NCBI GenBank assembly: GCA_034927775.1 | Contig: JAYFPL010000077.1 | Coordinates: forward strand, 12,906-76,905 | From: Anaerovorax sp. | GTDB taxonomy: Bacteria > Bacillota > Clostridia > Peptostreptococcales > Anaerovoracaceae | Reading direction: 5' to 3' | Length of the DNA stretch: 64,000 nucleotides | Shown: positions 1 to 64,000 of the stretch, one piece after another | Layout: every line of letters starts with the position of its first letter | How positions within the stretch are numbered: position 1 is the first letter of the stretch | Program-made: the position numbers and the translations under genes | Notes under the pieces: model-generated | Databases searched by the model: none | The model's input: only the letters and a program-made list of their open reading frames with translations | Told to the model about the DNA's origin: nothing

Positions 1-1738
1 TCGCATTCGGTATCAAATGTCTTGCCATACGATTTGCTTCGGTTGTATAAAAATTATTCCCTTTAAAGAATTCTCTCGGAGTTCCTTCTGTTACGATTCC
101 TCCATCAAAGAACATCGCACATCGCTCTGCGTAATTTGCGCAAAATTCCACATCATGACTTACCATAATAATAGTAATGCCTTTTTCTTTTAATCCTTCT
201 AGGATCAAAGCAAAACGTTTTTTATAGTCGCCATCCAATCCTTTCGTTGGTTCATCAAGTAATAAAATTTCCGGTTCCAACAGTAAAATTTTCGCCAAAG
301 CCACACGTTGTTGTTCTCCACCCGACAAATCGTATGGATGTTGTTGTAATAAATCTTTCAAGTCGCAAAGAGATATCACAATATCTACTTTTCGTTTCTT
401 CTCTTCTTTGGACATCTTGAATACACGAAGCATTTCATATAAATCCAGCTCCACTGTTTTTTTCACAAAAAGAGTCTGAGGATTTTGAGGCAAAACGCTG
501 AGCAGACCTTGAAATTTTTCTTCATCTTTCATCTCACTTAATAAACGACCTTGGATTTTTACGGTTCCCCGATACGGACGAAGAATGCCTGCGATTAAAG
601 ACAATGTTGTACTTTTTCCGGTTCCATTTCCACCAAGCAAAGCAAAAAATTCTCCTTTTTTTACTTTCAGATCTACGCCCTTTATAACATCCGGTAAATC
701 TTTTTCATATTTAAACCATGCTTCTTCAATTTCAATCGCATACTCGTCTTCCTTCTTTTCTTTTTTTGTACATTTCTGTGTTTGTTGTAACGATTGCATT
801 CCTTCTAAATCGAAAAATTTGGTTTGTTTTGATTGGTCAATTGGTGAATCATTTTCCTTCAGATCTATTTTAACTGCATTGTTCTGTTGATTTTTATGAT
901 TATTGGATCGTTGAAAAAAGGATGTTAACCATTCCCGTCCTTCTCTTACGGTAATCGGACAAGGCAAGGTATTTTTAACATTTGCATACACTTGCATCGG
1001 AATCGGCATTGCAGAAAACATTTTATTATGGCTTTCTGCAAGACTTTGTCCTACTTCTTTCGGTATCCCATCAGCAATAATTCTTCCCTGCTCCATTACG
1101 ATTAAGCGATCGCTAATCGGTAGTACCTGCTCCAAACGATGCTCCGTCATAATTACCGTTGTTCCCAACTCACGATTGATCTTTCCGACGGTTGCCAAGA
1201 AATCTGAGGCTGCAATCGGATCTAACTGACTTGTTGGTTCATCCAAAATTAAGACCGATGGTTGCATTGCCATAATTGCTGCTAAATTCAAAAGCTGTTT
1301 TTGGCCTCCGGATAATTCCGAAACATTTCTGTAAAACCAACCTTGAATTCCGAAAAAAGAAGCCATCTCGGCGACACGTAATCGAATGGTCTTTGTATCA
1401 TATCCCAAACTTTCCAACCCGAATGCTAATTCGTGCCAAACTTTATCGGTTACAATCTGATTATCCGGCGATTGCAATACAAATCCAATTTTTTCACTTT
1501 GCTCTCTTAAATCCATTTCCTCTAAAGGTTTCCCCTGAAACAAAATCTCTCCCGTCTTTTCGCCATGAGATGCCAATGATGGCTTTAGTTGACGTAATAA
1601 TGTCGTCTTTCCACAACCAGATGTTCCACATAGTGTGACAAACTGTCCAGGTTGAATGCTTAAACAAATATCCTTTAAGACCTGACGTTCTTGATTCGGA
1701 TAAGAGAAATTTAACTGTTTAATTGTGTAGCTTTCCAT
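1..1738 (-). CDS. ECF/cobalt-type ABC transporter ATP-binding protein with two fused ATPase domains (partial, runs off the left edge)
   Basis: Absent from the ORF track because it is open at the window edge. My minus-strand translation from ATG 1738 (RBS GGAGAA) reads MESYTIKQLNFSYPNQERQVLKDICLSIQPGQFVTLCGTSGCGKTTLL (Walker A). A second Walker A (GGNGTGKST) is encoded around 590-660. The start overlaps the end of the EcfT gene. Confidence 0.8.
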   Translation of the reverse strand, partial: MESYTIKQLNFSYPNQERQVLKDICLSIQPGQFVTLCGTSGCGKTTLLRQLKPSLASHGEKTGEILFQGKPLEEMDLREQSEKIGFVLQSPDNQIVTDKVWHELAFGLESLGYDTKTIRLRVAEMASFFGIQGWFYRNVSELSGGQKQLLNLAAIMAMQPSVLILDEPTSQLDPIAASDFLATVGKINRELGTTVIMTEHRLEQVLPISDRLIVMEQGRIIADGIPKEVGQSLAESHNKMFSAMPIPMQVYANVKNTLPCPITVREGREWLTSFFQRSNNHKNQQNNAVKIDLKENDSPIDQSKQTKFFDLEGMQSLQQTQKCTKKEKKEDEYAIEIEEAWFKYEKDLPDVIKGVDLKVKKGEFFALLGGNGTGKSTTLSLIAGILRPYRGTVKIQGRLLSEMKDEEKFQGLLSVLPQNPQTLFVKKTVELDLYEMLRVFKMSKEEKKRKVDIVISLCDLKDLLQQHPYDLSGGEQQRVALAKILLLEPEILLLDEPTKGLDGDYKKRFALILEGLKEKGITIIMVSHDVEFCANYAERCAMFFDGGIVTEGTPREFFKGNNFYTTEANRMARHLIPNA

Positions 1739-2622
1739 TGTCTATTCTCCTTTACGTCAATCACAATCGGTACTATGCAAAGTGTAAAATACACAGCATA
1801 AGAAAACAGAAAAAAAATGGTAGATGGATTTCCTTTTACGGTTGGATAATATCTAAAATAGTAGACTTTCATCAATCCACAAACCAAAACGAATATTCCC
1901 AAAATACCAATATAAAGCAATGCTTTTTTATCTCTTCGATCGAATCGATAAATGGAAAATGCCGTTCTTCCCGGAAGTCCGTATCCTCTGCTTTTCATAC
2001 TTTCTGCCGTTTCAATTGCATTTTCCAACGCCCAAGTGATCATAATCGATAAAATCGTAATGCCGTTCTTCGATTTTTGAATCCAAGAACCGTTTGATAA
2101 ATCTCTTCCGATACACTTTTGGGCGTAAGATATTTTTTTAATCTGTGCTTTAAATCGTGGTACAAACCGCAACACCATTGACAATATCAATGACAATGCC
2201 GGAATCACCCTGCCAAACAAATAAATAAATTTATCGGATGTCATTACTTCGTTATAGCAAGAAAACCAACAAATTACCGCTGAAAGCATCGTTGCTGCCG
2301 CAATTCCGTATAAAATCGATTCCAATGTCAATGGATTTCCATTTGAAAAATACATTAAAATAGTTTGTCCTTCATGATTAAAAGCGGGATTTAAAATTGC
2401 TGTCACTATAAGCATCGGTGCTAAAAACCCAAAATTAAAAAGAATTGCTTTTTTTTCTTTTAAATAAATCGAATAGGTAAACGCAACCACTAAGGAAATT
2501 CCCAGACATACGGGATGCATAAACACCATGGAAAATCCCAATACAAATACAAAATACAAAAAGTTAACTAACGGATGATAAGAAGAAAAGGCATCCACAT
2601 GACATTCCTTATTTTTGCTCAT
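1711..2622 (-). CDS. Energy-coupling factor transporter transmembrane component (EcfT/CbiQ family)
   Basis: 303-aa polytopic membrane protein with the CbiQ/EcfT-type motif ALENAIETAESMKSRGYG. Translationally overlapped with the genes on both sides. Confidence 0.75.
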   Translation of the reverse strand: MSKNKECHVDAFSSYHPLVNFLYFVFVLGFSMVFMHPVCLGISLVVAFTYSIYLKEKKAILFNFGFLAPMLIVTAILNPAFNHEGQTILMYFSNGNPLTLESILYGIAAATMLSAVICWFSCYNEVMTSDKFIYLFGRVIPALSLILSMVLRFVPRFKAQIKKISYAQKCIGRDLSNGSWIQKSKNGITILSIMITWALENAIETAESMKSRGYGLPGRTAFSIYRFDRRDKKALLYIGILGIFVLVCGLMKVYYFRYYPTVKGNPSTIFFLFSYAVYFTLCIVPIVIDVKENRQWKATQLNS

Positions 2623-3502
2623 AGAAACCGTCTCCTACATCACGTCCCAAATCACAGGTATACACCCATACAATCACATCTTTGTCTTTAATCTGATATC
2701 GGCTACATCCGTAATTCGGGAACCAATTATTAACTTTATACATCCAGCCGGATAATTCTCCGCAATCAAATTCATAAAGATTATGAATTCCTTCAATATA
2801 TGCCGAATTATAAATCGGTGTATTTTCAAATTCCATATGTATTTTATTCTTTTTCGTTTCTCGACGAAGCAAATTAAATACACTTTCCCCTTCATAGAAG
2901 GTCACTTTCGTCGGTGGCAAAATTACGCCGTCTTTTGGTACCAATTCCACTTTCTCCGGATCCAAATCATCCATATTATCGAGTATGGTGTCACAGACAA
3001 TCGATATTGTACATGTCTTTGCGTTTTTTGTGATAATCGCGTCTTGTGGCTCTATCGGATGCGGTTTTCCTTCCGGAATCGGGTCAGTTAAATATTTGTC
3101 TTTTTCTCCTTTGCTTTCTTCGTCTATTCCTTGCAAACTCAAATGTTTATCACCTTGGTCACTTTTAGATTTTCCCTGCTTTGTTTCGCTTTCTCCACTT
3201 TCTGTTTTTTTCAAACCCGATTTTTCTGTTTCGCTTTGAGCTTCTGATTGATTATCCACTTTTTCGTCTTTTTTACTATCGCTGCTCTGTGATATTTTTT
3301 CTATATATTCTCCACTAGAATTCTCGTCCTCGCTTTTTTCTAAGTCTGTGACACTTTCACCATTTTCAGTTTCCTCTATCGAATAAGCGGGTTCGGAGTC
3401 CGCTTTTTCACCTTTGGCGTAATCACCGCCCCAAAAGAATGTTACGACAAGTAAAATACAAATAATCCCAATCCCCAGCCATTTATAATTCATTCTTTTC
3501 AT
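2609..3502 (-). CDS. Membrane-anchored DUF4430 (transcobalamin-like C-terminal domain) protein
   Basis: N-terminal signal anchor (WLGIGIICILLVVTFFW), then a long acidic Ser/Glu/Lys-rich linker. The C-terminal domain carries the DUF4430 hallmark GELSGWMYKVNNWFPNYGCSRYQIKDKDVIVWVYT. Confidence 0.75.
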   Translation of the reverse strand: MKRMNYKWLGIGIICILLVVTFFWGGDYAKGEKADSEPAYSIEETENGESVTDLEKSEDENSSGEYIEKISQSSDSKKDEKVDNQSEAQSETEKSGLKKTESGESETKQGKSKSDQGDKHLSLQGIDEESKGEKDKYLTDPIPEGKPHPIEPQDAIITKNAKTCTISIVCDTILDNMDDLDPEKVELVPKDGVILPPTKVTFYEGESVFNLLRRETKKNKIHMEFENTPIYNSAYIEGIHNLYEFDCGELSGWMYKVNNWFPNYGCSRYQIKDKDVIVWVYTCDLGRDVGDGFYEQK

Positions 3503-3594
3503 TCTGCCATCTCCTCATATCATGAGTTTCCCACTAAAAATAAGCAGTTACTTATTCATCGGTCTTTCTTCTTTATGCCATGTTTCAAAACTTG

Positions 3595-5247
3595 TTATAA
3601 TAATTCGGATGCATTCAACATGCGATAAAGCATTTCTGCAATTTCGCAACGTTTTACTGAAGTTTTCGGTGAAATTTCAATGGCACTCTGATCTATAATA
3701 TTTTTTTGATAGCAAAATGCATATGCATCAGATGCCCAATCAGACACTTCCACATAATCCGTAAATTGTGATAATACATCTCTCTTTGACAAGGTATCAA
3801 TTGTTGTATCCATTCCGCAAATTTTTGCCGCTCTTGCAATCATACATGCCGCTTCTTCTTTTGTAATTGTACCGTTAGGATTAAATGTTTTTTCGGAAGT
3901 TCCGCTTACAATTCCGTTTTTATAAGCACTAGCTACATAATCATAAAACCACTGATTCTTTTTCACATCCTCAAAGTTTATGTCACTGTTATCCTTTAAT
4001 CCCAATGCTTCTACCATAATAGTCGCAAATTCGGCACGACTCATTGTTGCATCCGGTACAAAATTGTCTTTTGTTTTTCCGTTGATAATTCCACGTTCCG
4101 CTAATGCTTCGATTGCTTCCTGGTTTTTATGATCCTTAATGTCTTTAAAGGTTTTTCCTTCGAATAAAATTTCTTTTATCTTTACTTCTTTATTTACGTT
4201 TGAATCTTTTTTATCTTTATTTACTTCTTCTGTAAATGCTTTAACATCATTCATTCGATACAAACTGTTTTTTCCATCAATAGCACGTTGAATGGATACC
4301 AAGGCATAAAACCCCTGTTCTGTAGCCATTTGATTTATATTTGAATCTTTCTTCGTATGTTGAAACCCCTTATTGTTTTTATGATAAGACATCAAATTAT
4401 CCTGTAATGTATTTCCATTTTTAATAAAACGTTCATCATCTAATGAAATGCCCAATTCCGTTAACGCTACAATAACTTGAACGACACTTTCAGAATTTGA
4501 TTCTCCCCAGGAATCATATCCTCCGTCATTATCCTGCATCTTTGATAAACAAAGTAAAGCTTTTTCGGTTGCCTCTTTTACTTTTGCTTTATCCTGATAC
4601 TTAGCCAATGCCTGTAAGACCATGCCAGTAATATCCGGATCCGCCGTTAGATCCATTAATTGTGCATCATCTGTTCCACCGGTTAAGGAAAACCCCCCAT
4701 CCGAAAGCTGTCTGGCTAAAATCTCTTCAATGTATTTTTCTCTGGTTGCTTGTACTGCTGCTTTCTTATTTTCCGGCATCGGATAATTTTTACTGTCTAA
4801 TGCAATCAATGCCCAAACTGGACCATTAATTCCCTGCCAAATGGTCTTTTCATAATCGCCCAAAGGAGTAAGCAAGTTATATCCAGCTACATTTCTTGGA
4901 TCGTAGCCAATTGCAGTCAGCGCTAAAATCAAACGCGAATAGTCCGTATATTTTTTTTCATGCAATACACCATTGCATTCCTTAACATACTTCTCCACCT
5001 GTGTATAGTAATTGTCAAAGTAACTCTTCGGTACATCACACCCACTTCGCGCAAGACCTAAGATTACCCATTCTCCGCCGATGGAACCCACTTGTGGGTA
5101 CTTAACTGTTTTACAAATATAGTTTGCAGTATTATTTAATGCTTGCTTACGAATTGTATGATCCGTTGCAAATACCCCAACTGCATTTCCCATAATCATG
5201 GTTACTACCAAGAATATGGACAATAATAACTTATTCCTCTGCTTCAT
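3595..5247 (-). CDS. Cell-wall anchored surface protein: prenyltransferase/terpene-cyclase-like alpha/alpha toroid repeats plus three C-terminal SLH domains
   Basis: Signal peptide (LLLSIFLVVTMIMGNAVGVFA). Repeated Q..DGGF/DGGY motifs (RQLSDGGFS, MQDNDGGYD). Three SLH repeats (FKDIKDH..., FEDVKKNQWFYDYV..., FTDYVEVSDWASDAY...). I moved the start to ATG 5247, 6 nt after the AAGGAGA RBS; the track start is 5274. Confidence 0.75.
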   Translation of the reverse strand: MKQRNKLLLSIFLVVTMIMGNAVGVFATDHTIRKQALNNTANYICKTVKYPQVGSIGGEWVILGLARSGCDVPKSYFDNYYTQVEKYVKECNGVLHEKKYTDYSRLILALTAIGYDPRNVAGYNLLTPLGDYEKTIWQGINGPVWALIALDSKNYPMPENKKAAVQATREKYIEEILARQLSDGGFSLTGGTDDAQLMDLTADPDITGMVLQALAKYQDKAKVKEATEKALLCLSKMQDNDGGYDSWGESNSESVVQVIVALTELGISLDDERFIKNGNTLQDNLMSYHKNNKGFQHTKKDSNINQMATEQGFYALVSIQRAIDGKNSLYRMNDVKAFTEEVNKDKKDSNVNKEVKIKEILFEGKTFKDIKDHKNQEAIEALAERGIINGKTKDNFVPDATMSRAEFATIMVEALGLKDNSDINFEDVKKNQWFYDYVASAYKNGIVSGTSEKTFNPNGTITKEEAACMIARAAKICGMDTTIDTLSKRDVLSQFTDYVEVSDWASDAYAFCYQKNIIDQSAIEISPKTSVKRCEIAEMLYRMLNASELL

Positions 5248-5277
5248 TTCCATTCTCCTTCTCTTTTTGCACAAAAA

Positions 5278-5560
5278 AATAAAAACTGTAGCATTTCTGC
5301 CACAGCCGTTTTTCTGCGTTATTTGTACACTGAAAAAAGCGTCCTCTAAAACGATAGACTCCGCCCGTCTTTCTCCAATTACCCGTGGATGTACTCGTAT
5401 TTTATGTAGGTCTTCTGGCTTACGCTTCTGGAGTAATTCTCCTACATCTTCACTTTACCTTCCCAGTTTCCCAGTGGCAAAACACAATAATCTAAAGCAA
5501 AGATTCCACGATTACAGCGGCGGGACCGCGCAGGATTTTAACCTGCTTCCCTCTTAGCTG
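5278..5560 (-). promoter_or_regulatory. Cobalamin (B12) riboswitch copy 1 with intrinsic terminator
   Basis: Minus strand reads GAGGGAAGCAGGTTAAAATCCTGCGCGGTCCCGCCGCTGTAATCGTG ... GCCACTGGGAAACTGGGAAGG ... B12 box AAGCCAGAAGACCTAC (plus-strand 5408-5419). It ends in hairpin GGCTGTGGCAGAAATGCTACAG followed by a T-run (5281-5307), just upstream of the SLH gene start. Confidence 0.85.
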
Positions 5561-5625
5561 TCTACGAAATTTTTCTAATAAAACAACGTAAACAGACATA
5601 AAATTTCTGTATTAATTTTTACTAC

Positions 5626-5654
5626 ATTCTACCAACCACTTATTTTATTGTCAA
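5626..5654 (-). promoter_or_regulatory. Sigma-A type promoter for riboswitch 1 and the B12 operon
   Basis: Minus strand TTGACA (5654-5649), 17-nt spacer, TAGAAT (5631-5626). Confidence 0.5.
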
Positions 5655-5691
5655 GAACAACTTCCAAAAGGTTTTATATTTTTTATTACAT

Positions 5692-5728
5692 AAAAACCCC
5701 TAAGGAGATTTAAATTCTATAGGGGTTT
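5692..5728 (-). terminator. Rho-independent terminator after the YezD-like ORF (bidirectional shape)
   Basis: AACCCCTA / TAGGGGTT 8-bp stem flanked by A-run and T-run. Confidence 0.6.
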
Positions 5729-5876
5729 GAATAAATAATTAAGTAATTTTTTACTTGTACCATTTTAGCGAATACATCAAAGGTAATTTTACTTGGTTTA
5801 ATGGTTTTCCATCTTTTAAGCCTCCGGTTTTCGGTCAGCTATATTTTTTCAATTTATCCCCTTTTATGTATATCGA

Positions 5877-6032
5877 TTAAAGTTTGATGCTTTTTCTCAC
5901 ATCTTCCACGCGAATGGGTTTTCCTTCATTAATAATGACACGTAATTCACCATATTTAATTTCACGGATTAAAGCCAAAAGCTTAACCTCCTCTTTTCGG
6001 GTTACTGTCAAATCAACCAAAGGTCGTTCCAT
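5877..6032 (-). CDS. YezD/DUF2292-like small protein (51 aa), below the ORF-track size cut-off
   Basis: My translation: MERPLVDLTVTRKEEVKLLALIREIKYGELRVIINEGKPIRVEDVRKSIKL. RBS GAAAGGAGGG lies 6 nt upstream. The C-terminal pattern YGELRVIINEGKPIRVE resembles the YezD signature (FGSLQIVVHDGQITQIE in B. subtilis). Bracketed by riboswitch 2 and a terminator. Confidence 0.6.
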   Translation of the reverse strand: MERPLVDLTVTRKEEVKLLALIREIKYGELRVIINEGKPIRVEDVRKSIKL

Positions 6033-6064
6033 TTTAAGCCCTCCTTTCTTGCCTTATAATATAA

Positions 6065-6350
6065 TAAAAAAGCTGTGACATCTGCCACAGCCGTATTTCT
6101 GTAAAATCTGTACACTGAAAAAACAAGTAACTCTATTATAGCCTTACTCTTTTTTCCTCCAATTACCCGTGGAATGTACTTCAATTTTATGTAGGTCTTC
6201 TGGCTTACGTTTGCGGAAAAATGTTTCCTTTATCTTTGCTTACCTTCCCAGCTTTTCCAGTGGTAAATTACAATGTAATTTATATGCAAAGATTTCACGA
6301 TTACAGCGGCGGGACCGCGCAGGATTCAAACCTGCTTTCCTCTTAGCTAT
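6065..6350 (-). promoter_or_regulatory. Cobalamin riboswitch copy 2 with intrinsic terminator
   Basis: Same conserved blocks as copy 1: GAGGAAAGCAGGTTTGAATCCTGCGCGGTCCCGCCGCTGTAATCGTG, CCACTGGAAAAGCTGGGAAGG, and the B12 box on plus strand 6193-6204. Terminator GGCTGTGGCAGATGTCACAGC plus T-run at 6065-6092. Confidence 0.85.
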
Positions 6351-6591
6351 CTAAAATGAATAAGATTGTAGATAGACATAAAATCTATATTAAATTGTTA
6401 AATTATTTATTTTAAGGTCTCATGACCTTTTTATTTGCATCTTTTTACCAATCATCCATCCATTATATGAAAGAAAAGGAGCAGGAGAATCTTGGATATA
6501 GCCGCAAGTTCTATATCCGTAACACTCCTGCGGATGAAAAGGCAATGTTTAGTACCTCATATAGACTAACGGTTATATTTAAGCTAAAATC

Positions 6592-6848
6592 AAAAACAAA
6601 AAACTGTGGCACAAATGCCACAGCCCGTATTTTCTGTGTATCAATTAATACTAATTCGCTATATGACCAAAATTTCCCGTTGGTACAGCATCCTTTTATG
6701 CAGGTCTTCTGGTTTACGTTTATAGAGAATTCTCTTACGCCCTTGCTTACCTTCCCAGTTTCCCAGTGGCGAACTTTATCGTTCTAAAGCAAAGACTCCA
6801 CGATTACAGCGGCGGGACCACACAGGATTCTAACCTGTTTCCCTTACA
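6592..6848 (-). promoter_or_regulatory. Cobalamin riboswitch copy 3 with intrinsic terminator
   Basis: GGGAAACAGGTTAGAATCCTGTGTGGTCCCGCCGCTGTAATCGTG, GCCACTGGGAAACTGGGAAGG, and the B12 box AAACCAGAAGACCTGC (plus 6702-6713). Perfect CTGTGGCA/TGCCACAG hairpin at 6604-6623 plus T-run. Confidence 0.8.
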
Positions 6849-6874
6849 CAAAAGTCTTTTATGAAGTTATATTA

Positions 6875-6903
6875 ATCTTATCAGCAAACGACTTAAGCGT
6901 CAA
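6875..6903 (-). promoter_or_regulatory. Candidate sigma-A promoter for riboswitch 3
   Basis: Minus strand TTGACG, 17 nt, TAAGAT. It lies immediately after the stop codon of the upstream isomerase gene. Confidence 0.4.
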
Positions 6904-6908
6904 CCCCT

Positions 6909-7871
6909 TTACAAAAATAATTTACTTTGCTTTTTTAATACGTATTCCCTCTGTTCACGGTTTGAAGCCATCAACTCATGAACAACATATTTAGGATCTA
7001 ATTTCTCAATGACTTGTCTTGCTCTTAAACAACTAGTCGGTTGATGCGTATCAATATTCCCTAAAAGCTGATAAACTTGCTTAAATCTTTTGTAATAATC
7101 TTTTTCAAGCTCTGGTACCTGTTTTAATGCATTCTTAGTAAATTCTCCGGTTACGGATTGATGCAAATGCACTCCTTTAACATATTGGGCCAAGTCTCCA
7201 TGAAGCTCCAACATATTTTCAATATAGTTCCATGCTTCTTCTTCTGTTTTTAACTCAAGATTACTGCACATAAGATGTCCGGTATCCAGCATAATGCCTT
7301 TGTTCTTATAATGGACTCGTTCTAAAAGACGTTCTGTCATCTTCGGATCGGTCATCGTAAGACCCGGCCACCACAAGTTTTCCATAAGGAAGGTAAACTG
7401 ATAGTCTTGCTCATCTAATAGTTGATTGATTAAATCTGCCGAAGCATCGATAACCTCTTCGTTAGTATGTATATGTTGATGTTTAAACACACCTTCAATT
7501 GTTACATCGGAAATATGGAATACGACATACTCTGCTTTCATTTTTTCAGCATGAGCTAAATCCTTTTTAAAGTTTTCCAAAAGAACGTTCGGTTCTTTTC
7601 CTCCATAAAAACCTTCCCATATCTCACGACTTCCAAATTCAGAATACAGCGCATCTTCATTCTTATTCCAAAAATCAATCCAAAAAGGATAAAAAGACAT
7701 GTGAAGTCCCTTTACCATATCCGGTAGTATAATAGCTCGATCATCATTTCCGCAACATATTATTTCTAAACCTTTGCACCCATATTTTTCGTAAAAATCC
7801 TTTAAATCTTTTGCATTTTTGTACTCTGACAAAATTTCATTGTAGCTGGGTATATATAATATTTGTTCCAT
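6909..7871 (-). CDS. Sugar phosphate isomerase/epimerase (xylose isomerase-like TIM barrel) family protein
   Basis: Family-like motifs EYVVFHISD, FLMENLWWP, IMLDTGHLM and GVHLHQS. Start moved to ATG 7871 behind a GGAGGG RBS. Confidence 0.55.
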   Translation of the reverse strand: MEQILYIPSYNEILSEYKNAKDLKDFYEKYGCKGLEIICCGNDDRAIILPDMVKGLHMSFYPFWIDFWNKNEDALYSEFGSREIWEGFYGGKEPNVLLENFKKDLAHAEKMKAEYVVFHISDVTIEGVFKHQHIHTNEEVIDASADLINQLLDEQDYQFTFLMENLWWPGLTMTDPKMTERLLERVHYKNKGIMLDTGHLMCSNLELKTEEEAWNYIENMLELHGDLAQYVKGVHLHQSVTGEFTKNALKQVPELEKDYYKRFKQVYQLLGNIDTHQPTSCLRARQVIEKLDPKYVVHELMASNREQREYVLKKQSKLFL

Positions 7872-8104
7872 TCTCTTCCCTCCTACCATTCTTATCCATT
7901 ATATTTTTGTATATTTGAAATGTCAATCCTTGAACTTTTATTTCAATTTTCGTCGACTTTTGATTGCTTTATAACCTGGCACCCTTATTGCAAATAAGGC
8001 TAAAATGTGATAGTTTTATTATAGAGAATAAATCATTCCATGCTTACAGCAAGAATGTTTCTAATACATAATAGAAGTACGTAGCATTCATAGGAGGAAT
8101 AAAA

Positions 8105-9433
8105 ATGAGAAAAAAAATAATTTGGAAAAAAAGTCTGGCGTTCTGTCTGACATTCTGTTTACTGATGAGTGTACTCAGCGGATGCAGCTTTGAAAAAGAA
8201 GAGCAGCAATCGGAAGCCCTCATTGCTTTAGAGAGTGCCGTTAACTATTATAAAACACAGAATAATTTGAATAATTGGGAAGAATTAGTAGCTCTTTGTG
8301 CAGCAAATCAAGCGGATGGAATCGGCATTGGCTGGAGTTTCCTTAATCTTCCAAAAACACCAAAAGTGAATGAATACGCCTCCTCCTATATCGGAGTTAT
8401 TTTAAGTGATACCATCAAGGGAGAAGGAGATCCAATCAGCTTAGCGAAAAAATTGTCAGAGACACAAAACGAAGAAAGTGGTTCCTTTGACTCGATTTAC
8501 ATCAATCAACACGTATGGGCTATGATTACTTTAAACGTTGCAATCAGTAAAGACGGTTATGACTATGATAAAGCAGTCTCTTACCTTCTTTCCTACCAGG
8601 CAGAAGACGGAGGATTTGCTTACGGTCAAAACCTTGCCGAAGGTAATGTTGATTTAACCGGGATAGCTTGTATTGCATTAGCTCCATATTATCAAAAACA
8701 TAAAAAAGATCCTGCAATGAAAAAAATCATCCAATTCTTTAAAGATAAACAATTGGAAACTGGTGGTTTTGAAAATGGTGATGTAGAAAATCCTTGCACC
8801 ATTGCTGCAGCCATTTGGGGACTTTCTGCCTTTGAGCAATCCCTACCGTCTACCGATGAAGGTCTCACTCCATTTGAAGCCTTAGTTGCTTTTCAAAACG
8901 AGGACGGCAGCTTCCGAATGAAAAAAGACGGTGATCATAAGTTTGACAATCTTGCTACAAGGCAGTCTACAATCGCTTTGTGTGATATTGTAAATGATAT
9001 TAATACGTATCTTTTACTTGCTTCTGGCGCAGAAACGTATCGTATTGATCATATATCAGGACCTGCTATTACCTTAACTATTGATTATCCAGAAGGCAGT
9101 GGAGAGCAAGACGTTCATGGACCATTCACCATTGAGGAAGGATCAACCGTTTTGGATGCAATCGTATTATATGGGAAAATTACAGAAACTCCAATAGAAC
9201 ATAAATCCGGTGATATTAAAAGTATTAACGGCTTTTCCGAAGAGTCAAATGAAGATACAGAAACACCAAATAATTTACCAGAAAATCCGGTAGGCTGGAG
9301 TTTTACAGTAAATAACCAAATGCCTGAAAATAATGCAAAAAATACAATTTTGAAAGAAGGCGACCTTTTAACTTGGACTTTTGCTCCTTCCTTACCTCTG
9401 GAGGTACAAAAAGAAAATGCAGCGGTTCAATAG
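8105..9433 (+). CDS. Lipoprotein fusing an alpha/alpha-toroid (prenyltransferase-like) domain with a C-terminal DUF4430 domain (transcobalamin-like architecture)
   Basis: Lipobox LSGC. Repeats YQAEDGGFAYG, QLETGGFENG and FQNEDGSFRM. C-terminal DUF4430-like ITLTIDYPEG...STVLDAIV...INGFSEE...GWSFTVNNQMPENNAKNTILKEGDLLTWTF. Confidence 0.7.
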   Translation: MRKKIIWKKSLAFCLTFCLLMSVLSGCSFEKEEQQSEALIALESAVNYYKTQNNLNNWEELVALCAANQADGIGIGWSFLNLPKTPKVNEYASSYIGVILSDTIKGEGDPISLAKKLSETQNEESGSFDSIYINQHVWAMITLNVAISKDGYDYDKAVSYLLSYQAEDGGFAYGQNLAEGNVDLTGIACIALAPYYQKHKKDPAMKKIIQFFKDKQLETGGFENGDVENPCTIAAAIWGLSAFEQSLPSTDEGLTPFEALVAFQNEDGSFRMKKDGDHKFDNLATRQSTIALCDIVNDINTYLLLASGAETYRIDHISGPAITLTIDYPEGSGEQDVHGPFTIEEGSTVLDAIVLYGKITETPIEHKSGDIKSINGFSEESNEDTETPNNLPENPVGWSFTVNNQMPENNAKNTILKEGDLLTWTFAPSLPLEVQKENAAVQ

Positions 9434-9573
9434 CTTTCAGTAAATCACCATTTACTCTTCATGAAAATAACATGAATGACCTTTACAATGAACATACATG
9501 GTAGAGGTCATTTTATATTATAAATACAAAAACAAAACCATTGAATCGGTTTAAATAAAGGAGAATCCAACAA

Positions 9574-10284
9574 ATGAAAATCAGAAGGTATCAACCATTA
9601 AAATGGGTTGCCCTTTTTACACTCTTGGGTATCGTTTGCCTTCTCGGAACAGTAGCCTGTAAAGTAAATCAACAAAACCAATATGAAATGGAACCTGCAT
9701 TTTTAAAAATTGGAGAAAAAAAGATTTCTATACACTATGTTGTAAAAATAGATGGAAAAGAAGTATCTCTAGAAGAATATCGCTATCACTTTTTAAATAT
9801 GAAAGATACTACAGAAGATGGAAATGAAACTTATTTTTTAAATGATAATGATGGCACTTTACAACGTCGATTAAAATCCGATACGATGACAGCCTTAAAG
9901 GAAGTATACGCCATCGAAAAGCTTGCAAAAGAGAACCATTTAACTCTTTCCCAACAAGAAGAGGAAAAAATCGACAACGATATAGAAAATCAAGTTATCT
10001 CTTTAGGCAGTGTCTCTGCTTATAAAAAAGCTTTGCAGGAAAGCTATATGACCAATGACATCTATCGAAAAATATGGAAAACCACCTTCTATTATGAGAA
10101 GCTGTATCAACATTATTATCCCGAGGACAAAACTATAGATTATGAAACTTTACAGCAACCAAGCGAAGAAGAGATTGCAAAAAATGAAATCAAACTACAG
10201 GCAATGATTGCAAAAACAGCAGATTCCTTAATCGTAGAATATGCTCCAGAATATGATTTGATTTCAGTTGATACCCTATATTAA
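9574..10284 (+). CDS. Membrane/lipid-anchored hypothetical protein (possibly SurA-N/PrsA-like chaperone without PPIase domain)
   Basis: Signal sequence ending LLGTVAC. Good RBS AAAGGAGAA. The functional assignment is weak. Confidence 0.4.
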   Translation: MKIRRYQPLKWVALFTLLGIVCLLGTVACKVNQQNQYEMEPAFLKIGEKKISIHYVVKIDGKEVSLEEYRYHFLNMKDTTEDGNETYFLNDNDGTLQRRLKSDTMTALKEVYAIEKLAKENHLTLSQQEEEKIDNDIENQVISLGSVSAYKKALQESYMTNDIYRKIWKTTFYYEKLYQHYYPEDKTIDYETLQQPSEEEIAKNEIKLQAMIAKTADSLIVEYAPEYDLISVDTLY

Positions 10285-10371
10285 TTTGAACGCTTTCCTT
10301 CTTTAAATATAGATACACACTTTAAAAAATCCCCGAACACTAGGTTCGAGGATTTTTTCATATCGATCCAC

Positions 10372-11634
10372 TTAAAGCAACTCATCACTTAAAACACAAA
10401 TTTCATTTGCATTTCTAAGCAAGATTCTTGCACGCAGTGGATAATAAATTCCCTTCTCATATTCTCCGTATTTTTTTATTTCTGTATCGTTCAATGCCCG
10501 ATATAACGGCAACTTCATCTCTTTCTCTTCATATTGAACTGTGTAGGAAGGTTTTGTACATCGAATTTCCCGATCAATCATAACCCACATTCTATCTGCT
10601 GTTTGTTTGGTTCTTGCTTGCATTTTACAAGTTCCGCTTCGATACCGGATAGAATAAAAATCATCATTCTTTTCAATATAACTCATAAAAAAATTACTGT
10701 TTTCAAATACTTCTTTTCTTGCATCCATACAAAAATAAATTCCGATTGAAAGTAACAATATCATTACGAAAACAGCAAAACAATATCCTTTCTTATGCAA
10801 GCCGCTAATCTTTCTTTCTTTCGGCCAATCTGATTCTTTTAACGAAAATCGTACCCCTGTTCCGATAAGAGATCCAACCATCCAAGCCCCTACAAAGCCC
10901 CATTCAAAATCTCCTAATACGATACCCAAAATAAGTGAGATCCAGCCCCCTCCAATCAAAATAATATATAAAATCTTAACCACTGTCGCAGATTTTTTTG
11001 TGCGATTGATTATATTCAATGTAACAGATTCTGTTATTTTGTCAGAATAAAAATGATAGAAATGATAAATTCGATTTAATAACATAATAATGCTTCCGAT
11101 AAAGCAAACAAAACCTATACCAATGATCGCCTGCATACTATAAGATGATAAATAAAATTGAGTCCAAAGATATGCAACATTATCTTCAATTTTATATCCC
11201 AATAAAAAGAGTACCAGAAAATAAAGAAACATTAGGATACTGTTTCGTAAGTCTTTTTTTCTTATCCGCTGTTCTTGTTCCCTCTTTATCTCCCAATCCG
11301 TTTGCAACGGAATTGGATTTTTTCCATCTAAGGCACGAAATATTTTATATTCATCCCACTGCCAGCAGATTTTCCACCCGGAATCTTCACATACATCCAA
11401 ATAAGGCTGTATCTCTATGTACTGCTTTGGTCGAAAAACATCAACATCATATCTCGCTTCCTGTGGTTCCACTTTTTGATATTGAGCAACCGGAAGGAAA
11501 CACCCCAATGAACAAAACCGATACCCCTTTTTCTCTCTTTCCTCAAGATATGGTGCAATGTATTTATAATCCTGTTTGAAAAATGGCCAAAATCGCCAGC
11601 AATATTTCTTTTTTCTTTTTTGATTCTCCAACAT
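10372..11634 (-). CDS. DUF2812 domain membrane protein (copy 1)
   Basis: N-terminal YCWRFWPFFKQDYKYIAPYLEEREKKGYRF..., about 5 TM helices and a C-terminal soluble domain. Located downstream of a PadR gene, the usual DUF2812 context. Confidence 0.7.
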   Translation of the reverse strand: MLENQKRKKKYCWRFWPFFKQDYKYIAPYLEEREKKGYRFCSLGCFLPVAQYQKVEPQEARYDVDVFRPKQYIEIQPYLDVCEDSGWKICWQWDEYKIFRALDGKNPIPLQTDWEIKREQEQRIRKKDLRNSILMFLYFLVLFLLGYKIEDNVAYLWTQFYLSSYSMQAIIGIGFVCFIGSIIMLLNRIYHFYHFYSDKITESVTLNIINRTKKSATVVKILYIILIGGGWISLILGIVLGDFEWGFVGAWMVGSLIGTGVRFSLKESDWPKERKISGLHKKGYCFAVFVMILLLSIGIYFCMDARKEVFENSNFFMSYIEKNDDFYSIRYRSGTCKMQARTKQTADRMWVMIDREIRCTKPSYTVQYEEKEMKLPLYRALNDTEIKKYGEYEKGIYYPLRARILLRNANEICVLSDELL

Positions 11635-12143
11635 ACCAATATCTACCCCTTCTATGTCGTCAATAGTCCTTTACCAAGTGCATCACGAAAGCTTTTTCTT
11701 TTTGGTTTTGAACTTATTTTTTTCTTTTTCTCTTCCAGCTGCTCCGGTATATTTTCCATTACCCCTTCTTTTTCAGCTACAAGCTCTTCTTCTTGCTTCA
11801 TACCATCCCGATTAATCGGCGGCAACGTGCCATCCTCATTAAAAAAGAATCTTCCGTCTTTCACTAATTGATGCAATCGTGTATACTCTCGCGTTAGCAC
11901 CTCTTCTCCAAGCTCCGTCAAGCAATACATCTTTCTTCTTTCCACCTCACGAGTCTGCAGGATAATTCCTTCCTTCTCAAAGCGGGATAACAATGCATAT
12001 AGCGTTCCGGCACCGACCGCCACACGACCGTCTGTAAGCTCTGTAATGCTCTGCATAATACCATAGCCATGCCGTTCCTTTGTTAATGCCAATAGCACAT
12101 AGTACATCGGCTCAGTTAGAGTTTTTAATTGTTCTCTCGCCAT
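11260..12143 (-). repeat. High-identity segment of tandem duplication, unit A (DUF2812 5' third plus PadR)
   Basis: Protein-level near-identity to 13042-13934. Boundaries are approximate. Confidence 0.6.
11652..12143 (-). CDS. PadR family transcriptional regulator (copy 1)
   Basis: MAREQLKTLTEPMYYVLLALTKERHGYGIMQSITELTDGRVAVGAGTLYALLSRFEKEGII is a PadR winged-helix signature. Confidence 0.85.
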   Translation of the reverse strand: MAREQLKTLTEPMYYVLLALTKERHGYGIMQSITELTDGRVAVGAGTLYALLSRFEKEGIILQTREVERRKMYCLTELGEEVLTREYTRLHQLVKDGRFFFNEDGTLPPINRDGMKQEEELVAEKEGVMENIPEQLEEKKKKISSKPKRKSFRDALGKGLLTT

Positions 12144-13416
12144 TTTTAGCTTCCTCTCTTAAATGTTTTTCATTTGTTATATAAAAAGTGTTTCCTTTTC
12201 TTAATAATATCCTACCAATATCCGGATACAATATGCCCGTATCATAATCGCCATATAGCTTAACTTGATCTTTCTTCATAACTTTTCTAGTAAGCAAAGG
12301 AATCTCCTCTGTATTATTATTTCCGAATTTTTCCTCTAGCCTGCGTTCAAATTCACGTATTTCTTTATCTATTAGCGTCCACATTTTATCTGCTGTCTGC
12401 TTTGTTCTCGTTTCAAACATACAATTCCCTCCATACCAAAGAGAGGAGAAATTATCATCTTCTATAATTTTTGTCATATAAAAATTTCCAGTTGGCAAGG
12501 ATTCCTTATTTAACTTCAAACACAAATATCCTCCCAAAGAAAATAAAATAGAAAGTGACATAACAACTAATAAATATTTTTTTGTATGTACGCCTTTCAT
12601 TCTTACTTCTCCTGCCCATTGAGATTCCTTTAATGTAATGCCTGTAATGATTGCTATGCTTATTCCGATAATCCATCCAAGAATAAGGCCCCCATCCATA
12701 TCTCTCGTAGTCACTGCAAATAAAACACAGCCCCAAATACTTCCAATAATAAAACAATCTACAATTTTAAAAAAATAAGCCCACTTTTTTCTTTCATAAA
12801 GCGTATCAGTTGGATTAAAATCCTCCTCTGTTTTTTCATTACTATAAAAGTTATATAATCGCCAAAGACGATTTAACAACACACAAAAACTTCCGATAAA
12901 AACAATCATTCCTATTCCAATTAAAAACTGACTATCATAGGATTCAAGGTAAAACGCTCTCCAACTCCAATCTCTTGCAATGCTAAAGAAAATATAGCAA
13001 AACCATATAAAAATAAGAATGCTGTTTCGTACATTTCGTTTCACTATTTGTTTTTCCTGCTCCCGTTTCATCTCCCAATCCGACTGCAACGGAATCAGAT
13101 TTTTTCCATCAATACCACGAAATATTTTATATTCATCCCACTGCCAGCAAATTCCCCATCCAGAATCTTCACATACATCCAAATACGGTTGTATTTCTGT
13201 GTATTCTTTCGGACGAAAAACATCTACATCATATCTTGCTTCCTGCGGCTCCACTTTTTGGTATCGAGCAACCGGTAGCAAACACCCTAGTGAACAAAAC
13301 CGATACCCCTTTTTTTCTCTTTCTTCAAGATATGGCGAAATGTATTTATAATCCTGTTTGAAAAACGGCCAGAAACGCCAACAATATTTCTTTTTTCTCT
13401 CTCGATTCTCTAACAT
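12112..13416 (-). CDS. DUF2812 domain membrane protein (copy 2)
   Basis: N-terminal ~125 aa nearly identical to copy 1. The 3' end overlaps the PadR copy 1 start by 32 nt in another frame. Confidence 0.7.
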   Translation of the reverse strand: MLENRERKKKYCWRFWPFFKQDYKYISPYLEEREKKGYRFCSLGCLLPVARYQKVEPQEARYDVDVFRPKEYTEIQPYLDVCEDSGWGICWQWDEYKIFRGIDGKNLIPLQSDWEMKREQEKQIVKRNVRNSILIFIWFCYIFFSIARDWSWRAFYLESYDSQFLIGIGMIVFIGSFCVLLNRLWRLYNFYSNEKTEEDFNPTDTLYERKKWAYFFKIVDCFIIGSIWGCVLFAVTTRDMDGGLILGWIIGISIAIITGITLKESQWAGEVRMKGVHTKKYLLVVMSLSILFSLGGYLCLKLNKESLPTGNFYMTKIIEDDNFSSLWYGGNCMFETRTKQTADKMWTLIDKEIREFERRLEEKFGNNNTEEIPLLTRKVMKKDQVKLYGDYDTGILYPDIGRILLRKGNTFYITNEKHLREEAKNGERTIKNSN

Positions 13417-13934
13417 ACCATTTTTTACCCCTTCTATGTTGTTAATAGTCCTTTACCAAGTGCATTCCGAAAGCTTTTTCTTTTTGGTGCGGAACTTATT
13501 TTTTTCTTTTTCTCTTCCGGCAGCTCTGGCATGCCTTCCATCACCTCTTTATCCGTCTCAGTCACACTATCCGTTTCTTCTTTAGTCTTCATTCCATCCC
13601 GATCAATCGGTGGCAGCGTGCCATCTTTATTAAAAAAGGATCGTCCGTCCTTTACTAATTGATTCAGTCGAGTATACTCGCGCGTTAACACTTCTTCCCC
13701 CAGCTCGGTTAAACAATACATCTTTCTTCGTTCCACCTCACGAGTCTGTACAACAATCCCTTCTTTTTCAAAACGGGATAGCAAGGCATATAAGGTTCCA
13801 GCACCAACCGAAACACGCCCCTCTGTAAGCTCTGTAATGCTTTGCATAATACCATATCCATGCCGTTCCTTCGTCAATGCCAATAACAAATAATACATTG
13901 GCTCGGTTAGAGTTTTTAATTGTTCTCTGGCCAC
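13042..13934 (-). repeat. High-identity segment of tandem duplication, unit B
   Basis: See unit A. Confidence 0.6.
13434..13934 (-). CDS. PadR family transcriptional regulator (copy 2)
   Basis: Near-identical to copy 1 over the DNA-binding domain. Confidence 0.85.
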   Translation of the reverse strand: MAREQLKTLTEPMYYLLLALTKERHGYGIMQSITELTEGRVSVGAGTLYALLSRFEKEGIVVQTREVERRKMYCLTELGEEVLTREYTRLNQLVKDGRSFFNKDGTLPPIDRDGMKTKEETDSVTETDKEVMEGMPELPEEKKKKISSAPKRKSFRNALGKGLLTT

Positions 13935-14045
13935 TTTTTTCCCCTTCCACTATTTTAATTTTTATAATTCAATTATATATCGATATTAGATATATCTATA
14001 ATCAATATATTAATCACTTTTTTATTTTTGTCAACCCTTATTTAT

Positions 14046-14074
14046 TTGAAACATATTTAATAAACTGCTATAAT
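14046..14074 (+). promoter_or_regulatory. Sigma-A promoter of the SOD gene
   Basis: TTGAAA, 17 nt, TATAAT. Confidence 0.55.
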
Positions 14075-14122
14075 ATGGTTAAACTAATGTATAATTACTT
14101 ATTTTGAGAGGAGAAGATCGAT

Positions 14123-14752
14123 ATGAACGAACATTACAAATTTGAGGTGAAACCTTTGCCTTATGCGTATGATTCACTTGAGCCTCACATTGGAAGAAAT
14201 ACACTTTGCTTCCACCATGATAAACACTTGCAATCCTATGTAGATAACTTAAATAAAGCGTTAGCCGATGAACCTGCTTATCAAGAATGGTCATTGGAAG
14301 AATTGATTATACGTCAGGACGAACTTCCGGAAAACATTCGAACTGCTGTTCGAAACAATGCAGGCGGTGTATATAACCATTTTTTATATTTTGATGGTAT
14401 GGCACCAGTAAATACTACAAAGCCTTGCGGTAATTTGAAAGATAAAATTGAGCAAACCTTTGGATCTTTAGAAAACTTTGAAAGTAAATTAAAAGAAGCT
14501 GCTCTTTCCCAATTTGGATCTGGCTGGGCTTATCTGGTAACTGATAAAGACGGTAATCTCAGTATTGTAAAAACAGCAAATCAAGATACTCCGCTTACCT
14601 TAGACTTGTGTCCAATTTTAACAGTAGATGTTTGGGAACACGCATATTACTTGGATTACCAAAACCGACGTCCTGATTATTATAATAATTGGTTCTATGT
14701 TATTAACTGGGATGAGGCTGAAAGAAAATATAATAATTGTTTACAAAAATAA
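14123..14752 (+). CDS. sodA: Fe/Mn superoxide dismutase
   Basis: LPYAYDSLEPHI, FHHDKHLQSYV and DVWEHAYYLDYQNRRPDY are canonical Fe/Mn-SOD motifs. Confidence 0.92.
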   Translation: MNEHYKFEVKPLPYAYDSLEPHIGRNTLCFHHDKHLQSYVDNLNKALADEPAYQEWSLEELIIRQDELPENIRTAVRNNAGGVYNHFLYFDGMAPVNTTKPCGNLKDKIEQTFGSLENFESKLKEAALSQFGSGWAYLVTDKDGNLSIVKTANQDTPLTLDLCPILTVDVWEHAYYLDYQNRRPDYYNNWFYVINWDEAERKYNNCLQK

Positions 14753-14763
14753 ATAAAAACAAA

Positions 14764-14795
14764 AGATAGAAACGCATTTTGTTTCTATCTTTTTT
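14764..14795 (+). terminator. Rho-independent terminator after sodA
   Basis: AGATAGAAAC/GTTTCTATCT stem plus T-run. Confidence 0.7.
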
Positions 14796-14822
14796 CAATC
14801 ATTCATAATCTAGGAGGAATTT

Positions 14823-15311
14823 ATGGCAAAAACTATAGCATTAAAGACAAATGCACTTCGCTTATTGGATGCAAAAAAAATTCAACATCAAATATATACC
14901 TATGATGCTCCTGAAGGATTCCTAGATGGAATTTCTGTTGCTAAAGCCACTGGGCAAAATCAGGATCAGGTGTTTAAAACTTTAGTTACACAAGGCACCA
15001 GCAAGGAACATTATGTTTGTGTCATTCCAGTTGCTTGTGAATTGGATTTAAAAAAAGCCGCAAAGTATTTTGGAGAAAAAAAGATTGAAATGATTCCTGC
15101 AAAAGATATTACAAATATCACCGGCTACATTAAAGGTGGTTGCTCTCCTGTTGGTATGAAAAAGCTTTTTCAAACGGCAATCGATAAAAAAGCCGCTGCT
15201 TTTGATACTATTATCGTCAGCGGCGGCCGTGTCGGTCTGCAAATGGAATTACCAGTTCAATCACTTTGTGAACTTACAAAAGCTCAATTAGTTGATTTAA
15301 CGGTTGAATAA
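14823..15311 (+). CDS. ybaK: Cys-tRNA(Pro)/Cys-tRNA(Cys) deacylase YbaK
   Basis: YbaK/EbsC family pattern (TNALRLLD..., ITGYIKGGCSPVGMKK). Confidence 0.85.
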   Translation: MAKTIALKTNALRLLDAKKIQHQIYTYDAPEGFLDGISVAKATGQNQDQVFKTLVTQGTSKEHYVCVIPVACELDLKKAAKYFGEKKIEMIPAKDITNITGYIKGGCSPVGMKKLFQTAIDKKAAAFDTIIVSGGRVGLQMELPVQSLCELTKAQLVDLTVE

Positions 15312-15698
15312 TTCCTCATCATCAAAAGAAGCAGCGGTTTCCAACCAAAGTTTCATTTGAGAAAAAGTCTCTTCACTAATAATGTGTTCAATTCGGCAGG
15401 CATCCTGCTCTGCCGTTTCTTCACTTACTTCTAATGCTTCCATTAAAAATTGTGCAATCAGACGATGCTTTTCATAAACACCCCTGGCTCTTTCTCTTCC
15501 TTTTTCTGTTAATATAATATTTCCTCCGCTTTCTACTGTAATATACTCTTCACGCTTTAAAATACTCATAGCACGACTGATGCTTGCTTTTGTAAAATCT
15601 AATTTATTTGCAATATCTACAGAACGTACTGTGCCTTTTTCTTTTTCAAGCAACAAAATTGTCTCTAAATAATTTTCACCAGACTCTTGTAGTTTCAT
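15297..15698 (-). CDS. DtxR/MntR family metal-dependent transcriptional repressor
   Basis: ESGENYLETILLLEKEKGTVRSVDIANKLDFTKASISRAMSILKREEYI is the DtxR-type HTH. Short form, 133 aa. Confidence 0.8.
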   Translation of the reverse strand: MKLQESGENYLETILLLEKEKGTVRSVDIANKLDFTKASISRAMSILKREEYITVESGGNIILTEKGRERARGVYEKHRLIAQFLMEALEVSEETAEQDACRIEHIISEETFSQMKLWLETAASFDDEELFNR

Positions 15699-15796
15699 AG
15701 CTTCCTCCTATTCGAAGTAAAGTGTTTGTAGGTATTAGTTTATCATATTAAGCAATATTTTTCATTCATTTTTAATTAAAAACTTTGTAAAACAGA

Positions 15797-15825
15797 TTGA
15801 CAATCCACAAACTAAACTCTATACT
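15797..15825 (+). promoter_or_regulatory. Sigma-A promoter of the Cys-rich mini-protein gene
   Basis: TTGACA, 17 nt, TATACT. Confidence 0.55.
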
Positions 15826-15832
15826 TTAATTA

Positions 15833-15848
15833 GTTAGCAATTGCTAAC
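15833..15848. promoter_or_regulatory. Perfect 16-bp palindrome, candidate DtxR-family operator
   Basis: GTTAGCAATTGCTAAC lies 8 nt downstream of the -10 box. Its half-site resembles the DtxR/IdeR box TTAGGTTAGCCTAACCTAA. Confidence 0.5.
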
Positions 15849-15867
15849 CACAAGAAAGGAGTCGCAT

Positions 15868-16026
15868 ATGGCAGATTATATCATTGGTACAATTATTATT
15901 TTGCTATTAGTTTTTGCCATTCGTAAAACCATAAAAATAAAGAAAAGCGGAGGATGTTCTGGATGTTCAAATTGCGCCGCCTCCTCTTTCTGCAAGCAAA
16001 AACAAGAAAAAACTGATAAATTATAA
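15868..16026 (+). CDS. FeoB-associated Cys-rich membrane protein (52 aa)
   Basis: MADYIIGTIIILLLVFAIRKTIKIKKSGGCSGCSNCAASSFC: one TM helix followed by a GGCSGCSNC cluster. Starts at ATG 15868 behind a GGAG RBS; the track ORF begins at an upstream TTG. Confidence 0.7.
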   Translation: MADYIIGTIIILLLVFAIRKTIKIKKSGGCSGCSNCAASSFCKQKQEKTDKL

Positions 16027-16030
16027 AACA

Positions 16031-16059
16031 AAAGACTGTGCAACGCAGTCTTTTGTTTT
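16031..16059. terminator. Bidirectional terminator between convergent genes
   Basis: AAAGACTGTG/CGCAGTCTTT hairpin with flanking A-run and T-run. Confidence 0.65.
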
Positions 16060-16071
16060 ATATTATTTATT

Positions 16072-16638
16072 TTATAAATTCATTTCTGGATTCAGGCTTC
16101 GCATAGCTAGTATTGTTTTTTGAATCAGCTCATCCAATTCCCATCCGAGCATCTCTGTTCCCTGGGTAATTACTTCTCTTGAGCAGCCTGCAGCAAAATT
16201 TAACGTTTTAAATTTCTTTTTTACAGACTTCAACTCCAAATCATCTACACTTTTTGATGGACGCATAACAGCAACTGCTCCGATTAGTCCTGTTAATTCA
16301 TCGGTTGCAAATAGTATTTTCTCCATTGTACTTTGCGGCTTGATATCTACAGTCAATCCATACCCATGACTGCATGTTGCATGAATGATCTCATCATCAA
16401 GATTAAGCTCTGACATCAAACTTTGTTGCTTTATGCAATGCTCATCTGGGTATAGTTCAAAATCCAAATCATGAAGCATTCCGACTACTTTCCAAAATTC
16501 CACTCTGCTTGGATCATACTCCTTTGCAAAATAACCCATAACTCCCGATACAATTTCACCGTGCTTTAAATGAAATGGATCTTTATTATATTTTTTCAAA
16601 ATCTCTTTTGCTTCTTCTACTGTAGGTATATAATTCAT
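16072..16638 (-). CDS. HD/HDIG domain phosphohydrolase family protein
   Basis: HLKHGEIVSGVM...VVGMLHDLDFE is an HD motif. Start moved to ATG 16638 behind a GGAGGAG RBS. Confidence 0.7.
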   Translation of the reverse strand: MNYIPTVEEAKEILKKYNKDPFHLKHGEIVSGVMGYFAKEYDPSRVEFWKVVGMLHDLDFELYPDEHCIKQQSLMSELNLDDEIIHATCSHGYGLTVDIKPQSTMEKILFATDELTGLIGAVAVMRPSKSVDDLELKSVKKKFKTLNFAAGCSREVITQGTEMLGWELDELIQKTILAMRSLNPEMNL

Positions 16639-16715
16639 TTTTTCTCCTCCTTGCCTGTCCAATGATTTGTACTTATTTACTATACAATTATTATCTATAA
16701 TCCAAATTAAAATGA

Positions 16716-16754
16716 ATAACGCCAACCGTCACTAAATCCGACAGCTGGCGTTAT
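16716..16754 (-). terminator. Strong 15-bp hairpin plus U-run between the citrate-synthase operon and the HD gene
   Basis: Minus strand ATAACGCCAGCTGTC-GGATTTAGT-GACGGTTGGCGTTAT followed by TCATTTTAATTT. Confidence 0.6.
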
Positions 16755-16867
16755 CCGTTTTCCTCAACCTGCATTTTCTGGTGGACTCACCTCTTTCTTT
16801 CTTGTTTGTAGTTTTATTATAACAAAGAAAAATACATTTGCAAGTGTTTTCTGAAAATTCTTTTAAT

Positions 16868-17254
16868 TTATCGGAAAGCCAGCGCTAAAAAAACACCGGT
16901 TAATGTCCATGATAAGTATGTAAATTGTGATAAATAGTTTGCAATCCATGGAAATGGAAGCAAAGGAAGTAACAAATACAGTAACGGTGCAATCGCAATC
17001 ACCAAGAAAATAAAGATAGGAAATAAATACACATACTTATTCTTGGTGAATCGCATGGAAACCATACTTCCCGCTGCAATCCCAATGACAAGATAGACCA
17101 TATACATCGCAATCGAGGAAACAAACCTTAAGTTACCCGATGCATTTGCATATATGGCAAGCTGCTTGCTCAACCAGGTGCCAAAAACCATGAGAAAAAC
17201 AATCAGCAGAGTTCTCACAATTAACTTCATTGCATTTGGCATGAATTCCGTCAT
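16868..17254 (-). CDS. Small polytopic membrane protein, unknown function
   Basis: 128 aa with 4 predicted TM helices. 4-nt overlap with the citrate synthase stop. Confidence 0.5.
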   Translation of the reverse strand: MTEFMPNAMKLIVRTLLIVFLMVFGTWLSKQLAIYANASGNLRFVSSIAMYMVYLVIGIAAGSMVSMRFTKNKYVYLFPIFIFLVIAIAPLLYLLLPLLPFPWIANYLSQFTYLSWTLTGVFLALAFR

Positions 17255-18639
17255 CCTTTCAATTTGATTCGTCTGTTCATTGGTACATACTCTTTACGTG
17301 GACAAACATTCATATATGCAGGTCGAATAATTTTACCTGCATTGATCAGTTCTTCAACACGATGCGCACTCCATCCAGAAATACGCGCAATCGCAAAAAT
17401 AGGAGTATAAAGCTCCAGCGGTAAATCCAGCATACTATAAACAAAGCCGCTGTAAAAGTCGATATTGGCACTGACGCCCTTGTACATCTTTCTCTCTTCA
17501 GAGATGACCTCTCCTGCCAATTTTTCAACCAAAGAGTAAAGGCGAAATTCTTCCATTCTTCCTTTTTCTTTTGATAGATTTTCAACAAATTTTTTAAAAA
17601 TATTTGCTCTTGGATCTGATAAGGAATAAATTGCATGCCCCATACCATAAATCAACCCAGCCTTGTCAAAGGCTTCTTTATGAAGCAATGCACGCAAATA
17701 ACGCTCTACTTCCTCTTCATCCGTCCAATCCTTCAACGTTTTTTTCATATCTGCAAACATTTGAACTACTTTTATATTTGCTCCGCCATGCTTCGGTCCT
17801 TTAAGTGAACCTAAAGAAGCAGCAACGACCGAATATGTATCGGTTCCGGAAGAAGAAATAACATGCGTCGTAAATGTGGAATTGTTACCTCCACCATGTT
17901 CTGCATGAAGCACCAATGCCAGATCTAAGATACGAGCTTCTAATTCGGTATATTTTGAATCCGCTCTAAGTAAATGCAATATATTTTCCGCAGTAGAAAG
18001 TTCTGGCTTTGGTGTATGAATGAATAAACTATCCCCATCAAAATAATGTTTATAAGCTTGATAGCCGTAAACGGAAAGAAGCGGGAATAACGAAATCATC
18101 AAAAGACATTGCCGAAGAACATTAGGAATAGAAATGTCATTGGCTTTTGTATCATATGCATATAACGTCAATACACTTCTGGCTAAGGTGTTCATCATAT
18201 CCGAACTTGGTGCCTTCATAATAATATCTCGTACAAAGCTCGTCGGTAAAGTACGATACTGCGCCAGCAAAGTTCGAAAATCGTCTAATTCTTCTTTCGT
18301 AGGTAAGGTTCCGAAAAGCAAGAGATAAGTTGTTTCTTCAAAACCAAAACGTTTATCGTTAATAAAGCCTTTTACTAACTCATCAATACTAATGCCACGA
18401 TAAAACAATTGCCCGTCACATGGCACTTTCTCTTCATTAATAATTTTTGAAGCTTCGATTTCAGAAATTTCCGTGAGACCCGTCAACACTCCGTTTCCAT
18501 TTAAATCACGAAGTCCACGATTCACTTTATATTTACTGTATAGCTTTGCCTCAATGGAACTATTGCTCTTGCAAAGATCCGATAAATCTAATAGCTCCTG
18601 TGTGATTTTTGAATAAGACTCATCCAACGTATTAAACAT
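17251..18639 (-). CDS. Citrate synthase / 2-methylcitrate synthase family
   Basis: LVLHAEHGGGNNSTF, GPKHGGAN and GMGHAIY are citrate synthase catalytic motifs. Start moved to ATG 18639 (MFNTLDES) behind an AGGGGGA RBS. Confidence 0.85.
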   Translation of the reverse strand: MFNTLDESYSKITQELLDLSDLCKSNSSIEAKLYSKYKVNRGLRDLNGNGVLTGLTEISEIEASKIINEEKVPCDGQLFYRGISIDELVKGFINDKRFGFEETTYLLLFGTLPTKEELDDFRTLLAQYRTLPTSFVRDIIMKAPSSDMMNTLARSVLTLYAYDTKANDISIPNVLRQCLLMISLFPLLSVYGYQAYKHYFDGDSLFIHTPKPELSTAENILHLLRADSKYTELEARILDLALVLHAEHGGGNNSTFTTHVISSSGTDTYSVVAASLGSLKGPKHGGANIKVVQMFADMKKTLKDWTDEEEVERYLRALLHKEAFDKAGLIYGMGHAIYSLSDPRANIFKKFVENLSKEKGRMEEFRLYSLVEKLAGEVISEERKMYKGVSANIDFYSGFVYSMLDLPLELYTPIFAIARISGWSAHRVEELINAGKIIRPAYMNVCPRKEYVPMNRRIKLKG

Positions 18640-18704
18640 ACAATTCCCCCTTTCTTTTGCCCCTTTTATATCTATTTGCTTTCGATTCAAAATATATCGC
18701 AATC

Positions 18705-19085
18705 TTATAGTTCTGCGATAACCTCGATTTCTACAAGCGCATCCTTCGGCAATCGCGCAACTTCTACTGCCGATCTGGATGGATATGCACCTTCAGTAAA
18801 GAATGTACCATATACAGCATTCATTGCTGCAAAATCATCCATATTCTTAATAAACACGGTTGTCTTTATCACCTTGTCCATAGAGCTTCCTGCTTCTTCT
18901 AAAATAGCTTTGATATTTGATAAAGACTGCTTTGTCTGTTCTTCAATTCCTCCCTCAACAATAGCTCCTGTTTCTGGATTTAGAGGAATTTGTCCGGAAG
19001 CAAAAATCAAATTTCCAAAAATATTACCCTGTGCATAAGGTCCGATCGCTGCCGGTGCTTTTTTCGTAGCAATTGCTTTTTTCAT
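18705..19085 (-). CDS. ridA: RidA family reactive-intermediate deaminase
   Basis: [11 protein letters not shown]...[11 protein letters not shown]...[15 protein letters not shown] are YjgF/RidA hallmarks. Confidence 0.9.
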
Positions 19086-19134
19086 TTTTCTTTTCTCCTT
19101 TTCTATCTTATATTAATTTATTTTTATAAACTAT

Positions 19135-21168
19135 TTATTCAGTCGTACTTAATATTGTACTGTATTTCTCTACCTGACTGATTTTTAATTTACTTAAATC
19201 AGAAATATCCGTTCCATCCGGCACACGTAATGTTTTGGTATCCAAATACGTAGTATCTATCAATTCTCCGTCTATCGTCAGTACACTATATGGTGTGAAA
19301 TTCTCTCCTTTAATGTAAACATGATTTTGGATTGTAAAAGCGTCTGTAATACGGATATTTTTAATGCCCATACGCATGTTGGCCTGCTCATAAGGTGTTT
19401 CTCCATTATAAACATATTGCTTTCCATATAGCATATCATACTGCAATGCCTTTAGATCAAGCAAATAACTTGCTTTACCTTGTTGGGTTTGATGGAATTT
19501 GGTTAAAATACCATTATTAATTCCAAGACGTCCAAGTACAGTTGCAGAAAGCTGATAAGATTTTAAATCTGTATCAATTTTTCTCATTCGGAAATTGCTC
19601 CAAATGACATATTCCGTTTCATAAACATCTCCATTCTTCAAAATATCATTCGAAATTTCTAAACTAGGCAGATGATCTCCATATAATACCACAACAACGT
19701 CTTCATCGTATTCTGATAAAGTACCGGTCAATTCTTTAATAAACTGATCCATTTCATAAATCTGATTGACATAATATTCATAAGCATACGCATCTGCTTT
19801 GTTTTCAATCCCTCCTACCGTAATGGCTGGATTATTGTATACTTTTTTACCAGGGTACTTACCATGACCCTGTACCGAAACGGTAAAAACTAAATCCTTT
19901 TGCTCTGTAGAATTAAGAGCCGTCATAATTTCTTCCGTCAGAACTTTGTCCTTAGCCCATTTTCTAGGATTCATTTCTGCATTAGACATATATTCTAATG
20001 ATGTAAAAGTATCAAAGCCTAAGTTTGGATAGACCTCATTTCTTCCATAGAAAACCCCTCTATGGTTATGAATTGCATGAGTCGAATAACCAAGCTCCTT
20101 CAAGTTATATGCGATTGTTTCTGTAGTATGATCCTTTAATACCGTTTTATATGGATACTCTCCCGGTCCAAAGAATCGAACACGCATTCCAGAGAGAACT
20201 TCCAATTCTGTATTGGCTGTTCCAGCTCCAATGGAAGGTACCATTAAGTATCCTGTGCTATATTTTTTTTGCAATGCATGAAAATTTGGAATAGGATCTT
20301 CTGAAACTTCCAATCCTTTTATTAAAGTTGGATCAAAAAAGGACTCCAATTGTACTATAACAATGTTAGGTGTACGTTTTTCCTGAGAAAGTAAGCCTGA
20401 TGTTGCTGCAGTCGTATCTTGCTGCCCTTCTTGAAGTATTTGTGCCATCTTCTCTTTTGAATATCCAGAAGGAAGTCCTACACCAGTATTTAACCATGTA
20501 TTAATAAAACAATACGGAAAACCATAATCATCGTATGCATATCCTAAATTTCCAAAAACAGTCGACAACCAATTTTGCCGAAGACCAAGCTGCGTGGAAC
20601 CAGTTAAACTGAGTGCTACAATTAAAATGACAAAAACACTTTTTTTTAAACTATAGTTTTTGCATTTCGGTGCAAACAAGAACAATAAAAGATATAGGAT
20701 TAAGAGCAATATAATTCCTGCCCCTAGTCCCATTAATTCCATGTTTGAAAAATAGTTTGGCAATACCCCCAACCCTGTTTCCATCAAGGATAAGTCTGCG
20801 ACCGTAAATGGCGTCATTCGGAAACTTAGAATCACACCATTTGTCGTACCTAATATTAACCAGATCGATGAAACGACAAAGTACAAAAATACCCTTCGTT
20901 TCACTAAAAGTCCTATGGAAAGTGTAGCTAAAATAATTAAGCCATTATAAAAAAACGCAAACGGATTTTCATGTATGAAAAGAATTAAACTCTTCAGCGA
21001 TCCTCGGCTTACCGTTTCAATGTATAAATCCAACGCTAATGCTAGAAATATACAGTTAATAATTCCATAGTTTAAATGTCTATTATAAAAATCCCGAATG
21101 GGAGATATAAATTTATCGTCATATTTTTTTAAATATTTCTCATAATAATTTTTTAAAAATTTTTTCAT
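19135..21168 (-). CDS. LTA synthase family protein (membrane sulfatase-fold phosphoglycerol transferase)
   Basis: N-terminal 5 TM helices plus an extracellular sulfatase domain (IVIVQLESFFDP, GTANTELEVLSG, LYGDHLP). Confidence 0.8.
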   Translation of the reverse strand: MKKFLKNYYEKYLKKYDDKFISPIRDFYNRHLNYGIINCIFLALALDLYIETVSRGSLKSLILFIHENPFAFFYNGLIILATLSIGLLVKRRVFLYFVVSSIWLILGTTNGVILSFRMTPFTVADLSLMETGLGVLPNYFSNMELMGLGAGIILLLILYLLLFLFAPKCKNYSLKKSVFVILIVALSLTGSTQLGLRQNWLSTVFGNLGYAYDDYGFPYCFINTWLNTGVGLPSGYSKEKMAQILQEGQQDTTAATSGLLSQEKRTPNIVIVQLESFFDPTLIKGLEVSEDPIPNFHALQKKYSTGYLMVPSIGAGTANTELEVLSGMRVRFFGPGEYPYKTVLKDHTTETIAYNLKELGYSTHAIHNHRGVFYGRNEVYPNLGFDTFTSLEYMSNAEMNPRKWAKDKVLTEEIMTALNSTEQKDLVFTVSVQGHGKYPGKKVYNNPAITVGGIENKADAYAYEYYVNQIYEMDQFIKELTGTLSEYDEDVVVVLYGDHLPSLEISNDILKNGDVYETEYVIWSNFRMRKIDTDLKSYQLSATVLGRLGINNGILTKFHQTQQGKASYLLDLKALQYDMLYGKQYVYNGETPYEQANMRMGIKNIRITDAFTIQNHVYIKGENFTPYSVLTIDGELIDTTYLDTKTLRVPDGTDISDLSKLKISQVEKYSTILSTTE

Positions 21169-21192
21169 TTGTAATTTGCATCCTCCAGCAAT

Positions 21193-22065
21193 TTATTTAT
21201 TTGCAATAATATTAGACAAGCTGGCAAACTCCTCAATGCTTAAGGTTTCGGCTCTTCGAATTGGATCAATTCCTGCATCCTTTAATGCCTGTAAAATCTC
21301 ATCCTTTGTTTTTCCCATAACACCCGTTAGAGAGTTTAAAAGTGTTTTTCTTCTTTGTCCAAATCCATTTTTTACAACAGAGAAAAATACAGATTCACTC
21401 GTTAACTCCACAGCTTTTTCTTTTCGCAAATCCAACCGAATAACTGCAGAGTCTACCTTTGGCTGTGGAATAAAGACCTCTTTGGGTACAGAAGCTACCG
21501 AGGCTACTGTGCAATAATACTGTACAGCAACGGAAAGTGCACCATATGCTTTTGTTCCCGGCCCGGATTTAATTCGATCTGCCACTTCTTTTTGCATCAT
21601 AATAGTAATGCTGTCCACCGGAACCGCATCCTCTAATAATTTCATAATAATTGGTGTTGTTATATAATACGGTAAATTCCCAATCACCTTTACACCGGTT
21701 CTCGGTTTTCCGTTTATTTCTTTATATTTCTCAAGCACTTCAACTAAATCCGTTTTTAAAATATCTGCATGCAGTATAGAAATATTATCATATTCTGCTA
21801 GTGTTTCTTTTAATATAGGAATCAAATGGCTATCAATTTCTACTGCCACAATCTTCCCTGCACAAGAAGCTGCCGCCGCAGTCAAAACACCAATTCCGGG
21901 ACCAATTTCAATGACTAAATCATCCTCACCGATTGCTGCGCCTTCAATGATTTTATTTACAATGTTAGCATCTGTCAAAAAATTTTGTCCCAAACTTTTC
22001 GATAAACGAAACCCATGCTTCTCTTTTATTTTTCGAATGGTATTTGGTGAATAGAGCTTGTCCAT
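21193..22065 (-). CDS. rsmA: 16S rRNA (adenine1518/1519-N6)-dimethyltransferase
   Basis: LGQNFLTD, EIGPGIGVLT and GNLPYYITTPI motifs. Confidence 0.93.
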   Translation of the reverse strand: MDKLYSPNTIRKIKEKHGFRLSKSLGQNFLTDANIVNKIIEGAAIGEDDLVIEIGPGIGVLTAAAASCAGKIVAVEIDSHLIPILKETLAEYDNISILHADILKTDLVEVLEKYKEINGKPRTGVKVIGNLPYYITTPIIMKLLEDAVPVDSITIMMQKEVADRIKSGPGTKAYGALSVAVQYYCTVASVASVPKEVFIPQPKVDSAVIRLDLRKEKAVELTSESVFFSVVKNGFGQRRKTLLNSLTGVMGKTKDEILQALKDAGIDPIRRAETLSIEEFASLSNIIANK

Positions 22066-22580
22066 GCTTCTTTAAATTCCTCTCTGGTAATCCCATAATG
22101 ATTCAGCCGGCTAAGAAATACTTTAGTATTTCCATAGCCAATGCCTAGTTTTCTCCCAATATAATCACGCCTCAAAGCGGCATCTTCTGCACCTGCAAGA
22201 CCATATTCAAATAAATCTTGTACAGAAAAAATACTTTCTGTTTTTTTTGACGTACATCTTACTTTTTTTAGTGCTTCTCTTATGTTTTCCACAGATGCAT
22301 TTTCAATGCCTATGTCTCCGTCTTTTTTGGCTTCTTCTTTAGATAAATAAGCGTGTTTTGCATTTGGGAATTTCTCAGATAATCGTTTTCGGATTCTCTC
22401 TCCCGCATGGTCTGGATCGGTAAAAATAATAATTCCCGTATTTTGATATGCTTTTTCAATTAATGAAAAGGTGCTTTGACGAATGCCAAACCCGTGAGTT
22501 GCAATTGTTTCTGCTTCTACCGCACGTTTTACAGCGCTTTCGTCATCCCGACCTTCTACCACAATCACTTCTCGGATCAT
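22026..22580 (-). CDS. rnmV: Ribonuclease M5 (TOPRIM)
   Basis: IVVEGRDDESAVKRAV...IIFTDPDHAGERIR. Confidence 0.85.
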   Translation of the reverse strand: MIREVIVVEGRDDESAVKRAVEAETIATHGFGIRQSTFSLIEKAYQNTGIIIFTDPDHAGERIRKRLSEKFPNAKHAYLSKEEAKKDGDIGIENASVENIREALKKVRCTSKKTESIFSVQDLFEYGLAGAEDAALRRDYIGRKLGIGYGNTKVFLSRLNHYGITREEFKEAWTSSIHQIPFEK

Positions 22581-22603
22581 GTATGTCTAATTCCTCTCTA
22601 TTA

Positions 22604-23092
22604 TTACTGCGGTACAACACTTTTACTTGTGTTGTCCTTCTCTTCTTCATTGTCCTGTTCTTCTTGCTCGCTAGCATTCTTTGGTACAATATAAATCTTT
22701 TCTCCAGATTTAATCATATGAAGCTGTGTTCTAGCCTGTTCTTCAATATATTCCTCACTATTAACTTGCAGCAACTGTTCTTCCAATCTGGCTTGTTCTT
22801 TTAACAGTGCATCTTGTCTTTTCATTTCCTCTTGTTCAGCAGCACTTAATGAAACCAAATTGTACACAGTTAGTCCCATAAGCACAGCAATAAGAAAGAA
22901 AGCCGCTGTGTAGACAAGACGATGGCGAACTATTTTGATTGCACGCCGTTCTGATACATTCGGAGTTTTTTCTTTTGCTTTCTTTTTTTCATAAGCCTCT
23001 TTTCGTTTTTGGTTTCGTTGCCGGCGCACTTCTTCAATGTCTATGATCTGACTGCTTTCTTTAAAAGCGCGGCTTCTTCTTTTTTTCGCCAT
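22604..23092 (-). CDS. Septum formation initiator (FtsB/DivIC family)
   Basis: Basic N-terminus, one TM helix and a coiled coil, then EEYIEEQARTQLHMIKSGEKIYIV. Sits in the yabP-yabQ-divIC synteny. Confidence 0.6.
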   Translation of the reverse strand: MAKKRRSRAFKESSQIIDIEEVRRQRNQKRKEAYEKKKAKEKTPNVSERRAIKIVRHRLVYTAAFFLIAVLMGLTVYNLVSLSAAEQEEMKRQDALLKEQARLEEQLLQVNSEEYIEEQARTQLHMIKSGEKIYIVPKNASEQEEQDNEEEKDNTSKSVVPQ

Positions 23093-23150
23093 GTGCTTCA
23101 CCCAGTCTTTCGGAAAAATAAAAATGCACTATTAATCTTTTTTATTGCTT

Positions 23151-23483
23151 TCATATTTTAGCTTTAGATTTCATTATACCATAAAGCTGGCCAATAAAAA
23201 TTGAAAATTTTTTACTTACACAAAATCTCCACAAACACATTCCGCTAAAAAGAGCGACAAAGCTATGGATGCTTAACTGGCCATAACAACAATAATATAG
23301 AAATGCACAAGTTATAAAGGACGCGAAAATCCAAAAAGTAATTTCTAATATCATTTTCATAAATCCATTTTTCATTCTTTTTCCTTTATAAAGCTCTAAT
23401 AATTGATAGAAGAACATGACCGTTATTCCCGCATAAAACATAACAAAAATATCAAACACTTGTCTATGTATGAGCGGATTCAT
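23151..23483 (-). CDS. yabQ: Spore cortex biosynthesis protein YabQ
   Basis: Small 3-4 TM protein. Its ATG overlaps the yabP stop (ATGA). Synteny supports the call. Confidence 0.6.
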   Translation of the reverse strand: MNPLIHRQVFDIFVMFYAGITVMFFYQLLELYKGKRMKNGFMKMILEITFWIFASFITCAFLYYCCYGQLSIHSFVALFSGMCLWRFCVSKKFSIFIGQLYGIMKSKAKI

Positions 23484-23758
23484 TTCAGCATCCTTTCCAA
23501 CCAATTTTTATCTTGCTTTTCTTTTTTTTCTGTATATGCCATAGAGTGAAAGAAGCCATTCACCACCACTTTTCCTTCTTCTAAATCCAGACTCTGAATG
23601 TGTAAATGATTTCCTTTTAATTGCATTCCTCCTTGATCAATATCTAATAAAACAGTATCCTCATTAAAATTTGCTACATCCTTTACCCCAGTAACAACCA
23701 TTCTTTCTCGGTTCTCCATATAAATGCTATGGGATCTCTTTCCTTTAATATCGTCCAT
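23480..23758 (-). CDS. yabP: Sporulation protein YabP
   Basis: ENRERMVVTGVKDVANFNEDTVLLDIDQGGMQLKGNHLHIQSLDLEEGKVVV. Start at ATG 23758 behind an AAGGAGGTG RBS. Confidence 0.8.
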   Translation of the reverse strand: MDDIKGKRSHSIYMENRERMVVTGVKDVANFNEDTVLLDIDQGGMQLKGNHLHIQSLDLEEGKVVVNGFFHSMAYTEKKEKQDKNWLERMLK

Positions 23759-23809
23759 AAAAAAACACCTCCTTGCCATACACTTTATGACAAGGAGATA
23801 TCTTTTATG

Positions 23810-25636
23810 TTATTCAATGTTTCGTTGCCCTCGAATTGGTGCCAAAGGAAGGATTATGGTTGCCTTTGTGCCCTTTCCTTCATAACTCTCAATTTCTATA
23901 GTGCCTCCATGTTCCTCTACAATCTGCTTTGAAATAGAAAGACCCAGTCCGGTACCTCCCATCGCTCTTGATCTTGCTTTATCAACCCGATAAAAGCGTT
24001 CAAAAATACGAGGAATTTCAGATTCTGCCATACCAATACCGTTATCGGTTACAATTATTTTTGCTTGTCCATCCGTCCTAACCGCATCAATATCAATGCG
24101 GCCACCCTCTTGCGTATATTTGATGGCATTACTTAAAATATTTAACAACACTTGCTCAATGCGATCTTTATCGATGGTAACCATAATTTTCTGCTCACCA
24201 TCAAAAATACAATTAAGATGCTGTTCTTTTTGTTTTGCAGTCATTTCAACCTTTGTTACAACAGATCGTAACAGCCAAATTAAATTGCTATCTTTTTTAT
24301 ACCATTTTTCTTGTTTATAGTCTAATCTAGATAACTGCAATAAGTCTTTTACCAAACGATTCATACGGTCGGCTTCCGTATCAATAATCTTGAGAAAGCT
24401 TTTAGCCACTTCCGTATCTTCAATCGTTCCATCCATTAACGTCTCTGTATAGCTCTTGATTGTCGTTAATGGTGTTTTTAATTCATGGGATACGTTTGCA
24501 ACAAAATCTGTTTGCATATTTTCTAACTTTTGCCGTTCCGTAATGTCTTGCAAAATAATTATAATTCCAACATCTTCTTCATTTTCATCCCGGAAACGAT
24601 CGTATCGAATTGCAAACGCTGAAGCACCATAATTAAAAATTTCCTGTCCGCTTCCTTCTTTGCAGTTCTCTTTTAGATTTTCTAAATCAAATATTTTACT
24701 ATATTTTCGTAAAATATCATTGCAATTCTTCAATTCTAATTCCGGATCCATTATTCCAAGCATTTGCCTTGCTGCTGGATTGGCATGAATAATTCTTCCG
24801 GAAAGATCAATCGCAATCAATCCATCAGCCATATAGTGCAAGATGGTTTCTAATTTACTTTTCTCATTTGAAATTTCTGCTAGTGTAATATTTAACTTTT
24901 CCCTCAGAAGATTAAACATCTCTGCTAAACGTCCAATTTCATCGTCAGACATAACGCTAACTTCTTGGCTGAAATCTCCTTGCGCCATTTTTTCTGCTTT
25001 TTCGGTTACATCATTAATTGGAACAGTAATACTCTTTGCAATAAAAAACCCAAGCACTACCGTTACCAATAAGGCAAGTACCATAGCTCGAATGAAAATT
25101 AATTTAGATTGTGTTAAAAAATCAAAAACATTCGATAGGTCGGCTCTTATGTAAACCGTTCCTGTAATGTTCCCTTGCTCACCGATTGGAAATGCAATGC
25201 TTTTAATTGGAATGTTTGCTAAATTAACACCATCCGCTTCCGCTTGCTTTCCACCTATCATCGCAGTAGTAAGAAGGGTAGTATTTAGTAATTCCGCTGC
25301 ATTTTTTCCAATAATATTTTTGTTTGTAGAAGCAATGATTGTAAAATTGGTATCAACAATGGACATTTCCTCTTGGAAACTATTTTTCCATCCCTGATCC
25401 AAAGTTCTTTGAATTTCTGCACTGTGATTTGCCAGATTATCATATACTTCAAAAGAAGTAAGTAAACCACTGTCTTTTACTGTTTTTGTTAAATTATCTC
25501 GAATAGAGTTGAGTTGATAAACCTCCAACTGATTTACAATGAAAACAGAAACAATCGTCATTGCTATAAAAACCAACAAAAAGTAAATCAGAACAATTCT
25601 CCATCGTATGCTGTTCCATCTCTTAGTCCCAAGCAT
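23810..25636 (-). CDS. Sensor histidine kinase (WalK/VicK-like: TM-extracellular-TM, HAMP, PAS, HisKA, HATPase)
   Basis: H-box FVANVSHELKTPLT, N-box LSNAIKYT, G-boxes DNGIGM and GGTGLGLSI. Confidence 0.85.
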   Translation of the reverse strand: MLGTKRWNSIRWRIVLIYFLLVFIAMTIVSVFIVNQLEVYQLNSIRDNLTKTVKDSGLLTSFEVYDNLANHSAEIQRTLDQGWKNSFQEEMSIVDTNFTIIASTNKNIIGKNAAELLNTTLLTTAMIGGKQAEADGVNLANIPIKSIAFPIGEQGNITGTVYIRADLSNVFDFLTQSKLIFIRAMVLALLVTVVLGFFIAKSITVPINDVTEKAEKMAQGDFSQEVSVMSDDEIGRLAEMFNLLREKLNITLAEISNEKSKLETILHYMADGLIAIDLSGRIIHANPAARQMLGIMDPELELKNCNDILRKYSKIFDLENLKENCKEGSGQEIFNYGASAFAIRYDRFRDENEEDVGIIIILQDITERQKLENMQTDFVANVSHELKTPLTTIKSYTETLMDGTIEDTEVAKSFLKIIDTEADRMNRLVKDLLQLSRLDYKQEKWYKKDSNLIWLLRSVVTKVEMTAKQKEQHLNCIFDGEQKIMVTIDKDRIEQVLLNILSNAIKYTQEGGRIDIDAVRTDGQAKIIVTDNGIGMAESEIPRIFERFYRVDKARSRAMGGTGLGLSISKQIVEEHGGTIEIESYEGKGTKATIILPLAPIRGQRNIE

Positions 25637-25639
25637 CCT

Positions 25640-26338
25640 TTACGGCCTCCTAAAGTAGTATCCGATTCCCCTTTTTGTCATAATGTATTTTGGATCACTG
25701 GAGTCATCTTCCAGTTTTTCTCTTAATCTTCGAACGGTTACATCTACCGTACGAATATCGCCGTAGTATTCATATCCCCAAACTTCTTCTAATAATTGCT
25801 CCCTGGAAAACACTTTGTTTTCACGTTCTGCCAAATATTTTAAAAGTTCAAATTCTCGAAGCGTCAATTCTAAAGGTACTTCATTTTTACGTACCTCATA
25901 ACGATTTAAGTCAATCGCTAAATTTCCAAACTCTTGCACATTAGCTGGTGCATCCTGTAGATCAGATACAAAATCTATTCTTCGAATGTTAGCTTTGATT
26001 CTTGCAATCAATTCACGCATACCAAAAGGCTTCGTAATATAATCGTCTGCTCCAAGCTCCAAACCCAGAACTTTATCAACCTCTTCTTCTTTTGCCGTTA
26101 ACATTAAAATTGGAACAGTACTCGTCTCTCGTATTTTTTTGCACACAAGAAATCCATCCATAATCGGCAGCATAACGTCCAGTAATATCAGATCTGCATT
26201 TAGTGAAAGTGCCTTTGTCAATCCTTCCTGACCGTCATAGGCTGTTTCTACCTGAAACCCTTCTTTGGCTAAATTAAATTTTATAATATCAGAAATGGAT
26301 TTTTCATCTTCAATGATTAAAACCTTCTTTGTCTCCAT
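25640..26338 (-). CDS. OmpR-family response regulator (WalR-like)
   Basis: Receiver domain (LIIEDE...LLDVMLP...MLTAK) plus a winged-helix domain (TLREFELLKYL...RTVDVTVRRLREKL). Confidence 0.9.
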   Translation of the reverse strand: METKKVLIIEDEKSISDIIKFNLAKEGFQVETAYDGQEGLTKALSLNADLILLDVMLPIMDGFLVCKKIRETSTVPILMLTAKEEEVDKVLGLELGADDYITKPFGMRELIARIKANIRRIDFVSDLQDAPANVQEFGNLAIDLNRYEVRKNEVPLELTLREFELLKYLAERENKVFSREQLLEEVWGYEYYGDIRTVDVTVRRLREKLEDDSSDPKYIMTKRGIGYYFRRP

Positions 26339-26483
26339 TCTTTTCCTCCTTAACCAAATCCCCTTATTTAATAGTACAAACTATTTCTATTATAGCAAAT
26401 AATCAATTCTCAGTCAAAAAAATAAGCAAAGCGGATTACTTCTGCATATTATAAATCAAATTTAGAAATTGGAGTTGAATTTT

Positions 26484-27671
26484 ATGCAAATACATCCGCG
26501 ACTCGTCGCAAAACTGTCTGCTTCAAAGCAGACTCTTTTTCCCGTTATTATATATTCGAAGAAAACTATTTATGAAATCCGCGATTATATTATCAATAAC
26601 TATGGTCCAATAAAATATGAGCTTCCCTTTATCAATGCGGTTTCTGTAGAGCTTCCTGCCGATAAAATTGATACCTTATCAAAAAATCAATCCGTTCGTC
26701 TTATTTCTGATGACCCCTTAGTTTCAAAAATAGGAGGAGCAAAATATAACTCGTTACTTAGTAATCCTAACATCCATTTTAAAACAGCTTACGATAATCA
26801 TCAATTACCAAAACATGAAGCCCTTTATGATAAAAAACGAGGTCAAAATATAGGTATTGCCATCATCGATACAGGAATTTCTCCACACTATGATCTTATT
26901 TATCCTCATAATCGCATAGTCGCTTTTAAAGATTTTATTGAACATCGCACCACGCCTTATGATGATGATGGTCATGGTACTCATGTTGCAGGTATTGCCG
27001 CTGGAAATGGCTTTGTATCACAAAAATTTGTCGGCACTGCTCCCTGTGCAGATCTTATTTCCATTAAAGCTTTAAATGGTGACGGAAATGGAACCACATC
27101 TGATATATTAGCTGCAATGCAATGGGTTATTAATAACCGGCGTTTATATGGTATTCGAGTTATTAATCTCTCCTTAGGTGTTTCCACAGATTCATCTTAT
27201 GAGGAAGATCCTTTGATTAAAGGTGCAAATGCCGCAGTCCGTCACGGTCTTACGGTAGTCGCTGCTGCCGGAAACAACGGTCCTGATCGTTGTACCATAA
27301 ATTCCCCGGCTACCAGTCCTTATGTTATTACTGTGGGTGCTGCTGATTTTGCATCTTCTCCTTCGGTTGCACCTTTTTCCAGCCGTGGTCCTACACCTGC
27401 CGGTGTAGTAAAACCAGATTTGCTTGCACCAGGTGTTGATATTGTCTCATTAGACGCTACCAATCCAAAAGGTTACGTGATGCAGTCCGGAACATCAATG
27501 GCAGCACCGGTGGTAAGTGGAGCTGCCGCATGCCTCTATGCTCTCTATCCAAATCTAACACCAATGGAAGTAAAACGTATCCTAATGCGTAATACATTGC
27601 CTTTGCGTCGTATTTCATCCAATGCACAAGGACGTGGTATCCTAAACTATGAGGTGTTCTTTGAACTTTAA
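26484..27671 (+). CDS. S8 family (subtilisin-like) serine peptidase with N-terminal inhibitor-I9-like propeptide and no signal peptide
   Basis: Catalytic triad motifs AIIDTGI, HGTHVAGI and SGTSMAAP. ATG 26484 lies 9 nt after GGAG. Confidence 0.85.
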   Translation: MQIHPRLVAKLSASKQTLFPVIIYSKKTIYEIRDYIINNYGPIKYELPFINAVSVELPADKIDTLSKNQSVRLISDDPLVSKIGGAKYNSLLSNPNIHFKTAYDNHQLPKHEALYDKKRGQNIGIAIIDTGISPHYDLIYPHNRIVAFKDFIEHRTTPYDDDGHGTHVAGIAAGNGFVSQKFVGTAPCADLISIKALNGDGNGTTSDILAAMQWVINNRRLYGIRVINLSLGVSTDSSYEEDPLIKGANAAVRHGLTVVAAAGNNGPDRCTINSPATSPYVITVGAADFASSPSVAPFSSRGPTPAGVVKPDLLAPGVDIVSLDATNPKGYVMQSGTSMAAPVVSGAAACLYALYPNLTPMEVKRILMRNTLPLRRISSNAQGRGILNYEVFFEL

Positions 27672-27736
27672 TAAGAAAATGGTTTTACTTGAAACTACAA
27701 ATTAACATAGGAAACAAGGTTTCCTATTAATATAGA

Positions 27737-27780
27737 AAAGCGGCAATAAACCAATCTTTGATTCTTGCCGCTTTTATTTT
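27737..27780. terminator. Bidirectional terminator between convergent genes
   Basis: AAAAGCGGCAA ... TTGCCGCTTTT stem plus T-run. Confidence 0.6.
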
Positions 27781-27781
27781 T

Positions 27782-29950
27782 CTATTTTATATAATTTAGA
27801 GGATTTTTCGGTGTTCCATTGATATGAACTTCAAAATGAACATGTGGCCCAGTACTTCTACCTGTATTCCCTACATTTGCAATGTGCTGGCCCTGATACA
27901 CTTTATCTCCCTTTTTTACGAATAATTTGCTGCAATGTGCATAATACGTTTCACGTCCACCACCATGATTGATAATAACCAAATATCCATATGATCCTTT
28001 ATATCCTGCAAACGTAACCGTTCCGCCATCAGCTGCATTAATTCTTGTTCCTGTCGAACAAGCTAAATCGATACCATAATGCGTTCTGCCCCATCGTCTT
28101 CCAAATTTTGATGTTAATCTAGCTCCTCTTACCGGATATCGATAAGAACCAGTTCCGATAAGCTTCGGAGTTGCTTTTGTTCCAACCAATACAACTTGAT
28201 TCACTGGTTTACTTAAAACCTCACTACTCAACACCGTTCGACTGACCTCTCTGCCGTTATGCCGAACAATTTGAGCAACAACTGCTTGTTGTCCACTGCT
28301 TCCCATTGATTTCACCGTTTGCTGACCTTTATATAAGGTGGTTGTATTTTCATAAGTAATTTCATATGGGATTGGTAAATTATATCCGGCTGTCTCTACC
28401 GTTTCTACCGTTAATACCGGGCAGTCCTGACTTAAGTACAGTTCTTGCCCAATTTTCAACTTATCCGGCTGTACCGTCGGATTAGATTCAACCAATTCAC
28501 TTTGCTTCATTTTATAAAAAGCAGCAATCTCTGAAAATGTTTCACCTGCTTGCACAACATGCACCTGTTTTTCAACCGCCCCTGTTAACATGTAATCAAG
28601 TGCTTCTGCCGAATTTTGTATTTTCCCCAATTTTGTATGTACCGGCTTTATTTCAACTTTCTGTGCAAAACCTACTTTGTCATATGTGACTCCGTCCATA
28701 GGCGGTGCAAAGTAATCTTTTACTTGCTGTAACGTTTGGCTAGCTGTTTTTTTATTTTGCAATATCGTCTTTTGCTGGCCTCCAACAAAAATACCATAAG
28801 CCGTTACCTTTATATCTTTCATATAGGTTAATGTATTAAGGATATCTTCTGTACTATCCAGCTTAAGCCCAAATCCCATAACTCTACGGAAACTGATGTC
28901 ATTTTCCTTATCGATTTCAATTTGCGCATCGTAAGAATCTGCCAATTTTGTACCAATAACATCAATGGTTTTATAAACCTCTTGTTGATCCTTAACAATT
29001 CCTAATACTTTTCCATTGTAACTATATTCATAAGCACTGATTTGTCCGATGAGCAAACAAACTAAAAGCACTCCGGTTACAATACCTGCAAAGCTCTTTA
29101 TAAGCAAAGCCTTATGGTGTTCTGCATAATCTTCAACGCGTTCCAGCCAATGGAAAAATTCATACATCCACATTTCCATTTTAATGGACCATTGATCCAC
29201 TCTATAATCTATACGATTAACCAATTTAGCAGCTTTGTCTGCTATTCTTACTTCTCTTTCAGAAAATAAATCATAAAACCGAGCGGATTGTATTTGTAAA
29301 TACTCTTTTCCGATAAAGCAATATTCTTTTAACAGTGCGATTCTCTTTGCCGTGAGTTTTTCATAAGACAATGATCCATCTTGGCGACTAGACGATTGTT
29401 TCTGAGGCTCTAAAATCTTAGAGATTGCTTTCTGCATCGATTTGAAAACCCGAATTGATGTTTTACCCACTCCCTTCATTTTTAAGAAGAAGGCATCAAT
29501 TGCAGCATCTAATCGCAAGCTCTCTGTTTCTGCTTTTTCTATTTTTTCCTCTAAACCTATTTTAAATATTTCTTCAATTTGTTTATCAAGTTCATCAAAA
29601 TTTTGGTCATCTGCTTTATCTAGAAAATCTGCACCATCTTCAACATTTGCTTTGGATTGTTTCTCTTTATTAACTTTATCTATTTCAATGTCTGTTACTT
29701 CTTTTTTTTCTAAAATTATAGCTGCAGGAATCGTTTCCTGCTCTTCTTTCATACCGTGGTCTTTGTTCTTATTTAGGTCTTCCACGAATCCTTTGTTTGT
29801 ATTTTTCTGTTTTGATTTTCTCTTTCTTTTATTGCTTTTAGAAGGATGTTTTTCTTGCTCAAAAAGTATCTTTTCTTGTTTTCTTGTTTCCTGTATTTTT
29901 TTTAATTGGTCTTCTACTTCGTCCCAATACTCATTACGATTTTCTGACAT
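27782..29950 (-). CDS. Membrane-anchored M23 metallopeptidase with LysM and G5-like domains
   Basis: Lys/Glu-rich cytoplasmic N-terminus and one TM helix. LysM (HVVQAGETFSEIAAFYKM...IGQELYL). M23 motifs HYGIDLA and GPHVHFEV. Start at ATG 29950 behind a GGAGGGA RBS. Confidence 0.85.
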   Translation of the reverse strand: MSENRNEYWDEVEDQLKKIQETRKQEKILFEQEKHPSKSNKRKRKSKQKNTNKGFVEDLNKNKDHGMKEEQETIPAAIILEKKEVTDIEIDKVNKEKQSKANVEDGADFLDKADDQNFDELDKQIEEIFKIGLEEKIEKAETESLRLDAAIDAFFLKMKGVGKTSIRVFKSMQKAISKILEPQKQSSSRQDGSLSYEKLTAKRIALLKEYCFIGKEYLQIQSARFYDLFSEREVRIADKAAKLVNRIDYRVDQWSIKMEMWMYEFFHWLERVEDYAEHHKALLIKSFAGIVTGVLLVCLLIGQISAYEYSYNGKVLGIVKDQQEVYKTIDVIGTKLADSYDAQIEIDKENDISFRRVMGFGLKLDSTEDILNTLTYMKDIKVTAYGIFVGGQQKTILQNKKTASQTLQQVKDYFAPPMDGVTYDKVGFAQKVEIKPVHTKLGKIQNSAEALDYMLTGAVEKQVHVVQAGETFSEIAAFYKMKQSELVESNPTVQPDKLKIGQELYLSQDCPVLTVETVETAGYNLPIPYEITYENTTTLYKGQQTVKSMGSSGQQAVVAQIVRHNGREVSRTVLSSEVLSKPVNQVVLVGTKATPKLIGTGSYRYPVRGARLTSKFGRRWGRTHYGIDLACSTGTRINAADGGTVTFAGYKGSYGYLVIINHGGGRETYYAHCSKLFVKKGDKVYQGQHIANVGNTGRSTGPHVHFEVHINGTPKNPLNYIK

Positions 29951-29970
29951 AGGTCCCTCCCTTCTACGTT

Positions 29971-31254
29971 TCACTGATTGCCCGATGCTTTTTTTAATTT
30001 TTCTGCAAAACAACTGCAACGTTCTCCTGTGTCTAATATACCGGTATCCTTACAAAGCGAACAGGTATATTTCAGATCAATGTAATCAATCGTATAATTA
30101 TGTTCTGTTAATAGAAAGGCTTTCTCTCCATTTAAATGAGTAACTTTATGTTTTAATGCATTCATTTGAATCTTAGCATCATCTCTTCCTGAAAGCATAA
30201 CCTTAGAAATTTCCATTCCAATCTTTCGAATCTCTTCTTCAATTTCCTTAATTCTCGGTATCTTTTTATATACCTCTTGCCGCTTTTTATGAGCAATTGC
30301 CTCATTTTTGGCGCGGTCCTCATCATAAGATCGCATAACAATATTAATTGGATTGCTAGGATTGTTCGGACTGATGGCTTGTGTTTGGCTACCCTTTGTT
30401 GCGTCACTTCCTCCGGCATTCCACGATTTTAAAATACTGTTTATGTAATTAATGTTTGGATTTGAAATACCGGTGGTCTTTTTACAAGCCTCAAGTACCT
30501 TGTCAATATCAAAATGCATTTGATCAAACCATGTATCCATAATACGCTTTTCTTCTTCTGTAGCATTTCGCAAAAAACCTAATGCTTTTAACACTCGTTT
30601 ATATAGGTAATGTCGATTATCATTTTCCGCCAAATATTTTTCAACGTGACCTATGGTTGTTAAACCCTTGCCAGCCCATTCTTTTACAACCGCGCCAACA
30701 TATTTACACTTATTATTCTTTCTATGACTGGTGCAATAAGAATAAGCATACACGGCAAGCTCAGGTGTAATATTATAATCACGAATCCAAGCCAGAATCT
30801 CGGCAGGCTCTTTCCCCTCAAAAAGTCTGCCGATAATCCGTTCAATTTCACTATACATATTTCGAATGGTATCATCATCCATAAGATTCTTTAAATGATC
30901 CGGTATCTTTTCTGCTTTCTTCTGTTTGTTTTTCTTTCCATATGCCAATTCTCTTAAATTTAGAAATTCGACTTGATAATGGAACTTATCCGCAGGATCT
31001 TTATAATGTTTGCGAATGATACCTTGATTCTCCCAATAACTCCAAGCCTTTAAAACATCCTCATCTGCAATGGAAAGCTGCTTCGCAATAATGCCATTTT
31101 CAAGAGGTACATTAATATCCGCATACATCAATGCAAAAAGATATACTTTTACATAATCTCCGGGCGCTTGTGCCATATATTCATTAATAAACATATTTTC
31201 CACACGGGTATCGTGCAAATAATAATCCTTGATGATTTGTCGCTTAAAGTTCAT
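29971..31254 (-). CDS. DnaD-domain replication initiation / membrane attachment family protein
   Basis: DnaB_2/DnaD-type repeats (YVKVYLFALMYAD..., ILAWIRDYNITPELAVYAYSYC..., VGAVVKEWAGKGLTT, INSILKSWNAGG). C-terminal CxxC...CxC knuckle. Confidence 0.65.
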   Translation of the reverse strand: MNFKRQIIKDYYLHDTRVENMFINEYMAQAPGDYVKVYLFALMYADINVPLENGIIAKQLSIADEDVLKAWSYWENQGIIRKHYKDPADKFHYQVEFLNLRELAYGKKNKQKKAEKIPDHLKNLMDDDTIRNMYSEIERIIGRLFEGKEPAEILAWIRDYNITPELAVYAYSYCTSHRKNNKCKYVGAVVKEWAGKGLTTIGHVEKYLAENDNRHYLYKRVLKALGFLRNATEEEKRIMDTWFDQMHFDIDKVLEACKKTTGISNPNINYINSILKSWNAGGSDATKGSQTQAISPNNPSNPINIVMRSYDEDRAKNEAIAHKKRQEVYKKIPRIKEIEEEIRKIGMEISKVMLSGRDDAKIQMNALKHKVTHLNGEKAFLLTEHNYTIDYIDLKYTCSLCKDTGILDTGERCSCFAEKLKKASGNQ

Positions 31255-31296
31255 ATTTTATTTCAATCCTATCTATCTTTTTCTGTTTTACTATCT

Positions 31297-32604
<1,308 letters not shown>

Positions 32605-32621
32605 CTATGTTTAATATCTAT

Positions 32622-32825
32622 CTAGAGTTTATCTAAATAATCATTCAAATCTGCCATGAGTGCTTTCAAATCCACACCATGACCCTCAGCTGCTTCCTGA
32701 AGATTTTCTGTTGCAGCACCTGGGCATCCAAGACAGTTCAGACCATTTCGTAAAAAAATTTCGGTAACGTCGGGACCCATATCCATAATTTCGCTCACCA
32801 GCATTGATTCGTTGATTTTGCTCAT
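32622..32825 (-). CDS. DUF1858 / hybrid-cluster-protein-associated redox disulfide domain protein
   Basis: 67 aa with GLNCLGCPGA, typical of the family. Confidence 0.7.
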   Translation of the reverse strand: MSKINESMLVSEIMDMGPDVTEIFLRNGLNCLGCPGAATENLQEAAEGHGVDLKALMADLNDYLDKL

Positions 32826-32867
32826 AATAACCTCCCTAACAAGAAAACGTTTGTATCATCGAATTTT

Positions 32868-34202
32868 TTATTCGGAAATGTGGCTTTTATCTACAAATCT
32901 TGTATATTTACCTAACCAAGTCAGTTCTACACTCCCCGTAGGTCCGCTTCTCTGCTTGGCAATGTTTACTTCACAAATATTTGGTTTTTCTGTTGTATCT
33001 GGATTATAATATTCATCTCGGTACAAAAACATTACAATATCTGCATCTTGCTCAATAGAACCGGACTCCCTCAAGTCCGATAAAATCGGTCGATGATCGG
33101 TTCTTTGCTCTGGGGCACGAGACAACTGGGAAAGTACAATTACAGGACAATCCATCTCACGTGCAAGAAGTTTTAAGAAACGAGAAATTACGGAAACCTC
33201 TTGTTGACGACTTTCGGAACGGCCCTCATAACTCATAAGCTGTAAATAGTCAATGACAACCAAATCTAGACCTTTTTCCGCTTTTAATCTTCGGCATTTA
33301 TTTTTCATTTCCATCACGGTAATACCGGGGGTATCATCTATAAAAACCTCAGTCTGAGATAATTGATCCAAAGCCAAGTGAATGTTATCCCAATCTTGCG
33401 GCTCTAAATTTCCTGTTTTCAGTTTCTGCATTTCGACTCTGGATTCCATACTTAAAAGTCGTTGTCCCAATTGATCCTTTGACATTTCAAGGCTAAAAAT
33501 CAGTACTGTCGCTTTTGCTTTAATTGCTGCTTGTTGAGCAATATTTAATGCAAAAGCAGTTTTTCCCATTGCAGGTCTTGCAGCCAGCATAATTAAATCA
33601 GAGCGCTGCAAACCGGAGGTACGCTCATCTAAATCAATAAATCCTGTCGTCAACCCAGTAAGATTACCCTCCATTTTAGACATTTCATCAATTCTGGCAA
33701 TGTTCGACCAAAGAACATCCTTTAATGGTTCAAAATCTTTCTTTTGTCTAGTTTGAGCAATTTCAAAAATACTACGCTCTGCATAATCTAAAACTTCTTC
33801 CGGTTGCATCTTTTCTTGATATGCTTTTTCAATAATATCTGAAGCCGAAGAAATCAAACGACGCAGCACTGCTTTTTCTGCAACAATTTTTCCATACTGT
33901 GCTGCGTTTGACGTCGTAGGAACTACAGTGGAAAGTAAAGCAATGTACGCTCTGCCTCCGACCATTTCCAAACTTTTTCTCTTTTTCAACTCTTCGGAAA
34001 CCGTTAACGTATCCACTGGTTCATTTTTGCGGTAAAGCTCAACGACGGCATTATAAATTTCTTTATGCATTGCATTATAGAAATCATCAGCCTTTAAAAA
34101 CTCCAGGACTTCAAATAAAGCATCCTTATCTAAGAGTATGGACCCTAATACCGATTTTTCTGCATCATCATTATGCGGCGGAATGCGCTCCATCTGGTTC
34201 AT
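32868..34202 (-). CDS. dnaB: Replicative DNA helicase
   Basis: PPHNDDAEKSVLGSIL, ARPAMGKTAFALN, IDYLQLM and QLSRAPEQR motifs. Confidence 0.95.
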   Translation of the reverse strand: MNQMERIPPHNDDAEKSVLGSILLDKDALFEVLEFLKADDFYNAMHKEIYNAVVELYRKNEPVDTLTVSEELKKRKSLEMVGGRAYIALLSTVVPTTSNAAQYGKIVAEKAVLRRLISSASDIIEKAYQEKMQPEEVLDYAERSIFEIAQTRQKKDFEPLKDVLWSNIARIDEMSKMEGNLTGLTTGFIDLDERTSGLQRSDLIMLAARPAMGKTAFALNIAQQAAIKAKATVLIFSLEMSKDQLGQRLLSMESRVEMQKLKTGNLEPQDWDNIHLALDQLSQTEVFIDDTPGITVMEMKNKCRRLKAEKGLDLVVIDYLQLMSYEGRSESRQQEVSVISRFLKLLAREMDCPVIVLSQLSRAPEQRTDHRPILSDLRESGSIEQDADIVMFLYRDEYYNPDTTEKPNICEVNIAKQRSGPTGSVELTWLGKYTRFVDKSHISE

Positions 34203-34212
34203 ATGTAATCCT

Positions 34213-34653
34213 CTACATAACCTTTACTTTACAATTTGCTGTAACATCCGTATAAAGCTTTATTTCCACACTAAATTCACCAATATGTTTAATTGGTGCT
34301 TTTAATACAAATTTCCGTTTGTCTATTTCAATGTTTTCCTGTTCCTTTAAGGCATTTGCAATGTCTTGATTTGTTATGGAACCAAACAATCTTCCACCTT
34401 CCCCTGATTTTGTTTTTATATTTAAAGTAATGGATTCAATTTTCTTTGCAATTTCTTGTGCAGCTTCCATCTCTTCTTTTCGTTTTGCCTCATTTAACGC
34501 AGCTTGTGCTTCCAATTCCTTTAAATTTGCAGGAGTCGCTTCCTTTGCCATTCCTTTTGGTAAAAGCAAATTTCTTGCATAACCATCACTTACCTTAGCA
34601 ACGGTACCAGCTTTTCCAATTCCTTTTACATCCTTCAATAATATTACTTGCAT
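34213..34653 (-). CDS. rplI: 50S ribosomal protein L9
   Basis: [34 protein letters not shown]. Confidence 0.95.
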
Positions 34654-34671
34654 GATGTGCCTCCTTTATTT

Positions 34672-36660
34672 TCACTCTATATTTGCTTCCGATATAAGCT
34701 GTTTTAGTTTCTCAATTGCTTCTTTTGGAGTCATTTCCAACTGTGCTCCAGCTGTAGTCAAATGACCACCTCCACCTATTTTTTCTAATATGGTCTGCAC
34801 GTTAATTTCTCCTAAAGAACGTCCGCTGACTGCAGTATATCCCTCATTGGTCGGTCCTGCAGCAAAACTTGCGCGAATACCATTAATATCCAAGAGTTGA
34901 TCAGCTGCCTGCGATGCTAAAATTTGCATATTTGATGCAGGTTCCTCTGTATATGTCAAAGCAATGCCGTTATCCAAAACCTGTGCATCGGAAATCAATG
35001 CAGATTTTCGTTTGAAAAATTGTAAATCCGTTTTGAAAAATTGTCTTACACTTGCAGTATCTGCACCTGATCTTCGCAGCCAAGAAGCTGCTTCGAAGGT
35101 ACGAACCCCCGTCTTAACAGAAAAGCTTTTTGTATCAACAGTTATTCCTGCCAACAAAGCTTCTGCTTCCAATTTATCAACTTCTTTTTTATCTCCAATA
35201 TATTGCAATATTTCCGTAATCAGTTCAGAAGTAGAGGATGCATAAGATTCCATATAAGTTAACGTATGATTTTCAATACTTTCTTCCGCCTTCCTATGAT
35301 GGTCAATGACAACAATTTTATCCGTCTTGTATAATAATTCGGAACACTCTACTAAGCTTGGTTTGTGTGTATCTAATACAATTAACAAGGTGTCTTTTTC
35401 CATCAACCCTAATACAGTTTCGCTGTTTTCAAATCGGTAATTTCCAGATTCTTTCGCTCTATTATAAATATTTTCTAAAGACTCATGATAATCATTGATA
35501 ACTATGATTGCCTCTTTATTTCGATTTTTTGCAATACGAAAAATACCAAGAGCCGCGCCAAAACAATCCATATCCGGCTTTTTATGTCCCATGATAACAA
35601 CATTTGGAGATTGATCAATCAACTGTCGTAATGCATGTGCCATAATTTTTGATTTTCCTTTATTGCGTTTTTCTACAGCCTGCAAACGTCCACCATAGTA
35701 TTCTACTTTGCTCATCTTTTTTACAACAGCTTGATCTCCGCCCCGTCCTAAAGCTAAATCCAAAGCTGCGGCTGCATATTCATCCAACTGTTGGGGTGTT
35801 TTTGCACCAACGCCAATCCCCATGCTTAAAGATGCCGGAAAATCTGCATCTGTTTCAATTTCTCTCACTTCGTCTAAGATAGAAAATTTATTTACTTCTA
35901 ATTTTTCAAAATGTTTATATTCAAACGCGATATGATATTGTCCTGCTCGATACCGTGTCACCGAAGCGTTGATTTTTGCAGCCCATTGCCGTATCGTTTT
36001 TTCAATCTGTGCTGCAATCACGGCCTTTCTTTCATCTGGTGAACTTGCAATTAAATCATCGTAATTATCTACATTTACATAAGCTGTACAGAGCTTCTCA
36101 TCCTTATACAAATTCTTTAATGTTTCTAAATTTGTTATATCCAACCAGTAAAGCATTGTCGTATTATTTTCTTCGTGTTGTTCGCCTTCCTTGCTTCTCA
36201 TACTGGATGCCATGACGCGATAGGTTTTCCCTCCATGTGAAACCAGCATATATTTATCTTCGTCTTCATTATTTAAAAATTCCGTATGTTTTATATTTGT
36301 AATCTGATGAATGTTGGTATGGAACATTTCTACATCTTCATAAATCTCAGAAAATTTTTTATTAATCCATAAAATTTCACCTGCATAGTCAATCATGCAA
36401 AGAGGCAATGGATTTTTTGAAATGAAGTGACGCGTTGTCTCTTCCATATCATCTGTGATTGCTTTTGCATAATCCACAAGCAATTCTCTCTTACTGACAG
36501 ACAATCTTTGATAATACCAAAACAAAACAAATACAATAAGAAACGCAAAAATCCCTACTGCAATATTAAAATAAAACAGTACGGCTGCAAACAAAATTAA
36601 TATGATGGTATTTACTTTTAAATACGGTTGAATCAAACTTTTTAAAATTTTAATACCCAT
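34672..36660 (-). CDS. gdpP: GdpP-like DHH/DHHA1 phosphoesterase (2 TM, PAS-like, degenerate GGDEF, DHH)
   Basis: Domain order and motifs MGHKKPDMDCFGAA, VIDHHR and GGGGHLTTAG. Conserved gdpP-rplI-dnaB synteny. Confidence 0.8.
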   Translation of the reverse strand: MGIKILKSLIQPYLKVNTIILILFAAVLFYFNIAVGIFAFLIVFVLFWYYQRLSVSKRELLVDYAKAITDDMEETTRHFISKNPLPLCMIDYAGEILWINKKFSEIYEDVEMFHTNIHQITNIKHTEFLNNEDEDKYMLVSHGGKTYRVMASSMRSKEGEQHEENNTTMLYWLDITNLETLKNLYKDEKLCTAYVNVDNYDDLIASSPDERKAVIAAQIEKTIRQWAAKINASVTRYRAGQYHIAFEYKHFEKLEVNKFSILDEVREIETDADFPASLSMGIGVGAKTPQQLDEYAAAALDLALGRGGDQAVVKKMSKVEYYGGRLQAVEKRNKGKSKIMAHALRQLIDQSPNVVIMGHKKPDMDCFGAALGIFRIAKNRNKEAIIVINDYHESLENIYNRAKESGNYRFENSETVLGLMEKDTLLIVLDTHKPSLVECSELLYKTDKIVVIDHHRKAEESIENHTLTYMESYASSTSELITEILQYIGDKKEVDKLEAEALLAGITVDTKSFSVKTGVRTFEAASWLRRSGADTASVRQFFKTDLQFFKRKSALISDAQVLDNGIALTYTEEPASNMQILASQAADQLLDINGIRASFAAGPTNEGYTAVSGRSLGEINVQTILEKIGGGGHLTTAGAQLEMTPKEAIEKLKQLISEANIE

Positions 36661-36699
36661 TTTTTTTCCCTTAACATCTCAATGTTTCAATCGTCTATC

Positions 36700-36708
36700 A
36701 TTATACCA
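36700..36708 (-). promoter_or_regulatory. Extended -10 element (TGGTATAAT) upstream of gdpP
   Basis: Minus strand TATGGTATAATG about 40 nt upstream of the gdpP start. The -35 is poor. Confidence 0.35.
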
Positions 36709-36951
36709 TAAAACCATTCTTAATTCGCACTCTTTTTTTGCTTGTCAAAATTGGAAACTTCCTACTTTCAAGTATTTTGTAGATGAATGTTTTCTAAGCG
36801 GCTATAAGCCACTAAATATAGCTATTTAAAAAAATTATTTTATTTTTTATCCTATTTTATACAATAGAAAAGAAGTTGAATAAAAAAACTGTAAACAATT
36901 CATATTACGTTGTCTACAGTAAAAAAGTGGATATGATGTTCCACTAATATT

Positions 36952-36976
36952 AAAAGAGGCGAAAATCGCCTCTTTT
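36952..36976 (-). terminator. Terminator after rpsR
   Basis: AAAAGAGGCG AAAA TCGCCTCTTTT. Confidence 0.8.
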
Positions 36977-36981
36977 CTATT

Positions 36982-37212
36982 TTATTCTGCTGTGTATGGC
37001 AATAAAGCAACAATTCTTGCTCTTTTGATTGCCTTTGTTACTTCTCTTTGGTGTACGGCACATGTACCAGTGATTCTCTTAGGAAGAATCTTACCTCTAT
37101 CAGTAACATATTTTTTTAGCTTATCCACATCTTTATAGTCAATTGTTTCTGTTTTATCTGCACAGAACTGGCATACTTTCTTTCTTCTTACGCCACGTCT
37201 TTTGTCCATCAT
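36982..37212 (-). CDS. rpsR: 30S ribosomal protein S18
   Basis: [10 protein letters not shown]...[33 protein letters not shown]. Confidence 0.95.
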
Positions 37213-37262
37213 ACTCTTTCTCTCTCCTTTCTTGGAAACTCTAATCTACGAAAAGTAAAGAT

Positions 37263-37691
37263 TTAAAATGGAATATCGTCATCGTCGTCAAGTGCCTGAA
37301 AACCTTCCGGAACACCAAACCCACCAGCTGGAGTTTCACGCTCGAAACCGGTTCCACCTGCCGAACCACTCTTATCGCCCCATTCTAAAAATTCGACTCT
37401 ATCAGCAACAACATCGGTAGTATACCTGGTTTCGCCAGACTGGGTTTTATAACTACCAGTTTGCAGTCTTCCCTGAACGCCTACCAAACGACCCTTTTTT
37501 AAAAATCTCTCGCAATTTTCCGCTTGTTTGCCAAAAACCGTAATACGAGGAAAATCAGTTTTCTTTTCTCCTCCGGCTCTTACTGGTCGGTCAATTGCAA
37601 TCGTAAAGGTCGCAACAGCGTTCTGACTCTCCGGGATATAACGAATCTCGGGATCTCTTGTCAATCTGCCGATTAAAACTACTGAATTCAT
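37263..37691 (-). CDS. ssb: Single-stranded DNA-binding protein
   Basis: MNSVVLIGRLTRDPEIRY... and the acidic tail DDDDDIPF. Confidence 0.95.
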   Translation of the reverse strand: MNSVVLIGRLTRDPEIRYIPESQNAVATFTIAIDRPVRAGGEKKTDFPRITVFGKQAENCERFLKKGRLVGVQGRLQTGSYKTQSGETRYTTDVVADRVEFLEWGDKSGSAGGTGFERETPAGGFGVPEGFQALDDDDDIPF

Positions 37692-37706
37692 CTTTGTCAC
37701 CAACCT

Positions 37707-37994
37707 TTATTTTTCGTCTTTATTGATAATGATATGTCTGATTACATTATCGGAAATTCTAAGTCTTCTATCAAGTTCTGTTGGAAGCTCAGTGCTGCCT
37801 GTGAATTCGATTACAACATAGTATCCGTCATTTTTCTTATTGATCGGATAAGCAAGTTTTCTCATTCCCCAAACATCTACTTTTCCAACTTCACCGTCTG
37901 CCGCAATGATTCCTTTTACCGTTTCAATGCTAGCTTCTTTTTTATCGTCTTCCAAGATAGAATCGATGATGAACATAACTTCATAATTACTCAT
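37707..37994 (-). CDS. rpsF: 30S ribosomal protein S6
   Basis: MSNYEVMFII...WGMRKLAYPI. ATG 37994 behind a GGGAGGTG RBS. Confidence 0.95.
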   Translation of the reverse strand: MSNYEVMFIIDSILEDDKKEASIETVKGIIAADGEVGKVDVWGMRKLAYPINKKNDGYYVVIEFTGSTELPTELDRRLRISDNVIRHIIINKDEK

Positions 37995-38137
37995 TCTTTT
38001 CACCTCCCTATGGACTAAATGGCTCCAACCTTATGTCGGAGCAGAGAGCATATTTTTGTCATCCATCGCATGTACAAAAATTAATGCCTATTAAGTATAT
38101 CATAAATAATAAAAAATGCAAGTTTTTTTAAAAACCC

Positions 38138-39787
38138 TTATAATGCCTGCATTCCTTTTAATGCCTGAATCAATGCAAGAATGACACCTACGACACCTTC
38201 TCCTCCTAAAAGACCAGAAGCAATGATCATACCGTTTCCGGATTTTTCAAATTTTGGTGCGGCTTTTTCAACAACAAATCTTAGTGCACCTCCTACCATT
38301 GCGGTGAAGGAAAGATAAAACGGCAAATAGATTCCAAGACCCAAGGTCATAACCGGAAAACGTAAAATATATAAAATCGTTCCCATAAATAGTCCTACAA
38401 CAAATGAAGTCATATGAGGAATTCCTCCAACCATAGCTGCTACGACACCAGCTTGTGGTGCAGGAAATAAATCCGGATTACCAAATGCTTCGGCTCCATA
38501 TGCCTTTACGATAACAAATAATACACCAACGGATACAAATGCACCAATGATTCCGCCGATCACCTCTCCAAGCCACTGTGCTTTTGGATTACTCTTAAGA
38601 ATATGTCCGGCTTTAAAATCATTCATGACATCTCCAACTAAACCGCAAGCTACTGCTACTATTGCAGCTACAAAAAATGCTTGTACATTTCCAAGATTTG
38701 CAGCAAATTTCGCAGCAAGAAGTACAATAATTCCGAATATTTCCATAGGATTAATCCCTGATTGACCGACAACTTGCGCAGACATGGATGTAGCAAGCCA
38801 AACACCTAAAATAGTAATCACGCTGGCAATCATCCCCAAATCCAAAACAAACGTAAATATAAATGCAAGAATAACCATAAGAATCGGTGCCCAGCGAAGA
38901 TTTACAATCGCATCCCCACGAGAACCCTTTAAAAACATCGGTCCAAAAATTTCTTTTGCCTTGGGCAGAATTCCTTTTACTATAATTCCAATACCCGTTC
39001 CTACCATAACTCCAATTCCCAAAGAAGATTTGATAGACATTGCAGTATCAAAATCAACAATACCCAGGCTTGGCATCCCAATGACAACTCCAAAGTCACC
39101 AATAATAGCACCCAAGAACCATACGCCAACTGCAAGCGGTCCAACAAGATAACCAACTGCAATTAACATTGGGGATAAATAAATATAAAAAGCTACGCCT
39201 TTTGCAGCGATGGCTTCATTTAAAACAATAATTTGTGGAATTTTTGCAAACCAATCTCGAATCAACGTGAATAAAGAGGCGAGTCCCAAAGAAGAAAATA
39301 AAATAATGGATTTTTTACCACCCTCATCTCCAATCACTAAAGTTTCTGCAGCTGCAATCCCCATAGGATACGGTAAATCCTGTGTGACTACAAAATATTT
39401 ACGAATCAGCGCGGTAAAAATTAGCCCCAGCAAAACGCCGCCTAATGTGACGACCGTTAACGCGATTAGATCCACCTCTGCTTTGGGTTCAAGCATCCAA
39501 ATTCCGGGGATGGTAAACGCAATTCCACCTGCTACCATTGCACCTGCTGACATAACGGTATGCGTGACATTTATCTCATGGATATTTGTCCGTCCTAATG
39601 CTTTTAGGGCAAACATAGATACAAGGGCTACAAAAATGATTGGCCAAGGAAGTGCGCCTAGCTTCAAAGCAACATACATAGAGCTCATTGTCAAAACTAC
39701 CGATCCGGTGGAACCGATTATCATTCCTCGAAGGGTAAATTGCTCTTTGAATGAAGCCTGCCTTACGCCTTTTGGTGTGTTAGACAT
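38138..39787 (-). CDS. OPT family oligopeptide transporter
   Basis: 549-aa polytopic protein. N-terminal FTLRGMIIGSTGSVVLTMSSMYVALKLG is typical of the OPT superfamily. Confidence 0.8.
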   Translation of the reverse strand: MSNTPKGVRQASFKEQFTLRGMIIGSTGSVVLTMSSMYVALKLGALPWPIIFVALVSMFALKALGRTNIHEINVTHTVMSAGAMVAGGIAFTIPGIWMLEPKAEVDLIALTVVTLGGVLLGLIFTALIRKYFVVTQDLPYPMGIAAAETLVIGDEGGKKSIILFSSLGLASLFTLIRDWFAKIPQIIVLNEAIAAKGVAFYIYLSPMLIAVGYLVGPLAVGVWFLGAIIGDFGVVIGMPSLGIVDFDTAMSIKSSLGIGVMVGTGIGIIVKGILPKAKEIFGPMFLKGSRGDAIVNLRWAPILMVILAFIFTFVLDLGMIASVITILGVWLATSMSAQVVGQSGINPMEIFGIIVLLAAKFAANLGNVQAFFVAAIVAVACGLVGDVMNDFKAGHILKSNPKAQWLGEVIGGIIGAFVSVGVLFVIVKAYGAEAFGNPDLFPAPQAGVVAAMVGGIPHMTSFVVGLFMGTILYILRFPVMTLGLGIYLPFYLSFTAMVGGALRFVVEKAAPKFEKSGNGMIIASGLLGGEGVVGVILALIQALKGMQAL

Positions 39788-39895
39788 TTTTCTTTCTCCA
39801 TTTCTTTTTATTAAATTTTAAGATTAGTGTAGGTAATACACATCTTAAAAAATGATAGTATAAAAAAAAGGGTTTCGCAACCCTTTTCCTTTAAA

Positions 39896-40816
39896 TTATT
39901 CCCAGAGAACTTGAGGATATACTCCCTTATCCTTTAATAACTGCAATGCCAAAACTACATTTTGCTTGTCCTCTTTATATGTTACACCCTGCCATTTATC
40001 AGATGATTTTAATACCTTAACTGTCGCTTTTCCCTCTTCAATAAGTTCATCCACAACAAAAGGCAAAAAATATTCCCCCTTCAATGGATTATCGTTTAAT
40101 GATGTTTCTAAAAAAGCTGGAAAACGATTTTCTAGTTCTTTCATCATGCTTAGAGTGAAGCCCCATAGATTCATAGACACCAAAGTTCCCTCTGCAATAT
40201 CAACCCAATCTTGATCGTCTTCCATATATTGAATAACTCCGTTGTTTCTTTGGATCTTTGTACGCTCTGTAATATCTTGTAAATATCCCTGGGTATCCGC
40301 TTGGCAAATACCTCTTGCCACATGACCGTTTTCTGTTAATGTATTTTCCACCAAATAGCCTACCATACAGTAACGATATTTATCATCATCTTGAGCATTT
40401 TTCAGAAAATCATACATATTCTGAAATGCTTGTGCTCCATAATAATCATCGGCATTGATTACCGCAAACGGGGCATCTACTTTTTTCCTTGCTGCAAGCA
40501 CTGCATGACCGGTACCCCACGGTTTTACACGATTCTGCGGAACATTATATCCTTGTGGAAGATCTATTAATTCCTGAAATGCAAAAGCAACGTCTAATTT
40601 TTTACCTGCTTTTGGTTCAATCATAGCACGAAACTCTTCTTCCATTTCTTTTTTAATTATAAAAACAACCTTACGAAAACCAGCTTTCCAAGCATCGTAA
40701 AGAGAAAAATCTATAATCAGCTCTCCATTTGAGCCAACCGGATCCATTTGCTTTAGTCCACCATAACGACTTCCCATCCCGGCAGCCATTACGACTAAAA
40801 TTGGTTCTTTCATCAC
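39896..40816 (-). CDS. Sugar-phosphate nucleotidyltransferase family protein
   Basis: N-terminal LVVMAAGMGSRYGGLKQ (GxGxR nucleotide-binding loop). Confidence 0.65.
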   Translation of the reverse strand: MMKEPILVVMAAGMGSRYGGLKQMDPVGSNGELIIDFSLYDAWKAGFRKVVFIIKKEMEEEFRAMIEPKAGKKLDVAFAFQELIDLPQGYNVPQNRVKPWGTGHAVLAARKKVDAPFAVINADDYYGAQAFQNMYDFLKNAQDDDKYRYCMVGYLVENTLTENGHVARGICQADTQGYLQDITERTKIQRNNGVIQYMEDDQDWVDIAEGTLVSMNLWGFTLSMMKELENRFPAFLETSLNDNPLKGEYFLPFVVDELIEEGKATVKVLKSSDKWQGVTYKEDKQNVVLALQLLKDKGVYPQVLWE

Positions 40817-41011
40817 TAATCTCCATTTCTTAATTAATTTTTGTTTATAATCTGAATGCCGTTTTAAAATTTGCTATTAGCCTCTCCTATTTTAGCGTAG
40901 TCCATTCTTGCTTTCAAGGCGTTTCCTATTTTACATTCAAACTTTATGATGTTATGATAATAAACAGGATAAAAAACTGAAAAAATAATTCGCGTTGCAA
41001 AGGAGTCTAAA

Positions 41012-41845
41012 ATGACAGAACAAAAAAGCAAAGAAATAAGAAGCCGTGAAGATGTTCGAAGAAAAATCGATACCATCGATGATGCACTTATGGAGCTGCT
41101 TACAAAACGTATGTCCATTTCCTTGGAAATGGCAGAAGCAAAAAAACAAAAAGGTCTTCCTTTATTTGATGCTGCCCGGGAAAATGAAATTTTAGAAAAA
41201 ATTTCTAATTTTACTAAAGAATTTAGCCCCAAAAATGCGATGCAAATTCATTCGGCTACTGAAAAAGTATATGCGCAAATTATGACACAAAGTCGAAGAA
41301 TCCAATCCAATATATTATTACCCAATGTCATTTATTTAATTGGATATATGGGGAGTGGAAAAACGACTGTAGGAAAGGAATTAAGCCAAGTAACCGGATT
41401 TTCGTTTATTGATATGGATACAGAAATTCAGCTTTCCGAACACAATTCTATCCGAACTATTTTTAATGAAAAAGGCGAACCGTATTTTCGAGAAAAGGAA
41501 ACCGCTTTACTTGAAACGCTCTCACATAAAAAAGAGATCATTGTTTCCTGCGGCGGTGGTATTGTATTAAATGAAAAAAATAGAAAACTTTTAAAAGATT
41601 CCGGTGGCTGTGTATTTTTAGATGGATTTCCTAGGGATATGTTTGAGCGTATTAAGGAAGATCCAAATCGACCAAATGCTTACTTTGAAACAGAAAACGA
41701 AGAGCAGCGTTTGACTCAATTTAATCGTCGATACCAAAAGAGGAAAGACTTTTATTTAGAAGCAGCAAATCGTACCATTTTTATTGACAAAGAAACACCA
41801 GAGCAAATTGCGGAAGGTATTACTTTTTTATTATCAAATGAATAA
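41012..41845 (+). CDS. aroK: Bifunctional chorismate mutase (type II) / shikimate kinase fusion
   Basis: N-terminal IRSREDVRRKIDTIDDALMELLTKRMSISLEMAEAKK is a CM_2 helix. C-terminal IYLIGYMGSGKTTVGKELS...DMD...REKE...SCGGG carries AroK motifs. Confidence 0.8.
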   Translation: MTEQKSKEIRSREDVRRKIDTIDDALMELLTKRMSISLEMAEAKKQKGLPLFDAARENEILEKISNFTKEFSPKNAMQIHSATEKVYAQIMTQSRRIQSNILLPNVIYLIGYMGSGKTTVGKELSQVTGFSFIDMDTEIQLSEHNSIRTIFNEKGEPYFREKETALLETLSHKKEIIVSCGGGIVLNEKNRKLLKDSGGCVFLDGFPRDMFERIKEDPNRPNAYFETENEEQRLTQFNRRYQKRKDFYLEAANRTIFIDKETPEQIAEGITFLLSNE

Positions 41846-41850
41846 AAAAT

Positions 41851-41879
41851 GCAGACTTGAAATACAGTCTGCTTTTTTT
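41851..41879. terminator. Bidirectional terminator between convergent aroK fusion and plsC
   Basis: GCAGACT TGAAATAC AGTCTGC flanked by A-run and T-run. Confidence 0.7.
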
Positions 41880-41893
41880 ATCATTATTTATCG

Positions 41894-42625
41894 TTATCGT
41901 TGTAATTCTACCAACTTATCTCTTATTATTTTCTCTACTCGTTCTGCAAGTTCAGATGCTTCTTTTTTATCCATGTCTTTCGTTTCTATCATAGGATGAA
42001 TGTATACGTTAACCTCCGCAGGAGTTGCATAACCCTTTTCTTCAAATAACTTATACGTACCACTAATTGTAATCGGCACAACCGGAACGCCTGGCTTTGT
42101 AGCAAGACGCAAACTCCCTCTTTTGAATTCTCCCATATTTGGTCCTTTACTTCTTGTTCCTTCCGGGAAAATACCCATAGAAAAACCTTGTCCCAGATAT
42201 TCAATGCCTTTTTCAATCGCACGTAAGGATGCCCTTGGATCCTCACGTTTGATAAATACACTTCTTACATCATAAATCCATTCACCAAAAGCCGGAAGTT
42301 TTCTGAGGTTTTCTTTTGCAATAAAACCAAATTGCTTAAAATCTATTACAGAGGTAAGCACAGCAATATCAGCATAGCTCTGATGATTGGCAACAAAAAC
42401 AACCGCTCCTTCAGGTATATTTTCTTGTCCTTCTGCACGTACAGTTACACCTACCTTACGAATCAAATTTTTACCCCAAGTAGATTCGCCGATAGATATT
42501 TCTTTGCGTTCAGCTTCGAAGTTACCTTGCGCTCTATATTTATGGATGTTCACTTTATTATGATGTATATGAATTAAATCCCAATACATCCACATGCCCA
42601 TCAATACATTCTTTAAAAGCTTCAT
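41894..42625 (-). CDS. plsC: 1-acyl-sn-glycerol-3-phosphate acyltransferase
   Basis: ANHQSYADI (HX4D) and GIFPEGTRS motifs. Confidence 0.85.
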   Translation of the reverse strand: MKLLKNVLMGMWMYWDLIHIHHNKVNIHKYRAQGNFEAERKEISIGESTWGKNLIRKVGVTVRAEGQENIPEGAVVFVANHQSYADIAVLTSVIDFKQFGFIAKENLRKLPAFGEWIYDVRSVFIKREDPRASLRAIEKGIEYLGQGFSMGIFPEGTRSKGPNMGEFKRGSLRLATKPGVPVVPITISGTYKLFEEKGYATPAEVNVYIHPMIETKDMDKKEASELAERVEKIIRDKLVELQR

Positions 42626-42759
42626 TCATGTTCTCCTTTTTCTGTAAGATGTTAATTTGATTACAATTGCATAACGGTTCTGCTATTTAGTTGCAAAACT
42701 ACTTCTCTAGTAATAAAATTGAGGCAAATACATTGAAAATTTACGAAGGACATTGACTC

Positions 42760-43404
42760 ATGAAACATTCAAATCGCCTCGTGGTAAGCCTATGTTTACT
42801 CGGCTTTTCCGTGATTGCTTATTTTGTAACTTTAGATGCTTCTCTAGCATTTGATGCCTTTTTTCAAAAGGCAATATTTTCTATGCGAAACGAAACTTTA
42901 ACTGTTTTCTTTTCTGCGTTAACTCATACCGGTGATTGGCAAGCAGTTTTGACCATATGCATCGTTCTTTTAGCATTGCCAAAAACAAGAGTTCACTTTG
43001 GTATACCTCTATCATTTGCAGCCGGCACTTCATTGATATTTTATTCCATCATAAAATATATCTTTCAACGGCCACGACCTAACATTGCTCTGCATTTAAT
43101 TGAACAAGGCGGTTTTAGTTTTCCAAGTGGTCATACAATGACAAGCCTAATTTTTTATGGTACTCTTATCCTGTTATTAAGTCAATACTATGGATTTAAA
43201 AATATGGCAGTTCGTTTAACTCATGCTATTTGTGCCGCATACATTTTCTTAATTGGAATTTCAAGAATTTATTTAGGAGTTCACTATCCTACAGACGTAC
43301 TAGCAAGCTGGTTGTTAGGAATCCTTATCCTTACATTTTTTCACACCCATTTCATCTCACATTTTTCATTACCAAATGAAAAAGTAGATGAACAACTTTT
43401 TTAA
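42760..43404 (+). CDS. PAP2 family phosphatase (undecaprenyl-diphosphatase/PgpB-like)
   Basis: KYIFQRPRP, PSGHT and SRIYLGVHYPTD are the PAP2 tripartite motif. Confidence 0.85.
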   Translation: MKHSNRLVVSLCLLGFSVIAYFVTLDASLAFDAFFQKAIFSMRNETLTVFFSALTHTGDWQAVLTICIVLLALPKTRVHFGIPLSFAAGTSLIFYSIIKYIFQRPRPNIALHLIEQGGFSFPSGHTMTSLIFYGTLILLLSQYYGFKNMAVRLTHAICAAYIFLIGISRIYLGVHYPTDVLASWLLGILILTFFHTHFISHFSLPNEKVDEQLF

Positions 43405-43411
43405 TCTTCGT

Positions 43412-43978
43412 CTATCGTTTTTCTCTTTTTACCGCTTCGTTATCCGTCGTTCCACGATCAAAGAATGGACTTTTAGAAGATACGGATAGTGGAATGCCGT
43501 AGGCAACTCTAACATCGTTCGGAAAAAGTCCAATCTCCATAGCTATTTTTCCTGCAGTATAAATGACTCGATTATCAATGCGATGATTTGCGGCAACTGA
43601 AACAGCAGAGCCAATAGCGATACCCAAATCACCTGTATTAAAGCTGCAAATTCCATTATTTTTCATATTTTCGCCGCAATTTTTGTACCCACAATAACCA
43701 CAATGATCCAGTAAAATCGGATGAATCTTCGCACCCATAAGTAACAATGCATCACAAGCTTCTACATTGTACCCATCTCGTACCATGAAATCCATCTGCC
43801 ATTCTGCCCCATATTCTCTCATTGCTTTCGCTAAATTGTCTTTTTCTTCTCCATCTAAGATAAGAACTTCTAAGTTATCAATTCCACAACCTTTAGGTGC
43901 CGTTCTTGCAGCGGCAGCCATTAATTCTGCAACCTGCATCACAGCATTTTTTTCTACATCCTTCCCATTACAAATCAT
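43412..43978 (-). CDS. DUF2148 ferredoxin-domain protein
   Basis: AARTAPKGCGIDNL... and the Cys cluster CGYCGYKNCGE. Confidence 0.65.
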   Translation of the reverse strand: MICNGKDVEKNAVMQVAELMAAAARTAPKGCGIDNLEVLILDGEEKDNLAKAMREYGAEWQMDFMVRDGYNVEACDALLLMGAKIHPILLDHCGYCGYKNCGENMKNNGICSFNTGDLGIAIGSAVSVAANHRIDNRVIYTAGKIAMEIGLFPNDVRVAYGIPLSVSSKSPFFDRGTTDNEAVKREKR

Positions 43979-44246
43979 GATTTCCTCCTTTATTCTTCAA
44001 TCATTTAAAAATGGATTTTTTACTTTTACATTATCCTTTATTTTATCATAAGTGCAAACCGTTACTCCGGTTTGCTTCACAAGGATCAATAAATACATTT
44101 GGGACAAAATTGTTTGATATTATTTGATTTTGTTACATAAATTCGTATTTATTATATCAGAAAACTTGTTTCTATGCTTTCATTCATTTTGCAGTTTATG
44201 AATCAAATTGCTAGTTTTCAATCTTATTTTTAAATACACCCTTTTC

Positions 44247-44275
44247 GTATATTTATCCTAAAATGTATCATACTA
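44247..44275 (+). promoter_or_regulatory. Forespore-type (sigma-G/sigma-F-like) promoter candidate
   Basis: GTATA, 17 nt, CATACTA. This matches the B. subtilis sigma-G consensus GHATR-N17/18-CATnnTA. Confidence 0.35.
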
Positions 44276-44308
44276 TTAAAAGACTTCATAAGACAAAGGA
44301 GGTATTTT

Positions 44309-44455
44309 ATGGCTCATAATAAAAAACAAGATGAAAATTATTTAATTGAAAAAAGTGTAAATGACGTTAACAATGAATGTCCAGAGAAAGATGAAGATGG
44401 AAATTGCCTAACACCAGGTGTTTTTAGTGATTCCGATCCAATAGGCGGAGGCTGA
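44309..44455 (+). CDS. Unannotated 48-aa acidic hypothetical protein
   Basis: My translation: MAHNKKQDENYLIEKSVNDVNNECPEKDEDGNCLTPGVFSDSDPIGGG. Strong RBS AAAGGAGG 7 nt upstream. Its own terminator hairpin GGGAACAT/ATGTTCTC plus T-run lies at about 44495-44525. Confidence 0.45.
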   Translation: MAHNKKQDENYLIEKSVNDVNNECPEKDEDGNCLTPGVFSDSDPIGGG

Positions 44456-44604
44456 TTATAAGAATTTATAGTGATAAATGATTCAATACTACAGGGAACA
44501 TAAGAATGTTCTCTGTTTTTTGTTATTTCTTTCAGAACTAATAATGACCTTCTATGATGATTAAAGTTCACCATAGAAAGCCATATAATTTTAAATTCAT
44601 CTCT

Positions 44605-45255
44605 TTATTCCATAGGCTCACTAGGCTGTGAAATCTCTATCCCTAGTTCTTTTGCAACATCCTTTAAATAAATCGTCTCCGTTTTATCTTTATAGTGTAA
44701 TGTAATGGTTTCCTCTTTCATAAATGGTTTTAAATTTCCATCTTCATCAAGACAGTGTATACCATAAGAAAATTGATTTGGGTATTCCCCTCGGTCATCT
44801 AAAATACTTTCAAAACATTCTCTCACGACCATTTCTGGTCCCGTATAATCCTCATGATTACGCCTTATGTGCCACATAGTCAAAACCTTACCATCTGTCA
44901 ACTCAAAATCAAGCCTTATTACATCATCCTGACAGGAATATGTTATCTTCATATCCTCAGAATTTGCTTTCCAACCAACTCCAAAGAAATAGAAATAAGA
45001 TCCAACCAGTAATGCACACACAGTTAAAGTTATCATAACAGATTGCAAAATTTTTCTATTCAGCTTTTTAAAAGGATTAATTTTTTTCTTATCATACAAA
45101 GGTTCTTTCACCGAAACCTCTTCTTTCATTTGCTCTAACGTTTCACTACACTGAGAACAATTCTGTAAATGCTCTTCGATCTCAAGGTTACTTTCAGCAC
45201 TGGTTAAATGATCGATATAGCTTGGAAGCAAATCCCTAATAATTTCGCACTTCAT
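44605..45255 (-). CDS. Anti-sigma factor (zf-HC2 N-terminus, one TM, extracytoplasmic domain)
   Basis: CEIIRDLLPSYIDHL...HLQNCSQC is the zf-HC2 motif. 4-nt overlap with the sigma gene. Confidence 0.7.
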   Translation of the reverse strand: MKCEIIRDLLPSYIDHLTSAESNLEIEEHLQNCSQCSETLEQMKEEVSVKEPLYDKKKINPFKKLNRKILQSVMITLTVCALLVGSYFYFFGVGWKANSEDMKITYSCQDDVIRLDFELTDGKVLTMWHIRRNHEDYTGPEMVVRECFESILDDRGEYPNQFSYGIHCLDEDGNLKPFMKEETITLHYKDKTETIYLKDVAKELGIEISQPSEPME

Positions 45256-45740
45256 TTTCCTCTTCCTTTCATAATTTTTTGTTTTGATCGATAAAAGGTG
45301 ACTCTTGCCCAGTTTTCATTTTTGTTAAAGACCTCTCCAATTTCTTTAAAAGAAAAGGCTCCTGTAATACGCAATAGAACCACCTCTTTTGCAGTTTCCT
45401 CAAGAACATGCACTGCTTTAATTAATTCCATTTTTTCTTCTGTTCGGCAGAATTCATCCTCCGGACTTAATTGATTGGAAACAATATTATCGTCAAGAAC
45501 AGACGTCTGCTTGCGTTTCCTTTTATCAATTTCTTGATACCATACATGCTTTGCAATTTGACAAAGCCACGTAGATATTTTGCATGTTCCGTTATATCGA
45601 TTTGCTGATTTCATTGCACGATAAAAAGTTTCCTGTGTGAGCTCTTCTGCGGTGTTCACATCATTGCAAAGACTCAATAAAAACTTAAAAACAATCTCGG
45701 CATATTCTTGATAAATATCCTCTGTATCAAGCAACAGCAT
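45252..45740 (-). CDS. ECF-type RNA polymerase sigma-70 family factor
   Basis: Region 2 (AEELTQETFYRAMKSANRY) and region 4 (VLLRITGAFSFKEIGEVFNKNENWARVTFYRSKQKI). The likely start is the internal Met (MLLLDTED) behind a GGAGGTG RBS. Confidence 0.8.
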   Translation of the reverse strand: MLLLDTEDIYQEYAEIVFKFLLSLCNDVNTAEELTQETFYRAMKSANRYNGTCKISTWLCQIAKHVWYQEIDKRKRKQTSVLDDNIVSNQLSPEDEFCRTEEKMELIKAVHVLEETAKEVVLLRITGAFSFKEIGEVFNKNENWARVTFYRSKQKIMKGRGK

Positions 45741-45901
45741 CACCTCCTTCACAACATATATCCTAAAAAACTCATGTTCGTTACATAATAATTTTAAAAA
45801 AGGCATCTGTAAAAACAGATACCTTAAGAAATTTTATTTTCTATTTCAATAAACAATAATATTTCAAATAAAATGAAACACGTGTAGCCTTTTCTTAAAA
45901 G

Positions 45902-46516
45902 CTATGACAACTCTTTTTCAGAGAATTCTATCGTCACTGCATATACAAATTCATACCCTTGTTCTTGGTATACTTGTGGTTCATTAAAATAAGTAGCACC
46001 ATAAGAAGAAATCTCATCTTTTGATGTAAAAATTTGTATTGCTACGGGAATTTCTTTTTCACACTCTATTGTTTCCATTGAAAAATTTTCTGTTGATGCA
46101 AACAATGTTGAATTAGTCATTCCCTCTGTATTTATTTTTTGATTCGTGTGATGTTCCACACCAGAAATGGTATCACCATTTTGAATGGCTACATGAAATC
46201 CCTCACCAAGGTGATTAAATTCAATCGCAATCCTACCTGCTTTGTTTTCAATTACATGGTTTCCGCCAGTTTCATAAATCCATGTACCATTATCATCAAG
46301 CTTATAGCATTTGATTGAAATGCTCTTTATATTTTCACCAACCGTATAATCAAAAAACTCACTGAAATTATCATTTTTCAGTAATTTAACAATTCCATTC
46401 TCTTGTTCCGTGAGATCAGCCACTTTTAATTGCATTAAAACTTCTTGATTTTCACCACAAGCTGTCATGCACAGTATAAAAAGCAGTAATAAAACTATTG
46501 AGGTTATCTTTTTCAT
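45902..46516 (-). CDS. Hypothetical lipoprotein
   Basis: Signal peptide with lipobox MTAC. No recognisable domain. Confidence 0.5.
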   Translation of the reverse strand: MKKITSIVLLLLFILCMTACGENQEVLMQLKVADLTEQENGIVKLLKNDNFSEFFDYTVGENIKSISIKCYKLDDNGTWIYETGGNHVIENKAGRIAIEFNHLGEGFHVAIQNGDTISGVEHHTNQKINTEGMTNSTLFASTENFSMETIECEKEIPVAIQIFTSKDEISSYGATYFNEPQVYQEQGYEFVYAVTIEFSEKELS

Positions 46517-46608
46517 ATTTTCTTACCTTTCGAATACAAATAAACGATTCTTGCTATTACTATTATTTCTCCAATGTTCTGCTATTAATATTGTAATTAG
46601 CGATCCAT

Positions 46609-46929
46609 TTATTCTAAATCTTGAATGGTCATTTTCCCTAGTTCCTTTTTTTGTTTGTATTTCTCTCTACAAGCAAAATAAATAATCAAATATACTAATG
46701 TAGGAATATTTGATAAGATAAAGGTTGATGCCATCAAGCTGAAAACATCCCAATGACTCATACCATCATAAATTGCCAAAGAAACAATCATCAACAAAGA
46801 ATAAGCAAAAAATATAAGTGGCAATACCAAGCCAAACCATTTATTCTCTTTTTTTGAAAGAAAAATCTGTAGCCATATACCACCTACTATAATTAGTAAT
46901 ACAGCAATAATGCTAATACTAATACGCAT
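46609..46929 (-). CDS. Small 3-TM membrane protein, unknown function
   Basis: Abuts the DUF2089 gene with no gap. Confidence 0.5.
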   Translation of the reverse strand: MRISISIIAVLLIIVGGIWLQIFLSKKENKWFGLVLPLIFFAYSLLMIVSLAIYDGMSHWDVFSLMASTFILSNIPTLVYLIIYFACREKYKQKKELGKMTIQDLE

Positions 46930-47232
46930 TTACACATCCTCCTTTTTCATTTTCTTATATTCATTTATTAGAATTTTGGCTGCTTCAAAATCAACTTTAT
47001 CATTGACTGCAAGTCGCTTTATTAAAGCAATATATGGTTCATTTGCAGAATCCTCGCTGATTTGAATTTTTTGTATCAGTTTATCCAGCCTAAGTCGAAC
47101 CGTAGGATATGTTACACCATATTGATTCGCAATTTCTTTTAATGAACCGGATGCCAAAATAAATTTTTTTATAAACGAAACATCTTCATTATCAAGATTT
47201 ATCATCCATTCAGGAACAATTTCTATTGCCAT
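46930..47232 (-). CDS. DUF2089 domain protein (HTH-containing)
   Basis: VSFIKKFILASGSLKEIANQYGVTYPTVRLRLDKLIQKI is the DUF2089 pattern. ATG 47232 behind GGAGG. Confidence 0.6.
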   Translation of the reverse strand: MAIEIVPEWMINLDNEDVSFIKKFILASGSLKEIANQYGVTYPTVRLRLDKLIQKIQISEDSANEPYIALIKRLAVNDKVDFEAAKILINEYKKMKKEDV

Positions 47233-47346
47233 AAGAACCTCCACTTTAATAATATTAAGGTTATACTATAATATTATTAAAGTCAATACTGATTATTTAT
47301 TTTATAAAATTTGTAATAACTAAAAATATGTAATTCTAATTAAGAT

Positions 47347-47393
47347 AATAAATGAGCTGATATCATTTAAATTATGACATCAGCTCATTTATT
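47347..47393. terminator. Long bidirectional hairpin terminator
   Basis: AATAAATGAGCTGAT..ATCAGCTCATTTATT. Confidence 0.6.
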
Positions 47394-47416
47394 AGAATTT
47401 AAGTATTACCTTTTTA

Positions 47417-48607
47417 TTAATCTGCTTTTGGATTTTCAAAAGTACCAAATACGATTTGTTTCCCATCTTTGACCATTATCTTTCCTTTTGCAATCACCGT
47501 ATCGATGCTTAAATCCTCTGCATTTAATAGGCAAAGGTCCGCATCGTAGCCTTCTTCAACACGGCCTTTTCCCTTAAGTTTCAGGATTCTAGCTGGATTT
47601 GAAGTGATGGCTTTTATTGCAATTTCAAGAGGAATTTCAGCCTTTTTCACACATTCCCGAACTTCCTTTAAAAGGCAGCTGCCCTTTCCGATCCCGATTC
47701 CAACAAACTCTTGCTTTTCATTGAAAATCGGAAGGCTTCCCTGACCGTCGGATGAAATTGTAAACAGATCGCTGCTGACACCTTCGTCCAACATACGCTT
47801 TATACCTGTACATACTCGAACTTCATCGCAAATGGTTTCCCAATAATCAATATCTTCATTTCCGGTAAAATCCACAAAGCCTCCATTTTTGGCATATGCT
47901 AAACATCGTTCAAAAAGCATTGCATTTCGATTGATGTGTGTTGGTAAAAATTGAGATCTCGGAATTTCTGTTTCCTCCACAGTACGCTCAATCAAATCAA
48001 TGCATCGAGGGCTATCACCTAAGTGTATATTCAAAATACCGGCTTTTCCCGACAACATGCCACCCACTCTGCTGTCTGCCGCAATTCGAATAAATTCCTC
48101 AAAGGTAGGCTGAGAAGAACGATGATCTGAAATAGCAATCTCTCCCACTCCAATAACCTTATCAAGTATCATAATATCTTTCATCAAGCTATCCGTCAAT
48201 GTATGCACCGGCACTTGATAAGATCCCGTATATACAAAAGTGCTAATACCCTCTTCTTCCAACCCTTTTGCCTTTGCTAAAAGTGATGTCATATCTCTGC
48301 CAACGCCGTCCGTACCAATGCAACCAACGACCGTCGTAATTCCACAGGTAGTAAGATCAGTTAACGTAGCTTCTGGCGTTCTTGTCGCAAAACCACCTTC
48401 ACCGCCTCCACCCATAATGTGTTCATGAGAATCAATGAATCCAGGCACTAAGCACTTTCCTGTACCATCAATGATTTCTACTTCTACATTTTGTCCTAGC
48501 TCTAAGTCTTTACCAATCTGACAGATTTTACCGCCGGCGATTAAAACATCCATCTTGCCTAAGCATTCCGGTGCATATACTGTTGCATTTTTTATTTGCT
48601 TTATCAT
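47417..48607 (-). CDS. iadA: Isoaspartyl (beta-aspartyl) dipeptidase
   Basis: GFIDSHEHIMGGGGEGGFATRTPE closely matches the IadA metal-binding signature. Confidence 0.85.
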   Translation of the reverse strand: MIKQIKNATVYAPECLGKMDVLIAGGKICQIGKDLELGQNVEVEIIDGTGKCLVPGFIDSHEHIMGGGGEGGFATRTPEATLTDLTTCGITTVVGCIGTDGVGRDMTSLLAKAKGLEEEGISTFVYTGSYQVPVHTLTDSLMKDIMILDKVIGVGEIAISDHRSSQPTFEEFIRIAADSRVGGMLSGKAGILNIHLGDSPRCIDLIERTVEETEIPRSQFLPTHINRNAMLFERCLAYAKNGGFVDFTGNEDIDYWETICDEVRVCTGIKRMLDEGVSSDLFTISSDGQGSLPIFNEKQEFVGIGIGKGSCLLKEVRECVKKAEIPLEIAIKAITSNPARILKLKGKGRVEEGYDADLCLLNAEDLSIDTVIAKGKIMVKDGKQIVFGTFENPKAD

Positions 48608-48645
48608 GGTTTACCTCTTTTGTTGTCTATCCGTTAAAACTGATT

Positions 48646-50175
48646 TTAAAAACCACTCATACTTGCAATTATTATAGTCACAACTGCCATAGCATAGAGT
48701 ATTCCTAAGAATTTCATCATAAATTTAATCCATTTTGCCCAATCAAGTCTTGCAATCGCTAAAGCACCCATTAGACAACCAGAAGTTGGAACAATTAAAT
48801 TCGTTAAAGCATCACCAAGCTGGAACGCTAAAACAGCAGTCTGACGCGTTACACCTAAAAGATCTGCTAAAGGTGCCATAATTGGCATTGTCAATGCGGC
48901 CTGACCGGAACCGGATACAACAAAGAAATTGAAAACAGACTGGAAAATATACATAAGTACTGCTGCAGCTGTTGCAGATAATCCTACAAATGCACCACTT
49001 AATCCATTTAAAATCGTATTCAATACAGTTCCGTCCGTTGGTTCTGCTCCACCAAGTACAAGCATAATACCCTGTGCCATACCAACAATCATTGCAGCTC
49101 CAACCAAATCCGATACACCCGTTTTAAAAGATTGTGCCATATCATTTATGGTCATATTATTTAGCTTAAATATGACACCGATAATACCGGCAACAATACC
49201 CATGATGAAAAACTGTGTTGCCAATTCCGGGATATAGTATCCATTTTTCATTACACCCCAAACAACCCAAACCATTCCAACTACGATAGTCAAAAGTACC
49301 AAAGCGTGACCAATTCCGAATTTTTGTACTTCCCCGGATTGTCCTTCAAAATCTTTTCTAAAGTATTCATCCGATTCAAAAGCAACGGATTTCATAGGAT
49401 CTTTTTTAATTTTCGCTGCATAAATCATTGTCAATGCAACACCAACACCCGTAAAAATCACCCACATCACAATACGGAAATTTGCACCGGAAAAAACAGG
49501 CACTCCAGCAATTCCCTGTGCAATTGCAACAGAAAACGGATTCATCCAAGAAGTACCAAATCCAATCTGCGTAGCAACATAAGTAATCAAAATTCCAACA
49601 ACGGAATCATAGCCCATTGCAATAACAAGTGGAATTAAAATCATTGCGAAAGGTAAAGCTTCCTCTCCCATACCAAATACGGCTCCTCCAAGAGAAAAGA
49701 GTATAAACAGTAAAGGAAGTAATAGCTTTTCTCTTCCCTGCGTTTTTCCAATCATATTCATAATTCCGGTTTCTACCGCACCTGTACGCAAAATAATTCC
49801 AAATGCACCACCGATGACTAAAATAAACGCAATAACACCAACTGCAGAACCCCATTTGTCGCCTTTTACCATACCTTCAAATACATAATTGAATAAGCCG
49901 ACTTCACCATATGGTTCAAACAAAGAAATACCTTCTTTTAATGGTTCTCCATTATCATTCAATACATACTGAAAGCTTCCGTCTTGAATGACTGTTCTGG
50001 TTTTTTCTACCCCATTTACCATGTATGTAACTTCCTCAGTCGAATACATACCTTGAGGAATGAGGTAGGTTAGCAATGCAGCTAAAACTACTACCAGAAA
50101 AATAATGACGTAAGTATCCGGCATTTGAAAGCCTTTGTTTAGAGTTTCTAAACCTTTTTTCTTATCCTTACTCAT
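48646..50175 (-). CDS. YfcC family (C4-dicarboxylate anaerobic carrier-like) transporter
   Basis: Polytopic. N-terminal KKKGLETLNKGFQMPDTYVIIFLVVV is typical of YfcC. Start at ATG 50175 behind a GGAGGTG RBS. Confidence 0.75.
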   Translation of the reverse strand: MSKDKKKGLETLNKGFQMPDTYVIIFLVVVLAALLTYLIPQGMYSTEEVTYMVNGVEKTRTVIQDGSFQYVLNDNGEPLKEGISLFEPYGEVGLFNYVFEGMVKGDKWGSAVGVIAFILVIGGAFGIILRTGAVETGIMNMIGKTQGREKLLLPLLFILFSLGGAVFGMGEEALPFAMILIPLVIAMGYDSVVGILITYVATQIGFGTSWMNPFSVAIAQGIAGVPVFSGANFRIVMWVIFTGVGVALTMIYAAKIKKDPMKSVAFESDEYFRKDFEGQSGEVQKFGIGHALVLLTIVVGMVWVVWGVMKNGYYIPELATQFFIMGIVAGIIGVIFKLNNMTINDMAQSFKTGVSDLVGAAMIVGMAQGIMLVLGGAEPTDGTVLNTILNGLSGAFVGLSATAAAVLMYIFQSVFNFFVVSGSGQAALTMPIMAPLADLLGVTRQTAVLAFQLGDALTNLIVPTSGCLMGALAIARLDWAKWIKFMMKFLGILYAMAVVTIIIASMSGF

Positions 50176-50223
50176 TTCACACCTCCAAAAATAAATATAA
50201 ATAACTTCTGACAAAATAATATA

Positions 50224-50239
50224 AGCAAAAAGGATGCCA
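50224..50239 (-). promoter_or_regulatory. Sigma-54 (-24/-12) promoter
   Basis: Minus strand TGGCATCCTTTTTGCT has exact TGGCAC-N5-TTGCW spacing. It lies about 50 nt upstream of the yfcC start, next to a sigma-54 activator gene. Confidence 0.7.
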
Positions 50240-50283
50240 TTTCTAAATATTCTCCTCTTTTTAGATGAAAATATATAAAAAAA

Positions 50284-50328
50284 GCAAGGATATTTCCTAA
50301 TTTTTACTTTATTATAGGAAACTCTTGC
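50284..50328. promoter_or_regulatory. Imperfect inverted repeat, candidate enhancer (UAS) for the sigma-54 activator
   Basis: GCAAGgatatTTCCTA - N17 - TAGGAAActCTTGC, 50-100 nt upstream of the -24/-12 element. Confidence 0.3.
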
Positions 50329-50392
50329 TTTATCTCTATCGCTTTATTTAATTTTTATCATTAAACAATCTAATAAAATTGGTCTTATGGCT

Positions 50393-52192
50393 TTATTTGG
50401 TTGCCATTTTTTCCAAAACCATTTCTCCTTTTTTTGTTAAACTAGCCCCACTCCGACCCTTTTTTAGAATTAAATAATCTTCTCTTTCCAATTGTTTAAG
50501 GCGAGTTCTAACTTGACCTTCCGTACAATGTTTTCCGCAATTTGTTAAATATCTTGCTATATTTACTCTTCCGGCAATACGTTTTTGTTTTTGCAAATTC
50601 GATACAGCTTGTAATATTTCAAAAAGCTCTACACTGATTGATTCAAAAAAATTAGCAAAGGACTGTGCACTTTTGATATGATCCGTGTCATCCGTTGTAA
50701 ATTCAAAAAAATGTGTATCCGGTAAATCACATATGCAAAGATGATTTTCTTTCTGCCTAACGGCTAACATATATTTAATCGTATTATATAATTCTCTCAC
50801 ATTCCCATTCCATCTAAGTTTTTGAAATACATTAAAAACCTCATCTTCAACCTCTATGGAATGACCAAGTTCTTTTTTTATGAAATGCTTCACTAAAGGT
50901 TTTATTTCTTCTGGCATTTCTCGCAAAGTTGGTAAATGAATGCATCCCATTTTTAAACGAAAATAAAGATCCGCACGAAATTGCCCATTATGAACCATTT
51001 CTTTTAAATTTTTATTCGTTGCAGCGATGACTCGAATATCTACTTTTTTTATATTATTTCCTCCAAGAGGCATAATTTCTTTTTCTTGCAAAACACGCAG
51101 TAGTTTTGTTTGCATTCTTGCAGAAATGTCACCGATTTCATCTAAAAATATGCTTCCACCGTCTGCTTGCTCAAAAAGCCCTCGTTTTCCTCCTTTTCGA
51201 GCACCTGTAAATGCACCTTCTTCATATCCAAACAATTCGCTTTCCATCAATTCTTCCGGAAAAGCACTGAAATTTGCAGCCACATACGGACCATTTTTCC
51301 GATTGGATGCATTATGGATGGAGGATGCAAACAATTCTTTCCCAGTTCCGCTTTCTCCTTCAATTAATACAGTTAAATCCGTTTTCGCTAGTTTTTTTGC
51401 TTTTTCCTTTTCTTCTAACAGCCTCGGTGATGTCCCCAATAGATTTGAAAAAGAATGAACCGCAACATAACCCTTACTCTGCAGTTTTTCTTTTAAGAGA
51501 TTTCGCATTACTTCCGTTTCAGCATTCATTAAAACCATTTTTTTTGAAATCTCAATAATTTTTGTTGTATATGGACGAACGACAGAATTTCCATCCCAAT
51601 TAGATACACCGATTAATTCAGCAATTCCGACTAAGGAAGCAAGGTCTAAACCACGCGGCTTTAAATCTATAATTTTTCCAATGCTCCTCGGTACCATATG
51701 AACTTCGCCCGGAGTAATCGCAATCGAAAAAGCAGACAAATCAAGAGGTTTTTTCCCCTCTTTTTTATAGTCTGCTTCCATTGCGGGATACCATGCAACG
51801 TATTCGATATGATTGACCCCTATCTCGAATAAATTTTGAATACAAGTCTCTGCCGTTTCTTTTGCATCATTAACAAATAAAACCTTTTGGCCTTTTGAGA
51901 TTGTTATAACCTGCTCAATTTCATCCAACTGCAAAAAACGCCGGCACACAAAATAGGAAATCCCTTCTGTTAAAAGATTTGCTTCTTCCATCTCTCTTTT
52001 TAGCTCAGCACTGGAAAGCAGAACAATATCTGCGGCTTGCTCCACTTCATGAATCTGCCCTAAGCCCGTATCAAGCGCATAAGAAATAATCTGGATTCCT
52101 TCTCCCAGAACATCTTTTAATTGTTGCTCCAGACATTTTTTTGTTCCTTCCGAACCGGCAATGAGCACAACCGTTTTTTTTGCATTTGTCAT
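50393..52192 (-). CDS. Sigma-54 dependent transcriptional activator (bEBP)
   Basis: AAA+ core with GESGTGKELFA and the sigma-54 contact loop EEGAFTGA. N-terminal PrpR_N-like sensory region. C-terminal winged-helix-like tail. Confidence 0.85.
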   Translation of the reverse strand: MTNAKKTVVLIAGSEGTKKCLEQQLKDVLGEGIQIISYALDTGLGQIHEVEQAADIVLLSSAELKREMEEANLLTEGISYFVCRRFLQLDEIEQVITISKGQKVLFVNDAKETAETCIQNLFEIGVNHIEYVAWYPAMEADYKKEGKKPLDLSAFSIAITPGEVHMVPRSIGKIIDLKPRGLDLASLVGIAELIGVSNWDGNSVVRPYTTKIIEISKKMVLMNAETEVMRNLLKEKLQSKGYVAVHSFSNLLGTSPRLLEEKEKAKKLAKTDLTVLIEGESGTGKELFASSIHNASNRKNGPYVAANFSAFPEELMESELFGYEEGAFTGARKGGKRGLFEQADGGSIFLDEIGDISARMQTKLLRVLQEKEIMPLGGNNIKKVDIRVIAATNKNLKEMVHNGQFRADLYFRLKMGCIHLPTLREMPEEIKPLVKHFIKKELGHSIEVEDEVFNVFQKLRWNGNVRELYNTIKYMLAVRQKENHLCICDLPDTHFFEFTTDDTDHIKSAQSFANFFESISVELFEILQAVSNLQKQKRIAGRVNIARYLTNCGKHCTEGQVRTRLKQLEREDYLILKKGRSGASLTKKGEMVLEKMATK

Positions 52193-52203
52193 AGGTTCTA
52201 TCC

Positions 52204-53184
52204 TTAATATCCTAAACCAAACCGTTCCTTTACACGTTTTATTGTTACTTCAGAAATAGCATTGGCACGTTCTGCGCCATCCTTTAAAATCTCTAATAAT
52301 TCCTGAGATTCTCTGATTTCCTGAAAACGTTCTTGAATTGGTGTCATAGCATCTACTGCAATTTCAACCAAATCCTTTTTAAAATCACCGTATCCATGTC
52401 CTTCATAGTTTCTTTCAATTTCTGAAACTTCTTTCCCGGAAAACGCACTGTAAATGTTAAGTAAATTACTGATTCCTTGTTTATTCTCCATGTCAAAACG
52501 AACGACACCATCCGAATCCGTAGTTGCTTTCATAATAGATTTTTTTATTTTTTGCGGCGTATCCAGTAACGATATACGACTGTGTACATTTTCTGCACTT
52601 TTACTCATTTTACATGTAGGATCATCCAACGCCATAATACGTGCGCCGCTCTTTAAAAATCTTCCATCCGGCACAACGAAGGTATTCCCATATTTATTAT
52701 TTACACGAATCGCAAGGTCTCTTGTCAGTTCAATATGTTGCTTCTGGTCATTCCCAACCGGAACAATGTCCGTATCATAAAGTAAAATATCTGCTGCCAT
52801 CAAAACCGGATAGTTAAATAATCCTGCAGGAGCAGACTCTCTTCCTTTGCTTTTCTGTTTAAATTGCGTCATACGAGAAAGTTCACCTGTATATGCCGCA
52901 CAAGTCAATACCCAACAAAGTTCTGCATGTCCGCTGACATCTGATTGTACAAAAACAATAGACTTTTTAGGATCCAATCCAACTGCGAGATAAAGTGCTG
53001 CAACATCTAGAATATTTTTACGTAAGGTCGCCGGATCTTGTTGAACCGTAATCGAATGCATATCTACAATGCAATACAAACAATCGTTTTCATTCTGTAA
53101 TTCCACAAACTGTTTCAAAGCACCTAAATAATTCCCAATATGTATATTTCCTGTAGGCTGAACACCTGAAAACACCCTTTTCAT
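52204..53184 (-). CDS. trpS: Tryptophan--tRNA ligase
   Basis: FSGVQPTGNIHIGNYLG (HIGH) and KMSKS. ATG 53184 behind GGAGGG, 2 nt after the sigB stop. Confidence 0.95.
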   Translation of the reverse strand: MKRVFSGVQPTGNIHIGNYLGALKQFVELQNENDCLYCIVDMHSITVQQDPATLRKNILDVAALYLAVGLDPKKSIVFVQSDVSGHAELCWVLTCAAYTGELSRMTQFKQKSKGRESAPAGLFNYPVLMAADILLYDTDIVPVGNDQKQHIELTRDLAIRVNNKYGNTFVVPDGRFLKSGARIMALDDPTCKMSKSAENVHSRISLLDTPQKIKKSIMKATTDSDGVVRFDMENKQGISNLLNIYSAFSGKEVSEIERNYEGHGYGDFKKDLVEIAVDAMTPIQERFQEIRESQELLEILKDGAERANAISEVTIKRVKERFGLGY

Positions 53185-53186
53185 AA

Positions 53187-53939
53187 TTAAACCCTCCATG
53201 CTTCCTTAAACCTGTCCTTTAATTTCTTTTCAATTCTTGATATCGTCATCTGTGAAACACCAAATTCTTCTGCAATTTGTTGTTGTGTTTTATTTTGTAC
53301 GAATCGTTTTTGAAACAGCTGTCGTTCCTGCTCATCCAATTTATCCAATACACCTTTTATTAGTTCTGCATCTTCAAAACTAGAAAATCCGCTATCTTCA
53401 ACACCCATATATTTTTCAAATACAGAACCGTCTCCCTCGTCCTGATTATCATCAAAGGTCTGTTGCAAGGAATATGCTCCGTAAGATTGTCCGCTTTCCA
53501 TTGCTTCCAATATCTGCTCCTGTGTATGCCCAAGATATTCCGCCAACTCTTTTACCGTTGGAACACGGTGAAGCTTTGAGGAAAGTGCTTCTTTTGCCTT
53601 TGGAAGCTGAGCAGATATTTCTTTAAGCCGCCTTGGTACCTTAATCATCCATCCTTTGTCTCTAAAATACCGTTTAATTTCACCAATGATAGTCGGCGTA
53701 GCAAAACTAGTAAATTCAAATCCTTTCGATGCATCAAACCGTTCCACGGCAAAAACCAAAGCCATAGAACCTACCTGATATAAATCTTCGTATTCCACGC
53801 CTTTGTTTAAATATTTCCGTATTAAAATATCAATCATATATAAATAATGTTCGACAATTTGATTTCTCAGCTCAATATTTTTGGTTTGGCTGTATTTTTC
53901 AAATAAGTCTTTCACATTGGTTTGGTTCATTGAGGACAT
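53187..53939 (-). CDS. sigB: RNA polymerase sigma factor, SigB/F/G subfamily, SigB-like
   Basis: [29 protein letters not shown] and [13 protein letters not shown] match B. subtilis SigB ([41 protein letters not shown]) better than SigF. Confidence 0.75.
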   Translation of the reverse strand: [250 protein letters not shown]

Positions 53940-53954
53940 AGAAAACTCCTAAAC

Positions 53955-54362
53955 TCATTTGCAATTACAATACTTTACCATTTTAATTTTTGTTCCCGCC
54001 CCGATTTCAGAAAAAATATCAACTTCATCCATAAGTGCACGTATGATAAAAATACCCAAACCACCTTCTTTCGGTTCATCGGGATTTGGCATTTGATATT
54101 TGCTCATATCATAACCGCCTGCTTGGTCCGTAATAAAAATCGTGATTTGCTCTTTGCAAACCTCACAGGTTACTTCATAAGATTGTACCCCTGGGCACCC
54201 ATGACGTACGACATTCGTACACGCTTCTGAAACCGCTACTTTAATGTCATCAATGGCTTCTACATCAAAACCGATGCTGTTTGCCAAAGAAGAAACCGCC
54301 ATGCGGATCATACTTACGTATTCCGGTTTTCCAGGGACTGAAATTTTCAATAAGTCTGTCAT
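53955..54362 (-). CDS. rsbW: Anti-sigma factor serine kinase (RsbW/SpoIIAB family)
   Basis: HATPase_c-type motifs VSEACTNVVRHG and GGLGIFIIRALMDEV. Confidence 0.8.
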   Translation of the reverse strand: MTDLLKISVPGKPEYVSMIRMAVSSLANSIGFDVEAIDDIKVAVSEACTNVVRHGCPGVQSYEVTCEVCKEQITIFITDQAGGYDMSKYQMPNPDEPKEGGLGIFIIRALMDEVDIFSEIGAGTKIKMVKYCNCK

Positions 54363-54380
54363 TCAAATCTCCTCGTTTCC

Positions 54381-54689
54381 TTATAGAAAAATTTTGTCAA
54401 GACTGGTGATACACAATAACTTTTCAATGTTTTCTCTGGGATTTAAAAGGGTAATTTTCTTACCCTTTTCTTGCATTCTTGCGTATGCACCAATCATTAC
54501 TCCAAGCCCGGTACTGTCAATGTAGTTTAAATGATCCAAATGCAATAACATATCTTCTGCATTTTCTAAAAAATTATTGTCCAATGCAGCTCGAAGATCT
54601 GGAGCGGTTAAAATATCTACCTCTCCATATAAAACAATTTCCCATTTTTTTATTTCCTCATTGAAATGACTATCAATCTGCAATGCCAT
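54381..54689 (-). CDS. rsbV: Anti-sigma factor antagonist (STAS, RsbV/SpoIIAA family)
   Basis: YIDSTGLGVMIG contains the phosphorylatable Ser. Confidence 0.8.
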   Translation of the reverse strand: MALQIDSHFNEEIKKWEIVLYGEVDILTAPDLRAALDNNFLENAEDMLLHLDHLNYIDSTGLGVMIGAYARMQEKGKKITLLNPRENIEKLLCITSLDKIFL

Positions 54690-54767
54690 CTTTTTATGTC
54701 CTCCTAAAAACTATACCCCTGCCGGTTGTATTTTAAACGTTTAGAATCCTTTTTATTTGCTTACAAT

Positions 54768-57251
54768 TTAAAGTTTTATTTGGGAATTTTTTTTGTTTTC
54801 TTCTTGAATCTCATCCTCATCTTCATCTTCACGAACTACCTTAGCCATTGCAATGATGTTCGCATCGTCTTCCACCTTCATTATCTTAACTCCTTGCGTT
54901 GCTCTGCCGAGTCTTGATACTTCCGATGCCTTGATTCGAATGATAATACCATCCGAATTAATCAGTAAAATTTCATCATTTTCATTGACAACCATAGCAC
55001 CGATTAATTCTCCAGTTTTACTGAATTTTGCTTTATCATAAGTCAAAAGACCTTTACCGCCTCTTGCTTGAACCTTATAATCTTTAACTGCTGTTCTCTT
55101 TCCGTAACCAGCTTGTGTAACTACCAATAGTTCTTCTTCTTTTTCTGCAAGCTCCATAGCAACCACTTCATCGCCTTTTTCTAAAGAAATTGCACGTACG
55201 CCACCTGCTAAACGACCCATTGGTCTCACATCTTCTTCACTGAAGCAAATACACTTGCCATGCTTTGTTACAATAATGACATTGCTCGTTCCGGAAGTCT
55301 CTTTGATTCCGATAAGTTGGTCACCTTCTTTTAGATTAATCGCGATCAATCCGGTTTTACGGTTAGTATCAAATTGCGCCATATCCATTTTCTTAATGGT
55401 ACCCTTTTTTGTAACTGCAATCAAATACTTATTTGCATCAAAGGATTGAATCGGAATCACTGCCGTAATTCTTTCACGCTGCATTAAATTTAAGAAATTT
55501 ACTGCAGGCGTACCCTTTGCAGTTCTCTGCGCTTCCGGAATTTCATAGGCTTTGATGCGATGTGCTTTTCCGGTATTTGTAAAGAACATTAAGTAATCAT
55601 GTGTTGATGTAATCAACATATTCTTTACAAAATCATTTTCTCTTGTAGTCAGTCCGGTAATTCCTTTTCCTCCACGTTTCTGTGTTTTATAGGTATCGGA
55701 TGATACACGCTTGATATATCCTAAATGTGTTAAAGTAATTGCTACATTTTCTTCTGCAATTAAATCTTCTTCGTCAATTTCTTGTGCATCGGCTACAATT
55801 TGTGTTCTACGTTTATCGCTGTATTTTTTCTTAATTTCAAGAAGCTCATCTTTAATAACACCCATCAATTTTTTTTCATCTGCAAGTAAGCTCTTGTAGT
55901 AAGCGATTTTTTCCATCAATTCTTTATATTCTGCTTCGATTTTTTCTCGTTCCAATCCTTGCAGTCTGGCAAGACGCATATCTAAAATAGCTTGTGCCTG
56001 TAATTCAGAAAGTCCAAAGCGCTCCATTAAACGAGGCTTTGCATCGTTATAGCTGGATCGAATGATTTTGATAATTTCATCAATGTTATCAAGAGCAATG
56101 CGTAAACCTTCTAAGATATGTGCCCTTGCTTCTGCTTTATTTAAATCAAAAATCGTTCTTCTTGTAACAACATCCTTCTGATGCTTTAGATACTCTACTA
56201 AAATTTCTCTTAAATTCAATAACTTTGGCTGCCCATTGACAAGAGCAATCATAATCATACTGTAACTATCTTGCATTTGGGTATGTTTATACAAACGATT
56301 TAAAGTAATCTGCGGATTTGCATCTCTTTTCAACTCGATGACAATACGCATACCATGACGGTTGGATTCATCTCGAATGTCGGAAATACCTTCAATTTTC
56401 TTTTCTTTTACCAAATCTGCGATTTTTTCAATCAATCTTGATTTATTTACTTGATAAGGAATTTCTGTGACAATAATCTGTTGTCTTCCTTTTGCCGTTT
56501 CTTCAAATTCCACTTTTGCACGAACCACTACTTTTCCTTGTCCTGTACGATAAGCTTCCTTTGCATTATTTTTACCCATAATGATAGCGCCCGTAGGAAA
56601 ATCTGGTGCTTTTATAATTTTAATCAAATCCTCTACGGTTGCATCTTCATCATCAATTAGTTTTATAGCACCATCAATTACCTCACCAAGATTGTGAGGC
56701 GGAATGGAGGTTGCCATACCAACGGCAATCCCGTTGGAACCATTTACTAAAAGGTTTGGAAAACGAGACGGTAATACGGTCGGCTCTTTTTCTTCTTCAT
56801 CAAAGTTCGGCATAAAATCAACCGTTTCTTTGTCAATATCTCGAAGCATTTCCAAAGCAAACGGAGTCATTCTTGCTTCGGTGTAACGCATTGCCGCAGC
56901 CCCGTCTCCATCGACAGAACCAAAGTTTCCATGACCGTCGACCATCATATAGCGAATGGAGAAATCCTGTGCCATACGAACCATCGCATCATAAATCGAG
57001 CTATCTCCATGAGGGTGATATTTACCCATTACTTCACCGACAATACGAGCCGATTTTTTATGCGGCTTATCCGGTGTAACGCCAAGTTCGCTCATTCCAT
57101 ATAAAATTCTTCGATGAACTGGCTTAAGTCCATCTCTTACATCGGGTAATGCTCTTCCTACAATAACGCTCATTGCGTAATCAATATAGGAGTTTTTCAT
57201 TTCATCATGAATTTCATGCTGAATGACTTTTGTATCTTCTAATAAATTCAT
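54768..57251 (-). CDS. gyrA: DNA gyrase subunit A
   Basis: [28 protein letters not shown], the active-site region [10 protein letters not shown], and C-terminal beta-pinwheel repeats. Confidence 0.97.
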
Positions 57252-57267
57252 TTTGCTTTCTTTCCTC

Positions 57268-59235
<1,968 letters not shown>

Positions 59236-59496
59236 TCATATTGTTTTATCAAATCTTATCGTATTTTCTTCAAAACCTCTAATTCAAACCATGCACAAAA
59301 AGGCTTTTCGAGTAAACTCATTAAAAACCTTTCTTCTTATATTTTATTCATAAACTTCATTATAACTTAATTCTTGCCAATATACAACTTTTTTACCAAA
59401 ACAGCTTAAAATATTAAAAAGTTTATTTTCGCGCTTCTAATCGGCGTTTTTCGGTTTTGCCACTATATTTTATTCTTTTATATATATTGCCTTTTT

Positions 59497-59708
59497 CAAT
59501 CCACATCTTATCCTTAATTTTTTCTAGTATTTTTTGATTTTTCTCCATTTATTTCTCTATAAAATTTTTTATTTGCTACCTTTATTTTTTGATTTTACAC
59601 AATATCTGCACATTGTGAACAGATTTACTTGTTTTACCCACAAATTGTGTATAACTTCTGTTAATCTGATTTTTTCATTATTTTCTTTTAGGTATTGCCT
59701 GTGGATAA
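59497..59708. other. oriC part 1: DnaA-box cluster and AT-rich tract upstream of dnaA
   Basis: Perfect box TGTGGATAA at 59700-59708. 8/9 boxes TTACCCACA (59634-59642) and TGTGTATAA (59646-59654). Weaker boxes at about 59497 and 59508. T-rich tract at 59521-59600. Confidence 0.75.
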
Positions 59709-59785
59709 CTTTTTTTGTTATGATATCTGTACGTAATTATCTTATAAATAACTATTAAAATATCTATTTTTAGAATGGAGTACCA

Positions 59786-61123
59786 ATGAATAATTTAAAA
59801 ACACTCTGGGAAAAAACTCTAGAGCTTCTTCAACCTGAATTAACACCTGTAAGCTATGATACCTGGATTTCTCCTTTATCCCCAATCAATGTGGACGAAA
59901 AAGAAGGAATCCTATATTTATCTCTTTACAGTGATTTTTCAAAATCGATTTTAGAAGGCCGATATAAACCCGTTATTGAAAATGCAGTAAAGCAAGCGTT
60001 TGGACAAGCTTTGAAAGTGTCGTTTATTTCACCGGAGGAAGCGCAGGTAAGTCAAACTAACAGCGCTGCTTTAGGACACGGTTTTACAGATGAGCTCTAT
60101 TTAAACCCAAAATACATATTTAACACCTTCGTCATTGGAAACAACAATCGTTTTGCACACGCTGCTTCCTTAGCTGTTGCTGAACAACCGGCAAAAGCAT
60201 ACAACCCCCTATTCATTTATGGTGGGGCTGGGCTCGGAAAAACGCACTTAATGCATGCAATCGGGCATTATATTTTACAACAAAATTCAAAAACTAGGGT
60301 GCTTTACGTTTCTTCGGAAATGTTTACAAATGAATTGATTAAGGCAATCCGTACAGATAAAAACGTAGAATTTAGAAACAAATATCGCAGCATTGATGTA
60401 TTGATGATTGACGACATCCAATTCATCGAAAAAAAAGAACGAACGCAAGAAGAAATTTTCCATACCTTTAATACTCTATATGAAGCAAACAAACAGATTA
60501 TTATTTCCAGCGATCGTCCCCCAAAGGAAATTGCAACATTGGAAGAACGTTTGCGTTCTCGTTTTGAATGGGGTTTAATTGCAGATATTCAAGCTCCCGA
60601 TTATGAAACGAGAGTTGCAATTTTAATGAAAAAAGCAGAATTAGAAGAAGTAGCTATTACAGATGCTCTTTTAGATGTCATCGGAATCATTGCAGAAAAA
60701 ATTCAATCTAATATCCGAGAATTGGAAGGTGCTTTTATCCGCGTGATTGCTTATGCAAATCTTACTAATCAGAAAATTACAAGAGAATTAGCAAAAGAAG
60801 TACTAAAAGATGTCTTTTCTTCAAAGAATACAGAAATTACTCCTACCATTATTAAACAAACGGTTTGCAAACATTTTGATATCAAAGAGTCCGACATGGT
60901 ATCTTCAAAAAGATCTCGAAATATTGCTTTTCCAAGACAAATTGCAATGTATTTATGTCGAACACTTACTGATTTATCTTTACCTAAGATCGGCGAAGAA
61001 TTTGGTAATCGTGACCATACAACGGTATTACATGCTTATGAAAAAATTTCTACTTCTTTTGCTGAAAGCGAAGATTTTAAAAATGTTATATCTACATTAG
61101 AATCACAGATAAAAGAAATTTAA
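59786..61123 (+). CDS. dnaA: Chromosomal replication initiator protein DnaA
   Basis: [16 protein letters not shown], the box VII/VIII region, and the C-terminal DNA-binding motif [12 protein letters not shown]. Confidence 0.97.
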
Positions 61124-61232
61124 TCCACAGGGCAAGGAAATTAAAAGGAAATTTGATAATAGTTATACACAGGTTTCTCACAAGCAACATCGTGTATTTT
61201 ACTTATCCACAGAAGTTATCCACAAATCCACA
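61121..61232. other. oriC part 2: DnaA-box cluster between dnaA and dnaN
   Basis: Perfect TTATCCACA at 61203-61211 and 61216-61224. 8/9 boxes TAATCCACA (61121) and TTATACACA (61163). AAATCCACA at 61224. Confidence 0.8.
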
Positions 61233-61283
61233 GCCCCTATTACTACTGTTACTAACTTTTATTTATAAGAAGGAGGCATTCTC

Positions 61284-62396
61284 ATGCGCTTTACTTGTTC
61301 CCAACAAATATTATCGAAGGCACTAAATACTGTTTCAAAAGCCGTTACCACTAGGACAACTCTACCAATCTTAAAAGGCATTCTTTTAGAAACAACCAGT
61401 GACAACCAACTAAAACTTTCCGCTTCAGATTTAGACTTAAGCATTGAAAAAACAATATCCGTATCTATTTCTGAACCAGGTGCTTTAGTCGTTTCCGCAC
61501 GTTTATTCAGTGATATTATTCGAAAATTACCAAATGAAACAATAGAAGTAGAACAATTAGAAAATAATCAAATTCGTATTCGCTGTATGGCTTCTGAATT
61601 TACAATTATTGGATTACCCGCTGAAGAATTTCCAAATATCGGAACTGTAATGGAAGACCAAGCTTTGCTAATTGAAAAAGAACTTTTAAAAGATATGATA
61701 AAAAAGACATCCTTTGCAGCTAGTATCGATGAATCAAAAGGAATTATTGTTGGTGTTTTAATTGATTTATCTGTGGATAAAATGACTATGGTTGCGTTGG
61801 ATGGTTTCCGAATGGCTGTAACAAGAGAAAATATGAAAAATGAACAAGAAAAAAAATTAGTTATAGCAGCTCGTATCTTAAACGAAATCAATAAAATTAT
61901 TATGGATTCTGAGAAAGAAGAATCAATTACTTTGATATTAGATGATAAAAAAGCAGTTATCACTATGGAAGATACACGTATCATTCTTCGTTTATTAGAA
62001 GGAGAATTTATAAAATACAATGATATTCTTCCTAAAAATTATAATTGTCGTGTTCTTTTAAATAAAAATGAATTTTTAGAAAGTATTGAAAGAGCTTCTT
62101 TATTAGCAAAAGAAGGTAAAAATAATCTAGTTAAATTCTCAATCGAAGGAGAAAGTATGGAAATTACTTCTCGATCTGAAGAAGGAAACGTAAGAGAAAC
62201 CGTTATGATAGAAAAATTAGGAGATAATTTGGAGATTGGATTTAATTCAAAATATGTTTTGGATGTTTTAAAGGTAGTCACTGATGAAAGAATCATTTTA
62301 CAATTCAATAGTAGTATAAGTCCTTGTTTAATTAAACCGGTAGAAGGAGATGCTTTTGAATATTTAGTTCTGCCTGTAAGAATTGCTAATAATTAA
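61284..62396 (+). CDS. dnaN: DNA polymerase III beta sliding clamp
   Basis: MRFTCSQQILSKALNTVSKAV.TRTTLPILKGILLE is the typical DnaN N-terminus. Three-domain length. Confidence 0.97.
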   Translation: MRFTCSQQILSKALNTVSKAVTTRTTLPILKGILLETTSDNQLKLSASDLDLSIEKTISVSISEPGALVVSARLFSDIIRKLPNETIEVEQLENNQIRIRCMASEFTIIGLPAEEFPNIGTVMEDQALLIEKELLKDMIKKTSFAASIDESKGIIVGVLIDLSVDKMTMVALDGFRMAVTRENMKNEQEKKLVIAARILNEINKIIMDSEKEESITLILDDKKAVITMEDTRIILRLLEGEFIKYNDILPKNYNCRVLLNKNEFLESIERASLLAKEGKNNLVKFSIEGESMEITSRSEEGNVRETVMIEKLGDNLEIGFNSKYVLDVLKVVTDERIILQFNSSISPCLIKPVEGDAFEYLVLPVRIANN

Positions 62397-62410
62397 GGGA
62401 AGGATTCATA

Positions 62411-63529
62411 ATGTATCTCAATGAAATACAATTACAGAATTTTCGAAATTACGAGACGCAAATTGTTAAATTTCATCCTAAAGTAAATATCATTACCGGA
62501 AACAATGCACAAGGAAAAACTAATTTGTTAGAAGCAATTTATATTATGAGCCTTGGTAAGTCTTTTCGAACCAATAAAGATTCGGAAATGATTGGTTTTG
62601 ATAAGGATTATTGTTCTGCGAAAAGTATTACTGTAAAAAATAAGGATCAGATTGAAATTGAGATTCGGTATTCTGCAAAGCAAAAACAAATAAAAATTGA
62701 TGGAGTTCCCATTCAGAAGAACATTGATTTGCTTGAACATGTTTATACCGTTATCTTTTCACCTGAAGATTTAAAAATTGTAAAAGGTGAGCCGGAAAAA
62801 AGAAGGAAATTTATAGATCGTGAGCTTTGTCAGTTAAAACCGATTTATTATAAAAACTTAGGACGATATAAGAAAATTATTCAGCATCGTAATATTTTAT
62901 TAAAGAATCAAGAATTAGATAAACAAGTATTAGATGTTTGGAATGAAGAACTGGCTGAATATGGTTCAAGAATTATATTAGAAAGAAATCATTTTATTGA
63001 AAAATTAAATCGAATCAGTAAAGATTTACATCATAAAATAACAAATGGAAAAGAAAATCTTGAAATTTTTTATGAATCAAATTTATCGATTGGGTTAAAT
63101 TTAAAGGAGCAAAAAGAAATATTTCTGAATGCTCTTCAAAAAAATATAAAGAATGACTTATTTCATGGCAGTACAGGAATTGGTCCGCATAAAGACGATT
63201 TAAAAATCAGTATTGATGGAATAGATATTCGAAGATTTGGATCACAAGGTCAGCAAAGAACCGCAGCGCTTTCTTTAAAGCTTGCTGAGATTTCTTTAAT
63301 TAAAGAAGAAACAAAGGAAGATGCTATTTTGCTGTTGGACGATGTTTTATCCGAATTAGATGGAGAAAGACAAAGTTTTTTATTAAATCGTTTAAAGGAA
63401 ATACAAATTTTTATAACAACAACTGAAATAGGACAAACATTATTGAAAAATATGCCGGATGGATTTGTTTTTACAGTAAAAAATGGAACTGTACAACGTT
63501 TAGAAAATAGTACAAAAACATTGACATAG
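62411..63529 (+). CDS. recF: DNA replication/repair protein RecF
   Basis: LQNFRNYE, GNNAQGKTNLLEAI (Walker A), GSQGQQRT (signature) and LLLDDVLSELD (Walker B). Confidence 0.95.
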   Translation: MYLNEIQLQNFRNYETQIVKFHPKVNIITGNNAQGKTNLLEAIYIMSLGKSFRTNKDSEMIGFDKDYCSAKSITVKNKDQIEIEIRYSAKQKQIKIDGVPIQKNIDLLEHVYTVIFSPEDLKIVKGEPEKRRKFIDRELCQLKPIYYKNLGRYKKIIQHRNILLKNQELDKQVLDVWNEELAEYGSRIILERNHFIEKLNRISKDLHHKITNGKENLEIFYESNLSIGLNLKEQKEIFLNALQKNIKNDLFHGSTGIGPHKDDLKISIDGIDIRRFGSQGQQRTAALSLKLAEISLIKEETKEDAILLLDDVLSELDGERQSFLLNRLKEIQIFITTTEIGQTLLKNMPDGFVFTVKNGTVQRLENSTKTLT

Positions 63530-63549
63530 CAAGGGTTTAAATGTATAAT
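63521..63549 (+). promoter_or_regulatory. Consensus sigma-A promoter for rpmH-rnpA
   Basis: TTGACA, 17 nt, TATAAT. The -35 box abuts the recF stop codon. Confidence 0.6.
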
Positions 63550-63646
63550 GACTAGGCAATTGTGTCATTATATGATGAATGAAAACTACATATGGTAGTT
63601 TAGAAAACTGTATTGCACAAATTACAGATATAAGGAGGTGTAGAGA

Positions 63647-63781
63647 ATGAAACAGACTTTCCAGCCTAAGGTTAGACAGAGAAAAAGGGAGCATGGCTTC
63701 AGAAAAAGAATGAGTACAAAGAACGGTAGAAATGTGTTAAAAAGAAGAAGAGCAAGAGGCAGAAAATCTTTAACAGCATAG
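63647..63781 (+). CDS. rpmH: 50S ribosomal protein L34 (44 aa, below the track cut-off)
   Basis: My translation: [56 protein letters not shown]. Confidence 0.92.
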
Positions 63782-63836
63782 AGACCGCAAACGTGGTCTT
63801 TTTGTTTCATTTTTTGCAAAAGGATTGGAAAAAAGA

Positions 63837-64000
63837 ATGTTAAAACCTAATGTTTTAAGAAATAAAAAGGATTTTTCTGCCCTTTATAACAAAGGTAGAT
63901 CTGTTGGTGATAGATATGTCGTCCTATTTTTAAAAAAGAATGGAAGAAATTATAACAGAACTGCCTTTTTAGCTAGCAAAAAAGTAGGAAAAAGTGTCAT
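63837..64000 (+). CDS. rnpA: Ribonuclease P protein component (partial, runs off the right edge)
   Basis: MLKPNVLRNKKDFSALYNKGRSVGDRYVVLFLKKNGRNYNRTAFLASKKVGKSV is the RnpA N-terminal pattern. Confidence 0.85.
   Translation, partial: MLKPNVLRNKKDFSALYNKGRSVGDRYVVLFLKKNGRNYNRTAFLASKKVGKSV

Follow-up and report, generated by a model that had tools for sequence, protein, structure and literature searches.

A riboswitch-associated operon of Anaerovorax sp. encodes a predicted split transcobalamin-like surface module and a CbrT-like ECF importer

Results and discussion

We describe a four-gene operon that probably serves a monoderm bacterium (Anaerovorax sp., Clostridia) as a dedicated system for corrinoid uptake, repressed by B12. 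It lies on the minus strand of the analysed 64,000-nucleotide stretch of contig JAYFPL010000077.1 (hereafter the window), in the order cobalamin riboswitch with terminator, SLH-toroid gene, DUF4430 gene, EcfT gene and double ECF ATPase gene, and all of these elements of the initial annotation were recovered at or near the positions given there. The proposal draws on direct observations, namely the parts with the folds they adopt, a riboswitch, conservation of the gene order, natural fusions and homology to CbrT.

Riboswitch control

Riboswitch 1 (5611-5388, minus strand) matched the full-length cobalamin aptamer model (Rfam RF00174, 89.1 bits, E 1.1e-20). A sigma-70-like promoter, called solely by its match to the consensus, precedes it (5654-5626, minus strand; TTGACA, 17 nt, TAGAAT, TG; 11/12 matches), and the same element is found unchanged in Anaerovorax sp. 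IOR16. The expression platform is a terminator-like hairpin followed by a U-tract (5307-5284, minus strand), whose GGCTGTGGCA stem recurs in each of the three riboswitch copies of the window and in IOR16. We infer that riboswitch 1 and this terminator constitute an OFF switch. The two paralogous copies, riboswitch 2 (6396-6173; 94.4 bits) and riboswitch 3 (6866-6682; 67.7 bits), sit upstream on the same strand and have their own terminators (6092-6071 and 6626-6601, respectively). The B12 gating proposed initially is borne out by riboswitch 1 and by its counterparts in related loci (see below).

The two surface proteins

The first gene (5247-3595, minus strand) encodes a secreted alpha/alpha-toroid protein of 550 aa with a C-terminal SLH wall anchor. 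Its start, the ATG at 5247, was chosen by the spacing of the ribosome-binding site AAGGAG, which is located 7 nt ahead of it, and the alternative TTG at 5274 falls within the terminator U-tract. A Sec signal peptide precedes the toroid, and the C-terminal SLH triplet was recognized both by Pfam (2.9e-29) and by comparison with Sap SLH (3PYW, 6.5e-17). The AF2 model is an alpha/alpha toroid of high confidence (pLDDT 93.4, pTM 0.92), and the protein has the same sequence as P0001 of the MAG Anaerovorax sp. The description of an SLH-anchored toroid protein stands.

Relationship of this toroid to the transcobalamin alpha domain was sought at two levels. As for sequence, HMMER profiles detected no similarity to the transcobalamin alpha domain and no PF01122 match; instead, they tied the toroid to squalene-hopene and class II terpene cyclases (SQHop_cyclase_C 5.9e-5, which is under the Pfam cut-off), and sequence profiles also grouped it with the alpha-2-macroglobulin thioester domain. 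Membership in the alpha-domain family by sequence was rejected, the toroid scoring as terpene-cyclase-like. As for structure, Foldseek retrieved alpha/alpha toroids, with transcobalamin at rank 2 among many equally scoring ones and a GH88 glucuronyl hydrolase as the best single match. The expected likeness to transcobalamin was thus present as a shared toroid fold, but it was not specific: judged by its model, the protein has a generic alpha/alpha toroid which, taken by itself, resembles glycoside hydrolases or prenyltransferases at least as closely as it does transcobalamin.

The second gene (3502-2609, minus strand) encodes a membrane-tethered, transcobalamin beta-like protein of 297 aa, composed of a TM anchor, an acidic low-complexity linker, a conserved Pro-rich segment and a beta-grasp domain. 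The initial description of a membrane-anchored DUF4430 protein with a long acidic linker proved accurate: a single N-terminal TM helix spans residues 8-26, low-complexity residues 26-150 (D12 E22 K18 S19, reaching into the Pro-rich segment) carry a net charge of -16, and the DUF4430 domain occupies residues 205-282 (PF14478, 6.4e-18). Across genera, this domain is 70-81% identical.

Structural evidence for reading the two proteins as halves of one carrier comes from P0097, in which members of the same two subfamilies, toroid and DUF4430, are naturally fused; they share 62% and 66% identity with the two proteins of the window. When the P0097 model was compared with PDB structures by Foldseek, every one of the top 15 matches was a transcobalamin, intrinsic factor or haptocorrin structure (E 5e-11 to 1e-8). 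These scored about five orders of magnitude better than the next toroid match (6e-6), and the transcobalamin beta domain alone (5NO0) aligned with a TM-score of 0.76 (rmsd 3.1 A). However, the domains of the AF2 fusion model (pTM 0.63) are oriented differently from those of holo-transcobalamin (rmsd about 17 A), so that the model misses the closed holo arrangement and the clamp geometry is hypothetical. Besides P0097, at least 20 protein clusters contain toroid/DUF4430 fusions, and their occurrence in both domain orders argues for one joint function. The split-transcobalamin reading therefore holds for fold and architecture, although not for the sequence of the alpha half.

The ECF importer

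The DUF4430 gene overlaps by 14 nt with the gene for an EcfT/CbiQ transmembrane component (2622-1711, minus strand; PF02361, 1.7e-9), annotated by NCBI as 'energy-coupling factor transporter transmembrane component T'. This in turn overlaps by 28 nt with the ATPase gene, which starts with the ATG at 1738 and runs off the left edge of the window (1738-<1, minus strand). The double ABC ATPase was confirmed (TIGR04520, 1.8e-110), but the reading frame is incomplete: its 579 codons represent the N-terminal part of an EcfA-EcfA'-EcfS triple fusion with a CbrT-like S component. They are 96% identical to residues 4-579 of an 897-aa protein of Anaerovorax sp. IOR16, which ends with an ECF S domain. 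The S component is absent from the window because the window edge cuts this ATPase-S fusion. The initial annotation had suggested that it may lie beyond the left edge, and that is where IOR16 and related loci place it, as a domain fused to the ATPase and not as a separate gene. The S domain of the orthologue in Sporobacter locus L004 matched CbrT (6FNP_A) with E 3.6e-12 over 172/182 residues. The importer is thus predicted, by homology, to be an ECF transporter of the B12 type, in line with the class of importer first proposed.

Conservation in related loci

The design of this operon is real and very widespread. The four-gene cassette was present in at least 591 species genomes, and gene neighbourhoods were counted in the best 80 of these loci. 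The toroid-SLH gene was directly upstream of the DUF4430 gene in 71/80 loci; this adjacency and the natural fusions support the view that the two extracellular proteins work as a pair. EcfT was found in 75/80 loci, an ATPase with a C-terminal CbrT-like S domain in 64/80, and toroid-SLH, EcfT and ATPase-S fusion occurred together in 59/80. A same-strand upstream cobalamin riboswitch was detected in 32 of the 80 (31 by nhmmer, one more by Rfam). Four to six loci with adequate upstream sequence, the Sporobacter locus L004 being among the riboswitch-free ones, had no upstream riboswitch, and the remaining loci are cut off upstream. Giant DUF4430-SLH or toroid-DUF4430-SLH proteins were encoded upstream in 32/80 loci. 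In some relatives, the DUF4430 protein is anchored by a lipid instead of a TM helix.

Relationship to known systems

The animal cobalamin carriers transcobalamin, intrinsic factor and haptocorrin (2BB5, 2BB6, 8IXT, 2PMV, 3KQ4, 4KKI) likewise combine an alpha/alpha toroid with a DUF4430/SLBB beta-grasp domain. In contrast to them, the two halves described here are made as individual polypeptides and anchored differently (SLH in the wall; TM helix or lipid in the membrane), the sequence of the alpha half does not match the transcobalamin family (no PF01122), and predicted delivery to an ECF transporter takes the place of receptor-mediated endocytosis.

The idea of a bacterial or split transcobalamin is not new, and the novelty implied in the initial annotation was overstated; our operon is a member of an already predicted kind. 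Bacterial transcobalamin-like SLBB proteins were predicted to scavenge B12 or its precursors by Burroughs, Balaji, Iyer and Aravind (2007, PMC1796856). The portions of that purely computational survey available to us share with our operon secreted or surface SLBB proteins, toroid fusions in either order and operons with CbiO-like ATPases and CbiQ-like membrane proteins; they do not describe the split pair of SLH-toroid and tethered beta protein, riboswitch control, the ATPase-S fusion or the relationship to CbrT. Verplaetse et al. (2019, bioRxiv 10.1101/864751) described a syntenic L. sakei operon in which separate alpha-like and beta-like transcobalamin subunits feed an ECF transporter, and assigned it to heme on the basis of a heme-uptake phenotype. 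Its order matches ours (alpha-like 1840, beta-like 1839, EcfT 1838, fused ATPase pair 1837, S component 1836); we liken the two by component set and order, not by sequence. Its S component is a separate protein, whereas here it is fused to the ATPase, and the accessible text mentions neither SLH anchoring nor a riboswitch.

In ECF-CbrT of Lactobacillus delbrueckii (6FNP; Santos et al. 2018, PMC5997447), the S component CbrT binds cobalamin and cobinamide; both are transported, and hemin causes no inhibition. This system is likewise an ECF-type ABC importer, and the S domain of the orthologues of our ATPase is homologous to CbrT. However, CbrT is a free S component of group II that relies on a shared, general ECF module and works without extracellular helpers, whereas in our system two extra TM helices join the S domain covalently to the double ATPase, in a dedicated, riboswitch-controlled module.

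BtuG and BtuH of Bacteroides are surface lipoproteins that capture B12 and are genetically linked to the B12 transporter and B12 riboswitches. Their ecological role in competition for B12 is probably similar, by analogy and not by homology: they have beta-propeller folds unrelated to those described here, they belong to a diderm cell and import proceeds through the TonB-dependent BtuB.

Proposed mechanism and alternative explanations

According to our model, low intracellular adenosylcobalamin would make the riboswitch permit readthrough of its terminator. The SLH domains would fix the secreted toroid protein in the wall, while the TM helix and a flexible acidic leash of about 100 residues would hold the DUF4430 beta-grasp domain at the membrane. 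By analogy with transcobalamin, intrinsic factor and haptocorrin, toroid and beta domain may form a heterodimer that clamps one corrinoid; the tethered beta domain would keep the ligand near the membrane and hand it over to the CbrT-like S domain, which would import it at the expense of ATP, with two ATPases and the S component in one polypeptide working together with EcfT. Corrinoid binding by the pair, heterodimer formation, handover and OFF-switch logic are what we infer, and in the searchable literature we found no report of corrinoid binding or transport by any member.

The pair could instead scavenge heme or another non-corrin tetrapyrrole, as proposed for Lsa1839/Lsa1840. Deletion of lsa1836-1840, the operon for the alpha-like and beta-like proteins, EcfT, two fused ATPases and an S component, impaired heme accumulation, an effect that complementation reversed; this sole genetic study of a syntenic system reported a heme-uptake defect rather than a B12 phenotype. 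Three cobalamin riboswitches at our locus and one upstream in 32 related loci nevertheless speak against heme, as do the homology of the S domain to CbrT, whose transport hemin does not compete, and a candidate cobamide-remodelling gene inside the cassette in 10/80 loci, and we regard this explanation as very improbable. Slightly less remote, albeit still unlikely, is that B12 is handled by ECF-CbrT only, the SLH-toroid being a wall-associated enzyme or structural protein with a toroid of terpenoid, polysaccharide or thioester type, DUF4430 binding something else, and co-transcription reflecting wall remodelling around the transporter. The profile matches to cyclases and the thioester domain and the GH88 match fit such a protein, and so does a DPDIT motif at residue 203, which resembles DxDDTA, the motif of class II cyclases. 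Yet the toroid motif reads DPD-I, its third, catalytic Asp being absent; many proteins join toroid and DUF4430, in either order; cobalamin carriers are the only PDB structures that the fused architecture matches; and the adjacency of the pair is nearly invariant and under B12 riboswitch control.

Finally, the extracellular pair might sequester or store corrinoids at the surface, for competitive hoarding or as protection from analogues, with no directed handover. Extra surface binders are indeed common, as exemplified by the giant proteins mentioned above and by a fused lipoprotein in the window, and the surface binders of Bacteroides, cited in PMC7733943, compete for B12. Against this, the gene overlaps indicate tight translational coupling with EcfT and the ATPase-S fusion, and the long-leash membrane tether suits delivery. 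As a sole function, hoarding appears of similarly low probability; it overlaps with directed corrinoid uptake and does not exclude it.

Neighbouring genes

A 51-aa DUF2292 ORF (6032-5877, minus strand; PF10055, 1.5e-5; DUF2292 also by NCBI annotation) lies downstream of riboswitches 3 and 2. It appears to be a recurrent accessory gene: similar ORFs are located just upstream of the toroid gene in three related loci (L065, L033 and L036), preceded by a riboswitch match in the first two. Upstream of riboswitch 3, a gene for an AP_endonuc_2 protein with a xylose-isomerase-like TIM barrel (7889-6909, minus strand; PF01261, 2.4e-10) is a candidate for a cobamide-remodelling enzyme similar to CbiR, a family described in PMC7733943. 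It is homologues of this protein that are encoded between the EcfT and ATPase-S genes in the 10/80 loci mentioned above; one is also found within the riboswitch operon of locus L003. On the plus strand, the lipoprotein gene 8105-9433 (lipobox LSGC), with no riboswitch upstream in the Rfam search, encodes a single-chain transcobalamin-like paralogue in which a toroid (Prenyltrans, 2.4e-8) is fused to DUF4430 (1.8e-9; both Pfam), and this toroid and the one of the SLH protein are homologues (BLASTP 5e-9).

Organisation of the operon

At the left edge of the window, a promoter, a cobalamin riboswitch, a terminator-like hairpin and four tightly packed genes form one unit within the first 5.7 kb, all on the minus strand. 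A sigma-70-like promoter matching the consensus (5654-5626) is followed by the full-length aptamer of riboswitch 1 (5611-5388), which reached 89.1 bits against RF00174 (gathering threshold 31.5) and covered model positions 1-189. Between the aptamer and the start codon, inspection of the sequence revealed a GC-rich terminator-like hairpin with a U-tract (5307-5284). Riboswitch 1 is predicted to be an OFF-switch, in which low adenosylcobalamin would lead to terminator read-through. Gene 1 (5247-3595) encodes a toroid-SLH protein of 550 aa, and its ribosome-binding site AAGGAG lies 7 nt 5' of ATG 5247. This start was preferred over TTG 5274, which was rejected because it falls inside the terminator U-tract and the ribosome-binding site suits the ATG. 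Gene 2 (3502-2609) encodes a DUF4430 protein of 297 aa and overlaps by 14 nt with gene 3 (2622-1711), an EcfT/CbiQ gene (PF02361). The fourth gene begins at ATG 1738, shares 28 nt with gene 3, and its reading frame has not closed at base 1; its two ECF-type ABC ATPase domains matched TIGR04520 (1.8e-110) and TIGR04521 (1.9e-103), both above cut-offs. EcfT and two EcfA-type ATPase domains are encoded together, as expected of a dedicated, group I-like ECF transporter of the cobalamin type. The riboswitch score, the Pfam and TIGRFAM matches and the shared minus strand agree with the initial annotation, which had described a riboswitch-preceded four-gene operon with these domains.

Riboswitch 1 is the last of three paralogous cobalamin riboswitches in a row on one strand (6866-6682, 6396-6173 and 5611-5388; mean column identity 75%). 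Riboswitches 2 and 3 score 94.4 and 67.7 bits against RF00174, and each of the three copies has its own terminator, all with the conserved GGCTGTGGCA. Riboswitch 3 is followed by about 200 nt without an ORF longer than 41 aa and then by riboswitch 2, so that the first copy in the row may, judging from this layout, be a tandem or orphan switch. The sole coding sequence behind riboswitches 3 and 2 is a DUF2292 ORF of 51 aa (5877-6032, minus strand). Similar DUF2292-like ORFs were seen just upstream of the toroid-SLH gene in Sporobacter termitidis (L065), Ca. Formimonas warabiya (L033) and a Pelotomaculum MAG (L036), with a riboswitch match ahead of the ORF in the first two. Anaerovorax sp. IOR16 has a single riboswitch within 7 kb upstream of its toroid gene, versus three in the window.

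Anchors of the two surface proteins

The product of gene 1 consists of a Sec signal peptide, a helical-repeat region of about 310 residues and three SLH motifs at the C-terminus. The SLH triplet matched PF00395 at 2.9e-29 and the Sap SLH structures 3PYW and 6BT4 at about 7e-17, and by this family match the protein is an SLH-anchored cell-wall protein, as had been proposed. The product of gene 2 begins with one TM helix, which is followed by an acidic low-complexity stretch, a conserved Pro-rich segment and DUF4430. Residues 26-150 contain 12 D, 22 E, 18 K and 19 S and carry a net charge of -16, which, together with the TM helix, bears out the membrane tether with a long acidic linker anticipated earlier. 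The domain itself is, by profile match, a bona fide member of PF14478 (E 6.4e-18; 65.4 bits, cut-off 23.8). Its subfamily (2609-3082 on the minus strand of the window; alignment A2) is unusually conserved, with 70-81% identity across families and with near-invariant cysteines C24, C30, C126 and C143 (domain numbering). The motif DKYLTDPVPEGKPxPVEP preceding the domain is also conserved, and is kept in natural fusions too.

The S component

No S component had been seen by the initial annotation, which placed it perhaps beyond the left edge. As a stand-in for that sequence we used Anaerovorax sp. IOR16 (locus L007), the closest genome, whose gene 4 is 96% identical. Its gene order is riboswitch (90.7 bits), toroid-SLH, DUF4430, EcfT and a gene for an 897-aa protein. 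Up to residue 579, exactly where the window ends, this protein is 96% identical to the product of gene 4; its last approximately 320 residues add two extra TM helices and an ECF S-component domain (PF07155/PF12822). Because the IOR16 orthologue runs past residue 579 into an S domain, and with the same fusion downstream in 64 of the best 80 related loci, the S component of this operon is placed by homology outside the window on the left, fused to the C-terminus of the double ATPase and with no separate gene. The S domain of the Sporobacter orthologue (L004) matched chain A of PDB 6FNP at E 3.6e-12 over 172 of 182 residues. This structure is the ECF-CbrT vitamin B12 transporter, whose S component binds cobalamin and cobinamide and whose transport is not competed by hemin (PMC5997447).

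In the triple fusions EcfA-EcfA'-S (L007 10885-13578, L003 13507-16179, L004 13504-16305), the second ATPase is separated from the CbrT-like domain by at least two extra predicted TM helices, which would keep the N-terminus of the S domain cytoplasmic. Covalent tethering of the S component deserves attention in view of the toppling and dissociation models for ECF transporters. Some 5.5 kb upstream of the cassette, IOR16 also possesses another ECF unit (L007 1-1831), with a double ATPase and a separate S component of 240 aa, followed by a cadherin-like SLH protein of 1650 aa; the window has no such unit between its corresponding genes.

Conservation of the cassette and its riboswitch linkage

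A scan of one genome per species yielded at least 591 loci whose DUF4430 domain is closely related to that of the window, and the best 80 of these were annotated with HMMs built in this analysis. They come from Oscillospiraceae, Sedimentibacter, Pelotomaculum, Anaerovoracaceae, Paenibacillus and others. Among these best 80, the toroid-SLH gene lies directly upstream of DUF4430 in 71, EcfT lies downstream in 75 and the ATPase-ATPase-S fusion in 64; all three features occur together in 59, and most of the remaining loci are broken by a contig end. An upstream cobalamin riboswitch on the same strand was detected in 31 of the 80 by nhmmer and in one more (L051) by Rfam, counts that are lower bounds, as nhmmer is less sensitive than Infernal and missed L051. 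Only 4-6 of the best 80 loci had adequate upstream sequence and no upstream riboswitch; most others are indeterminate because the locus begins within the gene of a large surface protein encoded upstream. In loci that show the complete unit (L005, L069 and L086), the riboswitch precedes this large gene. Such linkage across loci marks the cassette as a regular, predicted member of the B12 regulon of Bacillota.

Giant genes of the DUF4430-SLH or toroid-DUF4430-SLH type were observed upstream of the cassette in 32 of the best 80 loci. In IOR16, a surface protein of 1707 aa with aBig_2, DUF4430, SLH and a toroid match (own HMM) is encoded after the ATPase-S gene (L007 13686-18809), a position corresponding to that just past the left edge of the window.

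Relationship to the transcobalamin family

In the animal carriers transcobalamin, intrinsic factor and haptocorrin, an alpha6/alpha6 toroid is followed by a beta-grasp (DUF4430) domain in one chain, whereas in the window the two domains reside on separate polypeptides. The suggestion that the operon encodes the two halves of a transcobalamin was partly upheld. It fails at the level of alpha-domain sequence: PF01122 (Cobalamin_bind) gave no match at E up to 10 in the window toroid, in the natural toroid-DUF4430 fusion P0097, in another protein compared (P0314) or in the fused toroid-DUF4430 protein of the window. Likewise, neither the toroid nor the DUF4430 domain nor the fused family found transcobalamin, intrinsic factor or haptocorrin among PDB sequences, whether single sequences or HMM profiles were used, and homology to the transcobalamin alpha domain therefore cannot be claimed from sequence. 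The toroid-family profiles instead matched squalene-hopene and class II terpene cyclases (about 1e-10) and the thioester domain of alpha-2-macroglobulin.

The AF2 model of the toroid alone, based on 63 homologues, reached pLDDT 93.4 and pTM 0.92 and was recognised by Foldseek as an alpha/alpha toroid. Many such toroids in the PDB scored alike, however (E 4e-5 to 3e-3, TM 0.4-0.6): a GH88 hydrolase ranked first and transcobalamin 2, 3, 6, 9, 11 and 13, and terpene cyclases and prenyltransferase beta subunits were also present. A transcobalamin-like toroid is compatible with this modelled comparison but is not singled out by it.

Natural fusions, through which the joint alignment of toroid and DUF4430 was bridged (alignment A4), bear on the architecture as a whole. 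P0097, from the same subfamilies as the two window proteins, is 62% identical to the window toroid and 66% identical to the window DUF4430 domain. It is a lipoprotein with a cobalamin riboswitch ahead of it, and a predicted membrane protein matching the EcfT profile and an ECF-type ATPase behind. At least 20 further clusters of toroid/DUF4430 fusions were found, with reverse domain order and toroid-SLH-DUF4430 among them. When the AF2 model of P0097 (pLDDT 88.9, pTM 0.63) was compared with the PDB by Foldseek, the first 15 matches were without exception transcobalamin, intrinsic factor or haptocorrin, with E 5e-11 to 1e-8 and roughly 500 aligned columns; the toroid ranked next came at 6e-6. 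The beta domain of human transcobalamin alone (5NO0, 5NP4) superposes on the model with TMt 0.75-0.76 and rmsd 3.1-3.2 A. Over the whole chain, rmsd is about 17 A and TMq about 0.36, and the relative domain orientation of the carriers is not reproduced in this model of pTM 0.63, which may reflect an open apo state or low inter-domain confidence. As modelled, then, the fusion has the toroid plus beta-grasp architecture of the transcobalamin family, and the window appears to distribute it over two proteins.

Proposed function and alternatives

The model that follows builds on what is established here: the components with their anchors and folds, the regulatory signal, the coupling of the genes, the natural fusions and the homology to CbrT. 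When intracellular adenosylcobalamin is low, the terminator would be read through. One corrinoid would then be held jointly by the wall-anchored toroid and the tethered beta domain, as in transcobalamin; the leash would keep the beta domain, once loaded, close to the membrane, and the ligand would be handed to the CbrT-like S domain, part of the ATPase-S fusion protein that acts together with EcfT. Shuttling by the beta domain is plausible by analogy, since cobalamin can be held by the beta domain of transcobalamin on its own (PDB 5NP4). That the cassette as a whole serves corrinoid capture and import we consider likely; the specific relay from wall toroid through tethered beta domain to S domain is a more tentative proposal, to which we give somewhat less than even chances.

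One competing reading is heme uptake. In Lactobacillus sakei, lsa1836-1840 comprise the same components in the same numbering order, and their deletion is reported to have lowered heme accumulation (bioRxiv 10.1101/864751). The cobalamin riboswitches and the CbrT-type S domain argue against heme as the substrate here, although the system may be promiscuous for tetrapyrroles. The terpene-cyclase-like sequence signal could also suggest that the toroid is an enzyme or a structural wall protein. That it is an active class II terpene cyclase is unlikely, given a DxDD-like motif that reads DPDIT and a product that is exported and fixed to the wall; this degenerate motif, the extracellular location and the recurrent fusion to DUF4430 also speak against the broader proposal. 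Pure sequestration of corrinoids by the extracellular pair overlaps with the favoured model of capture and import.

A broader version of the capture-and-import model, to which we likewise give somewhat less than even chances, would make the cassette a Gram-positive counterpart of Bacteroides BtuG/BtuB. In this two-tier relay, the wall toroid and the leashed beta domain would transiently form a transcobalamin-like clamp and pull corrinoids through the thick wall to the fused ATPase-CbrT motor. A CbiR-like enzyme, the DUF2292 mini-protein and giant DUF4430-SLH binders would assist in many species, and split pairs or fusions would be the source of the animal carriers.

Most gut and sediment Clostridia need corrinoids, which they cannot all make. 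Much work has been done on BtuB, BtuG and BtuF in diderm bacteria; to our knowledge, extracellular capture of picomolar B12 in monoderm bacteria is essentially uncharacterised. Since it was found in species-level genomes numbering at least 591 and is usually controlled by a B12 riboswitch, the cassette is a strong candidate for the main high-affinity B12 capture route in many Bacillota. If the split pair does bind corrinoids and feed an ECF-CbrT motor, this would account for the competition over B12 in anaerobic communities, decide between heme and B12, the question opened by the L. sakei study, and put the proposed descent of animal B12 carriers from bacterial proteins on an experimental basis.

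Relation to earlier work

The initial annotation called the system biochemically uncharacterised and so implied that it was new; the implied novelty did not hold. As stated by Burroughs, Balaji, Iyer and Aravind 2007 (PMC1796856), bacterial transcobalamin-like SLBB proteins are secreted and often fused to alpha/alpha toroids in either order, and their genes sit with CbiO- and CbiQ-like genes in organisms mostly without key B12 biosynthetic enzymes, for which reasons they probably scavenge B12. A bacterial source of animal transcobalamin, intrinsic factor and haptocorrin is proposed in the same paper. In Verplaetse et al. 2019 (bioRxiv 10.1101/864751), separate alpha-like and beta-like subunits are modelled as a heterodimer feeding an ECF. 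No paper reporting a corrinoid-binding test of such proteins was found in the searchable literature. As both publications already describe the type, the window operon is a well-resolved instance of a predicted kind of system, and its value lies in being well defined and testable rather than in conceptual surprise. Details added here, some of which may already have been published, concern the two extracellular proteins, with an SLH anchor on the alpha half and an acidic leash on the beta half; the transporter, in which two ATPases and a CbrT-like domain are covalently joined with two additional TM helices; and the locus, with its almost invariant gene order, a riboswitch linkage now put into numbers and accessory genes that recur.

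Neighbouring genes

Upstream of the riboswitches lies a gene for an AP_endonuc_2 / xylose-isomerase-like TIM-barrel protein (6909-7889, minus strand; PF01261 2.4e-10), with a perfect-consensus promoter at 7926-7898. Homologues of it occur between EcfT and the ATPase-S gene in 10 of the best 80 loci and also inside the riboswitch operon of L003. This position inside the cassette suggests a CbiR-like role, and the product may be a candidate CbiR-type cobamide-remodelling phosphodiesterase; the supplement of the CbiR paper (PMC7733943) lists no relatives from the genera of the loci studied here.

On the plus strand, 8105-9433 encodes a fused toroid-DUF4430 lipoprotein of 442 aa with lipobox LSGC and a prenyltransferase-type toroid that is homologous to the toroid of the SLH protein (BLASTP 5e-9). 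By its domain matches it is a single-chain transcobalamin-like paralogue beside the split pair; no riboswitch was found upstream of it. The far end of the window, at 54768-63529, has gyrA and gyrB on the minus strand and, facing them on the plus strand beyond a gap of 575 nt (59212-59785), dnaA, dnaN and recF; this is the chromosomal replication origin region.
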